This document shows, in pieces, positions 1 to 54,774 of a stretch of DNA of 54,774 bases. The notes under the pieces are model-generated. The model made no database searches. It worked only from the letters and a program-made list of their open reading frames with translations, and had not been told where the DNA came from. The stretch comes from Bacteroidales bacterium (GTDB taxonomy: Bacteria; Bacteroidota; Bacteroidia; Bacteroidales; UBA12077). Location of the stretch: the NCBI GenBank assembly GCA_046545815.1, contig JBKGZA010000003.1:1-54774 (forward strand). Direction: 5' to 3'. The position numbers and the translations under genes are program-made. How positions within the stretch are numbered: position 1 is the first letter of the stretch; each line of letters starts with the position of its first letter.

Positions 1-67
1 TAAGGGTATGAATGGTGAAAGTAATAAGAGAAGCTCCGGTTTGACGCAAAAGAGAAAATACTTTCAT
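1..67 (-). CDS. possible 5' end of a gene running off the window edge
   Basis: ATG at 67 after an A-rich leader opens MKVFSLLRQTGASLITFTIHTL with no stop before the edge. Confidence 0.3.
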   Translation of the reverse strand, partial: MKVFSLLRQTGASLITFTIHTL

Positions 68-187
68 TTTTAAAAAATTATAACTACAAATATAAATAAA
101 CTTCTATCTTTATTAAATGAAAAAGTATTTTGAATTTTTTGTATACTTGTAAGTTTGATATCACCGTTAAACACAAAACTACATATT

Positions 188-673
188 ATGAGTACCCAGA
201 AAGATTTCAGCCTGGTTTATCAGAAAAAGCCCTTGCTGGAAAAAACCTATAACCAGTTGAAAAAACATTTTGATGATTCATATACCTACATTAAGGAAGG
301 AGACCGTTTTAAAAGGACAAATTATGTGAATTTCCTGAAAAATTACGGAAAGGTACGGTTTAAGAAGATGCTGCTTAAAGAGCTTTCCAACAGTGATTTC
401 TATCTGACGATGGAATGTCCGGAAGTAAAATCAGAAGGTACCGAAGTGCAGTATCTAAGTAAAATGCAGATGGAAATACTGATCGATATATTGGAAATCA
501 ATAAGAAACATAAGGAGGAGGATTATTTTGATTATAAAGAAATTTTTGACCAAATAAGAGAATATCTGGACTATACCAAAGGAAAAATGATGAAGAATAT
601 GAATCCCTGGAACCACTATAAAGCGCTGAAAAAAATTGAAGAAAAGATTCAAGAGAATGAACAACATGAGTAA
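188..673 (+). CDS. hypothetical protein
   Basis: Long ORF with a likely ATG at 188 (MSTQKDF...); no recognisable motif. Confidence 0.7.
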   Translation: MSTQKDFSLVYQKKPLLEKTYNQLKKHFDDSYTYIKEGDRFKRTNYVNFLKNYGKVRFKKMLLKELSNSDFYLTMECPEVKSEGTEVQYLSKMQMEILIDILEINKKHKEEDYFDYKEIFDQIREYLDYTKGKMMKNMNPWNHYKALKKIEEKIQENEQHE

Positions 674-787
674 TATTTAAGTTCCAGATAAAAGTTCAAT
701 TAAAATTTCCGATCTTTTGCCGACATTAAAAAATTATCGTACCTTGTCGGGAACCAGATAGACATAAAATTCTAATGAGGGCATATT

Positions 788-979
788 ATGAATTATGACT
801 TGATACAACAAAAATTTCTTTGTCCTTATTGCGGGGCAAAAGTCTCGGTTTTTCTGGATCCGTCAGTACCAAAACAAAAATATTATGAAGATTGTGAAGT
901 ATGCTGCAATGCAATTGAAATCAATTATGAATTCACAGACGGAGACTTGTCCTATTTTCATGCCGCTTTTGAAGAATAG
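788..979 (+). CDS. CPXCG motif cysteine-rich (zinc-ribbon) protein
   Basis: CPYCG...YYEDCEVCCNAI signature. Confidence 0.85.
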   Translation: MNYDLIQQKFLCPYCGAKVSVFLDPSVPKQKYYEDCEVCCNAIEINYEFTDGDLSYFHAAFEE

Positions 980-1122
980 GTAAGCATTTGTAATACCGGG
1001 ATATTTATATATGGATGGCAATATATTTTACCACTCCTTTACGAATACATCAGAAGGGCAACTCATTTGCATGAAAAAAATTGGCACGAGGCCTTACTTT
1101 GCAGTAATGATATCTCAGGAAT

Positions 1123-1338
1123 TTAATCGTAAATGGTCTTAATTTTATATACATTGTTGTCTTCCTTCACTACATCAAAATAGGAATCCCGGTGCTTGAT
1201 CAGGTTAACACCAGCAGATGATGCACCATCTCCGTAGGATTTTCCCTGTTCCAACTTTATTCCGCCTATTTCAACAGTTACTTTGGGACGGACAAGCTTA
1301 TTCTGGATCTCAAACAATTCTGAAAAATGCATTTTCAT
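1123..1338 (-). CDS. small hypothetical protein
   Basis: 71-aa ORF with ATG after an A-rich leader and protein-like composition. Confidence 0.55.
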   Translation of the reverse strand: MKMHFSELFEIQNKLVRPKVTVEIGGIKLEQGKSYGDGASSAGVNLIKHRDSYFDVVKEDNNVYKIKTIYD

Positions 1339-1491
1339 GGCTCTGTATTTTAAATTGAACTTTATAGCTTAACTTCCGGTTATTTCTTTTAATGTTGTTG
1401 TATCACCCTGTTTATAAGGATATTTCAGTGCCTGTTTCTGCTTTATCGAACCCGCCTGAATTGTGGGTAATATAAAAAAAATTCCATAAAC

Positions 1492-1524
1492 AAAAAAAGC
1501 TTCACAAAATTTTTGTGAAGCTTT
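1492..1524 (-). terminator. intrinsic terminator of the cold-shock gene
   Basis: AAAGCTTCACAAAA/TTTTGTGAAGCTTT inverted repeat with a U-tract on the minus strand. Confidence 0.75.
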
Positions 1525-1564
1525 AGGATTTCCCGGTGTAAACTATAAATCGATGTATATTTAA

Positions 1565-1756
1565 TTATACCCGTTTAACATTTACCGCATTTAATCCTTT
1601 TCTACCTTCCTTTAATTCAAAGGTCACTTCGTCATCTTCCTGAATGTTATCAACAAGACCGGATACATGCACGAAGTATTCGTTGTCTGACTCTGTGTCT
1701 TTAATGAAGCCAAAACCTCTGGATTCATTAAAAAATTTTACTTTTCCTTCTTTCAT
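1565..1756 (-). CDS. cold-shock protein (CSD)
   Basis: MKEGKVKFFNESRGFGFI...YFVHVS RNP1/RNP2 motifs; the true start is ATG 1756, not the longer ORF. Confidence 0.95.
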   Translation of the reverse strand: MKEGKVKFFNESRGFGFIKDTESDNEYFVHVSGLVDNIQEDDEVTFELKEGRKGLNAVNVKRV

Positions 1757-1780
1757 AATAATTGTTAATTTATTCTCCTG

Positions 1781-1788
1781 CAAATGTA
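1781..1788 (-). promoter_or_regulatory. Bacteroidota -7 promoter box (TACATTTG) for the cold-shock gene
   Basis: Matches TAnnTTTG about 25 nt upstream of the ATG. Confidence 0.6.
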
Positions 1789-1850
1789 AGCGATTCAAAC
1801 AATTCAACAAGCATTTACCAAAAAAGTTTAAAAAAAATTTCAATAAATAT

Positions 1851-2369
1851 TTACTCTTGCTTGTTTTTATGGAGTTTATCTATAAGCTTTTCAATAAAAT
1901 TTTTTTCTTCTTCCTTTTTTCGCTTATTCTGGTTTTTCTTCAGGGCATTCAACAATTTCTCAATAAAGCCCGGTGCTTTATCCCGATAATCAGGGCAGGC
2001 ATAAGAAGAGGGATCGATATGATTGTATGTGAAATCCGTCAAATATTTGGAATTGGGGTGATGGGTATAGAGGTCATTCAGAAAATATCCGGCAAGGGGG
2101 AGTGCGGTAGCTGCTCCCTGTCCGTGGGCCAGAATTTTGAAGTGCACAGACGGATATTCTGCTCCCACCCAACTGGCAAAAACGAGGTTTGGCGTATAAC
2201 CGACAAACCAGCCATCTGCATGATCCTGTGTTGTACCGGTTTTTCCTGCAACTTCACCTGTAAATGTAAAGTTTGTCGTCAGTGACTGGGCAGTTCCCCT
2301 TTTTACAACATTTTGCAGCATCATGGTTACATCCCGGCTTAAATTTCTTATATCATAAAACCCTTCCAT
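1851..2369 (-). pseudogene. C-terminal fragment of a class A penicillin-binding protein (PBP1A-type)
   Basis: MLQNVVKRGTA...GKTGTTQDHADGWFVGYTPNLV is the KTG-containing end of a transpeptidase domain; SxxK, SxN, transglycosylase domain and TM anchor are missing. Confidence 0.75.
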
Positions 2370-2392
2370 TATCTATCGCTATGGAACGGGTT

Positions 2393-2400
2393 CAAAGATA
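2393..2400 (-). promoter_or_regulatory. -7 promoter box (TATCTTTG) upstream of the PBP fragment
   Basis: TAnnTTTG consensus about 24 nt upstream of ATG 2369. Confidence 0.55.
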
Positions 2401-2401
2401 T

Positions 2402-2433
2402 AAAAAAACCGGAGGTGCCTGAAGCACCCCCGG
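2402..2433 (-). terminator. intrinsic terminator
   Basis: CCGGGGGTGC-TTCAG-GCACCTCCGG followed by T7; the G-U pair forms only on the minus strand. Confidence 0.75.
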
Positions 2434-2514
2434 AAAAAACCAATCACAAAAAGCAACCCAAAAAGAGACTATGAAAAAACAACCTAAACCATGAAAACTT
2501 CAAAAATTTATGTA
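2402..2514 (-). ncRNA. candidate small regulatory RNA
   Basis: Minus-strand terminator with no credible upstream minus-strand CDS; U/G-rich body with two TTTTCAT(G/A)GT motifs; ECF-like promoter at 2518-2543. Confidence 0.5.
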
Positions 2515-2710
2515 ATGATACATTATTTTGGGCAATTGGGTTTAAAACAATTGACCAGTAGAAGAATTTTGATTATGAACATGCGTTTTTAAATTATTAA
2601 TGCATTCAATTGGTGTATAGAATAAGGTTCATAAGGAATATGGTCAGGCAGAAAGAAGCTGTTTGAAAAACAGGATGCATTCATTAATTTAGCAACACAC
2701 AGAAAAGGAT

Positions 2711-3943
2711 ATGAAGCGATCGGGGCAGGCAGATCTGCCACTGCATAACGGAAAAGTTCCTCCATGGTTGTTTGAGCGGATGGCCAAACTTGGGGGCGCG
2801 GTCATTGAATGGATCGTACAGGAATATGGTAGTAGAGAGGTTATCCGGAAGATCAGCAATCCTTATTGGTTCCAGTCGCTGGGAGCAGTAATGGGAATGG
2901 ACTGGCATTCATCGGGTATAACCACTTCAGTAATGGGGGCTTTAAAAAAAGCTGTCAATCCAATGGCCCATGAGTTGGGTCTGTATGTTGCCGGAGGAAG
3001 GGGAAAATATTCGCGGCAAACGCCCGATGAATTGTTGCGCCTGGCCGAAAAAACAGGTTTAAACGGCAACCAGCTTGTAAGGAGCAGCCGGCTTAGCGCT
3101 AAAATTGATAATACAGCCATTCAGGATGGCTTTCAATTGTACCTGCACAATTTTATTGTCACTAGTACAGGGGAATGGGCAGTTATTCAGCAAGGCATGA
3201 ACGGCTCCAGCGGCATGGCCCGGAGGTATCACTGGCATTCGCAGAGGCTCAAATCATTTATTGAAGAACCCCATTCGTATATATGCGGACGTAATATGGG
3301 CCAGATAATGAATCTTACCGATAAGCATGCGAAGCCTTCAAGAGAAGGGATCATGCGGATCAGCAGGGAAAATCCTCAAAAGATGATCAAAGAGATTCAA
3401 AAGCTTGCCATGCCCTCCTACCACCAGGTACGGGCCGAAGATTTTGATCTGAAACGGCTCGGCTCCATACTCGCACTGACCTATGAGGGGCTGTATCAAG
3501 ATTTTGAATCGCTACTCCTCCTCCGTGGACTGGGTCCGAAAACCCTCCGTTCGCTGACCCTGGTAAGCGAAGTCATCCACGGAACTCCTTCAAGATTCAG
3601 GGACCCCGCACGCTTTTCCTTTGCCCATGGCGGAAAGGACGGGCATCCACATCCTGTGCAGACCAAAGTTTACGATGAAACCATCTCAGAACTTAAAAAT
3701 GCGATTGATCGGAGCAAAATCGGTTACAGTGACAAAAAGCAGGCACTCAAAAAGCTCTCGGGAATCTCCCGACAAATGGAAAAAGACTTCCAGCCCAATA
3801 ATCAGGAATATGAAAAATACCTCACCAAAGAAAAAGAAGAATCTTATCTATATGGAGGTCGGACAGCGTATGGGAAATCCAAACCACCTCACTCTAAAAA
3901 TCGCAGAAAAGACAAGGGACCCCAACAGCTCAGACTTTTCTGA
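2711..3943 (+). CDS. DUF763 domain-containing protein
   Basis: ADLPLH.G.VP.WL, WFQSLGAVMGMDWHSSGITT, FSFAHGGKDGHP motifs. Confidence 0.9.
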   Translation: MKRSGQADLPLHNGKVPPWLFERMAKLGGAVIEWIVQEYGSREVIRKISNPYWFQSLGAVMGMDWHSSGITTSVMGALKKAVNPMAHELGLYVAGGRGKYSRQTPDELLRLAEKTGLNGNQLVRSSRLSAKIDNTAIQDGFQLYLHNFIVTSTGEWAVIQQGMNGSSGMARRYHWHSQRLKSFIEEPHSYICGRNMGQIMNLTDKHAKPSREGIMRISRENPQKMIKEIQKLAMPSYHQVRAEDFDLKRLGSILALTYEGLYQDFESLLLLRGLGPKTLRSLTLVSEVIHGTPSRFRDPARFSFAHGGKDGHPHPVQTKVYDETISELKNAIDRSKIGYSDKKQALKKLSGISRQMEKDFQPNNQEYEKYLTKEKEESYLYGGRTAYGKSKPPHSKNRRKDKGPQQLRLF

Positions 3944-3986
3944 GAAGGCAACTGAAATCAGGGGGAGACTTGGGCCAGGAACTGCT

Positions 3987-5093
3987 TTAATCCATAAAAG
4001 AATAGATATAAGAGCGAATTTCGTCTTCGGCACTTTCCATTGACCTGAGTAAGGTCAGCTGTGCCTTTGTTCGCTGCAGATTATGTTCAGGATAGTCTAT
4101 TTTATAATATTTATCTTCCTGAAGGTAATCCGTAAGAAAACGGATGGTCTGTTCATAGACCATCATTAAAGGTGCAAGCGGCAACAACTTTTTCTCTTTT
4201 TCCGTCATTACATCAAGTGTCCGGTCAATATACCCCCGGGTAAAAGCTTTGAAATAGGCCAGGTTGAATGAGACATTGCTTAGATCCCTGTCATCTTCTT
4301 CTCCTGTATTCGTTATGGTACGCAAGGCATCTCCAAAATCGTAGTGAACATATCCAGGCATTACCGTATCGAGGTCTATGATGCATATAGCCTGGTCGGA
4401 TTTGTTAAGCAACACATTGTTAAACTTGGTATCGTTATGGGTAACTCTTAGTGGCAATAAACCTTTCTTACCTGCTACCCCAATGGAAGTCATCTTCTCT
4501 GCCCGCTCGTCCAAAAAGGTAATCATATCCCCTGCCTGATCCAATCTGTCCTTAGGTGCGTTGTTTATTGCCTCCCGAAACCATTCCAGCCGCTTTTGCA
4601 CATCATGAAAATGTGGAATAGAAATGTGGAGTTCATTCACAGGAAAATCCGTCAGGTTACGGATGAAATTGCCGAATGCCTTGCCTCCTTCCCAGGCTTG
4701 ATTGTCATTCTCCACCACATCCAGGGTTTTACTGTCAGGGATAAAATACAATAAGGACCAGTAATTCTTGTGGCTGTCCATAACATAATATTCTCCTGAT
4801 AAGGAAGGAAGCAATTTCAGGATATAGTGGAGTCCCGTTTCATCTAAGTTGGTTTGCTGTTTTTTCTGCCTCAAATGATCCGTCACCCTGGCTATATTTT
4901 TCAACAAGGCAGGGGGATTTTTGAAAACATACTGATTAATCCTTCTAAGTATGTAATCGGGCTTGTCGGGTTCGGCTGACTGAACCAGATAGGTGTCATT
5001 GATATGTCCTGAACCGTAAATTTCGGCAGAATAAAAACTGCCTTCCGTGTCAAATTGCTCGAAAATATTTTTAATTGCCTGATTGGAACCCAT
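3987..5093 (-). CDS. aminoglycoside phosphotransferase-family sugar kinase (NahK/AmgK-like)
   Basis: GSGHINDTY, THNDTKFNN, IDLDTVMPG, YDFGDALR motifs. Confidence 0.88.
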   Translation of the reverse strand: MGSNQAIKNIFEQFDTEGSFYSAEIYGSGHINDTYLVQSAEPDKPDYILRRINQYVFKNPPALLKNIARVTDHLRQKKQQTNLDETGLHYILKLLPSLSGEYYVMDSHKNYWSLLYFIPDSKTLDVVENDNQAWEGGKAFGNFIRNLTDFPVNELHISIPHFHDVQKRLEWFREAINNAPKDRLDQAGDMITFLDERAEKMTSIGVAGKKGLLPLRVTHNDTKFNNVLLNKSDQAICIIDLDTVMPGYVHYDFGDALRTITNTGEEDDRDLSNVSFNLAYFKAFTRGYIDRTLDVMTEKEKKLLPLAPLMMVYEQTIRFLTDYLQEDKYYKIDYPEHNLQRTKAQLTLLRSMESAEDEIRSYIYSFMD

Positions 5094-5117
5094 ATTTATT
5101 TTCGGATTAATCTGTGT

Positions 5118-6068
5118 TTATAAATCACTGCTATATTTTGTGGTTGCCATATTGTTCCACAATACTTGCGGATATTTTCCCGCATCAATCATTGCCCGTA
5201 TTTCTCTTATGGCAATTTGTTTATCTTCTCTGTAAGTAACCCCAAACCAGTTTCCCCTGGTGCGAAAGACTTTGGTGGTTGCCTGTTTTTTTGCAAGCAT
5301 CTGTGAAACAGCTTCCGGAAGATAAAACTCCGCTGACACGGAATAGCCATAGTCTTGCAGGAATTCTGAAAACAATTGTTCCAGGTGATCGAAAATATCC
5401 GGGGTAAAACCCCACAGGTTCATGGAAACCATTGTATCGGGACTGAAATATTTCTGTTTGCCCGTCATTGCGCTTTCACCTGTTATGTAACCGTTGGAAT
5501 CATACTGAATGTTCTTGTATTCATGTATATCAACCAGGTGGTCATTGTCATCCGTTTGAATGATCCCTCTCGCAACTTTTCCATATCTGGAAAGTGTTGC
5601 CTTCAGGTAATAAGCCACCATAGCAAAATTACCTTCCGAATTTTCCGAAAGGCCTCCCAGGAAGTCGTCAAGGGTTTGCATGGCGGAAATACCATAAAAA
5701 TCATCTGCATTTACTACAGCAAAGGGTTCGTCTATTGCATCCCGGCAGGCGAGCACTGCTTCTCCGGTCCCCCAAGGCTTAGTGCGCTTCACGGACATGG
5801 GGTATTTTTGTTTATATATGTGCTGGTAAGCATATTGAATTTCTACGTTCTGGTCGTTTAGCTGAGGTTCGAAGCGTTTTCTGAAAGCTTTTTCGAAATC
5901 TTCACGTATAAGAAATACAATTTTATTGAAACCGGCTCTGATGGCATCATACATGGTATAATCGATAAGTGCTTCCCCGTTTGGCCCAAAACGGTCAATC
6001 TGTTTTAATCCTCCATAACGGTTGCCCATACCGGCTGCAAGAATGAGAAGGGTACGTTTGCTGCTCAT
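5118..6068 (-). CDS. sugar-phosphate nucleotidyltransferase
   Basis: LAAGMGNRYGGLKQ, KPWGTGEA, NADDFYG motifs. Confidence 0.9.
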   Translation of the reverse strand: MSSKRTLLILAAGMGNRYGGLKQIDRFGPNGEALIDYTMYDAIRAGFNKIVFLIREDFEKAFRKRFEPQLNDQNVEIQYAYQHIYKQKYPMSVKRTKPWGTGEAVLACRDAIDEPFAVVNADDFYGISAMQTLDDFLGGLSENSEGNFAMVAYYLKATLSRYGKVARGIIQTDDNDHLVDIHEYKNIQYDSNGYITGESAMTGKQKYFSPDTMVSMNLWGFTPDIFDHLEQLFSEFLQDYGYSVSAEFYLPEAVSQMLAKKQATTKVFRTRGNWFGVTYREDKQIAIREIRAMIDAGKYPQVLWNNMATTKYSSDL

Positions 6069-6238
6069 GAGTGTATTTTAAATTAAAAAAAATGAAAATG
6101 CAGAAATGACAATCGAAATTCGGCTCAATATTAAAACAAATGAAAACTTTATCAAAATTTTCAACGGATAAATCCTTGGATACATTTGTTATCAGGCAAA
6201 TTCAATTAAACGGAAAGGTGATAGGACTTCTTGGAGGC

Positions 6239-6886
6239 TTATTTCAAATATCGACCAAACTGTTGATTCAGCTTTTCCATCTTGGGATCAATCCTTAAGC
6301 GGCAATAGGGCTGGTTGGGATTGTTCCTGTAGAAATCCTGATGGTAATCTTCGGCAACGTAAAAATTCTTAAAAGATTCGATTTCTGTAACAACCGGATC
6401 ACCGAAGTAGCCGGAATTGTCCATTTCTTCTTTTGATGCCTCTGCAATATGTTTTTGCTCTTCGCTGTGATAAAATATAACTGAACGATACTGTGTGCCG
6501 ATATCTGGTCCCTGACGATTGAGTGTGGTGGGATCATGGGTTTTCCAGAAAACTTCCAATAATTTTCTGTAGCTGACCAATTCTGGATCAAATTTAATCT
6601 GAATCACCTCGGCATGGCCGGTTCTACCTGTTGTAACTTCTTTATAAGAAGGATTTTTTACATGGCCTCCTGAATAACCCGATGTAACGCTTTTTACCCC
6701 CTGTATTTGCTGAAAAACGGCTTCCACGCACCAGAAACACCCTGCGCCAAAAGTAGCAGTTTCCAGTTTATTTTGATTATTGGTATTCATGGTTATTTTA
6801 TTTTGTTGAGCATTACCGTATTGAACCAACATTAAGATCATCAATATAAACGAGCTTATGTAATGCATGGGTTTTCTTTTTAACAT
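6239..6886 (-). CDS. msrA: peptide-methionine (S)-S-oxide reductase with N-terminal signal peptide
   Basis: GAGCFWCVE, TGHAEVIQ, HDPT, QYRS, AEDYHQ motifs; hydrophobic leader ending GNA-Q. Confidence 0.93.
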   Translation of the reverse strand: MLKRKPMHYISSFILMILMLVQYGNAQQNKITMNTNNQNKLETATFGAGCFWCVEAVFQQIQGVKSVTSGYSGGHVKNPSYKEVTTGRTGHAEVIQIKFDPELVSYRKLLEVFWKTHDPTTLNRQGPDIGTQYRSVIFYHSEEQKHIAEASKEEMDNSGYFGDPVVTEIESFKNFYVAEDYHQDFYRNNPNQPYCRLRIDPKMEKLNQQFGRYLK

Positions 6887-6987
6887 GCGATTTACTTTAT
6901 TATTAAAACAAATATCCCGGCTTTTGGTTTAGTTATACGAATAGTCACGTTCAGGATGAACCGATACGTCACAATTGAAAAATAACA

Positions 6988-8259
6988 TCAGGTGGTTTGT
7001 TTCCCAGAGGCCTCAATTACTTTCCGGAATACCCTCATGAAATTTCCGCCCCAGATTTTCTCAATTTCTTCCTTGGTATATCCTCTTTTAAACAGCTCAC
7101 GGGTTATTTTTTCAATTTCGCTCACATCTTTGCATCCTTCAACCCTGGCTCCACCATCAAAGTCCGTTCCGATTCCCACATGTTCCAGACCGATATGTTC
7201 AACTACATAGTCAATATGATCCACCACATCCTGAACAGAAGCCAGTTCTCCGGGGTATTTTTTCTGTAAGGCATTCCATTCCTTTCGGGCCTGTGCCATT
7301 CTTTCTTCGCTTAAATCCTCAAAATTATCGTATTTCTCCCGGAGGGTCTTCATTGCTGAATCCCTGGCTGGATTGGGCTCGGGCTTTATCAGATAGTCGC
7401 TGAAAAGGCATATCTGAATCACTCCGTTATTTTCTTTCAATGCCGTCAGCATAGAATCGGAAAGGTTCCGGGGGTGATCCCTCAAGGCCCTGACGCATGA
7501 GTGGGAAGCCATTACCGGGGCACGGCTCTGGTCAATCACATCAAAAAAGGCTTCGTCAGAAATGTGTGATACATCAACAATCATTCCCAGTTGATTCATT
7601 CGCTGTACGACCCTTTCTCCGAAATCACTTAAACCGTTATGTTCTGGTCCATCAGTATCTGTAGCAGAATCACATATATCATTATTGCTGGTGTGACATA
7701 GGGTTATATAGCGGGCACCCATATTGTAGTATTTGTCCACATACGAGAGGTCTTTTCCTATGGGATAACCGTTTTCAACACCTATATAAATGGCCCTTTT
7801 TTCTTTTTTCTCTATTTTATAAGCATCTTCAGGAGTTGTTGCAAGTGAAGCCATTTCGGGATATTCATTCACTGCTTCCTTAATTGCCGAAAACAACTCT
7901 CCTGCCCTTTCCCGGGCTTGTTGGTAACCGGCTGGTGACAGTTCTTTCTGAGCAGTAAAGACAGCAAAAAACACAGCATCAAGATTTCCTTCCTCCATAC
8001 GGGGAAGATCCAGTTGTGTTCGACTTGAATCATATGAATGTCTTTTTCCAATGTCGAAATCGGGATTTGCTAAATTCAAAGGGCTATCGGTGTGGGTGTC
8101 TATGGATAGGATTTCCTTATGAATTTGCTCTGCATTTTTTGTACTGGTATTATCGTTATTTTGTCTTTTACAACCACAGATAAAAACAATTAAAAGGATT
8201 ACAGAGGTAAATTTTGTCACATTCATAAATGATAAATATTTATTTAGAGTCCGGTTCAT
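6988..8259 (-). CDS. membrane dipeptidase (peptidase M19), lipoprotein
   Basis: IDTHTD, DVSH, ASHS, GIGTDFDG, KIWGGNFMRV motifs; lipobox ICGC; start uncertain (8259 or 8226). Confidence 0.9.
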   Translation of the reverse strand: MNRTLNKYLSFMNVTKFTSVILLIVFICGCKRQNNDNTSTKNAEQIHKEILSIDTHTDSPLNLANPDFDIGKRHSYDSSRTQLDLPRMEEGNLDAVFFAVFTAQKELSPAGYQQARERAGELFSAIKEAVNEYPEMASLATTPEDAYKIEKKEKRAIYIGVENGYPIGKDLSYVDKYYNMGARYITLCHTSNNDICDSATDTDGPEHNGLSDFGERVVQRMNQLGMIVDVSHISDEAFFDVIDQSRAPVMASHSCVRALRDHPRNLSDSMLTALKENNGVIQICLFSDYLIKPEPNPARDSAMKTLREKYDNFEDLSEERMAQARKEWNALQKKYPGELASVQDVVDHIDYVVEHIGLEHVGIGTDFDGGARVEGCKDVSEIEKITRELFKRGYTKEEIEKIWGGNFMRVFRKVIEASGKQTT

Positions 8260-8384
8260 AAAGTCTTCGGTGGTTAATATTATTTGTTTAAACCACAAGG
8301 TTTCATAGAGAGTGAATACAGAACAACACAGAGATCATCTCGGAAAATATTGCTAATTTTTTGACTTTTATTGTCTCCTGAAGT

Positions 8385-9095
8385 TTAATGTCTGTCCCCT
8401 TTATCATCCAGCATTGGAACAAACCTTACCCCGGATATTTCCTTCTTTTTGATTTCCCCGTTTTCTTTTTCCAGCAGGACAAGATTCTGAAATATAGTTC
8501 CGCCTACAGGTATGACCATCCTGCCACCCTCTGCAAGTTGCTTTTTCAACGGTTCAGGGACATCAGAAGGAGAAGCGGTAACAATGATGCCGTCAAAAGG
8601 TGCATGTTCTTCCCATCCTTTGTAACCGTCCCCGATTTTAATGCGGACGTTGTCGTATCCTTGCTCCCGTAAGGTTTTTCTTGCCCGTTCTGCCAGTTCT
8701 TCAACAATTTCTATTGAATACACGTTAGGGGTAATCTTTGAAAGCACAGCGGCCTGATAACCTGAACCTGTACCTATTTCCAGCATTTTATCGCCTTTTT
8801 CAAGATTAAGGTAATCAGTCATCAGTGCTACGATATAGGGTTGAGAAATGGTCTGATCTTGTCCGATAGGAAGCGGGCGGTCAGAATAAGCCATATGCCT
8901 GTTTTGCTCCGGTACAAATTCATGTCTTTTCACAGAGCGCATGGCTTGCAAAACTTGTGGATCTTCGATTCCCCTTCTTTCTAACTGTTCTTCAACCATC
9001 TTCGTTCTTTGCTGTGTATAATTTTGAGCGCAAGCAGCAATCGGTAAAAAGATGGTCAAAATCATTATTTGAAAAACCGTATTTTTCATGGTCAT
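8385..9095 (-). CDS. pcm: protein-L-isoaspartate O-methyltransferase with signal peptide
   Basis: QTISQPYIVA, LEIGTGSGYQAA, APFDGIIVTA, VRFVPM motifs. Confidence 0.93.
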   Translation of the reverse strand: MTMKNTVFQIMILTIFLPIAACAQNYTQQRTKMVEEQLERRGIEDPQVLQAMRSVKRHEFVPEQNRHMAYSDRPLPIGQDQTISQPYIVALMTDYLNLEKGDKMLEIGTGSGYQAAVLSKITPNVYSIEIVEELAERARKTLREQGYDNVRIKIGDGYKGWEEHAPFDGIIVTASPSDVPEPLKKQLAEGGRMVIPVGGTIFQNLVLLEKENGEIKKKEISGVRFVPMLDDKGDRH

Positions 9096-9169
9096 GGTAT
9101 TATTTACATACTTAAACGAATATTAACGGATGATTCTTATAATCTTAAAGCCTCAAATAGAATAAAACC

Positions 9170-12097
9170 TTATTTTAATGCATGATATAAAACTTCTACA
9201 GGATGCAAAGCCTTACGGGAAGTACCATCCATGATCTGATGCCTGCAGCTGGTACCGGGGGCAGCAATAACTGTTTTCTGGTCTGCAGCTCTAACAGCAG
9301 GAAACAAAACCAGTTCCCCGATTTTCATGGATGTGGCATAATGTTCCTTTTCATAGCCAAAAGACCCTGCCATTCCGCAACAGCCTGAAGGAATCTCCTC
9401 CACATGATGGTTTTCAGGAAACGAAAGGGTCAACCGCGTCGGATCGGTGGAAGCAACAGCTTTCTGCTGGCAATGCCCGTGAAGTAATATTTTGGTATCT
9501 TCATCGGTAAACTGTGCTTTTTTGATGTTACCGTTTTCCATCTCACGAGCCAGAAATTCATCAATCATAAAGGCATTGGATGCAAGTTTCTCCGAGATTT
9601 CCTTGTTTCCGGGTGTAGCAAGATCGGGATATTCATCGCGGAAAGCCAGAATCGCCGAAGGTTCAATTCCAACAAGTGGAGTGTCCTCGGTAATCTTATT
9701 TTCCAGAGCGCGGATGTTCCGGTTGGCAATTTTTTTGGCTTTTCTGACAAGTCCTTTTGACAACCAGGCACGTCCACTTTCCAGATGCCGGGGAATAATT
9801 ACATCGTAGCCCAGACGTTCAAGAAGCTGGATTGTTTTGATGCCGATATCGGTATCGTTATAATTGGTAAATTCATCGTTAAACAGATAAACCTTACCTT
9901 TTCGGAAAGTTTCGGCATGCAGGTCCTTTACATACCGTTTCATCCATTTAGAGAGGGTTTGTTTCTGCAACAGCGGCATACTGCGCCTGGTGGAGAAACC
10001 TACCGCGCGGTTAATCAATCCGGTGGTCACACGATTTTTCATGAAAAAATTATACAATCCCGGCCAGATTGATCCAAGCCGGTTCAAACGGTTGATATTA
10101 ACAATCATGCGGGTCCTTAAGGGAATGCCATTGGCATCGTAATAATGCTGGAGAAATTCCGCCTTAAGCTTGGCTACATCCACATTGGATGGACATTCAG
10201 TTTTACAGGCCTTACAAGAAAGGCACAATTCCATTACCTCATAGATTTCCCTGTGGTTGAAACGGTTTTTCTTCGCGGAATGAGTTAGGAATTCCCTGAG
10301 AATATTGGCCCTGGCTCTTGTGACGTCGTTTTCTTTTCGTGTGGCCATGTAGCTGGGACACATGGTTCCCCCGGTCAATTCCGTTTTCCGGCAATCCCCG
10401 CTCCCATTGCATTTTTCAGTGGCTCTCAGAATGCCACCAACATCTGAAAAATCAAAAACCGTAGGAATTTCGGGAACTTCCTGGCCAGGCAGAAACCTGA
10501 GGCTTTCATTCATGGTAGGCACATCCACGATCTTCCCGGGATTGAAGATCTCATTAGGATCCCATGCATGTTTGACCTCTTTGAGAAGCTGGTAATTTTT
10601 ATCGCCCAGTATGATCGGAATAAATTCACCCCGCAACCTGCCGTCGCCATGCTCACCGCTGAGGGAACCGTTGTATTTTTTTACCAAATGAGCAATTTCC
10701 CGTCCTATGGTACGAAACATTTCCACATCCTTTGGATCCTTCAGATTCAAAATGGGCCGCAGGTGCAGCTCTCCGGAACCGATGTGGGCATAAAACACAC
10801 AATCCAGATCATACTGATTCAGTATCTTTTGGAAATCAGCCATATAATCGGGTAAAGCTTCAACATTCACCGCTGTATCTTCAATGATGGATACAGGCTT
10901 GGCATCTCCCTTCATGTTAGAAAGTATGCCCAGACCGGCTTTTCTCAGATTCCACACCTTGCTTGCTTCCGGCTCATGAATTAACGGAAAATAGTATCCA
11001 TATCCGGCTTTTTGAAAATCATGAACCATTTCTCGATGGATTCGCTCTATTTCATCTTTGGACTCCCTGGCAAACTCAATGATGAGTATGGCCTCTGGGT
11101 CACCCTTTACGAATTCCCGGTTTTTCTGCTGATCCCTGTTGTTTTTGGTCAGCTCAAGAATGTGGTGGTCCATCATCTCCACAGTGCCCGGGTTGTGCTC
11201 AAGCGCTATCAGATTGGCACGAAAGGCATCTTCTTTGCTATTAAAATGAGCGGCTATAACTGCACTGGTCTTTGGCGGGAGCGGTACCAGGTTAAGTTTG
11301 ATTTCCGTTATAAACATCAATGTTCCCTCCGATCCGCAGATCAGTCTGCTGAAATTGAAGGGCTGCCCGGATTCTTCCGAATAAATCTCGGAATCCAACA
11401 ACAAATCTATGGAATATCCTGTATTCCTTCGATAAATGGATTTATCCGGATACTCCCTTTCTATTTCTTTTTGATTGACGGGATTGCTTAAAATCTCATG
11501 GATGCGCTTATAAATCTTCGACTCCAGGGAATCACCCTGGAGTTTTCGGTAAAATTCCTCCCGTGTGAGAGGTCCGAATTCCGCTTCGGAACCGTCACTT
11601 AAAAAACCTTTCACTGAGATGGTATGATGTCTGGTGGTGCCATAAAGCAGAGAATGAGCGCCGCATGCATTATTACCCACCATGCCTCCGATCATACAAC
11701 GATTGGCTGTGGAGGTCTCCGGTCCAAAAAACAACCCGTAATCTTTGAGAAAAAGATTCAGTTCGTCCAGTATCACTCCGGGCTGAACCCTTACCCATTG
11801 CTCCTCAGGATTGACTTCCAGTATATCGGTCATGTACCTTGATACATCAACTACAATTCCCGGCCCGACTACCTGACCGGCAAGGGAAGTACCGGCTGTT
11901 CTGGGAATCAATGAAGCTCCGGCTTCCTGTGCAAGATGGATCAGTGTAATTACATCCGTTTTGTCTTTAGGCAAAGCAACAGCCAGTGGAAGTTCCCGGT
12001 AGGCTGAAGCATCAGTGGCATAAAGCAGTCTGGTCTTTTTGTCTGTACAGAGCTCACCTTTTAGTTTGTGTTGATACGCTTGAAGCAAATTATCCAT
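9170..12097 (-). CDS. FAD-linked oxidase with 4Fe-4S and CCG domains (YdiJ/GlcD-like)
   Basis: YATDASAY, GTSLAGQ, SGEHGDG, CNGSGDC, CLSCKACKTECP, CCGMAGSFGYE motifs. Confidence 0.9.
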   Translation of the reverse strand: MDNLLQAYQHKLKGELCTDKKTRLLYATDASAYRELPLAVALPKDKTDVITLIHLAQEAGASLIPRTAGTSLAGQVVGPGIVVDVSRYMTDILEVNPEEQWVRVQPGVILDELNLFLKDYGLFFGPETSTANRCMIGGMVGNNACGAHSLLYGTTRHHTISVKGFLSDGSEAEFGPLTREEFYRKLQGDSLESKIYKRIHEILSNPVNQKEIEREYPDKSIYRRNTGYSIDLLLDSEIYSEESGQPFNFSRLICGSEGTLMFITEIKLNLVPLPPKTSAVIAAHFNSKEDAFRANLIALEHNPGTVEMMDHHILELTKNNRDQQKNREFVKGDPEAILIIEFARESKDEIERIHREMVHDFQKAGYGYYFPLIHEPEASKVWNLRKAGLGILSNMKGDAKPVSIIEDTAVNVEALPDYMADFQKILNQYDLDCVFYAHIGSGELHLRPILNLKDPKDVEMFRTIGREIAHLVKKYNGSLSGEHGDGRLRGEFIPIILGDKNYQLLKEVKHAWDPNEIFNPGKIVDVPTMNESLRFLPGQEVPEIPTVFDFSDVGGILRATEKCNGSGDCRKTELTGGTMCPSYMATRKENDVTRARANILREFLTHSAKKNRFNHREIYEVMELCLSCKACKTECPSNVDVAKLKAEFLQHYYDANGIPLRTRMIVNINRLNRLGSIWPGLYNFFMKNRVTTGLINRAVGFSTRRSMPLLQKQTLSKWMKRYVKDLHAETFRKGKVYLFNDEFTNYNDTDIGIKTIQLLERLGYDVIIPRHLESGRAWLSKGLVRKAKKIANRNIRALENKITEDTPLVGIEPSAILAFRDEYPDLATPGNKEISEKLASNAFMIDEFLAREMENGNIKKAQFTDEDTKILLHGHCQQKAVASTDPTRLTLSFPENHHVEEIPSGCCGMAGSFGYEKEHYATSMKIGELVLFPAVRAADQKTVIAAPGTSCRHQIMDGTSRKALHPVEVLYHALK

Positions 12098-12240
12098 GAA
12101 AGCTTATTTTAGATCGATCAGACAAAAATAATAAGAAAAAACTGCCGAATCACTAAAAACAAAACTTAAAAACCTCTGCACTCACCTCAACCGTTTTCCC
12201 GGTATCTGAAGTTGCAGAGGTTTTCGATGTTTGAACCCTT

Positions 12241-12352
12241 TAGGCGCTTAAAGCGCAACTTGAACCAACATGTTGTTCAAACTTTATCTGAACATTGGTT
12301 TCTTTAGCGAAGCGCTTTTTTTCAGGTTTGTCTTGAAAAAAAGTAGTGCCTA
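12241..12352. repeat. ~112-bp palindromic repeat, module A (copy 1)
   Basis: About 89% identical by eye to 35261-35374; ends TAGGCGCT...AGTGCCTA. Confidence 0.85.
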
Positions 12353-12378
12353 AATAAGATTATCTTTCCATATTTGTC

Positions 12379-14826
12379 TTATTTCTTATCATAGGCAACC
12401 TTCAGCACATCACTAAAGTAATCCACAAAGTGGGGTGTTATCCCTTCCTTGAGATAATCGGGCAGTTCATCAAAATCTTTTTGGTTGTCTTTTGGGAAAA
12501 TCAGATTATATACACCGACCCTCCGGGCGGCTATTGTTTTTTCCCTTATACCGCCAATGGGCAATACTTTACCGGTAAGGGTCAGTTCGCCGGTCATAGC
12601 CAGGTCCTGTTTAACGGGCTTATCGGTTGCCAGACTATAAAGTGCGAGGGCCATGGTTATTCCTGCACTCGGACCATCTTTGGGTGTGGCTCCTGCAGGA
12701 ACGTGCAGGTGAATGAAGTTATCCTTGAAATAGTTTGCCAGCCCGTCATTACCTTTTTGTTCACACAAGAGCGAACGAACGTATGAATAGGCAATTTCAG
12801 AGGATTCCTGCATTACCTTTCCAAGCTGACCGGTTTGTTTAAAACCACCCTCTTTGCTTTTCACCGCAGAGGCTTCGACATACATGGTAGTTCCGCCCAT
12901 GGAGGTCCATGCCAGACCAAGCGAAACACCCGGCATTTTTTTGCTGTATAACTTTTCAGTGGTAAATACCGGATTGCCCAGAAATTTTTCCAGGTTGTTC
13001 TTGGTGACAGAAAACCTTTTCTGTCCTGTTTCAGACTGCCTGAGAGTCACCTGACGCATGATCTTGGCAATGTTCTTTTCTAAACTTCTCACGCCGGCTT
13101 CTCTGGCATATTCGTCAATTATCCTTCTCAGTGCTTCATCTGAGATATTCACCTCACTTTTTTTCAAACCGTGCTCTTTAATTTGCCTGGGGATCAGGTA
13201 TTTTTTTGCAATCTGCACTTTTTCCTGAAGGATATAGCCCGGCAGCTTGATCACTTCCATCCTGTCAAGCAAAGGCCGTGGCACAGTATCCAACTGGTTG
13301 GCTGTGGTAATAAACAAGATATTGGACAAGTCATAGCGCACATCCAGGTAATGATCGAGAAAATCTTTATTTTGTTCCGGGTCCAGCACTTCAAGCAGTG
13401 CAGAAGCCGGATCACCCTGGAAGCTGACACCCATTTTGTCAATCTCATCCAGCATGATCACCGGATTGGAAGTACCGGTGCGCTTGAGGCTCTGAATCAC
13501 TTTACCTGGCATGGCTCCAATATAGGTTCTCCTGTGGCCCTTGATTTCGGCTTCGTCTCTCATACCTCCTACAGAAAAGCGGAAAAACTCGCGGTTCATG
13601 GAATCGGCTATCGACCGGCCCACAGAGGTTTTCCCTACACCCGGCGGACCTACAAGGCAAAGTATGGTTCCGGTATGCTTTCCCTTTTTGATTACTGTAC
13701 TGATGAATTCCAGAATGCGGTTTTTAACGTCTTTCAGGCCGTAGTGATCGCGGTCCAGAATTCTTCTTGCTTCCTGAATATCCAGTCTGTCCTGACTATA
13801 AATACCCCAGGGCAGCTCGGTTAGGGTATTCAGGTATGCCCGGGTGACCTGAAATTCCGATGAACTAGGCTCCAGCGTTTGCATTTTTTCAATTTCGCTA
13901 CTGATGACTTCTGCAGCCTCTTCTGTCAGCTTCAGATTCTTCATGCGATCCTTGAATTTCTGGATCTCCGATTCCTTATCATCTTTTTCTATTCCCAGTT
14001 CACGTTTAATCACTTTCAGCTGCTCCCTGAGGAAAAATTCCCTTTGCTGCTTGGAGACTTTCTCATTGATCTGTTTTTGAATTTCTTCCTGTATCTGAGA
14101 ACGCTCGATCTCCTCCTTCAGCAGCACGAGAAGTTTTTCACCCCGTTTATACAAATCGTAGGTTGCCAGGACATCCTGAAGCTTTTCTCCATCGGCCGTA
14201 AGCATGGCTGAGATCAAATCCATCAGCATACCCGGCTTTTCAATACTAATCTGGTTCAGCACCATCTTGATCTGCTCCTGAAATACCGGATTCTTTTTAA
14301 GCAGTTCTTTCACCGAAGAAACGATAGAAAGGGTATAAGCTTTTAATTCTTCCGAGGGTTTTTCATCAGGATCGCTGTAATATTTAACCTGCCACTGAAG
14401 TAACGGATCTTTCCTGACGGTCTTTTGGTGAGAAAACCTTTGCAGTCCCTGAACCAACACCTGAAGACTATTGTCCTGAACGGGCACGATTTTATGAATT
14501 TTAACTACCGTTCCGACCTCATACATTTCAGAATTCATAAAATCCTGCTGATTCGGTTCCCTGACCAGAACCAGTCCGAGAAAAGGCTGATTGCTGTTAG
14601 CAACGCGTTTTATGGCTTCCATAAACTTAGGGCCGGTGAAAGTCATCGGTACTGTTATACCCGGAAAAAATGGCCGGGTATCTACAGGCAAAACAGTTAA
14701 AATGTCAGGAAGCATATCAGAGACCACCGCAATATCAGATGAAACGGGTTGGCCTTGCTTATTCTGATAACCCTGAGTTTGTTCCTGTTGATTGTTCCGG
14801 TTGTTATTGTTTTGTTCGTCGCTCAT
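12379..14826 (-). CDS. lon: ATP-dependent Lon protease
   Basis: LON N-domain, GPPGVGKT Walker A, HRRTYIGAMPG, PKDGPSAG catalytic Ser. Confidence 0.97.
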   Translation of the reverse strand: MSDEQNNNNRNNQQEQTQGYQNKQGQPVSSDIAVVSDMLPDILTVLPVDTRPFFPGITVPMTFTGPKFMEAIKRVANSNQPFLGLVLVREPNQQDFMNSEMYEVGTVVKIHKIVPVQDNSLQVLVQGLQRFSHQKTVRKDPLLQWQVKYYSDPDEKPSEELKAYTLSIVSSVKELLKKNPVFQEQIKMVLNQISIEKPGMLMDLISAMLTADGEKLQDVLATYDLYKRGEKLLVLLKEEIERSQIQEEIQKQINEKVSKQQREFFLREQLKVIKRELGIEKDDKESEIQKFKDRMKNLKLTEEAAEVISSEIEKMQTLEPSSSEFQVTRAYLNTLTELPWGIYSQDRLDIQEARRILDRDHYGLKDVKNRILEFISTVIKKGKHTGTILCLVGPPGVGKTSVGRSIADSMNREFFRFSVGGMRDEAEIKGHRRTYIGAMPGKVIQSLKRTGTSNPVIMLDEIDKMGVSFQGDPASALLEVLDPEQNKDFLDHYLDVRYDLSNILFITTANQLDTVPRPLLDRMEVIKLPGYILQEKVQIAKKYLIPRQIKEHGLKKSEVNISDEALRRIIDEYAREAGVRSLEKNIAKIMRQVTLRQSETGQKRFSVTKNNLEKFLGNPVFTTEKLYSKKMPGVSLGLAWTSMGGTTMYVEASAVKSKEGGFKQTGQLGKVMQESSEIAYSYVRSLLCEQKGNDGLANYFKDNFIHLHVPAGATPKDGPSAGITMALALYSLATDKPVKQDLAMTGELTLTGKVLPIGGIREKTIAARRVGVYNLIFPKDNQKDFDELPDYLKEGITPHFVDYFSDVLKVAYDKK

Positions 14827-14873
14827 AATTTTTATTTTTTTATATATCCAAGATATATTTTTTTATTCCTATT

Positions 14874-14889
14874 TGCAAGTAATGTGCCA
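14874..14889 (-). promoter_or_regulatory. sigma-54 (-24/-12) promoter upstream of lon
   Basis: TGGCAC-ATTAC-TTGCA is an exact consensus match about 48 nt upstream of the ATG. Confidence 0.7.
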
Positions 14890-14980
14890 TCTCAACATAC
14901 TGAAATTCGGTATAGAATATTACAAACAATAATTTTATGAGTTTCAAAAGAGTAACAAGAAAGGCATGCCCAATTTTTAC

Positions 14981-15058
14981 CTAATTTGGCCCAGCCAAAA
15001 CCAAACAGGATACTTTCAAGGAATTTAATGTGTTTCCGTTTTGGCTTGTCCAAATTAG
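14981..15058. repeat. 78-bp MITE/REP-like element with 21-bp terminal inverted repeats (copy 1)
   Basis: 75/78 identical to the reverse complement of 50702-50779. Confidence 0.9.
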
Positions 15059-15174
15059 CAAAATTTCAGTCTATTTCAAGATCATAGAAAGCAATAAGCT
15101 CAGAGCAACAACAAGATCATTCTTTGGCGAGTTTCCCTAAGTGATTGTATTCCAGCTATTCCTACCGTTATTTA

Positions 15175-15828
15175 TCACCAGAAGGGATGTCGGTTAAATG
15201 AACGGAATGAGTTGAAAGAGTTGTGTCGGTTATAGGGCGAATAGGAATTAAAGCCGTCGGAGAAACGGAATTCGAAGTCTATGCTGGCATTTTCAGATAT
15301 TTTATACCCCATGCCCAAAGAAAAGGAATTATAATCGTTAGATTGACTGTTTATATCTTGGCCGGGATAAAGGTTAAAAGGAGCCATAGAATTTTCTGCA
15401 TGTTCTCCCTGGGCTCTTATGTACATTCTATCATTTGGCTGATAGGTACCCCCCAATGAGAGGGCATAGGAATTATCATTGGTATTCATGGGCATCAGAC
15501 CTCTTTCGGAAAGATTGAATCCTGATACGGAACTAAACGGTGAATGATTAGAATTGGAAATGACACCCGTAAAATTCAGTGTTAAGTCTGGATTTACCTC
15601 GTAATCAATACTTGGTGCCACGAAGGAATTCATCATCGAGTGACCTGAAAACGAAGTAAAACCGGTTCCTACGGTAACCCCAAAATCCAATTTATCGTTT
15701 GATTCCTTTGCTTTTTGTATGTCTGAGGAATCAATTGGTCTGTAAAAATTGGGCAATGGCTGAAACATCTGACTGGAACCAACTGCCGGCAATATAGTTA
15801 ACATGAGGAAATAAAACAATCTTTTCAT
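15175..15828 (-). CDS. exported hypothetical protein, probable outer-membrane beta-barrel
   Basis: Signal peptide, alternating beta-strand pattern, Ser/Asn/Phe-rich. Confidence 0.7.
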   Translation of the reverse strand: MKRLFYFLMLTILPAVGSSQMFQPLPNFYRPIDSSDIQKAKESNDKLDFGVTVGTGFTSFSGHSMMNSFVAPSIDYEVNPDLTLNFTGVISNSNHSPFSSVSGFNLSERGLMPMNTNDNSYALSLGGTYQPNDRMYIRAQGEHAENSMAPFNLYPGQDINSQSNDYNSFSLGMGYKISENASIDFEFRFSDGFNSYSPYNRHNSFNSFRSFNRHPFW

Positions 15829-15911
15829 CTCCGTAAGGTTTTAAAGTGATGACTTTACAAATTTATATAAAATTAAAATTATAACGTATTATTTTATGAA
15901 TTTAGTATAAT

Positions 15912-18137
15912 TCATCCTTTTTTGTCAGTTCGGGTTACCTTCAGAATGCCTTTTTCCTGCTTCAGTTTATTGATAAGGGATTGAAGGGTTTTTGTATCAG
16001 ATACATATAGATTAATATACCCATCAAACAATCCGTCATCGGAATCAATGGAAATGGAGCGCATTTTCACCTTCATATAATTTGAAATCACCTCGGAGAT
16101 GCGGTTGACTATTCCAATTTCGTCAATTCCTGATAACCTGATTCGTGTTTGAAAAGAGGACTTTTCCCTTGTTTTTTTCCATTGAACAGGAACCACCCGG
16201 TATTCATATTGTCTCATCAGTCTTTGTGCATTTACGCAACCTGCACGGTGTATTTTTATGCCTTCCGTTTTGGAAACAAAACCAAGAATGTCATCACCAT
16301 ATACGGGATTACAACACTTGGCCAGTTTGTAATCGATTCCTTTTAGCTCCTCTCCTATAAGTATAAAATCATCTGTTTCGGTTACCTCTTTTTTATGCGA
16401 TTCCCCGGTGGGTTTTTCCTGGATTTCGGTGTCATCTGCTTTTGCATTTTTTTCATGCTCTTTTTCTTCGGTGAGAAGATCTTTTATTTCACTTACATCA
16501 ATCTTTTCATTGCCCAGTTCGGCAAAAAAACGGGTGGCCTCTTTAATGTTATAATATTTAAGCAGCTTATTGATATTTTCCTGATTAAAAGGAATCTTCC
16601 AGTTTTTAAGGCGCCGTTTCATGAGCTCTCTTCCCATATCTGCTTCTTTCCTCAATTCTTCCTTTAAAGATTGCCGGATTTTCGACTTGGCTTTAGAGGT
16701 AACCACCATGCCCAGCCAATCATTTTTGGGTTTCTGGGTTTTTGAGGTAATCACCTCTACACTGTCTCCGTTATTCAGTTTGTACCTGATGGGAACATTT
16801 TTATTGTTCACTACACCCCCGACACACTGAGCGCCCACTTCGGAATGAATTTCAAACGCAAAATCCAGTACCGATGCACCCTCTGGTAAACGAATCAATT
16901 CTCCTTTGGGTGTGAATACAAAAATTTCCTGTGAAAGCAGACTCAAACGAACGTTGTCGATAATTTCCGAAGATGTGGCATCACTCGTCTCCAGAATATC
17001 TCGTATTTTACCCATCCAGTTGTCGAAAGCCTGATCTCCTTTAATTCCTTTGTATTTCCAGTGCGCTGCATACCCTTTCTCTGCTATGTCATCCATTCGT
17101 TTGGACCGTATTTGCACTTCTACCCATTTGCCTTCTGGTCCAATCACTGTTGTATGCAATGATTCATAACCATTGGATTTGGGATTGGAAATCCAGTCCC
17201 TCAGCCTCTCCGGATTGGGTCGGTAGAAATCGGAAACGATGGAATATACTTTCCAGCAATCCGCTTTTTCTGTTTTAGCCGGAGTATTCAGTATGATTCG
17301 TATGGCAAATATGTCATAAATCTGCTCAAATGGAACCCCCTGTTCTTGCATTTTCCGCCATATAGAGTATACCGACTTGGTTCTGCCTTTAATTTCGTAA
17401 GTAAATCCTTGATTGTCCAGTTCTTTCTGTATGGGATCGGAGAATTTCTTAATGAATCGATTCCTTCGGGCAGTAGTATTTTGTAATTTATTAACAATGG
17501 ATTTGTAGGTTTCACTTTCGGTATATTTCATGGATAAATCCTCAAGCTCCGATTTCATGGAATATAATCCCAAACGATGCGCAAGAGGGGCATAAAGCGA
17601 AAATGTCTGAACCGAAGTTTTAATCTGGTAATCTTTGGGCATATAGTCCATACGCCTCATTTCGTCGAGGAGGATGGCCAGGCGTATTAATATTACCCGT
17701 ATATCATTAGAAAGGGTTAACAGCAGTTTCCTGAAATTTTCCGGCTGAAATTTGGTTTCGCTTGTTTTGATCTCGAAAATTTTCAGCAATCCTTCTATAA
17801 TTTCCCCGACTTTCTCCCCGTATTCGTTGTTTACATAATTGATGGTCAGCCATTCCCTTCGGACCAGATCATAAAGTAAACTGGCCAGCACGGATTTGGT
17901 AGCCATACCAATCTCTTCAACAACAATCCTGGCAACCTCAAGCAGATGAAAAATGTAAGGATCCCCATTCGGTAATTTTGCATTTTGATACTTTTCAATG
18001 GCCTCATCCAAAGCTTTTCTGATGATCTCTGTATCTTCTTTCTTCAGAAAGGATTCTGATTTTTGAAGCAGTTCTTTATATCGAATGTAAATTTTCCGGC
18101 GATCCCCGAATTTTAGTTTTTCTTTCGTTTCAAGCAT
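15912..18137 (-). CDS. relA: long RelA/SpoT homolog with degenerate hydrolase domain
   Basis: Synthetase motifs (DIFAIRII, GYESLHTTV, EVQIR, AAHWKYK), TGS, ZFD (KCCNP) and ACT domains; HD motif reads LLYDLVRR. Confidence 0.9.
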   Translation of the reverse strand: MLETKEKLKFGDRRKIYIRYKELLQKSESFLKKEDTEIIRKALDEAIEKYQNAKLPNGDPYIFHLLEVARIVVEEIGMATKSVLASLLYDLVRREWLTINYVNNEYGEKVGEIIEGLLKIFEIKTSETKFQPENFRKLLLTLSNDIRVILIRLAILLDEMRRMDYMPKDYQIKTSVQTFSLYAPLAHRLGLYSMKSELEDLSMKYTESETYKSIVNKLQNTTARRNRFIKKFSDPIQKELDNQGFTYEIKGRTKSVYSIWRKMQEQGVPFEQIYDIFAIRIILNTPAKTEKADCWKVYSIVSDFYRPNPERLRDWISNPKSNGYESLHTTVIGPEGKWVEVQIRSKRMDDIAEKGYAAHWKYKGIKGDQAFDNWMGKIRDILETSDATSSEIIDNVRLSLLSQEIFVFTPKGELIRLPEGASVLDFAFEIHSEVGAQCVGGVVNNKNVPIRYKLNNGDSVEVITSKTQKPKNDWLGMVVTSKAKSKIRQSLKEELRKEADMGRELMKRRLKNWKIPFNQENINKLLKYYNIKEATRFFAELGNEKIDVSEIKDLLTEEKEHEKNAKADDTEIQEKPTGESHKKEVTETDDFILIGEELKGIDYKLAKCCNPVYGDDILGFVSKTEGIKIHRAGCVNAQRLMRQYEYRVVPVQWKKTREKSSFQTRIRLSGIDEIGIVNRISEVISNYMKVKMRSISIDSDDGLFDGYINLYVSDTKTLQSLINKLKQEKGILKVTRTDKKG

Positions 18138-18143
18138 ATCATA

Positions 18144-18932
18144 CTATTTTATCACAAACTCGTCGGCATCTAAACCAACGGGAAATTGTTCCCTGAACCG
18201 ATTCAATTCATCAAGAGACAATGATAAAGTTTCAACTGAATCCTTATGGGGTTGGGTACTGCTCAGGACGTTTCCCCTGGGATCAATGATCATGGAATCA
18301 CCCGAATAAGTCAGACCATTGCCATCCTTACCTATTCTGTTTACACCTATAACATATACCTGATTTTCCAGAGCCCGGGCTATAAGGAGAGCTCTCCACA
18401 CATGCCTTCTTGCTTCAGGCCAATTTGCCACATACACGGCCATCTCATAATCATCACGGTTGCGGCTCCACACCGGAAACCGTAAATCATAACAAACGAG
18501 GGGCAATATTCTCCATTTCCCAAGGTTGAATATTACCCTTTTCTGTCCTGCCGTGTAATGTTTATTCTCTTCACCCATTCTGAAGAGATGCCGTTTATCA
18601 TAGATTTCATAATTACCATCCGCAAATACAACGAATAACCGGTTGTAATAATTGCCATTTTCATGAATGATCACACTACCGGTTAATGTGATCCTTTTTT
18701 CTGAGGCTAAAGATTGCATCCACTTCAAGGCATTACCTTCGGTGGGTTCGGCCAGTCGCTCGGGCTGCATCGAAAACCCGGTAGTGAACATTTCGGGAAG
18801 AATAACCAGATCTGTATTCCGGGAAATCTTATTTATTTTATTTCTGAAATGAGTAAGATTTGTTTCGGGATCCTCCCAGGCCAGTTCAGTCTGAAGAATC
18901 GTTACGTTAAGATTTGTATCCTGATCATTCAT
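18144..18932 (-). CDS. nitrilase-family amidohydrolase (YafV/omega-amidase-like)
   Basis: LPEMFTTGF, YDKRHLF, VCYDLRFP give the Glu-Lys-Cys triad. Confidence 0.92.
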   Translation of the reverse strand: MNDQDTNLNVTILQTELAWEDPETNLTHFRNKINKISRNTDLVILPEMFTTGFSMQPERLAEPTEGNALKWMQSLASEKRITLTGSVIIHENGNYYNRLFVVFADGNYEIYDKRHLFRMGEENKHYTAGQKRVIFNLGKWRILPLVCYDLRFPVWSRNRDDYEMAVYVANWPEARRHVWRALLIARALENQVYVIGVNRIGKDGNGLTYSGDSMIIDPRGNVLSSTQPHKDSVETLSLSLDELNRFREQFPVGLDADEFVIK

Positions 18933-19020
18933 AATATTATACCATTGCTATTCTTAAACCAATCAAATTTAACATTTTCCTGAAAACAACGGCCCAATAT
19001 GGAGGTTAATTTTTGAAGGA

Positions 19021-20190
19021 TCAGGAGGAATTGGCTTTAGGTTGGGTATCTTCCAGTATTCCTTGCATTAAGGGGATATAATATTTCCAGAAAAATTTTT
19101 TCCTGTCTGCATCATCTTTTGAATAAAATAAGAAATCAATCAATTGGATCCCTGAAAAATAGGAGGTTGCTGTATAAATTGGATTATCACAGAAATCTCC
19201 TGCAAAGTAATAAAGGGTGTAGTTTTCAGTGGCAGGGTGAATGATGGCGGGAAATGTTGCAGTGAGGTTATAGCCGGCAAGCAGTGAATCCCCAACGGCA
19301 TTGGTGGCTAAATTAAAATGGGCTACCACATCATCCGTATTATCAGCCTTTACCACATCGAACCAATATGGATATTCAAGGCGGAGGGGCAATTGATAAT
19401 TCTCGGCAAACTTTTCTCTGGTATGAATTACAGGTACATCCCGTGTTAAATGTTCGGATGACTCCAAAACGATTATCTCTCCGTATCTATGGATTAATAC
19501 AATGCCGGAATCATTAAAATTCCACGGGGTTCCATTCTGATTTTCATACAAATCCACAATCCACCCGGGAAATTCAGGGTTTTGTCTGAAATTCAATGAA
19601 GAAAAATACCGACCAATCCATCCTTGCCAACTGAGTTGAAGCAAATCTTCAGTTTTCTCTCTTATCCGGGGAGAAACGGTTTGGTTCAACAATACGAATT
19701 CGGTGATAACAGTTTTACCTTTTTCCATAAGCGCTTTTAACAGCAGGTAATCATTCTGGTTCAGTCCTCCGTAAACCTTTTGTTCTGTGTCTCTCTCCAA
19801 TTGCCCGTTATGATACCAATCATTATAGTAAACTCCATAACTATCTGCGTAATATGCAATATCCGTTTCGCTGGATATTTTTCCGATTTCTTCCACAGCG
19901 ATGCTCCTGAAATCAAATTGGTGTTTATCAGGATCAACTGGGAAAAAACCATAATAATCCGTTTTTAATTTATACCGCTCACGGTTTGATTTTACATACC
20001 GCTCTTGATTCAGTATCCAGTGAAAAGATTTGTGTTCAATCCGCTCTTTGGTGGGAACCGATTTATTAAGCAAGAACACATTCAGCTCGTTTTTGGATTT
20101 AAAGAACCACATAAGGAAAGAAACCAAAATCAGCAAAATAAAAACGGCAAACACCAGGGATACAACTCTTGTAATCCTTTTTTTTCTCAT
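19021..20190 (-). CDS. membrane-anchored hypothetical protein
   Basis: 389-aa ORF with an N-terminal TM helix; Tyr/Trp-rich; NKSVP...EHKSFHWILN and YYADSYGVY motifs. Confidence 0.8.
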   Translation of the reverse strand: MRKKRITRVVSLVFAVFILLILVSFLMWFFKSKNELNVFLLNKSVPTKERIEHKSFHWILNQERYVKSNRERYKLKTDYYGFFPVDPDKHQFDFRSIAVEEIGKISSETDIAYYADSYGVYYNDWYHNGQLERDTEQKVYGGLNQNDYLLLKALMEKGKTVITEFVLLNQTVSPRIREKTEDLLQLSWQGWIGRYFSSLNFRQNPEFPGWIVDLYENQNGTPWNFNDSGIVLIHRYGEIIVLESSEHLTRDVPVIHTREKFAENYQLPLRLEYPYWFDVVKADNTDDVVAHFNLATNAVGDSLLAGYNLTATFPAIIHPATENYTLYYFAGDFCDNPIYTATSYFSGIQLIDFLFYSKDDADRKKFFWKYYIPLMQGILEDTQPKANSS

Positions 20191-20247
20191 TGGCCACTTA
20201 TTTAATTAGCGGCACAAAATAAGCGTTTTTTAAAAAAGGATAAAAAT

Positions 20248-22275
20248 TCAGACAATTTTTTTAATGGCTTCCTCCACATCATTCAATGGCTTTTGACAAA
20301 CCTTTTCCTGACAGATATAGATTTGAGTTTTACCCAGTTTAAAACGGTTCTTCAAAATTGGCAGATTTCCTTCGTGCGTTCCTCCGGCCAGGATAATCCC
20401 GGGATGATAGATGTTTTCAAATCGTTTCCGGTATTCTTCGGCTTTTCTTCCTATTATAGCAACTTCGTAAGGAGGGTAAATGTACCAGAGCATCAAGTTC
20501 AACCAATTGGAAAAATATAATGGATTTCTGGAGATCAAGCTATTTGCGCTTGCAAGCATTTCTGCCGACCTTTCAATATAGGAATCAACGAAAAAATACT
20601 GCCCCAGGACAAAAAGATTCTTCGCCATTACTGAGTTGGAAGAAGGCAATACCGTGTCTCCTACCTCAATTTTATTGGATATTAAATATTTATCAGGCTT
20701 TGCAATATAATTTAGCAGGCTGCTTCTTGATTGGCTGAAATTCCGCAATACAAAGTTAGTGAGTTTATAAGCCCAGTCAACCCATTTGCCATCAAAGGTG
20801 AGCTGATACAATTCAAGCATGACTTCGGTTAAGTAGGTATAATCATCTAAAAATGCATCCACAGAAGATTCTCCTTCAATGTAGATCCGCTTCAGCCGAT
20901 AGTCGCTTTGCATCTGATAACCAATAAGATGTTCTGCGCTATTTAATGCTATCCTCAGGTATCTGCTTTTGCCTGTAGCCCTGTATCCATCAATAAAGGC
21001 TTTAACAGCCAGTGCATTCCATGCAGTAATGGTTTTTTTGTCGACACCTGGCCGGGCTCTTTTTTTTCTTTGCGCCCACAAAGACCGTTTACCTTCCTGA
21101 ATATTCTCCTTAACTTTAGCTGGGGAAATGTTATACTTCTCAGCAAGTTCAGCTATATTCATACTTTTTGCAAGTACAATTTTATTTTCTCCGTTTTCCG
21201 GCTGAATACCGAAATAATCACTTACGATCGCTGATTTTGAATGCAAAACAAGCTCAATCTCCTTAGGGGTCCAGGTATAATATGCCCCCTCACCTTTTTC
21301 ATTATCGGCGTCAATAGAAGAATAAAACAGATGTTCTTCTGACATCATTTCTCTCTGAAGAAAATCAAGGGTTTCAATCACCGTCTCCTTAAGATGCTCC
21401 TTTTGGGTATACAGATAAGCCTGGCTGTATAAACTGGCCAATTGAGCATTGTCATAAAGCATTTTTTCAAAATGAGGTACCTGCCATTTTTTATCGGTAG
21501 CATACCGGGCAAAACCTCCTCCAAGGTGATCGTAGATCCCCCCTTCCGACATTTTCTCCAGGCTGAACAGCACATGCTCCAATATGCTTTGATCACCAGT
21601 ATGAAAATGATACTTGAGGAGAAACTGATAAAACACAGGCATTGAAAATTTCGGTGTTCCTTTTATGCCTCCAAACTCATTGTCCAGTTGGCGATAAACT
21701 TTCTCCATCCGTTCCTTCAGCTCATTCTCATCATAATCAGGTATGATGTTAATGGGTTCTAAGTGCTGAATATTTTGTACATCTTTTTTGATATTTTCTG
21801 CCTGCTGTTCCAGCATACCGGGATTTTTACGGTAAGTACCGGCAAAATTTATAATTAAGTGTTGCCATTGAGGTTTTCTGAAGTAGGTACCTCCATATAC
21901 CGGTCTGCCGTCGGGTAAGGCAAAACAGTTAAGAGGCCAGCCGCCGGAGCCGTTTATGATCTGAACCGCATCCATATAAATGCTGTCTACATCGGGTCTC
22001 TCTTCCCGGTCCACCTTGATACAAACATAATTTTGATTCATTATTTTTGCCACTTCCCGGTCACTGAATGATTCGTGCTCCATTACATGACACCAGTGGC
22101 AGGCTGAGTAACCGATGCTGATCAGTACGAGCTTATTCTCCTTCTTTGCTTTTTCAAATGCCTCCTCACTCCAGGGGTACCAATCGACAGGATTATCGGC
22201 ATGTTGTAAAAGATATGGGCTTGACTCCCATATCAATCTGTTGGTGGAATGATTTTGTTTTTTTGCAGTATCCAT
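20248..22275 (-). CDS. thioredoxin domain-containing protein (YyaL/SPATA20 family)
   Basis: [47 protein letters not shown] motifs. Confidence 0.93.
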
Positions 22276-22352
22276 ATAATACCTGTTTTATACCATACAG
22301 ATATTATAACAATTGAAATACAATAAATGTTGACAGGCAAAGTATGGAAGGA

Positions 22353-22724
22353 TCATTCCACTCGAACCTGGAAATATTTTTCTTTACTGGTTTCTTCGGT
22401 TCCCGGTCTTTTATAAACAAATTTCAATATGGTATTTCCTTTCTTATCAGCCAGGAAATACCATTTTCTCTTACCTCCCCCTCCTAAACGGGGATTTCCA
22501 GAAGGATTTTCCACGGGAACGTATTTTTCTTTCTGAAGCGTAACCACTGAATCGGAAAGCCCTTCTTCTACCTTCCATGTATATCCAGTAGAGGGATTGG
22601 TTTTTAGATTGATCACAAATTGTTCGCCTTGATTCAGCTTATATTCCCTGTCAAATTCAATGCTGGCACATGACGGGCTTATCAAAAAAACTATAAAAAC
22701 AAACTGAAGAATCCGGGGTTTCAT
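22353..22724 (-). CDS. protease inhibitor I42 (chagasin) family lipoprotein
   Basis: NPSTGYTW loop, GGGG loop, YKRP; signal peptide ending SPSC. Confidence 0.85.
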   Translation of the reverse strand: MKPRILQFVFIVFLISPSCASIEFDREYKLNQGEQFVINLKTNPSTGYTWKVEEGLSDSVVTLQKEKYVPVENPSGNPRLGGGGKRKWYFLADKKGNTILKFVYKRPGTEETSKEKYFQVRVE

Positions 22725-22818
22725 GAAGTGATGATTTGTGGATTAGAGCTTCTGACCAAATGGTAAATATAATGAAAAAATGGCATCAGGCAAAAGCTTA
22801 CGGAGCATGAACAAAACC

Positions 22819-23994
22819 TTAACAATATTTTCTGACTGCTCTTTCCATATTATTCAGAGCTGTTTCCAGAGTTTTTACGGGACAGGCGAAATTCAGCCGT
22901 TGGAAGCCTGCGCCGTTATCCCCGAAAGTAGACCCTTCATTCATCCCTACTCCAGCTTTTTCAACCATAAAACGGTTGATCCTGTTATTGTCAATGGGCA
23001 ATTCCCTGCAATCCAACCAGGCAAGATAAGTTCCCTCAGGTTTGATCAAATGCATTCCGGGTATTCGATTATCCACATAATTGTTAATAAGCTGAAGGTT
23101 CCCTTGTAAATATTCTATCAATTCATCCAGCCATTCCTCTCCATGATTATAAGCTGCTTCCAGGGCCACGTTACCGAAAATGTTTCCGTGCCAAAGATGA
23201 ATTCTTTGGATCATCTCATTGAAGGCTTCCTTGAGTTTATTGTTGGGTATGATGCCTATGGAAGTAGATAATCCGGCAATATTAAAAGTTTTGCTGGGTG
23301 CCAGAAAAGTCAGCGTATTTTGGGCTATTGCATCGCTTATCGAAGCCATTGGTGTAAACACATTCCCCGGAAAGACAATATCGGAATGTATTTCATCGGC
23401 TATAATCAGTGTACCATATCGAACACACAGCTCGCCGATTGTTTTCAGCTCTTTACGGGTCCACACTGAGCCACCAGGATTATGCGGATTGGAAAGAATA
23501 AATAGCTTAACTCCGGATTTGAGCTGTTCTTCAAAATCATCCATATCGATGTGATACCTGCCATCCCTTAAAATAAGCCTGTTTTCGACCAGTTGTCGGT
23601 TATTTTGTTTAACAGCTTGAAAAAAGGGGAAATATACCGGTGGTTGAATCATTACCTTCTCCTCCGGATCAGTTAGTTTTATAATGGATAAATTTACCCC
23701 GGGAACGATTCCCGGGGTAAAGGTAAGCCAGTCGCGCGCTATAGGCCAATTGTATCTTCTTTCTGTCCAGTGCATTACTGACTGGTAAAATGACTCCGGC
23801 CGGATGCTGTAGCCATAAATTTCATGCCTGGCCCTTTCCATAATGGCCTCTGAGACGGAAGGAGGTACTTTGAAGTCCATATCCGCCACCCACATAGGAA
23901 GTATATCTTCCCTTCCGAACAGCTTTTTCCTCAGATCATACTTAACACTGTTTGTATTCGCCCTGGGTATAAGCTCATCCAAATTATATGGCAT
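22819..23994 (-). CDS. PLP-dependent C-S lyase (PatB/MalY family)
   Basis: LPMWVADMDF, NPHNPGG, DEIHSD, APSKTFNIAGL motifs. Confidence 0.93.
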   Translation of the reverse strand: MPYNLDELIPRANTNSVKYDLRKKLFGREDILPMWVADMDFKVPPSVSEAIMERARHEIYGYSIRPESFYQSVMHWTERRYNWPIARDWLTFTPGIVPGVNLSIIKLTDPEEKVMIQPPVYFPFFQAVKQNNRQLVENRLILRDGRYHIDMDDFEEQLKSGVKLFILSNPHNPGGSVWTRKELKTIGELCVRYGTLIIADEIHSDIVFPGNVFTPMASISDAIAQNTLTFLAPSKTFNIAGLSTSIGIIPNNKLKEAFNEMIQRIHLWHGNIFGNVALEAAYNHGEEWLDELIEYLQGNLQLINNYVDNRIPGMHLIKPEGTYLAWLDCRELPIDNNRINRFMVEKAGVGMNEGSTFGDNGAGFQRLNFACPVKTLETALNNMERAVRKYC

Positions 23995-23997
23995 ACA

Positions 23998-24639
23998 TTA
24001 TTCTTTTGAAAATCCTATTGACTGGCTATAAACAACATGTTGATTTTCGTTCAGATTCAAAGTTTTCGTAATAAGCTCCTTATCCACTGAACCTCTGAAG
24101 ACACAGTTTAACCCTTCAGAGGCAGCAAAAAGGTAAACGTTCTGTCCAATGAACCCGCAATGTGCAGATGCGGCTTCCTTATGCTGCTGATCACTGCCAT
24201 CCGAATATTTGGAAAAATCAGATACGTAAACCAGATTAACCGACGCCTCTTCAACGAAATCCTGCAAACCTGTTACGTCCCGAACATCTTTTCCAGTTAT
24301 TCTTTTTAATGCGTGCTTTTCAGGCAAATACAAGAAAGCTCCCTCTTGTGTAGCCACATAAATCTGGATATCCTGAACATTGTGTGCGGAAGGAGCTGTA
24401 CGCTTCCCCGATTCCGGCCTGTTGATACCAAAAGCAGCCCAAAGAAGGCTGGAAAGCATTTGATCGCTCATTTTCTTATTAGCAAACGTGCGGGAAGATT
24501 GCCTTTGATCCAATGCTTTCATAAGACGTTTTCCTCCAGTCTTCTGGGGGTCAGGTAATTGATTTATTTCCTGTGCCTGAATCTGGGTCAGACCAAGTGT
24601 CAACAAAAATAATGTTGAAATAAATATGTTTTTTGTCAT
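23998..24639 (-). CDS. nitroreductase (SagB/ThcOx-like) with signal peptide
   Basis: RQSSR, LLWAAFGINR, RTAPSA, QNVYLFAASEGL motifs; leader ending IQA-Q. Confidence 0.88.
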   Translation of the reverse strand: MTKNIFISTLFLLTLGLTQIQAQEINQLPDPQKTGGKRLMKALDQRQSSRTFANKKMSDQMLSSLLWAAFGINRPESGKRTAPSAHNVQDIQIYVATQEGAFLYLPEKHALKRITGKDVRDVTGLQDFVEEASVNLVYVSDFSKYSDGSDQQHKEAASAHCGFIGQNVYLFAASEGLNCVFRGSVDKELITKTLNLNENQHVVYSQSIGFSKE

Positions 24640-24790
24640 AAGCATCAATGATTTAAGTTAAAAAAATTTTTTATTTGTTGATGATGTATCACACATGTTT
24701 GCCTTTACCTATGTTACCTATGTTTAATCCCTACTTCAGGTTCATTTTTCATAATGTATACTTAAATGAGAATGAAAATAACTGCTTAAT

Positions 24791-25990
24791 TCAGTCTTGT
24801 AACAGCAATTTGTCAGCCATAGCATGGGCGAGTTTTTCACATCCGGCGAAGGCCTCATCTCCCGGAATACCTTTAATATCAACTGGTTCGCCTATCATCT
24901 CCCAATCGATATTTTCGGCAAACTTGTTCAGTGTTTTCACACCTCCGCCTGCCCAGCTATAAGAACCAAATAATCCAAGATAATGATTTTTGGGACCAAT
25001 ATGTTCCATTGTTCGGGTGAAGTGTTCCATAGTGGGAAGCATACCCGCATTATACGCACAACTGCCGAGTATTACACCTTTAAAACGCCATATGTCATTG
25101 ATCAAATGAGATAAATGGGTACTGGAAACGTCACGTATCCTGATGTTTTTGATTCCCCTTTCTGCCAGTTTACGGGCGGTATAATCAGCCATTTTCTCAG
25201 TATTGCCGTACATTGAACCATATATGATTGCTACACCGGTTTCTGTCTCAAATTTACTCCATTTATCATAAAGAGAAAGCACCTTATTGACATCACTTCG
25301 CCAAACCGGGCCGTGGGTTGAAGCCACTATCTGTATTTCAAAGCCTTCCAGCTTTTTAAAGGCTTTTTGCACCATATTGCTATATTTTCCAACTATATTT
25401 GAAAAATACCGGCGCATTTCATCTTCATAAAATTCAAAGTTAATTTCATCATCGAAAATACCTCCGTCGAGGGAACCAAAACTTCCAAAAGCATCGCCGG
25501 AAAAAAGAATCTTATCAGTCTCATCAAAAGTCATCATGGTTTCGGGCCAATGAACCCACGGAGTGGAAATGAATTTCAGCTTATGTTTGCCCAGATTCAG
25601 CTCGTCTCCGTTTTTTACTTCATAAAGATTGTCTTTGTATCCATAATAGGACTCCAGAATTTTAAAGGTTTTCAGGTTGCCTGCGATCTGTAGATTCGGA
25701 TATTTCTCTACAAGCGCCCGGATAGCTCCGGAATGATCCGGTTCCATGTGATTCACAATAAGATAATCGACCTGCCGGGTTTCTCCGATAATGCTTCGGA
25801 TTTTATCAATATATTCTTCCGCCGAGCTGAAATTAACCGTATCAATTAATGCTACTTGTTCATCATCAATTAGATAAGAATTATAAGCTATACCATTCTC
25901 AAGGGGCCAAAGGTTTTCAAAAAGCTCTGTTTTCCGGTCATTGACACCTATCCAATGGACATCAGCACTTACTTTTACAGTATGGTTCAT
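24791..25990 (-). CDS. FprA family A-type flavodiiron protein
   Basis: NHMEPDH, HWPE, SGDAFG motifs; flavodoxin SMYGNT. Confidence 0.93.
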   Translation of the reverse strand: MNHTVKVSADVHWIGVNDRKTELFENLWPLENGIAYNSYLIDDEQVALIDTVNFSSAEEYIDKIRSIIGETRQVDYLIVNHMEPDHSGAIRALVEKYPNLQIAGNLKTFKILESYYGYKDNLYEVKNGDELNLGKHKLKFISTPWVHWPETMMTFDETDKILFSGDAFGSFGSLDGGIFDDEINFEFYEDEMRRYFSNIVGKYSNMVQKAFKKLEGFEIQIVASTHGPVWRSDVNKVLSLYDKWSKFETETGVAIIYGSMYGNTEKMADYTARKLAERGIKNIRIRDVSSTHLSHLINDIWRFKGVILGSCAYNAGMLPTMEHFTRTMEHIGPKNHYLGLFGSYSWAGGGVKTLNKFAENIDWEMIGEPVDIKGIPGDEAFAGCEKLAHAMADKLLLQD

Positions 25991-26121
25991 ATTTTGAAAT
26001 TTTCAGGATTTATGATTTGACAAAAATAAATAATTACGGAGGAAACATTGGCAATTGGTTTTATTATAAATATCATTTTGCTATTTTTGGCCCATTAAAT
26101 CAGAATTTACAGGATATAACA

Positions 26122-26955
26122 ATGGAAAATCCCTCACAAGGCAGTATCTGGTATTATCCCAAAATTTCACAGGGATTTGGTATTGTATTGATTTTTCTTA
26201 TTTTATCTTTTCTTACCGGACTATTGATATCGGCAGGAAATTTTGCCAAAAACAAGATATTGACGGATCTAATGCAACTCTTTGCCTATCTGTTGGCGGC
26301 AGGAGGAACTTTGTTGATCATTACGCAGGTTAAAACAAGAATCTATTTCAATAAACCCACATTTACAAATCTCCGGGTCACGCCTGCAGATTATGTCATT
26401 ATTCTGATATTAACAGTGTTTGTGATTATTCTCATTGATCCTCTGACCAATATGTTTCCTGTTCCGGAAGAATTCCATGAACTCTTCGAAACGATGTTCA
26501 GTAGAACCATCCCGGCTTTTATTACAGTAGTAATTTTGGCACCTGTACTGGAAGAATTGATATTCAGAGGCATTATGCTGGAAGGTTTCCTGCGAAATTA
26601 TTCACCGGAAAAGGCCATACTATGGACCAATTTTCTTTTTGCTTTTGCTCATATGAATCCCTGGCAGTTTTTAGGTGCATTTCTCATGGGAATATTTATA
26701 AGCTGGGTTTACTATAAAACAAGAAGTCTGGCGCTCCCTGTTTTTATTCACTTTATCAATAACCTGATAAGCTTCATTTTCCTATATCTGACCGATAAAC
26801 CTGTAATGGAAGCAAGCCTTAGGGATGTATTTACCGGTTCTACCGGATATTATACAATGATTATTGCCTGTGCTATATTACTGGGCCTGTTTTTTATGTT
26901 TTCCAACCGTATCTTCCCCATCAAATCGTTACCCAAAGAATATCCTGATAAATAG
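26122..26955 (+). CDS. CPBP (CAAX prenyl protease-like) intramembrane metalloprotease
   Basis: EELIFRG, FAFAH, HFINN motifs; multiple TM helices. Confidence 0.9.
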   Translation: MENPSQGSIWYYPKISQGFGIVLIFLILSFLTGLLISAGNFAKNKILTDLMQLFAYLLAAGGTLLIITQVKTRIYFNKPTFTNLRVTPADYVIILILTVFVIILIDPLTNMFPVPEEFHELFETMFSRTIPAFITVVILAPVLEELIFRGIMLEGFLRNYSPEKAILWTNFLFAFAHMNPWQFLGAFLMGIFISWVYYKTRSLALPVFIHFINNLISFIFLYLTDKPVMEASLRDVFTGSTGYYTMIIACAILLGLFFMFSNRIFPIKSLPKEYPDK

Positions 26956-27019
26956 GAGCTTAGTGATAATTTTTTCCTGCAAAATACCTCAGGAACTTAG
27001 GCGGGGAAAAACCGGGCAA

Positions 27020-27403
27020 TTAAAATTCCTTCATGTTAATCTTAAGTCCCGATTCGATCTCAAAATCTTCCACCTCGTGTACCATATCGGGATCCTCATT
27101 ATCGTAAAACCAGTTGACTTCTACTTCCCCTCCCTCATCCTGGTATTTTTTGAGAATCTCAAAAATGTCCAGCAAGCATTTTGTGGCACTGGTATTGAAG
27201 TAGACGAGCTTAATATTCATCGTGATCTTATCGCCTATATTTTGAATATATCTCTCAATCCAATTCATCAAAGGAAGATAAAAGGTGTAGGTCGATTCCA
27301 TATAGGATTCACCAATAATTTCACATACTCCTGTTTCAGCATTAAATTTAACTTCAGGTTTGTCAGGGTTTTCAAGTGAACGCTGAATATGGATATTCTG
27401 CAT
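27020..27403 (-). CDS. SiaC family (DUF1987) regulatory phosphoprotein
   Basis: PEVKFN, GESYME, YFNTSATK, VNWFYD motifs. Confidence 0.85.
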   Translation of the reverse strand: MQNIHIQRSLENPDKPEVKFNAETGVCEIIGESYMESTYTFYLPLMNWIERYIQNIGDKITMNIKLVYFNTSATKCLLDIFEILKKYQDEGGEVEVNWFYDNEDPDMVHEVEDFEIESGLKINMKEF

Positions 27404-27577
27404 AGAAATGAATCTTTGTGATTATTGTTTCAAATATATTAATAAATTATTAGTTATAGCTCAAACTTATTGATCTTTTTTCCGTAGAAATTTATTTGAA
27501 AACATAAACATTTACGTAAAATGAGTATTTTGGTTATAATTGAACGATTCAAATTTCAAAGAATATTTTTAAGCCTT

Positions 27578-28546
27578 ATGAAAACCCCATTAATCTTAAC
27601 GCTGATATATTTTCTATCATTCAGCCAAATGTATGCACAATTGCCTCAGGCATTGGACAAGAATACCATCATCAACATGGATATTAAAACGCAAACCCAG
27701 ATTAATTTTAAATTGAAAAATGGTGAGCCCTCAGATGAAGGCTATAAAAATTCTTTTAAGGAATTTGACAGAAATGGCAATGTCATCAAGGAAGAATATT
27801 ACCGCCGGGGTGATATCAATCAGGAGCTCAGTTATAAATATAATCAGAACCAGGATAAAACAGAATACGTAAATTATAGCGTTGAGGAAGACGAAGTCCG
27901 GTTTAAACAAACCATCAATTATAACAGCCAGGGTAAGAAAACCAAGGAGAACCGTTTCAACGGAAGTGAACACCGGATCATTGACTACCATTATAACAAT
28001 GACGGGAAACTTTCCAAGATCATCAAGAATGACCGTAAAGGCAATCTTGTTGAAAGAAGGGAGTTCTCCTACGAAGGAAATGTGGCAGAAATAAGGGTAT
28101 TGGACAGTGAGGGCAGTTTAATTTCCCGGATTGTAAATAAATACAATGACCAGGGCAGTCTAATAGAAAATCTTCAATTTAAGTCCAATGGCGACAGAAC
28201 CAAGAAAATCACCTATAAGTTTAACGAAGAAAATAATAAAATAGAAGAAACCAAGTACCAGAAGGGCAATTTCATTTACCGAAAGGAATTTTCGTACAAC
28301 TCTGACAACCAGTTGGTGGAAATAAAGAAAGAACAGCCCAAGGACAAAACTCACATATCCAAGATATTCAAATACAACAGTAAAGGCCAGTTATCAAAAG
28401 AGAAGTGGTACGATTCGATGACTGATGAATATTCTTACAAGGAATACTCTTATGATGATCAGGGTATAGTAAAAAAGGCCGAAGTATATTATGCATCTTA
28501 TGATGAAAAGGTGCTTTACCGGTATGACTATGAATTCTACGACTGA
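27578..28546 (+). CDS. exported YD/RHS-like beta-hairpin repeat protein
   Basis: Signal peptide (MYA-Q) followed by repeated Y.YN..G..... units. Confidence 0.78.
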   Translation: MKTPLILTLIYFLSFSQMYAQLPQALDKNTIINMDIKTQTQINFKLKNGEPSDEGYKNSFKEFDRNGNVIKEEYYRRGDINQELSYKYNQNQDKTEYVNYSVEEDEVRFKQTINYNSQGKKTKENRFNGSEHRIIDYHYNNDGKLSKIIKNDRKGNLVERREFSYEGNVAEIRVLDSEGSLISRIVNKYNDQGSLIENLQFKSNGDRTKKITYKFNEENNKIEETKYQKGNFIYRKEFSYNSDNQLVEIKKEQPKDKTHISKIFKYNSKGQLSKEKWYDSMTDEYSYKEYSYDDQGIVKKAEVYYASYDEKVLYRYDYEFYD

Positions 28547-29910
28547 GTATTCATAGTTCCGGCAATGTCAGCTGCCTGTTTAATCCGGTCAGCCATTCCA
28601 ATCCCGTCTTTCAGATTTCCCGCAATAATAAGACCTTTGTATCGGTGTTCAATCTTTTTTATTGTATCAACACGTTTGCCGCTCTCTTTTCCATACTGGG
28701 GAATGGCATATTGATAACGGTTGAATTTCAATAAATCGGGTTGAAATTCATTCAGCCCGAACATCTGTTTCATCTCTTTTCCCAGTATACCGGTCAGTTC
28801 GTGATCAGACTTTTCATACATCTCTTCTCTCCTGACACCTCCCAGGTAGATGGCGAAAAGTCTCCCGCCTTTCGGGGCGCGTTCCGGAATAAATGATGAC
28901 ATAAACAACGCGCCAAGGATATCCCGATTTTCTATATGGGGCACGAGGCCCCCAAAACCTTCCATTTGAAGGCCCTCCCATTTTTTAAATCCAACTGCTG
29001 CCTGAACCACTTTGGCATATTCAAGGGTTGCCATGTGGTTAAGTTCCGTTTTATCTAAAAAAGGAAAAACGCAAGGAAGCTCGTATGCACCGACAGTGGA
29101 AACCACTTGCCTGGCCAGGATATTTCTGTTTTCTCCCCGGTGATGAAACGCCACTTCAAAAAGTTGATTTACAGGATTTACCTGCAAACCTTCGGCATTG
29201 AAAAGGAAACGGTCCTCTCCTGCGGATTGATAAAGGCCTGTAATCAGCTGACCAAGACCTCCGTAGACAGAAAAGACATCTTTTGTGGCTTTTTTTTCCA
29301 ATTCATATTTTTTTGCGAATTTCTTTTTAACGGCCCCTCCTATGAAACTACCATACTCCTGTTCCAGGTTATACAATTTGGGAAGTGCGTATCTGGGAAC
29401 AATCATAGAAGGATCACCGGCATAAACACCCAATATGAAAGGGTCCACCGCGTAATTGAGAAAGGATTCCCCAAGTCTCCTTCTGACCATATCATCCAGG
29501 GTTTCATCAGGATTATCTCCGGGTTTCCGAAAAGGTTCCCCAAGAATTCTGAACTTGTCTTTCCAACTAAAAAGTGGTGTTTTAATGCCTTCTTTCAGAC
29601 CGGAAGGAAGTTTTTCCCACCGGTTGTGTTTCCATATATACCTTTTTTTTACTGAATCATCCGGAATATAGGGTTTGCAATAATCCTGCAGTTCATCAAA
29701 CAATTCGGCTACCTCCCCATACTTGATTATGCCTGTATTGGGTCCCTCCTCATATATAAATCCATCTTCCCTGTGCGTGCCGATCACTCCTCCGGGTTTT
29801 TCTTGTTTTTCAATGACCAGCACCGACCGGTCTGAATCTCTTAACTTATGGGCCAGTGTCAAACCGGTAAGGCCGGCTCCGAGAATCACAATATCGTACT
29901 GTTCTCTCAT
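28537..29910 (-). CDS. hemG: protoporphyrinogen oxidase (HemY-type)
   Basis: GAGLTGL Rossmann motif, EEGPNT, GVYAGDP, AIPQY; adjacent to hemN. Confidence 0.9.
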   Translation of the reverse strand: MREQYDIVILGAGLTGLTLAHKLRDSDRSVLVIEKQEKPGGVIGTHREDGFIYEEGPNTGIIKYGEVAELFDELQDYCKPYIPDDSVKKRYIWKHNRWEKLPSGLKEGIKTPLFSWKDKFRILGEPFRKPGDNPDETLDDMVRRRLGESFLNYAVDPFILGVYAGDPSMIVPRYALPKLYNLEQEYGSFIGGAVKKKFAKKYELEKKATKDVFSVYGGLGQLITGLYQSAGEDRFLFNAEGLQVNPVNQLFEVAFHHRGENRNILARQVVSTVGAYELPCVFPFLDKTELNHMATLEYAKVVQAAVGFKKWEGLQMEGFGGLVPHIENRDILGALFMSSFIPERAPKGGRLFAIYLGGVRREEMYEKSDHELTGILGKEMKQMFGLNEFQPDLLKFNRYQYAIPQYGKESGKRVDTIKKIEHRYKGLIIAGNLKDGIGMADRIKQAADIAGTMNTQS

Positions 29911-29911
29911 T

Positions 29912-31300
29912 TTATATCGTTTTTGAATACCGATTTTTAAAAGATGATTTCATAAGCGGATCGAAGGCCATGGCAATGTTCCTGATCAGGAAGAAGCCCT
30001 TTGAACTGACATTCACCACCTGATCATCATATTCAAGCAATCCTTCAGCAGCGAATTCCCCGAGATTTTTGGTGTCGTATTCCAGTATCCTTTTGAGTTC
30101 ATCACGGGAAATGTCAAATTCCCCGGCGATTGTATCAAAATTAAGATAATGGTTGCACATGATCTCATTAAGTACCTTTCTCCGTATCCTTTCCTCCCGG
30201 TTCAGCCTGTATCCTCTGAAAACAGGTAAAACACCCTTTTCCAGGCTTTGGTTGTAATCCGAAAGTTTTCTCGTATTCTGGCTGTATCCCCGGGAAAGTT
30301 GACTAATGCCGGTAGCTCCGAATGCGTAAACCTGGCCGGTTTTTTCCCTGGTGCAATATCCCTGAAAATTTCTGTGCAATGTTTTGTTTTTAAGTGCAAG
30401 GCTCAGCTCATCGCCGGATTTGGCATAATGATCCATGCCAATTGCCACATAGCCATTATCTGTTAACAGCTGAAAGGATGATCCAAGCATCTTCAGCTTG
30501 GTATCGGCCTGGGGAATATCAAAGGATTCGAGTTGTTTCTGATGCTCCTTGAACCATGGAACATGAGCATATGAAAAGGTTACAATTCGTTCAGGACTGA
30601 TTTCGATCGCCTTTTTAATACTTTTTGTATGATCTTCCAAAGTCTGGTAAGGCAAACCATAAACAAAATCGAAATTCACACTTTCAAATCCCGATTTTTT
30701 AGCTATCCGGTAAAGGTCTTGAATGGGATATTTTGCCGGTTTTCGATTCAGTTTTTTCAGCAAAGCGGTATTAAAATCCTGAATGCCCAGGCTCATCCTG
30801 TTGAAACCCATATTGCCCAGGCGTACAATATGATTGAGCTCCAGATAGGCCGGGCTGCATTCCATGGCAATTTCGGGATCAGCCGAAAGGGTGAACTTCT
30901 GATGAATCAGATTCATAATATCTTCTACATAATCCAAATTCAAAGAATTGGGAGTACCTCCGCCCCAATGGATTTGTGTGACAGGTCTGTTTTTATCAAG
31001 ATTTTCCGCTACAAGTCCGATTTCCTTTTTTACATTTTCAATATACCGTTCTATTTCCGTTTTGCCCGGCATCAAATTGGTGTTGCAGCCACAAAAATGA
31101 CAAATCCGGGGGCAAAAAGGGATGTGTATGTAAAGGGAAATGTTGGAGGGCCAGTCTTTGTTGGACGCGCTGACCATCTGAATATAATCGTTGCGGGTAA
31201 AAGCCTCTGTAAAATAATTGGCCGGGGGATAACTCGTATATCGCGGTCCCGGTTTGTTGTATTTTTTAATAAGCGTTGTGTCTATTTGCATGATATTCAA
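29912..31300 (-). CDS. hemN: oxygen-independent coproporphyrinogen III oxidase
   Basis: GPRYTSYP, HIPFCPRICHFCGC radical-SAM motif, HWGGGTP, HRNFQGY. Confidence 0.95.
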   Translation of the reverse strand: MNIMQIDTTLIKKYNKPGPRYTSYPPANYFTEAFTRNDYIQMVSASNKDWPSNISLYIHIPFCPRICHFCGCNTNLMPGKTEIERYIENVKKEIGLVAENLDKNRPVTQIHWGGGTPNSLNLDYVEDIMNLIHQKFTLSADPEIAMECSPAYLELNHIVRLGNMGFNRMSLGIQDFNTALLKKLNRKPAKYPIQDLYRIAKKSGFESVNFDFVYGLPYQTLEDHTKSIKKAIEISPERIVTFSYAHVPWFKEHQKQLESFDIPQADTKLKMLGSSFQLLTDNGYVAIGMDHYAKSGDELSLALKNKTLHRNFQGYCTREKTGQVYAFGATGISQLSRGYSQNTRKLSDYNQSLEKGVLPVFRGYRLNREERIRRKVLNEIMCNHYLNFDTIAGEFDISRDELKRILEYDTKNLGEFAAEGLLEYDDQVVNVSSKGFFLIRNIAMAFDPLMKSSFKNRYSKTI

Positions 31301-31302
31301 AT

Positions 31303-32061
31303 TTAAACAATTTCTTCTGACAATAAATAAGCGGGTTCCGGAGAAATTTCCGGATCAAAATACAATTTACCGATGCTCAGTGTAACAATAAACCCAATTA
31401 TAGTTTCAACAAGAAAAAGACCGGAATAACCAATCCAGTCCCCGATTCCTCCGCTGATTACCACCACCAGCAAGCTGCTCAGGTGGGTTAATACAATCTG
31501 AATGGTATAGTCGGTGCCCTCTTTCCCTTTACGCACGGTATTCATAGAAATGGTGAATATGGCCACAGAGGCCATACCGTAAGCACTCCAGGTCAGGGCA
31601 ATTCCTGTATAAACCAGTACGATACTGGTATTTCCAAAAGCGATGAAGGTCATAAAGCCGGCAGCCACACAGCCATAAAAGGCAAAAAGCCGCAATCCGT
31701 TCATGTTACCCACCCGTTTTAAAATATAACCTCCCAGAAAAGCACTTCCCGCACCAAATGCCGTTCCGAAAATTCCTGTCATGAAAGCAATTTCTTTTAC
31801 CGTATAACCCATATCCACCAGATAAGGTTTAAGCATAGATAAGATGCCTATGATCCCTGCATAAAAAATCACCAGAAGCACTACCCTCCTGCCAATGCGT
31901 TTCTGATGAAAAAATCCCAAAATATTGGAAAAAGCGATCCTGGACAATGAATACTCCTCCATCCGCATGATCACAGGTAATACGGTGGAGAAGAAGCTCA
32001 TCGGAATGGATTGAGCAAGATAAAGGCTCAGTAATATGCCGTATTTCTGAATTGGCTTCAT
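31303..32061 (-). pseudogene. AmpG/RhtX-like MFS transporter with an apparent in-frame internal deletion
   Basis: First TM (LYLAQSIPMSFFSTVLPVIMR) joins directly to the C-terminal half; 252 aa versus about 400 aa for a 12-TM MFS. Confidence 0.65.
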
Positions 32062-32313
32062 TGACTAACGCTGATTTAAAAGATTTGGGATATTGAGCGT
32101 ACTTGAAATGGTAAGGCCAAAACGTAAAGGTGCACTCTTCTGCGAATAAATATTGTTAAAAGACTCAAACAAGAAGCAATATAACCCATTTTATTGGTAC
32201 ATTATAACACAATATTTTGAAAAGTTAACCATTATTTATTAACTTTCGACAAGGTTAATTTACTGATAATAAAAACTATGAAACAAGTAATCTAAAGCGT
32301 ATTTTAAAAGGAA

Positions 32314-32661
32314 TTATGCTGGCGGGCCTCTCAAGCTGTAGGTACTATTTATATCGGGATTGCCTGTTATAGGGATTTTATAATGTGAATACAGCTTTTT
32401 TACCTTATATAATAATTCAAAATCTCCGTAAAAAAAGCGGGATTCTGCCTCATCTTTCTGACTTTCATCTTTATGAGAATAGAAAAAGGTACTATTGTCA
32501 TCAAAGGTTTGTTTTTCAAGAAGGGTGTCATTAGCCATCTCCTCTCCGCGCTCATCTTCATGTGATGTGGTTAAAACAACGCGGTTAAGCAGCAGCGTAC
32601 CGAAAACACCCAATACCAAGATATAAGGCAAAAGAGACGTTATGATGCCTGTATAGAACAT
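32314..32661 (-). CDS. membrane-anchored small protein ending in RGPP (putative arrest peptide)
   Basis: N-terminal TM helix, acidic spacer, C-terminal SLRGPPA-stop; own TATCTTTG box at 32684-32691. Confidence 0.7.
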   Translation of the reverse strand: MFYTGIITSLLPYILVLGVFGTLLLNRVVLTTSHEDERGEEMANDTLLEKQTFDDNSTFFYSHKDESQKDEAESRFFYGDFELLYKVKKLYSHYKIPITGNPDINSTYSLRGPPA

Positions 32662-32755
32662 ATTTTTTCTTCCAATGAGTTTTCAAAGATAAACATAGTA
32701 AAGCAATCTGAACATAAAAGCTCCAAAATTTATGATTTGTTTAAATAAAAAGGTT

Positions 32756-33061
32756 TCAGCTTTTCTTGTTTCTTTTTTGATTTTCAGGGAACCAGCCCTT
32801 TTCCACCCTTTTTTCCTGTTCCAGTATTTCTCCTATTCCCCATAAAAAAGTAAATCCCAATATTCCCAATGTGGAGGATACAACAAAATTTTCTGTGGTT
32901 AATGACAGCATCATGCACAGGATACCCAATATCAAAAAGCCGATCCAGAATTTTTTGGTAAAATAATATTCAGCCTTAATGGTAAGGTATCTCCCCAGAG
33001 CAATACTCAGAAATGCTCCTGCTCCCACAAGTATTCCAGTTAGGTTCAATGACTCCAACAT
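32756..33061 (-). CDS. DUF4491 family membrane protein
   Basis: IKAEYYF..., EQEKRVEKGWFPEN motifs. Confidence 0.82.
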   Translation of the reverse strand: MLESLNLTGILVGAGAFLSIALGRYLTIKAEYYFTKKFWIGFLILGILCMMLSLTTENFVVSSTLGILGFTFLWGIGEILEQEKRVEKGWFPENQKRNKKS

Positions 33062-33076
33062 CAATCTGAATGTATT

Positions 33077-33388
33077 TTAATTGTGATATCTCCTGTTCGG
33101 GTTTTTCTTTGCCTGGCCTTTCAGCACCCGCTGATGCTGTTTGAAAAGTTCCAGTGTGCTCCAGAAAAGGGCGAATCCCAAAACGCCTAAAATTACAGAA
33201 ACAAAATCATTCTTAAAAAACAGGGAAACACCGGAAAAAATAATACCGGAAAATAAAAATACGGGCCATACTTTCTTGCCAAAATGGTATTCTACCTTGA
33301 TAACTACGGGATGAAAAATCCCTATAATAACAAAGGCCATAAATCCTATTGCAATTCCTTCGAGGTTAAAATTCGACCAATTCAACAT
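33077..33388 (-). CDS. DUF4491 family membrane protein
   Basis: IIGIFHPVVIKVEYHFGKK...FWSTLELFKQHQRV..G...KNP motifs. Confidence 0.85.
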   Translation of the reverse strand: MLNWSNFNLEGIAIGFMAFVIIGIFHPVVIKVEYHFGKKVWPVFLFSGIIFSGVSLFFKNDFVSVILGVLGFALFWSTLELFKQHQRVLKGQAKKNPNRRYHN

Positions 33389-33495
33389 AAGCAACTAAAA
33401 ATCAAGGAATATTAAAGCCTGAATATAAATAAGTGCCCGAATTCCTAATGCCATTGACCTACCAATCAAAAACCCATCATCTCTTTCAACACAAA

Positions 33496-34665
33496 TTACC
33501 GCAGTTCTTTAAATGCCTGCTCCAGTTTATCTGACAAGCGCTGGAAGACTTCTTCCTGTGATCCCATTCCGTCAATGTCATAAATGATGTTCTTGCTTTT
33601 GTAGAAATCGAGGACAGGTCTGGTATGCCTGTCAAATTGTTCTATTCTGTGGATTATGGTATTGATATTTTGGTCATAGGGCCTTTTTTTCTCTGTTTTT
33701 CCCCGTTCCGTAAGCCTTTTGACCGATTCCAGAGTCGGTATGTCCATGTTCAGGACACAGGAAACGGATGAATTCATTTTTCGGAGCAAACCATCCAATA
33801 TGTAAGACTGAATCACAGTCTTTGGAAATCCTTTAAATAAGAACCCTCTTGCATTAGGATTGGTTTTAATCTGTTCCTCTATTACATTAATGGCAAATTC
33901 ATCGGGTACAATATCCCCTCTTTCAATGTAAGATTTTGCTTTCTGTCCCAAGTCGGTTCCTTTTTTCATCTCTTCATATACCCGTGATCCCATGGAGATA
34001 TAGGTGAGATTATACTTCTCGGCAAGTTCTCTGCCATGAGTTTCCTTGCCCGAACCGGGTGGACCGTAAAGCACCACATTCATCCATTCCTGAGTAAGCT
34101 TTTCTTCGATTGTATTAACGATTCTTTCAAAAACTTCATCAATAGCTCCCACACCATCAATTTCAAAATATATGCCTTTCTCCTTGTAAAAATTGGCAAC
34201 AGGGATGGTTTTGGATTTATATTCTTCAAAACGAATTTTTATGGCTTCTTCGGTATCATCGCTTCGGTTCTCCTTCTTGGCCCTTTCCAGCATCCTTTTC
34301 ATCAGTTCATCTTCCGGTACTTCAAGACTGACCATACAAGAAAGTGAAGTATTCAACTTAAGCAATAAGCCCTCGAGGATATAAGCCTGGATGAAAGTCC
34401 TGGGGAAACCGTCAAATAAAAATCCATCTGCCTGGGTATTTTCCTGCATTTTTTTTTCAATAAGCTGAACGATGAGATCGTCAGATACCAATTCCCCCTT
34501 CTCAATGACATTTTTCACCTTATTTCCCAATTCTGTTCCCTGAGCCATTTCTTCCCTTAGAATATCTCCAGTTGAAAGATGGGCCAGATTGTACTTATCC
34601 ATCAGCTTTTTCGCCTGAGTTCCTTTTCCAGCGCCTGGCGGACCAAAAAGTGCAATGTTAAACAT
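33496..34665 (-). CDS. adk: adenylate kinase, tandem two-domain form
   Basis: GPPGAGKGTQ / STGDILR / DGFPRT in domain 1; GPPGSGKETH / SMGSRVY / KGFPKT in domain 2. Confidence 0.9.
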   Translation of the reverse strand: MFNIALFGPPGAGKGTQAKKLMDKYNLAHLSTGDILREEMAQGTELGNKVKNVIEKGELVSDDLIVQLIEKKMQENTQADGFLFDGFPRTFIQAYILEGLLLKLNTSLSCMVSLEVPEDELMKRMLERAKKENRSDDTEEAIKIRFEEYKSKTIPVANFYKEKGIYFEIDGVGAIDEVFERIVNTIEEKLTQEWMNVVLYGPPGSGKETHGRELAEKYNLTYISMGSRVYEEMKKGTDLGQKAKSYIERGDIVPDEFAINVIEEQIKTNPNARGFLFKGFPKTVIQSYILDGLLRKMNSSVSCVLNMDIPTLESVKRLTERGKTEKKRPYDQNINTIIHRIEQFDRHTRPVLDFYKSKNIIYDIDGMGSQEEVFQRLSDKLEQAFKELR

Positions 34666-34706
34666 AAATTATTATCTTTTTATTTTATTAAATGAATTAA
34701 AGAATT

Positions 34707-35051
34707 TTATCTGTTTTTATTGCCGTTACACAAAAAGAAAAGTGCTATTACCGTCAGAAATACGTTTGACGCCGCATTTATTGTTAACCAATTTCCCGTA
34801 AACGTAAATATTTCGTATAAACCTAAAAGAAAAAGAATTAATCCGGATAACACGGTTAAAGTATGCCTTTTTTCAAAAGCCCCCAATAACAGCAGTACTC
34901 CAAAAATGCTAAAAAGCAATGAAAGATAAAAATTAAGCGTATCAAAATCTAAAGTCAGAACCTGATTAAAATACCTGATGTAAATCAAAAAAGCTATACC
35001 TGCCCGTAAAAGGAATGTGCTCAATGGGAGCAGAAAACGTACTGGTCTCAT
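34707..35051 (-). CDS. small 4-TM membrane protein (DoxX-like)
   Basis: Four hydrophobic segments; LLRAGIA motif. Confidence 0.7.
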   Translation of the reverse strand: MRPVRFLLPLSTFLLRAGIAFLIYIRYFNQVLTLDFDTLNFYLSLLFSIFGVLLLLGAFEKRHTLTVLSGLILFLLGLYEIFTFTGNWLTINAASNVFLTVIALFFLCNGNKNR

Positions 35052-35095
35052 GATATTGAATCATTTTGGTGTAAAGATTGCAAAAAAAATGATAA

Positions 35096-35233
35096 ATACC
35101 AATATGTGATCTCCAAAAACCTGAATGTTCTTGGTTATCGGGGGGTTATATAAGCTTTCCGAAAGTTTTCTCTAATGAAACCCGCATCCAGGAACCTTCA
35201 CAATAAGGCAATGGTATAAAGCATGCGGATTCC
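35096..35233. ncRNA. candidate structured RNA (possibly 6S-like)
   Basis: Intergenic long-range pairing TGAATGTTCTTGG/CCAGGAACCTTCA plus inner and outer stems; strand unresolved. Confidence 0.3.
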
Positions 35234-35260
35234 TAGGTAAGACAAGCAAAATACACAAAG

Positions 35261-35374
35261 TAGGCGCTTAAAGTGCAAATTGAACCAACATGTTTTTCAA
35301 ACTTTATCTTAACACTGGTTTCTTAAGCGAAATGCTTTTTTTCAGGCTTGTCCTGAAAAAAAAGTAGTACCTTA
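35261..35374. repeat. palindromic repeat module A (copy 2)
   Basis: Direct repeat of 12241-12352. Confidence 0.85.
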
Positions 35375-35422
35375 CCGGTTAAAGTCTTGCTTTTTTTGGC
35401 AAAACTTGTCCGCTAAGGTACT
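35366..35422. repeat. 57-bp hairpin repeat module B (copy 1), fused to module A
   Basis: AGTACCTTA...TAAGGTACT; similar to the reverse complement of 48524-48580. Confidence 0.8.
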
Positions 35423-35494
35423 TTGTAAACCAATTTAAAATTCAAATTTTTAATAAACTGTTAACCGAATATAACGAGGTAAAATATCAGTTTG

Positions 35495-35600
35495 TTTACA
35501 AATGTAACTAAGCACACTGCAACTTAAATTCCCTTGGTGATAATTTCTGTTTTTAATACAAAAAAGCAATTAACCTTCATGAAATGGTTACATTTGTAAT
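35495..35600. promoter_or_regulatory. two distal palindromic operators (35495-35508, 35587-35600)
   Basis: TTTACAAATGTAAC and GTTACATTTGTAAT. Confidence 0.6.
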
Positions 35601-36023
35601 AATTTATCTTTTAACGTTCGCTTCTCGATCATATACATATGTTACTTATGGTCGCAGGTCAATATAAAAATGCAAACAGTCAAGATTTGCAGGTGTCTTT
35701 TAAGTGAAATAATAATTTTAATTTATAATTAATCAGTATTATACAAATTTTTTTTAAACTAAAACTTCAAATTATATAAGAGATTGCATGGCTATAGACC
35801 CGAAAACAAGCAATTTATTATATTAATGGTTTATTTGTCAGTTATCTGTCAAAATAGCTTAATGTAAAAGTTTAAGATTCTAAGTCTTTGTTTAATTCTT
35901 CACTATTTTTATAATCCCTGGAATATCAAAGCATTTCACATATGGGCTCACAGTTCTTTTTTGCGGAGTATAATAATTTGTCTGTTAAACCTTTATGAAT
36001 GCAAAAAATGCGGTTCAAGCTAA

Positions 36024-36094
36024 GTTACATTTGTAATTATTTTTCGTTTACAAATGTATTTTTTGTTGTCAGCTTTAATTGTTACATTTGTAAC
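36024..36094. promoter_or_regulatory. three proximal palindromic operators overlapping the XRE gene promoter
   Basis: GTTACATTTGTAAT (36024), TTTACAAATGTATT (36047), GTTACATTTGTAAC (36081); the last contains a TACATTTG -7 box. Confidence 0.7.
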
Positions 36095-36105
36095 AAAAAG
36101 GATCA

Positions 36106-36525
36106 ATGAAAGAACGTCTCATAGAATTTCTTAAAGCACACAATATGACTTCTACCCGGCTTGCTGATGAAATCGGTGTGCAAAGGTCAAGTATTTCCCA
36201 TATCATATCCGGACGAAACAACCCCAGTTATGACTTTATTCACAAATTCCTGAAATATTACAGCGAGATCAATCCCAAATGGCTGATACTCGGAGAAGGC
36301 TCCATGTATGTTAAAGAAAAGCAAACTTCAATGGCTTTTGAGCAACAAGCTGAACAACCGGCTTCACAGGAGACTGCCACAGAAAAAGAGACAAAAGATG
36401 AGGTACACAGAAAAAAATTTCAACCAGACGCGGAAAGAACCATTCAAAGTACTCATATAGAAAAAATTGTCATATTTTATTCGGACAACCGCTTTGAAGA
36501 ATATGTTCCCAGAGAAAAAAAATAA
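36106..36525 (+). CDS. XRE-family helix-turn-helix transcriptional regulator
   Basis: LADEIGVQRSSISHIISGRNNPS HTH, INPKWLILGEGSM, C-terminal IEKIVIFYSD..FEEY. Confidence 0.9.
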   Translation: MKERLIEFLKAHNMTSTRLADEIGVQRSSISHIISGRNNPSYDFIHKFLKYYSEINPKWLILGEGSMYVKEKQTSMAFEQQAEQPASQETATEKETKDEVHRKKFQPDAERTIQSTHIEKIVIFYSDNRFEEYVPREKK

Positions 36526-36552
36526 CACAACTTGTATATCTTTGCATTAAAA

Positions 36553-37587
36553 ATGTACAGACAATTTATCCGCCCACTTTTGTTTAAACTGAGGCCTGAA
36601 ACTGTCCATCATATCATTATTCACTTCCTTAAATTTTTCTTTCGCATTCCTTTTGTTTCCTGTGTTACTTCACGAATTTATGAGATCAGGGATTCCCGGC
36701 TTGAAAGAGAATTTCTGGGAATGGCCCTTAAAAATCCTGTGGGCATGGCTGCAGGATTTGATAAAAACGCTGAAGCTTTTAACGAATTCAGCCACTTTGG
36801 ATTTTCTTTCATTGAGATTGGAACGGTTACCCCAAAAGCGCAACCAGGTAATCCAAAGCCACGGTCTTTCCGCCTTCCCAGGGATCTTTCCCTGATTAAC
36901 CGTATGGGATTCAATAATAAAGGTGTAGATGAAGCAGTCAAACGACTCAAAAGAAAAAATCCGCGGATTGTGATTGGAGGAAATATAGGTAAAAATACAG
37001 CGACTCCCAACGATAAGGCTTTGGAGGATTATGTCACTGTATTTAATAAGATATATAACCATGTGGACTATTTGGTAATCAATCTGAGCTGCCCCAACAT
37101 TAAAAACATGACTGAACTTCAGGACAAGGAGCAAACGATGAGGATATTGAATGAGCTCACCCGCCTGAGAAGCAGCCGGAATAACGAAAAACCCCTCCTC
37201 CTGAAAATATCTCCCGATCTGAATAATCAACAGCTTGACGATGTGGTGGACCTGTTTTACAGTACCGGTATTGATGGCGTGGTTGCCACCAATACCAGCA
37301 TACAGCGTGAAAATTTATCAACAGATCCTGAACTGGTAAAACAGATCGGTGAAGGCGGATTAAGCGGAAAGCCGCTCAGCAACAGATCTACAGAAGTTAT
37401 CCGCTACCTGGCTGAGAAGAGTAAAGGCCAAATGCCTATCATTGGCGTGGGCGGAATCATGACCACACAGGATGCACTGGAAAAATTATCGGCCGGCGCC
37501 ACATTGGTTCAGATCTATACGGGTTTCATCTATAATGGGCCGGGTTTTGTCAAAAAAATTAACCGGGAATTAATAAGAAATACCTGA
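36553..37587 (+). CDS. pyrD: quinone-dependent dihydroorotate dehydrogenase
   Basis: AAGFDKN, NRMGFNN, NLSCPN, KISPDL, GGLSGKP motifs; TATCTTTG box at 36537-36544. Confidence 0.96.
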   Translation: MYRQFIRPLLFKLRPETVHHIIIHFLKFFFRIPFVSCVTSRIYEIRDSRLEREFLGMALKNPVGMAAGFDKNAEAFNEFSHFGFSFIEIGTVTPKAQPGNPKPRSFRLPRDLSLINRMGFNNKGVDEAVKRLKRKNPRIVIGGNIGKNTATPNDKALEDYVTVFNKIYNHVDYLVINLSCPNIKNMTELQDKEQTMRILNELTRLRSSRNNEKPLLLKISPDLNNQQLDDVVDLFYSTGIDGVVATNTSIQRENLSTDPELVKQIGEGGLSGKPLSNRSTEVIRYLAEKSKGQMPIIGVGGIMTTQDALEKLSAGATLVQIYTGFIYNGPGFVKKINRELIRNT

Positions 37588-37778
37588 AAAACAAAATCTG
37601 TAATCATTTAAAAAAGCTGAAATGCTTTCCCTTTTTGTCCTTTTACCAATTTTCAAATTTTAAACGGATAAATCCTTATGACGTTTGTAATTTGTGAGTT
37701 GCACCTAAGCCATAAATGGTTTAGATTGGGAATGCAACCAATTTGGCATCTTTAATGAACTTAGCTGCAGTTTCTATG

Positions 37779-38957
37779 CTATTTAACAAGTTCCTGTTTT
37801 CGTGTTTTAATAAAGTGATTTAAAAACAGTAAACTACCGGCAAAGCTCATAACACTTGCAAGAAAAATTGAATAAGCGTATGTTCCTAAAGCATCAAACA
37901 GAGCACCTCCGATGGACGGGCCTGCTATGCCTGCTATTGCATACCCCAAAAATACATATGGGTAAATAATGCCAAGATTCCTTACTCCAAATACTTGAGC
38001 TGTTTCTTTAGCAAAAAGCACAAAATTGCCCCCAAAACCAAAACCTATAAAAAATGCAAGAACTAAATATGAAATCCCGGATAAAGGAAAAATATTCAAC
38101 GATATAATAGCGATGGATTGGAAAAATAGTGCCCCAAATATACTTAAACTTGCACCAATGTAGTCGCTCAAGAAACCCCAAATAAGCCTGCCCAAAAAAT
38201 TTGCAACAGCAAATATTGAAACTCCAAGAATCAAATAATGGGTTGAGATGTTGCCTTGTTCTCCGATAATTTTCAGACTTCCAATTATCAACAAACCTGC
38301 AAAAGTCCCCAGAAATATTCCAAAAAATAATTTTTTCAAAATTTTAGAGCCGAGAAAGTTGGTTATTTTGACAGATTCTTCATTATTACTTTTTAAGGTG
38401 TTTTGATCCTGGTAAATTAAATTTGAAAAAGTAACTATAATCAAACCATATGATATTCCTATAATGCTAAGTAATTGTAATACATCTTTACCATCAGACA
38501 AGATTTTTTCAGATACTTCCGACATAAATACTGCGCCTAATCCAAAACCCGCGGCTGAAATGCCTGTAATCAGCCCCTTTCTCTCCGGAAAGAGCTGAAC
38601 GGGCGATGTAAGTGCAACCCAATAACCGAAACCTGTTGCCATTCCTACTAAAACTCCAATCCCTAACAAAATTATAATGAAATTACCGAGAGAATAGCTC
38701 GCTATAAAATAACCTGCAAAAAATAATAACCCTGAGATATAACCGATATACCTGAACTTGATTTTTTCACCTAACTGCCCAACAAAAATCATTGTAACAG
38801 GGAAAATGGCTATTAGAGTTCCAAATATTACCTGAGACTGAGAAGCCAAAAAATTGTATTTATCAATCAGCTCGGATGCAATTATACTCCACGCATACAA
38901 ACTGCCTATACAAAGCATTATTATAAATGAAGCGAATACAGTTAAATATTTTTTCAT
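37779..38957 (-). CDS. MFS transporter (OFA/oxalate:formate antiporter-like)
   Basis: GSLYAWS, FPERKGLITG...GFGLG, GRLIWGFLSD motifs; about 12 TMs; likely start ATG 38957. Confidence 0.88.
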   Translation of the reverse strand: MKKYLTVFASFIIMLCIGSLYAWSIIASELIDKYNFLASQSQVIFGTLIAIFPVTMIFVGQLGEKIKFRYIGYISGLLFFAGYFIASYSLGNFIIILLGIGVLVGMATGFGYWVALTSPVQLFPERKGLITGISAAGFGLGAVFMSEVSEKILSDGKDVLQLLSIIGISYGLIIVTFSNLIYQDQNTLKSNNEESVKITNFLGSKILKKLFFGIFLGTFAGLLIIGSLKIIGEQGNISTHYLILGVSIFAVANFLGRLIWGFLSDYIGASLSIFGALFFQSIAIISLNIFPLSGISYLVLAFFIGFGFGGNFVLFAKETAQVFGVRNLGIIYPYVFLGYAIAGIAGPSIGGALFDALGTYAYSIFLASVMSFAGSLLFLNHFIKTRKQELVK

Positions 38958-39426
38958 AATCAGATACTTTTTGTTCAAAACGGGCCGAAATATAACAAGA
39001 ATTGCTGGATTAGCAAGCCCCTGACCTGACGGATGAATTCCAGATCCGCCGAAATATCTCAAAATTAAACACATCATTCATTGCACTTCAACGGATGGCC
39101 ATTGCCGTTGAAATCTTTGTTTATGAAGCCTGCATGGAAGGTTACATTCTTAAAAAATTCACTCAGGGTTTTAGAAAAAGAGGAAAGGATTTTGTCCACC
39201 AGCTTAGCGGTTCCGAACCGATGAGCTGTTAGTTTGTAACCAATAATGGGTATTTTCTATATCGAACCACTCCACCCTTCAGCCTGAGAGTGGTTTTTCA
39301 GAACCATTACATATTGAATGGCTGGGATTATGGCACTATACAAGTCATTTCTGAACGAGGGCTTTAGCAGAAAGTTCGGTGGCGCTCATTCGCGATATCC
39401 TATATTAAATAGGAGATCAATGATAT

Positions 39427-39454
39427 AAAAAAAACCTCCGTTTGGAGGCTTTTT
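39427..39454 (-). terminator. tRNA terminator
   Basis: CCTCC/GGAGG hairpin flanked by A/T tracts immediately 3' of the tRNA. Confidence 0.65.
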
Positions 39455-39455
39455 G

Positions 39456-39528
39456 TGACTCAGCTGGGTCTCGAACCCAGGACCCTCGCCTTAAAAGGGC
39501 GATGCTCTACCAACTGAGCTACTGAGTC
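39456..39528 (-). tRNA. tRNA-Lys (TTT)
   Basis: GACTCAG acceptor stem, AGCTCAGTTGGTAGAGC D-arm, TCGCC-CTTTTAA-GGCGA anticodon arm, GGTTCGAGACC T-arm; CCA not encoded; TACTTTTG promoter at 39533-39540. Confidence 0.96.
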
Positions 39529-39760
39529 GGTGCAAAAGTAATACCTTATAAAATTTATACAAACTTTTAGCCGTATTTTTTTGAAAAAAATCACCTCACT
39601 AGATCAAATGGGTATTAATCAACTATAAAGCGAATCACACCACTTCTCCGGTTTTTCTTTCCCGCCTTTGAATGTTTATACCTGTACAAAGGTTTTGTCG
39701 TCTGTTTAAATGACAATTCTGAAAAAATAAATATTTTTAAGCGTTAAAAACGGCAACGAA

Positions 39761-40570
39761 ATGAATGGAAAAGTTATTATAATCACCGGAGCCTCATCAG
39801 GTATAGGCAAAGCCTGTGCTTATTTATTTTCGGATAAAGGAGCAAAAGTAGTTATTGCTGCACGTAATGAAAAGAAGCTAAGGGAAATAGAAAAAGACCT
39901 GAAAACTAAAAACAGGGAGGTAGTGGCAGTGAAAACGGACGTTTCCGTTAAAGCGGACTGTAAGAGACTTGTGGAGAAAACCGTCAGCGCTTTCGGCAAA
40001 ATTGACGTGCTTGTGAACAATGCCGGCTTGTCCATGAGGGGGCTTTTTGAAGATATTTCCCTGGAAGTAATTGAGAAACTCATGAATGTAAATTTCTGGG
40101 GAACCGTGTATTGTACAAATTTTGCTTTACCTCATCTTCTTAAAAGCCAGGGATCGGTAATAGGTATCTCCTCAATTGCCGGTTTTCAGGGTTTACCCGG
40201 AAGAACGGGATATTCCTCCTCTAAATTCGCCATGCATGGATTCCTGGAGACCTTAAGGGTAGAAATGCTGAGGAAAGGAGTTCACGTAATGATAGCCGCA
40301 CCTGGTTTTACCTCCTCTGGGGTTCGCAAATCAGCTTTGGGACCAGAAGGTAACGCCCAGGGAGAAAGCCCCAGGGATGAATCAAAAATGATGTCCCCGG
40401 AGCAAGTGGCGGAAAAAGTTGCCCGGGGTATAATAAAAAGGAAGCGCCTCATTGTCATGACTTCTAAAGGGAAGTTAACGGTGCTTTTAAAAAAATTCGC
40501 ACCAAACTTGTTGGATAAACTCACATATAAAACAATGGCAAAGGAACCCAACTCACCCTTAAGTAATTAG
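39761..40570 (+). CDS. classical SDR oxidoreductase
   Basis: TGASSGIG, VNNAG, YSSSK (YxxxK) motifs. Confidence 0.92.
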   Translation: MNGKVIIITGASSGIGKACAYLFSDKGAKVVIAARNEKKLREIEKDLKTKNREVVAVKTDVSVKADCKRLVEKTVSAFGKIDVLVNNAGLSMRGLFEDISLEVIEKLMNVNFWGTVYCTNFALPHLLKSQGSVIGISSIAGFQGLPGRTGYSSSKFAMHGFLETLRVEMLRKGVHVMIAAPGFTSSGVRKSALGPEGNAQGESPRDESKMMSPEQVAEKVARGIIKRKRLIVMTSKGKLTVLLKKFAPNLLDKLTYKTMAKEPNSPLSN

Positions 40571-40572
40571 AA

Positions 40573-41322
40573 ATGAATGGTGTAGAGCAAATCCTCATCC
40601 TCAGTCAATCGTTTCTTTATAATGCAAAATATACGAATGCAAGCCTTACGATTGGCCTACTCATTATTGGATTTTCAGGATACCATTATGTAAGCTTATT
40701 CCTTAATAACCGGGCAAAAAGATGGAAAAAAACGGAGGAAGACTATATTTCTATTATCGGTCAACGGCTTATTGGTTCTGTTTTCCTGGGAGTTATTCCC
40801 ATTCTTATATTTGTTTTACTCCAGGATAACAATTTCCGAAATTACGGAATCAATCTCTACAATTTTGATCAATCGCTTATTTGGATCAGTATATTCGCAC
40901 CCTTGATTGTTATGATGAACTGTTTTCTGGCTGGGAAACAATCGAAATCAGATGATTATCCTCAAATTCGTATTAAAAACTGGAATCCCAGGACGCTGAT
41001 AATAAATTTTACCACCTGGTTGGTTTATTTGTTTGCTTACGAAGCCTTTTTCAGGGGTCTTTTGTTGTTCTCATTTTATTATACCTTCAATAGCATTACG
41101 GCTGTTGTGGTGAATGTTATTTTATATGCTTTTGTGCACCTGCCGAAAGGACTCAGGGAAATGCTCGGTTCTGTTCCGTTTGGAATTATTTTGTGCGTAA
41201 TAACTATAAAAACAGGATCCTTCCTTGCTGCATTCCTGATTCATGGGATTATGGCCATCAGCTATGAATTTTTTTCGATAAAAGCCAATCCGGAGATGTC
41301 AATAAAAAATAAACGTATATGA
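40573..41322 (+). CDS. CPBP family intramembrane metalloprotease
   Basis: YEAFFRG, YAFVH, FLIHG motifs; multiple TMs. Confidence 0.8.
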   Translation: MNGVEQILILSQSFLYNAKYTNASLTIGLLIIGFSGYHYVSLFLNNRAKRWKKTEEDYISIIGQRLIGSVFLGVIPILIFVLLQDNNFRNYGINLYNFDQSLIWISIFAPLIVMMNCFLAGKQSKSDDYPQIRIKNWNPRTLIINFTTWLVYLFAYEAFFRGLLLFSFYYTFNSITAVVVNVILYAFVHLPKGLREMLGSVPFGIILCVITIKTGSFLAAFLIHGIMAISYEFFSIKANPEMSIKNKRI

Positions 41323-42308
41323 AGTATTTTATTACAGGCTCAACAGGTTTTATAGGAGCCCGTCTGGCTCAAAAACTGGCAGAAGAGGGACATGAAGTCA
41401 GAGCTCTGGTAAGAAGTGAAAGCAAGGCCAACCGCCTGTTGAAACATATAAACATCAAATGGTACTTCGGGAACCTTGATGATCTTGAGGTTTTAAAAAA
41501 AGCCATGAACGGTGTGGATGGTGTTTTTCACCTTGCTGCCTTTGCTCAGCCCTGGGCAAAAGACAAAACCACCTATAACCATATCAATCTTATTGGAACA
41601 CTCAATATATTTAACATAGCCAGAGATCAGCAGGTAAAAAGAATCGTATTTACTTCGACCGGCGGCACTTTTGGACCCTCTGCCGGCAAACCTCTGAATG
41701 AAGATTCACCCCGGTATTACGACTTCTTCAATGAATATGAAAGTACCAAATTTATGGGGGAAAAAAGGGCCAAAGACTACGTACTCCAAGGAATGGATAT
41801 CGTTGTTGTGCATCCAACCAGAGTTTACGGGCCTGGTGTGATATCCAAAAGCAATGCCATCACCCTTCTCGTTAAGAAATACCTCCGTGGTACCTGGTGG
41901 TTTATACCGGGAAACGGAAAAATGAGAGGAAATTATGTATTTGTAGAGGATGTGGTAAACGGCCATTATCTGGCTATGCAAAAAGGGATAAAGGGGGAAC
42001 AGTACATACTGGGAGGTGAAAATGCCTCTTATTCCAGGTTATTCCAGCTTATCAGAAAAATCAGCCGGAAAAAATATCCCCTCATCCCTGTACCAATTGC
42101 TGTACTGATTATATTTGTCTCTTGTCAGATGGCCATTTCCAGACTGATGAATAAAGCTCCGCTTTTACCCCCCAAGTGGGTGAGAAAATATATGTACAAC
42201 TGGGAACTTACTTCGGATAAGGCCAGGGAGGAACTGGATTACCAAATAACTCCCCTTAACGAAGGGTTATTAAAAACAGTCGAATGGATAAAAAAGCAAC
42301 GGCAATGA
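41319..42308 (+). CDS. NAD-dependent epimerase/dehydratase (dihydroflavonol reductase/3-beta-HSD-like extended SDR)
   Basis: TGSTGFIG, VFHLAA, YESTK, PTRVYGPG motifs. Confidence 0.9.
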   Translation: MKYFITGSTGFIGARLAQKLAEEGHEVRALVRSESKANRLLKHINIKWYFGNLDDLEVLKKAMNGVDGVFHLAAFAQPWAKDKTTYNHINLIGTLNIFNIARDQQVKRIVFTSTGGTFGPSAGKPLNEDSPRYYDFFNEYESTKFMGEKRAKDYVLQGMDIVVVHPTRVYGPGVISKSNAITLLVKKYLRGTWWFIPGNGKMRGNYVFVEDVVNGHYLAMQKGIKGEQYILGGENASYSRLFQLIRKISRKKYPLIPVPIAVLIIFVSCQMAISRLMNKAPLLPPKWVRKYMYNWELTSDKAREELDYQITPLNEGLLKTVEWIKKQRQ

Positions 42309-43114
42309 AGCATTCGAATAATCCGAAAAAATTGTATGCACTCATTACGGGTGCCAGTGTGGGTATAGGCAGGGCTCTTGCCATTGAATGTGCAAAAAGA
42401 AATTTGAATCTGTTACTGGTGGACCTTCCCGATTCCCGGCTTGACAGCACCATCAGGTATCTGGAGAAGCATCATTCGGTGGAGGTTCATTCTTTTGCTA
42501 TTGACTTAACTTTAACCAATGCTCCCATGGATATATATAACCACTGCAAGGGACTGGGGATCACTGTAAACATGCTGATCAACAATGCCGGACTGGGCCA
42601 TCTGGGCTCTTTTTGTGATTATGATTACCGGTTTTATGAAAATATTGTCCGGTTGAACATAGAATCGGTGGTACTTCTTACCAGGCTTTTTCTGCCGGAA
42701 ATGAGAAAACTTGAATATGCCTATATTCTTAACCTTGGAAGTCTGGCTGCTTTTTATCCCATACCCTTTAAAACGGTATATGCAGGCAGTAAAAATTTCA
42801 TTTATTCCTTTTCCAGGGCATTAAAGACAGAACTAAAAAACACCCCCGTAAAGGTCAGCGTATTGTGTCCCGGTCCCATTATGACCAATGAGGAAGTACT
42901 GGAAAGAATCCGTCGGGGAGGGATATTGGCAAAAATGTCAACCATGCGGGCCAACAAAATGGCAGAAATAGCCATATCCAGCCTATTAAGAGGCAAAACG
43001 GTAATTATCCCCGGTTTTGTGAACAAATTTCTCTCAAACTTGAATAAGATTACCCCCATTGCCCTGAGTCAGCACTTTCTTTTTAACAAATTCAATGTAA
43101 AAAGCAAAATATGA
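42305..43114 (+). CDS. SDR oxidoreductase
   Basis: TGASVGIG, INNAG, YAGSK, LCPGP motifs; ATGA overlap with the upstream stop. Confidence 0.9.
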   Translation: MKHSNNPKKLYALITGASVGIGRALAIECAKRNLNLLLVDLPDSRLDSTIRYLEKHHSVEVHSFAIDLTLTNAPMDIYNHCKGLGITVNMLINNAGLGHLGSFCDYDYRFYENIVRLNIESVVLLTRLFLPEMRKLEYAYILNLGSLAAFYPIPFKTVYAGSKNFIYSFSRALKTELKNTPVKVSVLCPGPIMTNEEVLERIRRGGILAKMSTMRANKMAEIAISSLLRGKTVIIPGFVNKFLSNLNKITPIALSQHFLFNKFNVKSKI

Positions 43115-43128
43115 AAAATCATGGGAGA

Positions 43129-43356
43129 TTAGAATTTGATCCTGGAAAAGAGCCAGAGCAGAAAGCTCAATACAATACTCAGCAGGATCATAGTTGTAAT
43201 GGGTGCATAAAAAACAAAATTCTCTCTTTTTATCTTTATATCACCGGGTAAATTGCCAAACCAGCTTAGTTTGTTGCCCAGGAAAAACAAGATAACTCCA
43301 ACGACAATCACAATAATACCAATAACAATTAGATATTTACCTATCTGATGCATCAT
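43129..43356 (-). CDS. DUF2905 domain protein
   Basis: WFGNLPGDI.I.RENF.FYAPITT motif. Confidence 0.88.
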   Translation of the reverse strand: MMHQIGKYLIVIGIIVIVVGVILFFLGNKLSWFGNLPGDIKIKRENFVFYAPITTMILLSIVLSFLLWLFSRIKF

Positions 43357-43487
43357 GAAGCCGGAATTTTTGCCACGACCCAAAGTTAACAATATGAGAG
43401 AAAATATTTGTACGTTAGTATAAGTTTATAATTTTTGAAGAAGATGGAGATTGATTTTTTTTTTAAACAAATTAATTTTTGATTCGT

Positions 43488-44006
43488 ATGAAAAAACACA
43501 GCATCATTTTGTACTCGGCCGTCATTATTTCAGTGTTTGCATTGCTCTATCATCTGGAGAAACCGGATGAAAAACGAAAAAGTGAGGTCAATACATTCTT
43601 AAAAAGACATGAAGGTGAAAAAGGAATAGCTGTTTTGAAAGTACCTGATTTTTTGCTTGGCGAATTACTAAATAGTGATTCTTTAAATTTCAGCAAAAAT
43701 TCGTTCGAATCTTTTAGAATAATGATCTTGCATGAAAAACAAAATCAATCCAGAACCTGCAACGGGACAGAAGAAGGACTGAGGGGGTTTCTGGACAGTC
43801 TTAAATTTCAGCCCGTGCTGGAATCGGTTGGGACCGATTCGGCCCGGATGAAAATATTCAACAAAAACATTACAAATCCATGGAAAGAAAATGTGACCAT
43901 CTATACATCCGACTCAACATTCTTTCTGTTTAACTTTATAACTGATATTGACAATGAGGAGGTAAAAAGATTTTCAGAACACTTGAGCTACCAAAACATT
44001 TTGTAA
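43488..44006 (+). CDS. membrane-anchored/exported hypothetical protein (DUF4252-like)
   Basis: N-terminal hydrophobic segment; loose DUF4252-like pattern. Confidence 0.6.
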   Translation: MKKHSIILYSAVIISVFALLYHLEKPDEKRKSEVNTFLKRHEGEKGIAVLKVPDFLLGELLNSDSLNFSKNSFESFRIMILHEKQNQSRTCNGTEEGLRGFLDSLKFQPVLESVGTDSARMKIFNKNITNPWKENVTIYTSDSTFFLFNFITDIDNEEVKRFSEHLSYQNIL

Positions 44007-44018
44007 TATAAGATAATC

Positions 44019-44034
44019 TGGCAGAGAATTTGAG
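44019..44034 (+). promoter_or_regulatory. possible sigma-54 promoter for the downstream lipoprotein
   Basis: TGGCAG-AGAAT-TTGAG; correct spacing but an imperfect -12 box. Confidence 0.4.
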
Positions 44035-44116
44035 AAATGCTTAAAAAACAAACAGACAATAAACAGATGAATGAAAAGCACAAATTGAAAGTAGAAACAC
44101 AAAAAGACAGAAGATT

Positions 44117-45265
44117 ATGAATGCAATGAAGAAAATTTTAACATTAATGGTGATTGGGTCAGTGTTAATATTCACTGGCTGCGAGAAAGATGACACGGTA
44201 GAGACTCTGGACAAGGAGGATGCGGTTCAAACCCTGGAGAAGAATGATGAAGAATTAAAGGCCAGCCTGAAAGAAATAGAAAGCACTGAAGGGATGCAGG
44301 CCATACAAACGCTTGAGGGGCTGACACAGAAGGATGATCCCTTCAGTGATGAGACCAAATCAGGGGGCGGTGAAATAATCATAGAAAACCTGCAGAAAGT
44401 TCTGCGGCCCACTGATAACAAACAGCTCAAAAGAGAGGGCAGCTATCCTTTTGATTTCGACAATTGGGTTGGTACTTACGAATGGCAGGATACCAAAGAA
44501 TGGAATGTTAAGCGGGAAGACCCGGATGATCAGATCATCATTAAATTTCCTACAGATACCACTCAGGAATCACCTGAAAACAACGCTGTTTTAACCTTAA
44601 CGGACTACAGTGAATTTGAAACCACTGATTCTTTGGGTAATACGGTTTATGTAGCGGATACGGTTAAGATGACACTGGAGATCGATGGTAAAGAAGTACT
44701 GAATGTAGATTACGCGCTTGACTACGACAATGAGCTCGATGCAGTTCAATCGCTTGAAGCAACTGTTTATCTGAAACCTTTCACCTGGGAACTTTCGATG
44801 TCGGAAGAGAAGGTTGAAGCCGCCCTGATCAACGAAAACAACGGAAATGTACTGGTATCCTTCTCCTTTGAGATTACTTTTAGGGATAATATGGAGGATG
44901 CCGAAAAACTGAACGGCTATGTTCAGCTTCACAATCTGAGACTGGACGGCGGTATCAAGCCCTATAACCTTCAAAGACTTGAGGACGAGACTTTCCTGGT
45001 AGAAAACGAACTGACTTCTTTCGATGATATGGTAGAGTATGTGAATGAGCAAATTGACATCTCCCTTTACAAAGCGGATACCGGGAATAAAATTGCGGAT
45101 ATGAAAGTGATTTTAGACGAAGAATCGGAGGATGATATCCCTGTTCAGCCAGTACTGGTGTTCGAAGACGGCTCCGAAGAACCTGCCGGACAATATTTCG
45201 AGAATGTCAGCAATTACATAAAAAGCATTCTTGAAACCTATAACCTGGAGAAATCAAAAATCTAA
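44117..45265 (+). CDS. acidic lipoprotein, hypothetical
   Basis: Lipobox FTGC followed by EKDD; strongly D/E-rich. Confidence 0.85.
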   Translation: MNAMKKILTLMVIGSVLIFTGCEKDDTVETLDKEDAVQTLEKNDEELKASLKEIESTEGMQAIQTLEGLTQKDDPFSDETKSGGGEIIIENLQKVLRPTDNKQLKREGSYPFDFDNWVGTYEWQDTKEWNVKREDPDDQIIIKFPTDTTQESPENNAVLTLTDYSEFETTDSLGNTVYVADTVKMTLEIDGKEVLNVDYALDYDNELDAVQSLEATVYLKPFTWELSMSEEKVEAALINENNGNVLVSFSFEITFRDNMEDAEKLNGYVQLHNLRLDGGIKPYNLQRLEDETFLVENELTSFDDMVEYVNEQIDISLYKADTGNKIADMKVILDEESEDDIPVQPVLVFEDGSEEPAGQYFENVSNYIKSILETYNLEKSKI

Positions 45266-45314
45266 AGCCAGGTTTAAGCATTTCAAAAAAACATAAAAGG
45301 GGGCTTGGTTTTGG

Positions 45315-45648
45315 TCAGGCCCCCATTTTATGTTTGAGGGTTAGCACGGTAATTTCCGCTCTTATGCCTATTCTTCCGGGAAATCCGATATAACCCAATC
45401 CTTTATTGACATACAGATACCGATCATTTAATCTGTATAATCCACCCCACTCCCTATATTTCCACTTTGAAGGACTCCACCTGAATTTTCCGGTATATAT
45501 TCCGAATTGCATACCATGCGTATGTCCTGAAAGGGTGAGTTGTATATCATCCCTTTCCAAAACCTGTTCTTTCCAGTGGCTTGGATCATGAGAAAGCAAC
45601 ATAAATGCTGCAGCTATGTATGAAACAAGAGAATTTTTTTTTAGCCAT
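45315..45648 (-). pseudogene. C-terminal remnant of a YkuE-like metallophosphoesterase
   Basis: LLSHDP, LSGHTHGMQ, YVNKGLG, GRIGIRAEITV present; DxH, GDxxD and GNHD absent; upstream ATG at 45648 is out of frame across an A9 run. Confidence 0.75.
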
Positions 45649-45900
45649 GGATTATCAGAATATTATCCGTTAGCCTCTGATTAATGTTGTTTGTTTAAAG
45701 ATAACCAAATATGAGTCCGGTTTAAAAAGCTGGATTTTGGCTGGTAAGGCACTCTATTAGATTACTGAAATTCAATAGATAATTTCAATATAATTAGCTA
45801 AGTATAGCCGCGCCTTTTTAGACTAGCCTCAAATATAATTCATACAACAGAGCATATTTTTTGTAATAAAATAGATGACAACAATCATATAAACTGCATT

Positions 45901-45936
45901 AAAATATCCGGTGCGTTAAAACACCGGATATTTTTT
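45901..45936. terminator. intrinsic terminator
   Basis: AAAATATCCGGTG/CACCGGATATTTT inverted repeat just past the stop at 45958. Confidence 0.75.
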
Positions 45937-45957
45937 AATCGGGCTTTTTATCCCTGT

Positions 45958-47082
45958 TTATCTGAAACTGATTCCCAGGCCAGCCGTTGCAACGGAATAA
46001 TCGGAATAGGTATAATCGAAATGCAGGGTAATGACTGCGAATTTAAATCTTATGCCTGCATTATACCTTGGTCGTGTTTGGCTTCCGCTCTGATGTTTGA
46101 TCTCCATATCAACGGGATCTGTTTTGGAGCTTTCCTTTGTAATTTCCATTTGTGTATTATCCGGGTTATAGGCAGGCAAAGGATAGTTTCCGTTCAAAGC
46201 CAGACTGGAATGCACATTGTTGAATCCAACGCCCCCGTAAAAAGTTACTACCGGCAAATTTGCGGACACCAACAGGTTGGATGTAAAACTCCTGATATCC
46301 ATAGCCATTTCCTGGTTGCTGTAATTGTAAGATTCGTCTAACTCATAATCCCATATATTGTCTTGATCAATAAGTCCGGCCTCCACATAATCTTCCGGCA
46401 CAAAATTCAGGCCGGTTTGCGAACTAAGATGGGTATAGCCGCCCATAACCGAAACATGGAGAATGGGAAGTTTGTTAAGTACAGGAACCCATTGTTTGAG
46501 AGAATGTTTTACCCCAACACCCAATAAACCGATTTCAGCCTGGTTCCCCAGTTGCATATCCGGGATATATCTTCCCATCACTTCAGTGTCTTTGAACAAT
46601 CCCAGTCCAACCTGCAGCATCGGAGCCGGTGCAAAGCTGATTCCAGTACCTTTGGGCAGATCAAAGGAAGCCAAAGTATATTCTTGTCCATCTATTGTTT
46701 CTGTGAAGTTTAGTGTGGCACCGGGCTCATTGGCTCCCATTGCTGTGGGTGAAGAAGTAGCCTCGGTCTCTATCTCCTTAAGATCAAGGGACTGTGGATT
46801 AAATGTTTTATGAGCATCGGGCACAAAAGTAGTATTCAAGGTAAACGTGATATCGAATCCAAGTGTTTTATGAGGTTTTGCCGTGTTGTACCATCCGCTC
46901 GAGAGATTAGTTCCCAATGCATTGGTATAGGGACGGATATATTCTTTCATCAAAATTTCGGCATTTCCGGTCTGATAGGAAATAACTTTGCCAAGACCAT
47001 CAAGCTGGGCTTTTGCAGGAAATATAAAGCCCATTACAATAACGCCGGTTAACAATAATTTAGAAATTGATCTATTTTTCAT
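45958..47082 (-). CDS. exported outer-membrane protein (DUF6588-like)
   Basis: Signal peptide (AKA-Q), SGWYNTAKPHKTLGFD, GVGVKHS..QW, C-terminal GLGISFR. Confidence 0.78.
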   Translation of the reverse strand: MKNRSISKLLLTGVIVMGFIFPAKAQLDGLGKVISYQTGNAEILMKEYIRPYTNALGTNLSSGWYNTAKPHKTLGFDITFTLNTTFVPDAHKTFNPQSLDLKEIETEATSSPTAMGANEPGATLNFTETIDGQEYTLASFDLPKGTGISFAPAPMLQVGLGLFKDTEVMGRYIPDMQLGNQAEIGLLGVGVKHSLKQWVPVLNKLPILHVSVMGGYTHLSSQTGLNFVPEDYVEAGLIDQDNIWDYELDESYNYSNQEMAMDIRSFTSNLLVSANLPVVTFYGGVGFNNVHSSLALNGNYPLPAYNPDNTQMEITKESSKTDPVDMEIKHQSGSQTRPRYNAGIRFKFAVITLHFDYTYSDYSVATAGLGISFR

Positions 47083-47229
47083 AGCAATAATTTTTTGATT
47101 TATCTTTGAACTGTTTTTCCACATTTTTACGACAAAATTTTAGATTTGTTTGTTTATCTTTTGATGGATGCTATAGATTGAAAGCAAATATCAAACCAAA
47201 AGCGTAAAAATACAAACCTGTGCAATTTC

Positions 47230-48522
47230 ATGGCAATTAATCAACCATTAGCAGACCGGCTGCGTCCAAAAACACTGGATGAATTTATCGGACAGGAACA
47301 CCTGGTGGGAGAAAATGCCGCTTTGCGCAAGATCATCGAGTCAGGCAACATACCCTCCTTCATACTATGGGGACCGCCAGGTACTGGTAAGACCACCCTT
47401 GCCAAAATCATTGCCCATGAGCACAACCGGATTTTTTTTACATTAAGTGCCGTACATTCCGGCGTGAAAGATGTCAGAGAGACCATAGAAAAAGCCCGGA
47501 AACAAAGGTTCTTTGATACGCCTAATCCCATTCTCTTCATAGATGAAATACACCGTTTCAGCAAATCACAGCAGGATTCTCTGCTTGGTGCTGTAGAACA
47601 GGGAGTTATAACACTAATTGGGGCCACCACCGAGAACCCCTCTTTTGAAGTAATATCCCCCCTCCTTTCCCGGTGTCAGGTATACCTTCTGGAATCCCTT
47701 TCTGAAAAGGAACTGGACAAACTGCTCTACAGAGCCTTTCATGAGGACCTTTATCTGAAGAAATACAACATTTCAGTTGAGGAAAAAAGTGAATTGTTAA
47801 GATTTTCGGGAGGAGATGCCCGTAAACTATACAATATCGTTGAGCTTGTTGTAAACGCAGAAATAGCCGATGATCCGGATAAGAAGATTGTCATCAACAA
47901 TGAAAAAGTAAAACATATTTTGCAAAAGCATATCGCTTTCTACGACAAAAATGCCGATCAGCATTACGACATCATTTCTGCATTCATCAAGTCCGTCAGA
48001 GGCAGTGACCCGAATGCTGCAGTTTACTGGCTGGCCCGGATGGTGGAAGGTGGCGAAGATCCAAGGTTTATTGCCAGGAGGCTTGTCATTCTTGCCTCTG
48101 AAGATATCGGACTGGCAAATCCCAATGCCCTGCTTATGGCCAACAGCTGTTTTGATGCCGTGGAAAGGATCGGCTGGCCCGAATCAAGGATCATACTTTC
48201 TGAAGCTGCCATCTACCTGGCCACCTCCCCAAAAAGCAATTCTGCCTACCAGGCAATCAATGATGCCCAGCAACAGGTGAAGCAGACAGGTGACCTCTCC
48301 GTCCCCCTGAACATACGCAATGCCCCGACAAAACTGATGAAGGAGCTGGGATATGGCAAAGACTATAAATATGCCCATCACTATGAAGACAATTTTATCC
48401 GGGAAGAATTCCTCCCTGAAAAAATTTCAGGGCATATCCTATACATACCCCAAAACAACAAAAAAGAACAAGAGATACTCCAACGGTTAAAAAACTGGTG
48501 GAAGAATAAATACAAATATTAA
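47230..48522 (+). CDS. rarA: replication-associated recombination protein A
   Basis: PLADRLRP, WGPPGTGKTT, DEIHRF, GATTENPSFE, ISAFIKSVRGSD motifs. Confidence 0.95.
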   Translation: MAINQPLADRLRPKTLDEFIGQEHLVGENAALRKIIESGNIPSFILWGPPGTGKTTLAKIIAHEHNRIFFTLSAVHSGVKDVRETIEKARKQRFFDTPNPILFIDEIHRFSKSQQDSLLGAVEQGVITLIGATTENPSFEVISPLLSRCQVYLLESLSEKELDKLLYRAFHEDLYLKKYNISVEEKSELLRFSGGDARKLYNIVELVVNAEIADDPDKKIVINNEKVKHILQKHIAFYDKNADQHYDIISAFIKSVRGSDPNAAVYWLARMVEGGEDPRFIARRLVILASEDIGLANPNALLMANSCFDAVERIGWPESRIILSEAAIYLATSPKSNSAYQAINDAQQQVKQTGDLSVPLNIRNAPTKLMKELGYGKDYKYAHHYEDNFIREEFLPEKISGHILYIPQNNKKEQEILQRLKNWWKNKYKY

Positions 48523-48523
48523 C

Positions 48524-48580
48524 AGTACCTTACCGGGCAAGTTTTGCCAAAAAAGCAAGAATTTGCCCGGTAAGCGCCTA
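48524..48580. repeat. 57-bp hairpin repeat module B (copy 2)
   Basis: AGTACCTTACCGGGCAA...TTGCCCGGTAAGCGCCTA fills most of the rarA-kdsA gap. Confidence 0.8.
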
Positions 48581-48590
48581 AAAAAACTAA

Positions 48591-49409
48591 ATGATGTACA
48601 ATATAGAAAATTTGAAATACCTGGATTCCGGCAATTTTTTTCTGCTGGCTGGTCCATGTGTCATTGAAGATGAAGAGACTCCCTTCAGAATAGCCAAAGA
48701 TATCACTGAGATTACGGACAGACTTCATATACCCTATGTTTTCAAAGCTTCCTACCGGAAGGCCAACCGGTCTAAACTGGACTCCTTCACCGGTATCGGC
48801 GATGAAGAAGCTTTAAAAATATTGGGAAAAATCAGGAAGCATTTCGGTATACCGGTTATAACAGATATTCATAAGCCGGATGAAGCGGAGAAGGCCGCAA
48901 AGTATACGGATATTCTGCAAATTCCCGCCTTTTTATGCCGCCAGACCGAATTGCTCGTAGCTGCTGCCGAAACGGGACTTACCATCAACATCAAAAAAGG
49001 TCAGTTCCTCTCCCCTAACGCCATGAAGTTTGCCGCCCAGAAAATAATTGATTCCGGCAACTCAAGGGTATTGCTCACGGAAAGAGGGACCACCTTTGGC
49101 TATTCCGATTTAATTGTTGACATGCGCAGCATCCCGATCATGCAGAAAACCAATCTGCCTGTAGTGCTGGATATAACGCACAGCCTGCAACAACCCAATC
49201 AGTCTTCCGGAGTAAGCGGAGGCCAGCCGGAAATGATTGAAATCATTGCCAGCGCAGGTATAGCTGCCGGAGTAGATGGAATTTTTCTTGAGACACATCC
49301 CGAACCCGGGGAGGCCAAATCTGACGGAGCCAATATGCTCAATCTGGAGAAGCTTGAAAAGCTGTTAAAAAAATTGCTGGCCATTCATCAGGCAGCAAAA
49401 GATTATTAA
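48591..49409 (+). CDS. kdsA: 3-deoxy-8-phosphooctulonate (KDO8P) synthase
   Basis: AGPCVIE, KANRS, QIPAFLCRQT, KKGQFL, ERGTTFGY motifs. Confidence 0.96.
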   Translation: MMYNIENLKYLDSGNFFLLAGPCVIEDEETPFRIAKDITEITDRLHIPYVFKASYRKANRSKLDSFTGIGDEEALKILGKIRKHFGIPVITDIHKPDEAEKAAKYTDILQIPAFLCRQTELLVAAAETGLTINIKKGQFLSPNAMKFAAQKIIDSGNSRVLLTERGTTFGYSDLIVDMRSIPIMQKTNLPVVLDITHSLQQPNQSSGVSGGQPEMIEIIASAGIAAGVDGIFLETHPEPGEAKSDGANMLNLEKLEKLLKKLLAIHQAAKDY

Positions 49410-49476
49410 AATTCAAAGTATATGGTCAACCTGTTTTTAATATAAAATCCGGGGTTTATATAGCGGATATTCATTA

Positions 49477-50667
49477 TTATTGCGAAACACTTTCAGCTTT
49501 CGGGAGCGTAAAATGGAAAGCACTCCCCTTTCCTTTCTCACTATCCACCCAAATGGTTCCGTGATTTTTTTCCACAAAATCCTTACACAAGACCATGCCC
49601 AAGCCGGTACCCTCTTCTGCTTCAGTTCCATTGGTGGTGAAGTGTGAAGTAAGGTCAAAAATCTTTGGTATGTCCGCTTCATCAAGCCCCACCCCATTAT
49701 CCACTACAGAAATCTTTATATAGTCCTTGTCCTTATCACTGGCAACTACTTTTATCTTGCCATTTCTGGGCGTAAACTTAACGGCATTGGTAATCAAATT
49801 CCGCATTACAGTATTAATCATATTTTGATCGGCATAAACATCGCCCACGCCGCTTGTTTCCGCTTTAATCCCAATATTTTTATCTTTTGCCTTATTCTGT
49901 AGCAGGTTGATGTTTTCTTCAATCACTTTTCCGGTATCCAGCCTTTGCGGAGATACTACAAGCCGATCGGCTTGAGATCGGGCCCACTGAAGAAGATTGT
50001 CCAGCAGATTGTAGGCACTGGTTGAGTATTTATGAATTTGGCCGATGAATTCCCTGATCTTTTTTCGGGGATAATTATCATAACGATAAACCAGCAATTC
50101 AGAAAGACCGATGATTGCATTGAAAGGATTCTTCAAATCATGGGCAATTATAGAAAAGAACTGATCTTTGGTGGCATTCATCTTCTCCAGCCAGGTCTTT
50201 TTTTCTTCTATCTCTTCCTTCTCGGCTCTTATCGCATTGCTTTTTTCAACCAGGTATTCCTCTATTTCATTGCTTTTTCGCAGCCGGCTGATCAACCGCT
50301 TTAAAATGCCCCTGGCGAAATATAAGTCCTCATCAAGTAGCTTCTCAAATAATTCTTCGCCGACACGCAGCAGGGTTGTCTCTTCAAGGGAAGTAACAGA
50401 AGCTGACCGAACCGGGGAATTGATCAGCGAATATTCTCCAAAAAAATCGTACTTTGTGAAGGTAGCAAATTTATATTCTCCATCGTGAACCTTAACACTT
50501 CCCTTTTTTATAATATAGAGGGCAGGAACGCTATCACCCTTGATAAACACAACCTCTCCCTTTTCAAAGGTTACCTCCTCCACAGAATGGACAACGTATT
50601 CAAGCAAATCCGAAGGTGTCTTCCTGAATAAATCAACAGATTTTAAAGTATCTTTTCTGTTCTCCAC
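49477..50667 (-). CDS. cyclic-nucleotide-binding sensor histidine kinase
   Basis: cNMP domain (FFGEYSL, RSASV), H-box AHDLKNPF, NLITNAVKFT, DNGVG, GTGLG; likely GTG start at 50667. Confidence 0.9.
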   Translation of the reverse strand: MENRKDTLKSVDLFRKTPSDLLEYVVHSVEEVTFEKGEVVFIKGDSVPALYIIKKGSVKVHDGEYKFATFTKYDFFGEYSLINSPVRSASVTSLEETTLLRVGEELFEKLLDEDLYFARGILKRLISRLRKSNEIEEYLVEKSNAIRAEKEEIEEKKTWLEKMNATKDQFFSIIAHDLKNPFNAIIGLSELLVYRYDNYPRKKIREFIGQIHKYSTSAYNLLDNLLQWARSQADRLVVSPQRLDTGKVIEENINLLQNKAKDKNIGIKAETSGVGDVYADQNMINTVMRNLITNAVKFTPRNGKIKVVASDKDKDYIKISVVDNGVGLDEADIPKIFDLTSHFTTNGTEAEEGTGLGMVLCKDFVEKNHGTIWVDSEKGKGSAFHFTLPKAESVSQ

Positions 50668-50701
50668 TTCGCGGCTATTTTTCAAATCATCCCCCGTTCT
50701 C

Positions 50702-50779
50702 CTAATTTGGACAAGCCAAAACGGAAACACATTAAATTCCTTGAAAGCATCCTGTTTGGTTTTGGCTTGTCCAAATTAG
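50702..50779. repeat. 78-bp MITE/REP-like element (copy 2)
   Basis: Perfect TIR CTAATTTGGACAAGCCAAAAC...GTTTTGGCTTGTCCAAATTAG. Confidence 0.9.
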
Positions 50780-50952
50780 GGCGAAAAATATTTCTGAAAT
50801 CACTCCAAACTGACTTCAAAATATACACCTACTGACAAATATACAAATAATCAATGAAAATACCAGCCATTCCATGTGATCGCAATATTGATTGTACCAT
50901 TTTCTTAATACGCTGCTACATGGCACTGTCGGCAAAACACGGGAAAATTTAT

Positions 50953-52281
50953 TTATTTGTGTGTAGTGGTGTAAGTATATAAAGGCTGGGGCTTACTATA
51001 TTCGAACAGATCATACTGGGGCCAGTTATCCACTTCATCGATGAATGATGACATCACTTCATCCATCTCATGAGTAAAGTCATGACCTTTATTGTTGCTT
51101 GTATTGATGAGCATCACCCATGAAAATCCATTGTTACAGCGTTTCACCAAAGCAGAGGTACCGGCAAGGGTTCCGGATCTTTTCCAGATGCCGTCATAGC
51201 TTGTGCTCAACCAACCAATCGGTTTATAACCCGGCCCTGTTTGAATCATCTGCCTAAGTGATTGTTCGGAAAGTATATCCTTTTTCTTCGGAAACCCGTC
51301 AATATGCCCTAAAAACTTCAGCAACTCCGCAGGCGAAGCTACCCATGCTCCTGCAGCCCCAAGTACCTGAAGGTTGATACCTCCATAAAAGCTTGGTACC
51401 TGTTTCCTGTAATGAAAAGAAGAAAATGTGGTGCTGTACGGCGAGTTTGAATAATATTTTACCTCGTTGGAGAAACATTTAAAGAGCCGGGCATGGCCCA
51501 TATGCATATCATAAATACCCAGTGGATTTAAAATTTTTGACTTTACATAAAATTCATAATTCATACCTGAAATTTTCTCTATCACCTTTCCCAGAAGGGC
51601 ATACCCGAAATTGGAATAAGAGCTGCGTGTTCCCGGTGTAAAATCAAGGCGGCGTTTGCTCAAAGCATATTGAATGGTTGACTCTTGATCAACAGGGAGT
51701 TCTACATTCATCTCTCTTCGGATGGTATAGGGCATGAAAACAGGATCTCCTCCATACCTGTCCCAACCTGCAGAATGCGTCAACAGATGGTAAACAGTGA
51801 TATCTTTCACACGTCTATCCCGAATATTCAAAAATTTGGGATCATTCAGAATTCCATCTTCTCCAAAAACCTGGTCATCAAGATTAAGCTTCCCCTCTTC
51901 TTTTAATCGCATCACCGCTGTAGCAGTAATCAACTTCGACACACTGGCAACCCTGAAAAGATGTTTGGGCTGTACAGCTTCTTTATTTTCCCGATCGGCA
52001 AATCCAAACCCTTTAGCGTAAATTAACCTTTCATCCTTTGAAATGGCTACTGAAGCCCCCACAATATTCCATCGCTCAAGAAAATCACGGATTTTTGCCT
52101 CATGATCCTTTATTTCAGGATAAGAAGAAAACTCATTCTTCAATTTCTGGGAAATGGCATTACCAGCAATATCTGAAACCGAATCCAGCGACATGGATCG
52201 ATCTGAGAGGGAAATGAATATTCCTCCGAAAAAAACCAGGATTAATGCAATCAGTTTTTTATTTACGGACATTGAACCCAT
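50953..52281 (-). CDS. serine hydrolase (beta-lactamase/AmpC-like family)
   Basis: FRVASVSK (SxxK), LLTHSAG, YSNFGY motifs; N-terminal hydrophobic segment. Confidence 0.9.
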   Translation of the reverse strand: MGSMSVNKKLIALILVFFGGIFISLSDRSMSLDSVSDIAGNAISQKLKNEFSSYPEIKDHEAKIRDFLERWNIVGASVAISKDERLIYAKGFGFADRENKEAVQPKHLFRVASVSKLITATAVMRLKEEGKLNLDDQVFGEDGILNDPKFLNIRDRRVKDITVYHLLTHSAGWDRYGGDPVFMPYTIRREMNVELPVDQESTIQYALSKRRLDFTPGTRSSYSNFGYALLGKVIEKISGMNYEFYVKSKILNPLGIYDMHMGHARLFKCFSNEVKYYSNSPYSTTFSSFHYRKQVPSFYGGINLQVLGAAGAWVASPAELLKFLGHIDGFPKKKDILSEQSLRQMIQTGPGYKPIGWLSTSYDGIWKRSGTLAGTSALVKRCNNGFSWVMLINTSNNKGHDFTHEMDEVMSSFIDEVDNWPQYDLFEYSKPQPLYTYTTTHK

Positions 52282-52556
52282 AAATCATTAAAGTTTAAAC
52301 ATTACTAACTCAAAGTAACACCAGAAATACAAACAGCAATCAAAGTAAAATGTTTACTGAAAAAAGAGGTGCAAATGTAATGTTTTAATTCATTTTGCAA
52401 TATTTCTCGTCAAGAAAATTGCAAAAAGTTTAACGGATTAAAAGGAAGGCTGTTATTTGAAAGAAATTTTTTAAATATTTTTAACAGAAATACAGGTCAA
52501 CACCAAGCATTTGATGCTGACCTGAATTTTTATTTTTAGTAAGTTTCCGGTTCGGG

Positions 52557-53225
52557 TTAGAAAAATATTCCGACTGTAAACACAAACTGATTGGGCCTGT
52601 TATCAATTGAATACGATTGGTCTCCAATTTTCACACTTTCTCCCAGTTTACTCAAACTTCCCTCATATTTGGCATCCAGCGTCAGGGTGTTAAGCAAGTC
52701 AAGACCAATTCCTGCCTGGTATCCCCATGTGGCTCCGTTGAATTCTTCCTTAAAATTGGTAGCAGCTTCAATGGCAGATTGATGATCAAGCATAATACTC
52801 CCGACGGGCCCGGCCTGCAGCCTTGCCGGCCCGATCTTGAAACCCACCATAATGGGAATGTCAATTCTCTTGAATTTCTGATTTTTGATCGTCGAGATGG
52901 TCGTATCAACCTCTGCTCCGTTAGAATAGATTTCGCTTACCTTCACCCTAGAACCTGTGGAGGTAAACATCAATTCAGGTTGAACATAAAGTCCTGCAAT
53001 GGACAACCTTCCAAAGAAACCACCCTGAAATCCCGCTTTGGAATCCATGGCTTCCATCTTAAAGGTTTCAAGATTTTCATTGTCACTAAAAGCAAGATCA
53101 GTTAATTCGGTATCCAGATTCGAGGAAGAAGATACAATACCGCCCTTCACGCCAAACTGCAATTGACCGAATGCAGAAGGTAAAGTGAAAAGCATCACAA
53201 GCAGAATAAGATAAACTTTTTTCAT
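52557..53225 (-). CDS. porin-family outer-membrane beta-barrel protein
   Basis: Signal peptide (AFG-Q), FGVKGG, VQPELMF, IDIP, C-terminal VGIFF. Confidence 0.85.
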   Translation of the reverse strand: MKKVYLILLVMLFTLPSAFGQLQFGVKGGIVSSSSNLDTELTDLAFSDNENLETFKMEAMDSKAGFQGGFFGRLSIAGLYVQPELMFTSTGSRVKVSEIYSNGAEVDTTISTIKNQKFKRIDIPIMVGFKIGPARLQAGPVGSIMLDHQSAIEAATNFKEEFNGATWGYQAGIGLDLLNTLTLDAKYEGSLSKLGESVKIGDQSYSIDNRPNQFVFTVGIFF

Positions 53226-53280
53226 AAAATTCATTTTTTGGATTGTTTTTTTTACAAACAACAACCACACCAAAATTGTT

Positions 53281-53781
53281 TTATATTCCTTCTGCTTCGC
53301 TTACGTATCCCTGGTTGATTTCATCTTCACTGGCATCTCTTACGGAAAGGACCTGGCCTTTGAAATAAAGATCGTCGCCAGCCAAAGGATGGTTAAAATC
53401 CATTTTTACTTTTTCTTCGCCAACTTCAAGAACAATACCATCAAGTCTGTTGCCTTCCTGATCCTGCATGGGAATATAATTCCCTTCTTTCAGGAGGTCA
53501 TAGTCTATTTCTCCTTCAATTTTAAATGTTTCTATTGGAAGCTCAACGATAGCATCTTCTGAAGCTTCACCATAGGCTTCTTCTGAAGGTATTTTGAAAT
53601 TAAAGTTATCGCCTTCATTCAACCCTTTAATGTTTTCCTCAAATTTTTCCAGCATGTTACCAACCCCGTAAAGAAAGGTCAGGGGCTTTTCTTTATCAAC
53701 TGTTTCTACCACTTCACCGTCAGAATCATTCACGTTTAACTGGTATGTTACAGAAACAACTTTTTGCTCTTCAATAGCCAT
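53281..53781 (-). CDS. slyD: FKBP-type peptidyl-prolyl isomerase
   Basis: PLTFLYG, EEAYG, DFNHPLAG motifs; no His-rich tail. Confidence 0.92.
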   Translation of the reverse strand: MAIEEQKVVSVTYQLNVNDSDGEVVETVDKEKPLTFLYGVGNMLEKFEENIKGLNEGDNFNFKIPSEEAYGEASEDAIVELPIETFKIEGEIDYDLLKEGNYIPMQDQEGNRLDGIVLEVGEEKVKMDFNHPLAGDDLYFKGQVLSVRDASEDEINQGYVSEAEGI

Positions 53782-53883
53782 AAAATCAAGTTTTTATTAA
53801 ATTATTTGGTTAAGATATTTATTTGCAAAGGAAATGGAATATTTATACAATATCAAAAATTACGGTAAATAAATTAAAAAAAA

Positions 53884-54226
53884 GATGCAGCAGGCTTATA
53901 AGCCAGGTTCTGTTATCCGGCATGGCCGGATTTCCATCATTTATCTGAGCGACCTACCCCCCGGCATCGGGCGAGCAACCCTCAATCGCCGGTATACATG
54001 GTCTTGCAACCCATGGGTCTGGACAGCTATTCCGGTCACCCGGAATACTGGTGAGCTCTTACCTCACCTTTTCACCTTTTCCTCCGCCGGAGGCGAAGGT
54101 AGTTATTTTCTGCTCCGGAACCATATCCTCGCGGATACCTTCCCTTTCGGAAGCATGGTGCTCTGTGTTGCCCGGACTTTCCTTCTCCCACAAAGCGCAG
54201 GAGACGATGGAAAAGCCTGCTACATC
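53884..54226 (-). ncRNA. rnpB: RNase P RNA (type A)
   Basis: GAAGGAAAGTCCGGGC near the 5' end, ACAGAACCTGGCTTAT near the 3' end, P1 helix GATGTAGCAGGCTT/AAGCCTGCTGCATC. Confidence 0.96.
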
Positions 54227-54260
54227 CTATTCCAATTTTTACAACGAGATGAAAAGGTTA

Positions 54261-54774
54261 TTATTTTCGAAGGAATACCAAAGTAGCCCCATAACCGTAT
54301 TCTTTAAAAGAAGCATCCTGATAGTCGAGATTCGGATAATGGCGATCCAGGTATTTCCTCAGTTCATATCGTAACCTTCCGTTCCCTACTCCGTGAATGA
54401 AAACGATTTTCTTGGTTTTGGGCGTTTTAAGCGCTCCTTCCAGGGCAGTTTGAAACTTGCCCATCTGTATCTCCAGCATCTCTTTGTTGGATAACCCCTT
54501 TGGCTTGTCCACAAGTTCTTCAATATGAAGATCTACTTCCTCCGTATCGGTTCTCTTCTCCCTGGCTTTTTGATCCCCAGTTTCCTGATCTTGTTTCTCT
54601 TTTTCCCTGATTACCTCATTGATCTGCTCCCCGGTCAACTCTGAAACCTTTTTGCTGAATTCTTCTTCCCTTTTAAGCCTCAGAAGCATTGCATTTTCAT
54701 CAAAAAAGTCATTTTCCTTAAAACTACCTGACTTAAAAAATTTCTGGGGTTGCAGGTTGAGTGTCATATCCAGC
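54261..54774 (-). CDS. Smr/MutS2-domain protein (DUF2027-type), 5' end beyond the window
   Basis: EVDLHIEEL, FIHGVGNGRLR, DASFKEYGYGAT motifs. Confidence 0.88.
   Translation of the reverse strand, partial: LDMTLNLQPQKFFKSGSFKENDFFDENAMLLRLKREEEFSKKVSELTGEQINEVIREKEKQDQETGDQKAREKRTDTEEVDLHIEELVDKPKGLSNKEMLEIQMGKFQTALEGALKTPKTKKIVFIHGVGNGRLRYELRKYLDRHYPNLDYQDASFKEYGYGATLVFLRK

Follow-up and report, generated by a model that had tools for sequence, protein, structure and literature searches.

What is a strong transcription terminator doing on the minus strand of a Bacteroidales genome where no gene appears to end? The question arises at one locus of a 54,774-nucleotide contig stretch from an uncultured Bacteroidales bacterium, referred to here, at its full length, as the window. 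The first-pass annotation, made from the letters of the window alone, had proposed for this locus a small RNA (sRNA) that is transcribed from an ECF-like promoter and masks the start codons of many exported proteins. The comparisons described below show that the element between 2402 and ~2510 on the minus strand is real, non-coding and under selection, with conservation far above the neutral level, and that it very probably functions as a non-coding unit of the sRNA type, in which a free U/G-rich body is followed by a terminator; the masking and ECF parts of the earlier proposal found weak support or none.

The intrinsic terminator (2402..2433, minus strand) comprises a stem at 2433..2409 and a U7 tract at 2408..2402. 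The arms of the stem, CCGGGGGTGCT and GGCACCTCCGG, form 11 pairs, 8 of which are G-C, around a loop of 3, and the T7 run follows directly, so the G+C-rich stem-loop and the U tract on the transcribed strand that characterize Rho-independent terminators are both present. Runs of A flank the hairpin on both sides of the plus strand, which indicates termination in the minus-strand direction only. Across the five sequences compared, the stem is paired in 45/45 cells, versus 44-58% in slid controls; three stem pairs vary, on one side only (GC/GU, UA/UG) and with pairing retained, and the loop varies in length and sequence. Double compensatory changes are absent from the stem because five near-identical sequences are too small a sample. 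The annotation had also been right that the terminator has no credible gene to serve, as neither strand has a conserved open reading frame ending there, and that a U/G-rich stretch precedes it. This stretch is ~65 nt long and unstructured; the 67-nt body at 2434..2500 (minus strand) consists of 40 T, 15 G, 7 A and 5 C, and its invariant core (~2434-2483) reads UUUUUCAURGUCUCUUUUUGGGUUGCUUUUUGUGAUUGGUUUUUU. When 2400-2500 is folded, the terminator hairpin makes up the whole centroid structure and the body is essentially unpaired; the minimum free energy (MFE) of -23.4 kcal/mol (z -2.9) was equalled by 0 of 200 shuffles. Alignment and folding revealed no conserved structure beyond the terminator and a weak 6-bp helix, and neither an aptamer fold nor an antiterminator.

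Two motifs resembling the antisense of start regions had been pointed out in the body, GTTTTCATGGTTT at 2498..2486 and GTTTTTTCATAGT at 2480..2468 on the minus strand, and both are present, but they differ in conservation. The anti-start-like motif GUUUUUUCAUAGU, the complement of ACUAUGAAAAAAC, at 2468..2480 (minus strand) is kept as UUUUUCAU(A/G)GU (UUUUUCAURGU) in all five copies, whereas the other anti-start motif, GUUUUCAUGGUUU at 2486..2498 (minus strand), is not conserved: its CAU occurs in two of the five copies only, those of the window's genome and G003, and is replaced by different letters in G010, G009 and L041.

Copies were compared from the window's genome (G000), three genomes of the same genus (G003, G009 and G010) and one metagenome contig (L041). 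Relative to the window, the body is 96% identical in G009, 90% in G010 and 86% in G003. The divergent DUF763 gene next to the element (2711..3943, plus strand; PF05559, E 1.5e-135), which marks the conserved synteny, is only 40-46% identical at its four-fold degenerate sites (n = 146-148), that is, neutral sites are saturated; the flanking coding DNA is 76-78% identical, and the remaining spacer is riddled with indels. The core stays unbroken where ~50 nt are inserted in G009 between the terminator and the downstream promoter box described below, and where ~65 nt are inserted in G009 and L041 between the core and an upstream conserved block. A transcribed RNA accounts for this positional freedom better than promoter DNA does.

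The distribution of the element is narrow. A covariance model (R1) built from four copies gave 81.7-111.7 bits on five sequences, and in the window's genome the element is single-copy. Strong matches were obtained in 4/16 genomes of the genus and 4/56 genomes of the family, with none in the 40 family genomes outside the genus, and among 151 genomes sampled from the order G000 alone matched, save for a weak 39.6-bit match in the 3' UTR of an unrelated gene. Pattern scans of public genome contigs returned the G009 and G010 records only, and those of public metagenome contigs one true member, L041. Of the checks that the annotation had called for, the covariance model recognized five copies and the Rfam search matched no family: at gathering scores, an Rfam 15 covariance search of the whole window yielded only RNase P RNA and a tRNA, both elsewhere, and a permissive search of 2200-2900 (E up to 10) had a best E of 0.42, from unrelated families, with no FopS, MicA or RybB. 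With the FopS model RF04319 (gathering 56 bits), the best scores of the genome were 21.7-25.9 bits, none of them at C3:2400-2500. The family is new, while the kind of element is already known.

Several further matches were discarded as homologues. L040, from the metagenome pattern scan, is a chance match in G+C-rich coding DNA; the weak covariance-model match at G004:C51 is an ordinary 3' terminator; those at 31860 and 18169 of the window are weak (E 0.19-0.86); the 39.6-bit match at G127:C183 lies in the 3' UTR of a secreted protein; and the apparent second copy at G000:C168 (E 0.009) is the start antisense of another gene plus a hairpin. Two of these loci have features of their own. At G000 C168:4053-4166 (L037 1500-1615), a hairpin and T-tract lie just downstream of the antisense of the gene's ATGAAAAAAAAG start, a possible cis-antisense RNA over the start codon, judging by this arrangement. 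At G127:C183:9892-9993 (L045 1501-1602), from another family of the order, UUUUUUCAUAGU precedes the terminator in the 3' UTR of the secreted protein, which has a T9SS-type C-terminus; the anti-start-like motif recurs here in a context unrelated to the element. The two RNA genes of the window, RNase P RNA class A (53883-54223, minus strand, 218.8 bits) and a tRNA gene (39456-39528, minus strand), are both ordinary.

On the other side of the element from DUF763, from which it is divergent in all relatives, lies what remains of a large gene. At the homologous place the four relatives G003, G009, G010 and L041 encode a full-length protein of 770-800 aa, and in 4/4 of these relatives the element stands 65-150 nt upstream of that gene on the same strand. 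The G009 protein has Transgly and Transpeptidase domains, which identifies it as a class A penicillin-binding protein (PBP). The window retains a remnant of 172 codons (1851..2369, minus strand) from the end of the transpeptidase domain, which covers only positions 209-267 of the 299-position PF00905 profile and, in the 768-aa G009 protein, corresponds to residues 604-731; this alignment implies that ~1.9 kb have been lost here, namely the start region of the PBP gene and ~600 codons. Comparison with G003 still reveals part of the former 5' UTR (GTTCCATAG...). The remnant frame is still open and its protein identity is 75% despite saturated neutral sites, which suggests that the loss is recent or that it represents a population or assembly variant. 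The genome has two further class A PBP genes: one on C51, 71% identical and extended by 130 aa at its N-terminus, and one on C1, 39% identical. The C51 protein (G000 C51:14287-17310, L031; ~1,008 aa) has an N-terminal ~130 aa rich in charged residues (MDLNHKIDKILHEIREIE...), and this charged extension was also observed in G009:C107 (L043) and G010:C234 (L044), that is, in three genomes in total. Just downstream of the remnant, a gene for a cold-shock-domain protein was found (PF00313; 1568-1843, minus strand). Cold-shock-domain proteins bind U-rich single strands, which makes this protein a conceivable partner of a U-rich RNA.

Immediately after the terminator, at 2393..2400 (minus strand), stands TATCTTTG, an exact match to TAnnTTTG, the -7 box consensus of Bacteroidota given in PMC7366714. 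The box reads TATCTTTG in G003 and G010 and TATCTTTA in G009 and L041. In G000, G003 and G010 the T-tract of the terminator abuts this box; in G009 and L041 the box has moved along with the PBP gene and not with the terminator. Most simply, it is likely to be the promoter of the PBP gene itself, and since it keeps with that gene, the RNA unit and the PBP unit would be adjacent but separable.

Upstream of the body no exact TAnnTTTG was found, only 7-of-8 matches at non-aligned places. An AT-rich conserved block occupies 2510..2612 (minus strand) instead, a candidate promoter or operator that holds AAAC-N17-TGTAT at 2543..2518. This upstream block (~95 nt), with AAAC-N16/17-TGTAT, is conserved in 4/4 readable sequences (G000, G003, G009 and L041); G010 was left out of this comparison, as ~100 of its bases read N (L024 377-476, G010:C191). 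The block has no consensus RNA structure (alifold energy 0), for which reason it is read as promoter or operator DNA, and a longer structured RNA including it was rejected on the same alifold result. If the block is the promoter of the RNA, transcription would give an RNA of ~110 nt here and one ~65 nt longer in G009 and L041. The AAC...GT layout of its motif recalls, to our eye, ECF promoters. Both patterns cited by the annotation exist, AAACC-N16-TGTAT at 2543..2518 and AAACC-N15-TGTTT before msrA at 6930..6906. The ECF-like pattern matched three times in the window versus 1.08 expected, a count that 10 of 100 shuffles reached, and among the 29 intergenic of 109 genome-wide occurrences of AAAC-N16/17-TGTAT no regulon or sigma gene was recognized. 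Farther upstream, a block conserved beside DUF763 in all relatives (2660-2700; GCTAAATTAATGAATG..TCCTGT in minus-strand reading) contains on the plus strand TAATTTAG, a 7-of-8 -7 box ~20 nt before the DUF763 ATG, which is probably the DUF763 promoter by its sequence and position.

Each RNA body was paired with its own PBP start region (-30..+60) and compared with 500 dinucleotide shuffles and with a background drawn from the window's genome, 2,585 start regions of ORFs called crudely from the first ATG with a minimum of 90 codons. Background duplexes averaged -21 to -26 kcal/mol, the best reaching -37 to -42, and the shuffles averaged -28 to -30 kcal/mol. The G009 duplex reached -46.7 kcal/mol, a value attained by 0/500 shuffles and 0/2,585 background regions, and that of L041 -42.3 kcal/mol (1/500 and 0/2,585). 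The duplexes of G010 (-33.6 kcal/mol; 68/500 and 56/2,585) and G003 (-28.6 kcal/mol; 199/500 and 136/2,585) are no better than composition predicts. Divided by segment, GAUUGGUUU against the leader (~-20..-8) ranks within the best 5-13% of the background for each of the four relatives, while GGUCUCUUUUUGGGUUGCUUUUUG against codons ~4-12 gives -28 kcal/mol in G009 and L041, compared with a background best of -22.9, and is unremarkable in G003 and G010. The window's own RNA paired with the G009 PBP start at -40.2 kcal/mol, better than with any of the 2,585 start regions of its own genome, and when the body was searched by BLAST against the 5.1-Mb G009 genome, the best match besides the element itself was to early PBP codons in antisense (E 0.083). 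As G009 and L041 are closely related, the strong pairing signal amounts to essentially one evolutionary observation. The complementarity in these two may reflect a selected interaction, what was left by an inverted duplication that created the RNA gene, or both.

In the window's genome this pairing cannot be observed, because the target has been deleted. No outstanding target took its place there: the best duplex, at -40.1 kcal/mol, lies on the smooth tail of the 2,585 start regions. The two other PBP genes of the genome, at ranks 318 and 1,958 of 2,585, are not favored as targets. G003:C363 (E 0.04) was rejected as one, since the similarity there is in the same sense within a coding region.

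The most prominent alternative is the one put forward at the outset, an envelope-stress sRNA under an ECF-type sigma factor whose UUUUUUCAU-type motifs mask the Met-Lys-Lys starts of many exported proteins, or else a sponge for an RNA-binding protein. The complements quoted for it do exist (ACCATGAAAA at 9092 and CTATGAAAAA at 47084, both minus strand, TATGAAAAAA at 53226, minus strand, and TATGAAAAAACA at 43487, plus strand). Taken singly, the matches do not exceed chance, as the annotation's caveat on A-rich sequence had warned: TATGAAAAAACA with at most one mismatch matched four times versus 1.5 expected, and 7 of 100 shuffles reached four. A genome-wide search for complements (blastn-short) found none above 14 perfect bases or 18 bases with one mismatch, all with E of at least 0.54. 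As for the four genes named as targets, pcm, the 47082 OMP, the 53225 porin and 43488, their duplexes rank only 703, 703, 2225 and 2344 of 2,585, which goes against the proposal, as does the poor conservation of the first motif. Taken collectively, start regions do show an excess. A perfect 10-mer complement occurs at -20..+20 in 123 of the 2,585 start regions versus 66 +/- 19-21 in shuffles (6/300 and 0/200 shuffles reached 123), 11-mer complements number 49 versus 21, no excess is seen at +21..+60, and the RNAs of the other four copies show a 1.4-1.7-fold k-mer excess at starts. Together with the motif UUUUUCAURGU kept in every copy and the ECF-like appearance we ascribe to the conserved upstream motif, these numbers favor masking, and so does the enrichment of k-mer matches for signal-peptide-like N-termini (odds ratio 4.1).

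However, the roughly two-fold excess arises because a single A/U-only motif, UUUUUUCAU, meets the commonest start, AUGAAAAAA. The start ATGAAAAAA is the commonest, with 72 genes, and UUUUUUCAU lies behind nearly all k-mer matches, most of the 10-mer matches originating in the motif at 2468..2480 (body positions 18-22); when only ATGAAA genes are considered, the odds ratio drops to 1.8. In terms of energy, signal-peptide-like genes pair worse than others (mean -23.5 versus -25.5 kcal/mol) and are under-represented among the best 100 for all five RNAs, with 16 for the window's RNA and 16-26 across the five, compared with 27% overall. Of the target enrichment that the annotation had asked for in support of MKK-start masking, a roughly two-fold k-mer excess at starts is found and an energy-based enrichment of exported proteins is not. 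The ECF-like motif, for its part, is not in excess in the window and its genomic occurrences outline no recognizable regulon. We regard the ECF-driven masking scenario as unlikely and as a weaker alternative to an sRNA linked to its PBP neighbor.

The proximity to the PBP gene also admits explanations in which no free RNA acts. The element could be a cis-acting PBP leader, a combination of attenuator and self-inhibitory 5' UTR, in which the hairpin stops most transcription and, on read-through, the U/G-rich leader folds onto the PBP start and lowers its translation. Its location directly upstream on the same strand in all four relatives speaks for such a leader. In each of them, the MFE fold of the read-through transcript joins 30-43 positions of the body to the start region, and according to PMC7815308 the 3' ends of E. 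coli transcripts commonly fall within 5' UTRs, where they can have regulatory roles. Yet pairing between U-rich and A-rich segments in a long fold is expected from composition, as the means of the shuffled duplexes illustrate, neither arm of the hairpin has a visible antiterminator partner, no aptamer-like fold is apparent, and the conserved exact -7 box after the terminator means that the PBP gene probably has its own promoter; the leader reading seems improbable to us. If the function resided in the DNA instead, as promoter or operator of the PBP gene insulated by the hairpin, with any RNA functionless, the T-tract abutting the -7 box in three genomes would be accounted for, and if the core had arisen by inverted duplication of the PBP 5' end and were now decaying, so would the resemblance of its reverse complement to that end in G009 and L041. 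Promoter DNA that depends on position does not fit a G009 core that is 96% identical despite ~50 nt separating it from the box, a decaying relic would not keep 86-96% identity while neutral sites are saturated, and the changes in the stem preserve pairing, all of which leaves a DNA-level role with quite a low probability. Least probable by far, and in our view scarcely tenable, is a small protein, whether the plus-strand MKKQPKP or MKTSKIY... or the minus-strand, TTG-initiated MKFSWFRLFFHSLFLGCFL. Such frames exist in the window, but no ORF over the element is conserved on either strand among the compared copies: ATG-started plus-strand peptides have 7 aa in G000, 13 aa in G010 and 17 aa, running off, in L041, with none in G009, the plus-strand reading of G003 is the tail of a GTG frame only, and a TAG interrupts the minus-strand frame in G003 and G010.

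The explanation we prefer is a self-contained gene, at 2402-~2510 on the minus strand, for a small non-coding RNA of ~100-110 nt. By analogy with GibS and FopS, this RNA would base-pair with A-rich translation start regions and block initiation. Its best specific target candidate, still unproven, would be the mRNA of the class A PBP (PBP1a-type) gene directly downstream in the relatives, where GGUCUCUUUUUGGGUUGCUUUUUG in the core on codons ~4-12 and GAUUGGUUU on the leader at -20..-8 would bracket the AUG. That gene's start region has been deleted from the window's genome, where what is left is the RNA gene, the box of the PBP promoter and the final 172 codons. That the locus is a new base-pairing sRNA gene, limited to one small clade within an uncultured genus of Bacteroidales, has, on the comparative evidence, about an even chance of being right. 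A bolder version, which we offer as a speculation with little probability, would have a lineage-specific sRNA that originated as an inverted copy of its neighbor's 5' end, is driven by an ECF-like promoter and clamps both sides of the PBP start codon, tuning peptidoglycan synthesis post-transcriptionally, while UUUUUUCAU may also damp many AUG-AAA-AAA starts. If this were true, Bacteroidota would gain their first sRNA-PBP1a circuit, and the birth of an sRNA gene would have been caught in the act. Few regulatory RNAs are known in Bacteroidota, nearly all of them from Bacteroides thetaiotaomicron, and we know of none that controls a class A PBP. A candidate sRNA beside a gene with which it can pair is a compact case for the origin of a regulator, possibly by inverted duplication of a start region, and bears on start-codon masking in bacteria without Shine-Dalgarno sites. 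The organism is uncultured and five copies are known, which makes the immediate reach modest.

Among known systems, MicA and RybB of enterobacteria are sigmaE-dependent sRNAs that repress envelope-protein mRNAs at their start regions. An ECF-driven sRNA repressing envelope mRNAs at starts is a conceptual parallel only to the present candidate, which, unlike them, has no Rfam match, occurs in a genome (91% completeness) in which Hfq was not found, and shows no energy-based enrichment of exported proteins. Closer are FopS (RF04319) and GibS of Bacteroides thetaiotaomicron, described in PMC11697453 and PMC7366714 as intergenic sRNAs that pair with translation initiation regions and repress translation. 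The candidate resembles both in its single-stranded 5' stretch and Rho-independent terminator, and the window's genome resembles Bacteroides in having RRM-type RNA-binding proteins (three RRM_1 proteins) and no detectable Hfq. However, it lacks sequence or covariance-model similarity to FopS, is single-copy whereas FopS has 14 paralogues, and at ~100 nt is longer and far more U-rich than FopS, with its 65-70 nt; unlike FopS and GibS, it has no recognizable canonical sigma-ABfr promoter, and its candidate target is the neighboring PBP gene and not susC-like genes. The RNAs that premature termination yields from E. coli 5' UTRs (PMC7815308) offer a third comparison. Unlike them, the candidate is separated from its downstream gene by a conserved -7 box and has no visible antiterminator, but it shares with them the arrangement in which a same-strand terminator upstream of a gene would free a short RNA that may act in cis or in trans.

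Follow-up and report, generated by a model that had tools for sequence, protein, structure and literature searches.

The leader protein CruR of Bordetella pertussis (Bp2923, DUF2946/PF11162) stalls its ribosome and so blocks Rho, and copper releases the stall (PMC9426467); arrest by CruR has been demonstrated (PMC12992588). Small proteins ending in RAPP or RGPP are reported to precede TonB receptor genes across the Gram-negative bacteria. As arrest cores these two motifs act most strongly whatever their context, RGPP being the most robust, and 7 of 7 tested small proteins of this kind from Streptomyces arrested (PMC12992588). RPPP is the strongest XPPP staller in assays lacking EF-P, the factor that normally rescues PPP stalls (PMC4176338). 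Arrest of B. subtilis ribosomes was obtained with Bacteroidales members of the RQH group (PMC10987492), and the proline-rich tail of the leader CutF is by itself a weak staller (PMC9973294). Thus RAPP/RGPP leaders before TonB receptors are already known, and the only ligand that we found described for such leaders is copper (CruR, CutF).

We analysed a stretch of 54,774 nucleotides from a Bacteroidales bacterium (contig JBKGZA010000003.1, positions 1 to 54,774), here called the window, in which a first-pass annotation had proposed a candidate arrest peptide. The candidate is a minus-strand ORF of 115 aa (32314–32661, ATG at 32661, TAA at 32314), and its C-terminus is indeed SLRGPPA-stop; RGPP forms residues 111–114 and is encoded by AGA GGC CCG CCA at 32320–32331 (minus strand), one codon ahead of the stop. 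The promoter of its own that had been assigned to it is the Bacteroidota −7 box TATCTTTG at 32684–32691 (minus strand), which matches the consensus TAnnTTTG (PMC7366714) and lies 30 nt 5′ of the ATG, its first base being 32691, so that 32691 is the start of the box and not of the ORF. No −33 TTTG was evident at the usual spacing from this box. TAnnTTTG was found 15–60 nt ahead of 26 of 47 leaders, compared with 295 of 1944 control long ORFs of the genome. The proposed N-terminal membrane helix was borne out by hydropathy, residues 6–24 being hydrophobic with a best 19-residue Kyte–Doolittle mean of 2.19, and by AlphaFold2, which with a 76-row alignment gave a single confident helix at residues 4–38 and left the remainder unstructured. 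The uncharged, conserved helical segment comprises residues 1–26 (32584–32661, minus strand), and a linker that is variable in sequence and kept in length follows (32353–32583, minus strand). This spacer is net acidic with three Ser-His dipeptides, and the whole protein is devoid of Cys. The leader matched no Pfam or NCBIfam family; its neighbours bearing names in a language-model comparison belonged to DUF2946, SecM_small and DUF6769 clusters, which we take as a lead only.

A lack of RGPP conservation, which would have spoken against the arrest reading, was not observed. A database search gave 15 related proteins. RGPP is the C-terminal motif in all 14 that are full-length close homologs, and these agree over residues 1–26 but do not align in their middle parts; the 15th is a 77-residue fragment that does not include the tail. 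A profile search added 23 leaders, 15 with RGPP, four with RAPP, three with RPPP and one with LSPP. Among the 47 leaders for which DNA was at hand, the tail was RPPP in 19, RGPP in 14, RAPP in eight, RPPT in three, and NPPP, KAPP and LPPP in one each, so that six deviate from R[AGP]PP. Every synonymous codon for Arg (six) and for Pro (four) is used in the motifs of these 47, hence the motif is conserved as protein and not as RNA. One to nine residues follow the motif in every one of them; its Arg is at residue 102–121 (mean 111.6, sd 4.4, n = 41), and the distance from the helix Pro to this Arg is 90–108 residues in the 39 members with Pro at position 10–12. The genome otherwise avoids such sequences: R[AG]PP did not occur in the 852,000 residues of its ORFs of at least 200 aa against 5.4 occurrences expected, nor did RPPP in these ORFs, and endings of the R[AGP]PP type were present in 2 of 1584 ORFs of 90–140 aa and 0 of 1975 ORFs of at least 200 aa. 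Because such endings are this rare, the tail of the leader is not a product of chance. The sole other ORF of the genome with such a tail, on contig C80 (7302–7715, minus strand, 137 aa), has an N-terminal helix and the sequence PHEHHY, ends in SSRAPPYLSL, and directly precedes two genes named by sequence reading, one for a 1461-aa protein resembling the heavy-metal efflux pumps CusA/CzcA and one for a His-rich partner. With an RGPP-type motif and a gene context that are both conserved, the locus stands as a candidate arrest-type leader lacking CxxC, as had been suggested, and we regard it as highly probable that the leader stalls its own ribosome.

The downstream genes had been listed as co-oriented with the leader, namely a receptor scar, an MFS permease, hemN and hemG, and this is correct. 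When the leader profile was run against 56 genomes of the family, 16 matched (14 of 16 in the genus), and a sample of the order gave two more, one of which was false. A TonB-dependent receptor gene of about 710 aa comes next after the leader in all 16 true loci fetched and in all four metagenome loci that extend that far, and, on contigs that continue, the genes after it are those of a ∼415-aa permease, hemN and hemG, with hemH in some loci. To avoid circularity, loci were then picked by the permease alone, which matched in 58 of 401 genomes of the order; among the 56 permease loci newly fetched the receptor was upstream in 55 and hemN or hemG downstream in 53. Five loci with short upstream DNA and one without the receptor were dropped, and in the 50 assessable operons a leader of 107–122 aa was present in 30 and absent in 20. 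Leaders of this set were found by a permissive pattern and by eye, and 24 of the 30 carry a strict R[AGP]PP. By N-terminus, 24 of the 30 fall in the family of the window, five have a different N-terminus, and one is of a third type. The main leader family covers 20 family labels, and in a quick permease tree, which is descriptive only, it is widely spread with several losses and with the three motifs interleaved. The second N-terminal type (L070, L094, L095 and L096 with family label f4, and L072) precedes the same operon, aligns with the main family at the tail only, and has a helix end of the form W-x5-L-x-NFH-x5-GK and an RGPP or RAPP tail; it matched nothing in Pfam. Related records carry Bacteroidales labels.

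Several further loci were considered. A receptor search of genome contigs gave five close loci. L035 and L102 were rejected as ftsL-like false positives, and L099 and L103 showed no leader. L098 (1474–1818) and L100 (1471–1821) hold other RGPP leaders before other TonB receptors and are not of this family; they come from distant Bacteroidota, contain CxxC and His clusters, and are CruR-like. In the closed genome G260 (locus L034) the operon is interrupted between receptor and permease by a 496-aa transposase-like ORF that runs the other way, and in L082 two receptor genes stand in tandem. Throughout the family the leader is preceded by a conserved 389-aa adenylate kinase with two tandem ADK domains (33496–34665, minus strand, in the window).

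Downstream of the window's leader, hemN (29912–31291, minus strand) scores 496.5 bits against TIGR00538 (cut-off 324.95), and the hemG/hemY-type protoporphyrinogen oxidase gene (28537–29910, minus strand) scores 224.5 bits against TIGR00562 (cut-off 97.85). The closest solved relative of the intact receptor is the pesticin receptor (4epa, E 1e-44), and the best family of the permease is RhtX/FptX, below the curated cut-off. FyuA/YbtX, FptA/FptX and RhtA/RhtX are receptor–permease pairs. The receptor and permease studied here resemble these pairs, both below curated cut-offs, but precede hemN, hemG and often hemH instead of siderophore genes. In the 73 operon-bearing genomes, to which these counts are confined, hemE (TIGR01464) was matched in five and hemB in nine, so that 68 gave no hemE match; the closed genome G260 has hemN-hemG-hemH and no match to hemB, hemC or hemE. 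The early heme steps are missing from many Bacteroidota anyway (PMC13096392). Because hemE and hemB were not matched in most carriers, the HemN substrate coproporphyrinogen III should come from outside, and import of coproporphyrin(ogen) is then the likely role of the receptor and permease. Hence the receptor–permease–hemN–hemG operon likely salvages coproporphyrin(ogen), a substrate that we infer from gene content.

We propose that the leader is a stall-operated switch that keeps transcription going into the operon for coproporphyrin(ogen) scavenging and that plentiful heme or porphyrin favours release, a reading to which we give an even chance. The nascent helix would target the chain to the membrane, the RGPP stall would keep transcription running into receptor–permease–hemN–hemG, and a pull on the helix would release the stall. 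On the mRNA thus freed, Rho would end transcription in the gap of 38–431 nt between leader and receptor, and therefore stalling would mean on and release off, which is the logic of CruR. Abundance of heme or porphyrin, sensed via the conserved helix, would favour the release. In the window genome, where the importer has decayed, the same switch would gate hemN–hemG only. Against the proposal as a whole speak the 20 leaderless operons among the 50, the six of 47 tails that deviate from R[AGP]PP, the rescue of PPP stalls by EF-P and the weak stalling by the CutF tail. The parts of this proposal differ in strength. Control of the downstream genes by the stall is fairly probable. By analogy, Rho attenuation may be the means of control, for which we see balanced odds, and heme or porphyrin status as the signal falls a little short of that.

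Eleven pairs of leaders were compared, and in the five closest taken together dN/dS was 0.06 in the helix, 0.39 in the linker and 0.19 in the tail; both ends of the leader are under purifying selection and the linker is relaxed. In the helix M1, F2, P12 and Y13 are nearly invariant, K and R are absent from the first 24 residues in all 41 members, and the net charge just after the helix is negative in 28 of the 41. The helix is thus a signal anchor, probably with the linker outside. The first-pass annotation had drawn attention to the Ser-His dipeptides of the spacer and to a link with metal; the three dipeptides do exist in this leader, and nothing backs a role for them, since 32 of 41 family linkers have none. 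Ser-His dipeptides as metal ligands were therefore rejected, and with CxxC in just 1 of 41 linkers, metal binding by the spacer as a whole fails as well: the spacer is not a metal site. No conserved Cys or His was found in the linkers of the 41 members. Among the 37 members with P[YF], the place of Tyr13 is taken by Tyr in 33 and by Phe in four, and 10 have a His two places before the helix Pro. Tyr13 and this His are possible heme contacts by sequence and neither is invariant; Tyr/Phe exchange and the sparse His mean that there is no invariant heme ligand. The strong conservation of the helix nevertheless suggests a specific ligand or partner.

These same features bear on the main rival to heme or porphyrin sufficiency as the signal, which is export capacity or proton-motive force. 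The leader might monitor membrane insertion or export, through the pull of Sec, SecDF or YidC or through a proton-motive force that falls without heme, and a weak pull would induce the operon. A localisation signal, an unstructured spacer and a RAPP-like tail make up the anatomy of SecM, ApdA and ApdP, conserved ligand residues are missing from the linker, the net negative charge that follows the helix in 28 of the 41 members fits an exported linker, and an unrelated helix can substitute. However, neither sec nor yidC follows any of the leaders, and a helix with a dN/dS of 0.06 and nearly invariant P12 and Y13 is far more conserved than a generic anchor would require. We consider an export monitor unlikely.

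In the window genome the importer itself has been lost. A deletion has removed about 2 kb of the receptor gene downstream of the leader and left a scar of the last ∼45 codons, frameshifted and without start codon (32065–32203, minus strand), and the RhtX/FptX/AmpG-like MFS permease (31303–32061, minus strand) carries an in-frame internal deletion that removed ortholog residues 41–199. A receptor query found no second receptor copy in this assembly. We ruled out an assembly artefact as the cause, because in runs X2 and X3, both from one study, single contigs with SNPs of their own span both deletion junctions; the leader ORF there shows three SNPs and, in the linker, an insertion of 3 nt, with the frame and RGPP retained. 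This genome is one of the five operon-bearing genomes with hemE. Matches to hemC, hemB and hemE are on its contig C74, with hemD-, hemL- and hemA-like ORFs, named by sequence reading, beside them; this de novo tetrapyrrole cluster (3508–10884) includes a divergent, presumably CbiX-like chelatase ORF amid cobalamin-type genes. The importer has thus decayed in a genome that has the de novo pathway. PF00762 ferrochelatase was not matched in the window genome (G000, 91% complete) or in its relatives G305 and G314, and another chelatase may therefore finish heme. The close relatives G305 and G314 hold de novo genes yet have the operon whole, and the protein of the permease remnant does not change faster than its orthologs; hence the decay looks recent. 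A TAnnTTTG match at 31298–31305 (minus strand), a few bases before the hemN ATG, is either a separate hemN promoter or chance.

Because the deletions look recent, the intact RGPP of this genome need not be under current selection. This touches on the alternative that the stall is constitutive, serving anti-termination or tethering the mRNA to the membrane with no signal input, or that the leader is a recent relic in this genome. The absence of sensor residues, the recent deletions and the 20 leaderless operons out of 50 would all agree with it. On the other hand, helix conservation is strong and specific over 20 family labels, and the strains retain frame and motif despite the 3-nt insertion and three SNPs, which makes a signal-free or relic leader improbable.

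How the stall would act on the operon can be approached from the RNA. From 32264 to 32391 (minus strand) a C-rich, G-poor stretch before the motif and a pyrimidine-rich stretch past the stop form a candidate zone for Rho loading and termination. The C over G skew in the 60 nt before the motif was +0.25, and positive in 87% of 47 leaders, against −0.12 in 415 control genes, and the 50 nt past the leader stop have a pyrimidine fraction of 0.58 against 0.50. At four-fold sites the ratio was 126 C to 79 G, which is not significant (p = 0.14); the loci are related and p-values are thus overstated. A rut site kept by selection at the RNA level is thus a candidate only, and amino-acid composition could account for the skew. 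Structure ahead of the motif is not unusually low (mean z −0.95). The gap from the leader to the receptor start has a median of 128 nt (38–431 nt, n = 46), and post-stop segments folded better than z −2 in 7 of 47 cases, so that there is no general structure. Nothing in Rfam matched the leader or gap at the gathering score in 12 loci including that of the window, by which a riboswitch in the leader, such as one for cobalamin, was rejected. A gene for Rho is present in the genome. With a gap that is long and variable, lacks a general structure and matches nothing in Rfam, transcription attenuation fits better than the unmasking of a start site.

The inverted repeat AGTTAA-N10-TTAACT lies at 32222–32244, just before the lost receptor start. 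Repeats of the form AGTTAA-N10/11-TTAACT are found 65–71 nt past the stop in the window and in L019, L109 and L110, that is in 4 of 52 leaders examined; the N10 pattern occurs four times in the genome and is a weak hairpin or an operator. The presence of this repeat shortly ahead of the receptor start, in the window as well as in three of its close relatives, is what favours the idea that the stall opens RNA structure for translation initiation of the receptor and leaves transcription unaffected, following the logic of SecM and CutF, and CutF does operate in this way (PMC9973294). But a gap of 38–431 nt is mostly beyond the footprint of a stalled ribosome, only 7 of 47 post-stop segments are better than z −2 and 4 of 52 leaders have the repeat, and Shine-Dalgarno sequences are lacking in Bacteroidetes mRNAs. 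Start-site unmasking is thus quite improbable, and attenuation of transcription is the preferred form of control.

Just upstream of the leader is a tandem pair of DUF4491 membrane-protein genes (32756–33394, minus strand), which often, though not always, adjoins the leader and operon. A tandem DUF4491 pair is beside 6 of 30 leader-bearing and 0 of 20 leaderless operons; the pair adjoins the operon in 19 loci, all with the leader, and all seven genomes with the tandem pair among 59 searched have the leader. DUF4491 was not matched in three closed genomes that carry the leader (G260, G234 and G029), which rules out DUF4491 as an obligatory partner. One DUF4491 copy has an invariant FHP His, the pair is fused in L023, L032, L033 and L049, and in G317 and G041 remnants of DUF4491 immediately precede the leader. 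The family was not found by name in the literature searched. It is very improbable that the leader gene makes a small, stable membrane subunit for the importer, bound to the permease or the DUF4491 pair and with an incidental tail: the conserved helix and the association with the tandem pair speak for it (6 of 30 leader operons against 0 of 20 others, and 7 of 7 tandem-pair genomes of 59 searched), but the genome otherwise excludes the tail motif, which is maintained at a distance of ∼85 residues from the helix with a linker between them that is not conserved, and is common to an unrelated leader family, and the three closed genomes have the leader without a DUF4491 match.

Hence we conclude that these leaders form a real, unnamed family, that they are probably arrest peptides, and that the operon to which they are tied probably salvages heme precursors. 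In the literature searched, outside which most subscription papers fall, we found no description of the family or of an arrest leader of the heme pathway. The word 'heme' does not occur in the main text of PMC12992588, nor is a link to heme synthesis made there; four terms had no match in the nine supplementary files searched, and six family motifs had none in the searched part of its Fig. 4 source file, outside which lies the RGPP list, where members may be listed. The family is a defined and testable case tied to the cross-feeding of heme precursors in Bacteroidales, most of which are unable to start the pathway, and because a cysteine sensor is absent a different sensing chemistry is needed. 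Switching among RGPP, RAPP and RPPP and replacement of the helix amount to natural experiments that can show which elements such a switch depends on. Tentatively, this could be the founding family of tetrapyrrole-responsive arrest peptides, in which the nascent helix reads heme or porphyrin and release at RxPP switches a coproporphyrin(ogen) operon in non-producers; the helix would have been replaced at least once and the tail kept, and the switch would have outlived the importer in the window genome, now governing late steps of de novo heme synthesis.

The leader fits the RAPP/RGPP class in that it is shorter than 300 aa and has a near-C-terminal motif, a localisation signal and a co-oriented TonB receptor (PMC12992588), but almost all members of the TonB-associated class have a signal sequence, whereas here an uncharged anchor begins at Met1 and 19 of 47 tails are RPPP. 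A RAPP-like core, an N-terminal localisation signal and an unstructured spacer are shared with ApdA, ApdP and RQH, and with SecM and MifM (PMC10987492); ApdA, ApdP, SecM and MifM are upstream of secA, secDF or yidC, unlike any of the loci here. CutF of Rhodobacter capsulatus is likewise an exported leader with a proline-rich tail and controls its downstream operon in cis, as we propose for the present leader, which differs by having no charged n-region, no conserved Cys (CxxxC in CutF) and no general post-stop stem-loop. By analogy in arrest and regulation, the leader probably works like CruR. In common with CruR it is small, begins with a localisation segment and has its RAPP-like motif within a few residues of the stop; the gap is long (median 128 nt, compared with 162 nt in CruR) and leads to a TonB-dependent receptor (PMC9426467), a C over G stretch, here not significant at four-fold sites, precedes the motif, and the operon is for nutrient import, where a stall that means on makes sense. 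It is nevertheless not a DUF2946/CruR member: PF11162 matched 0 of 76 members (E 0.05) and 0 of 5 of the second N-terminal type, CxxC is present in 1 of 41, and the spacing from sensor to motif is 90–108 residues rather than fixed within one or two. Thus the leader is probably CruR-like in its operation and departs from CruR in having an uncharged anchor in place of a Sec signal, in preceding heme-precursor rather than copper genes, and in belonging to Bacteroidales.
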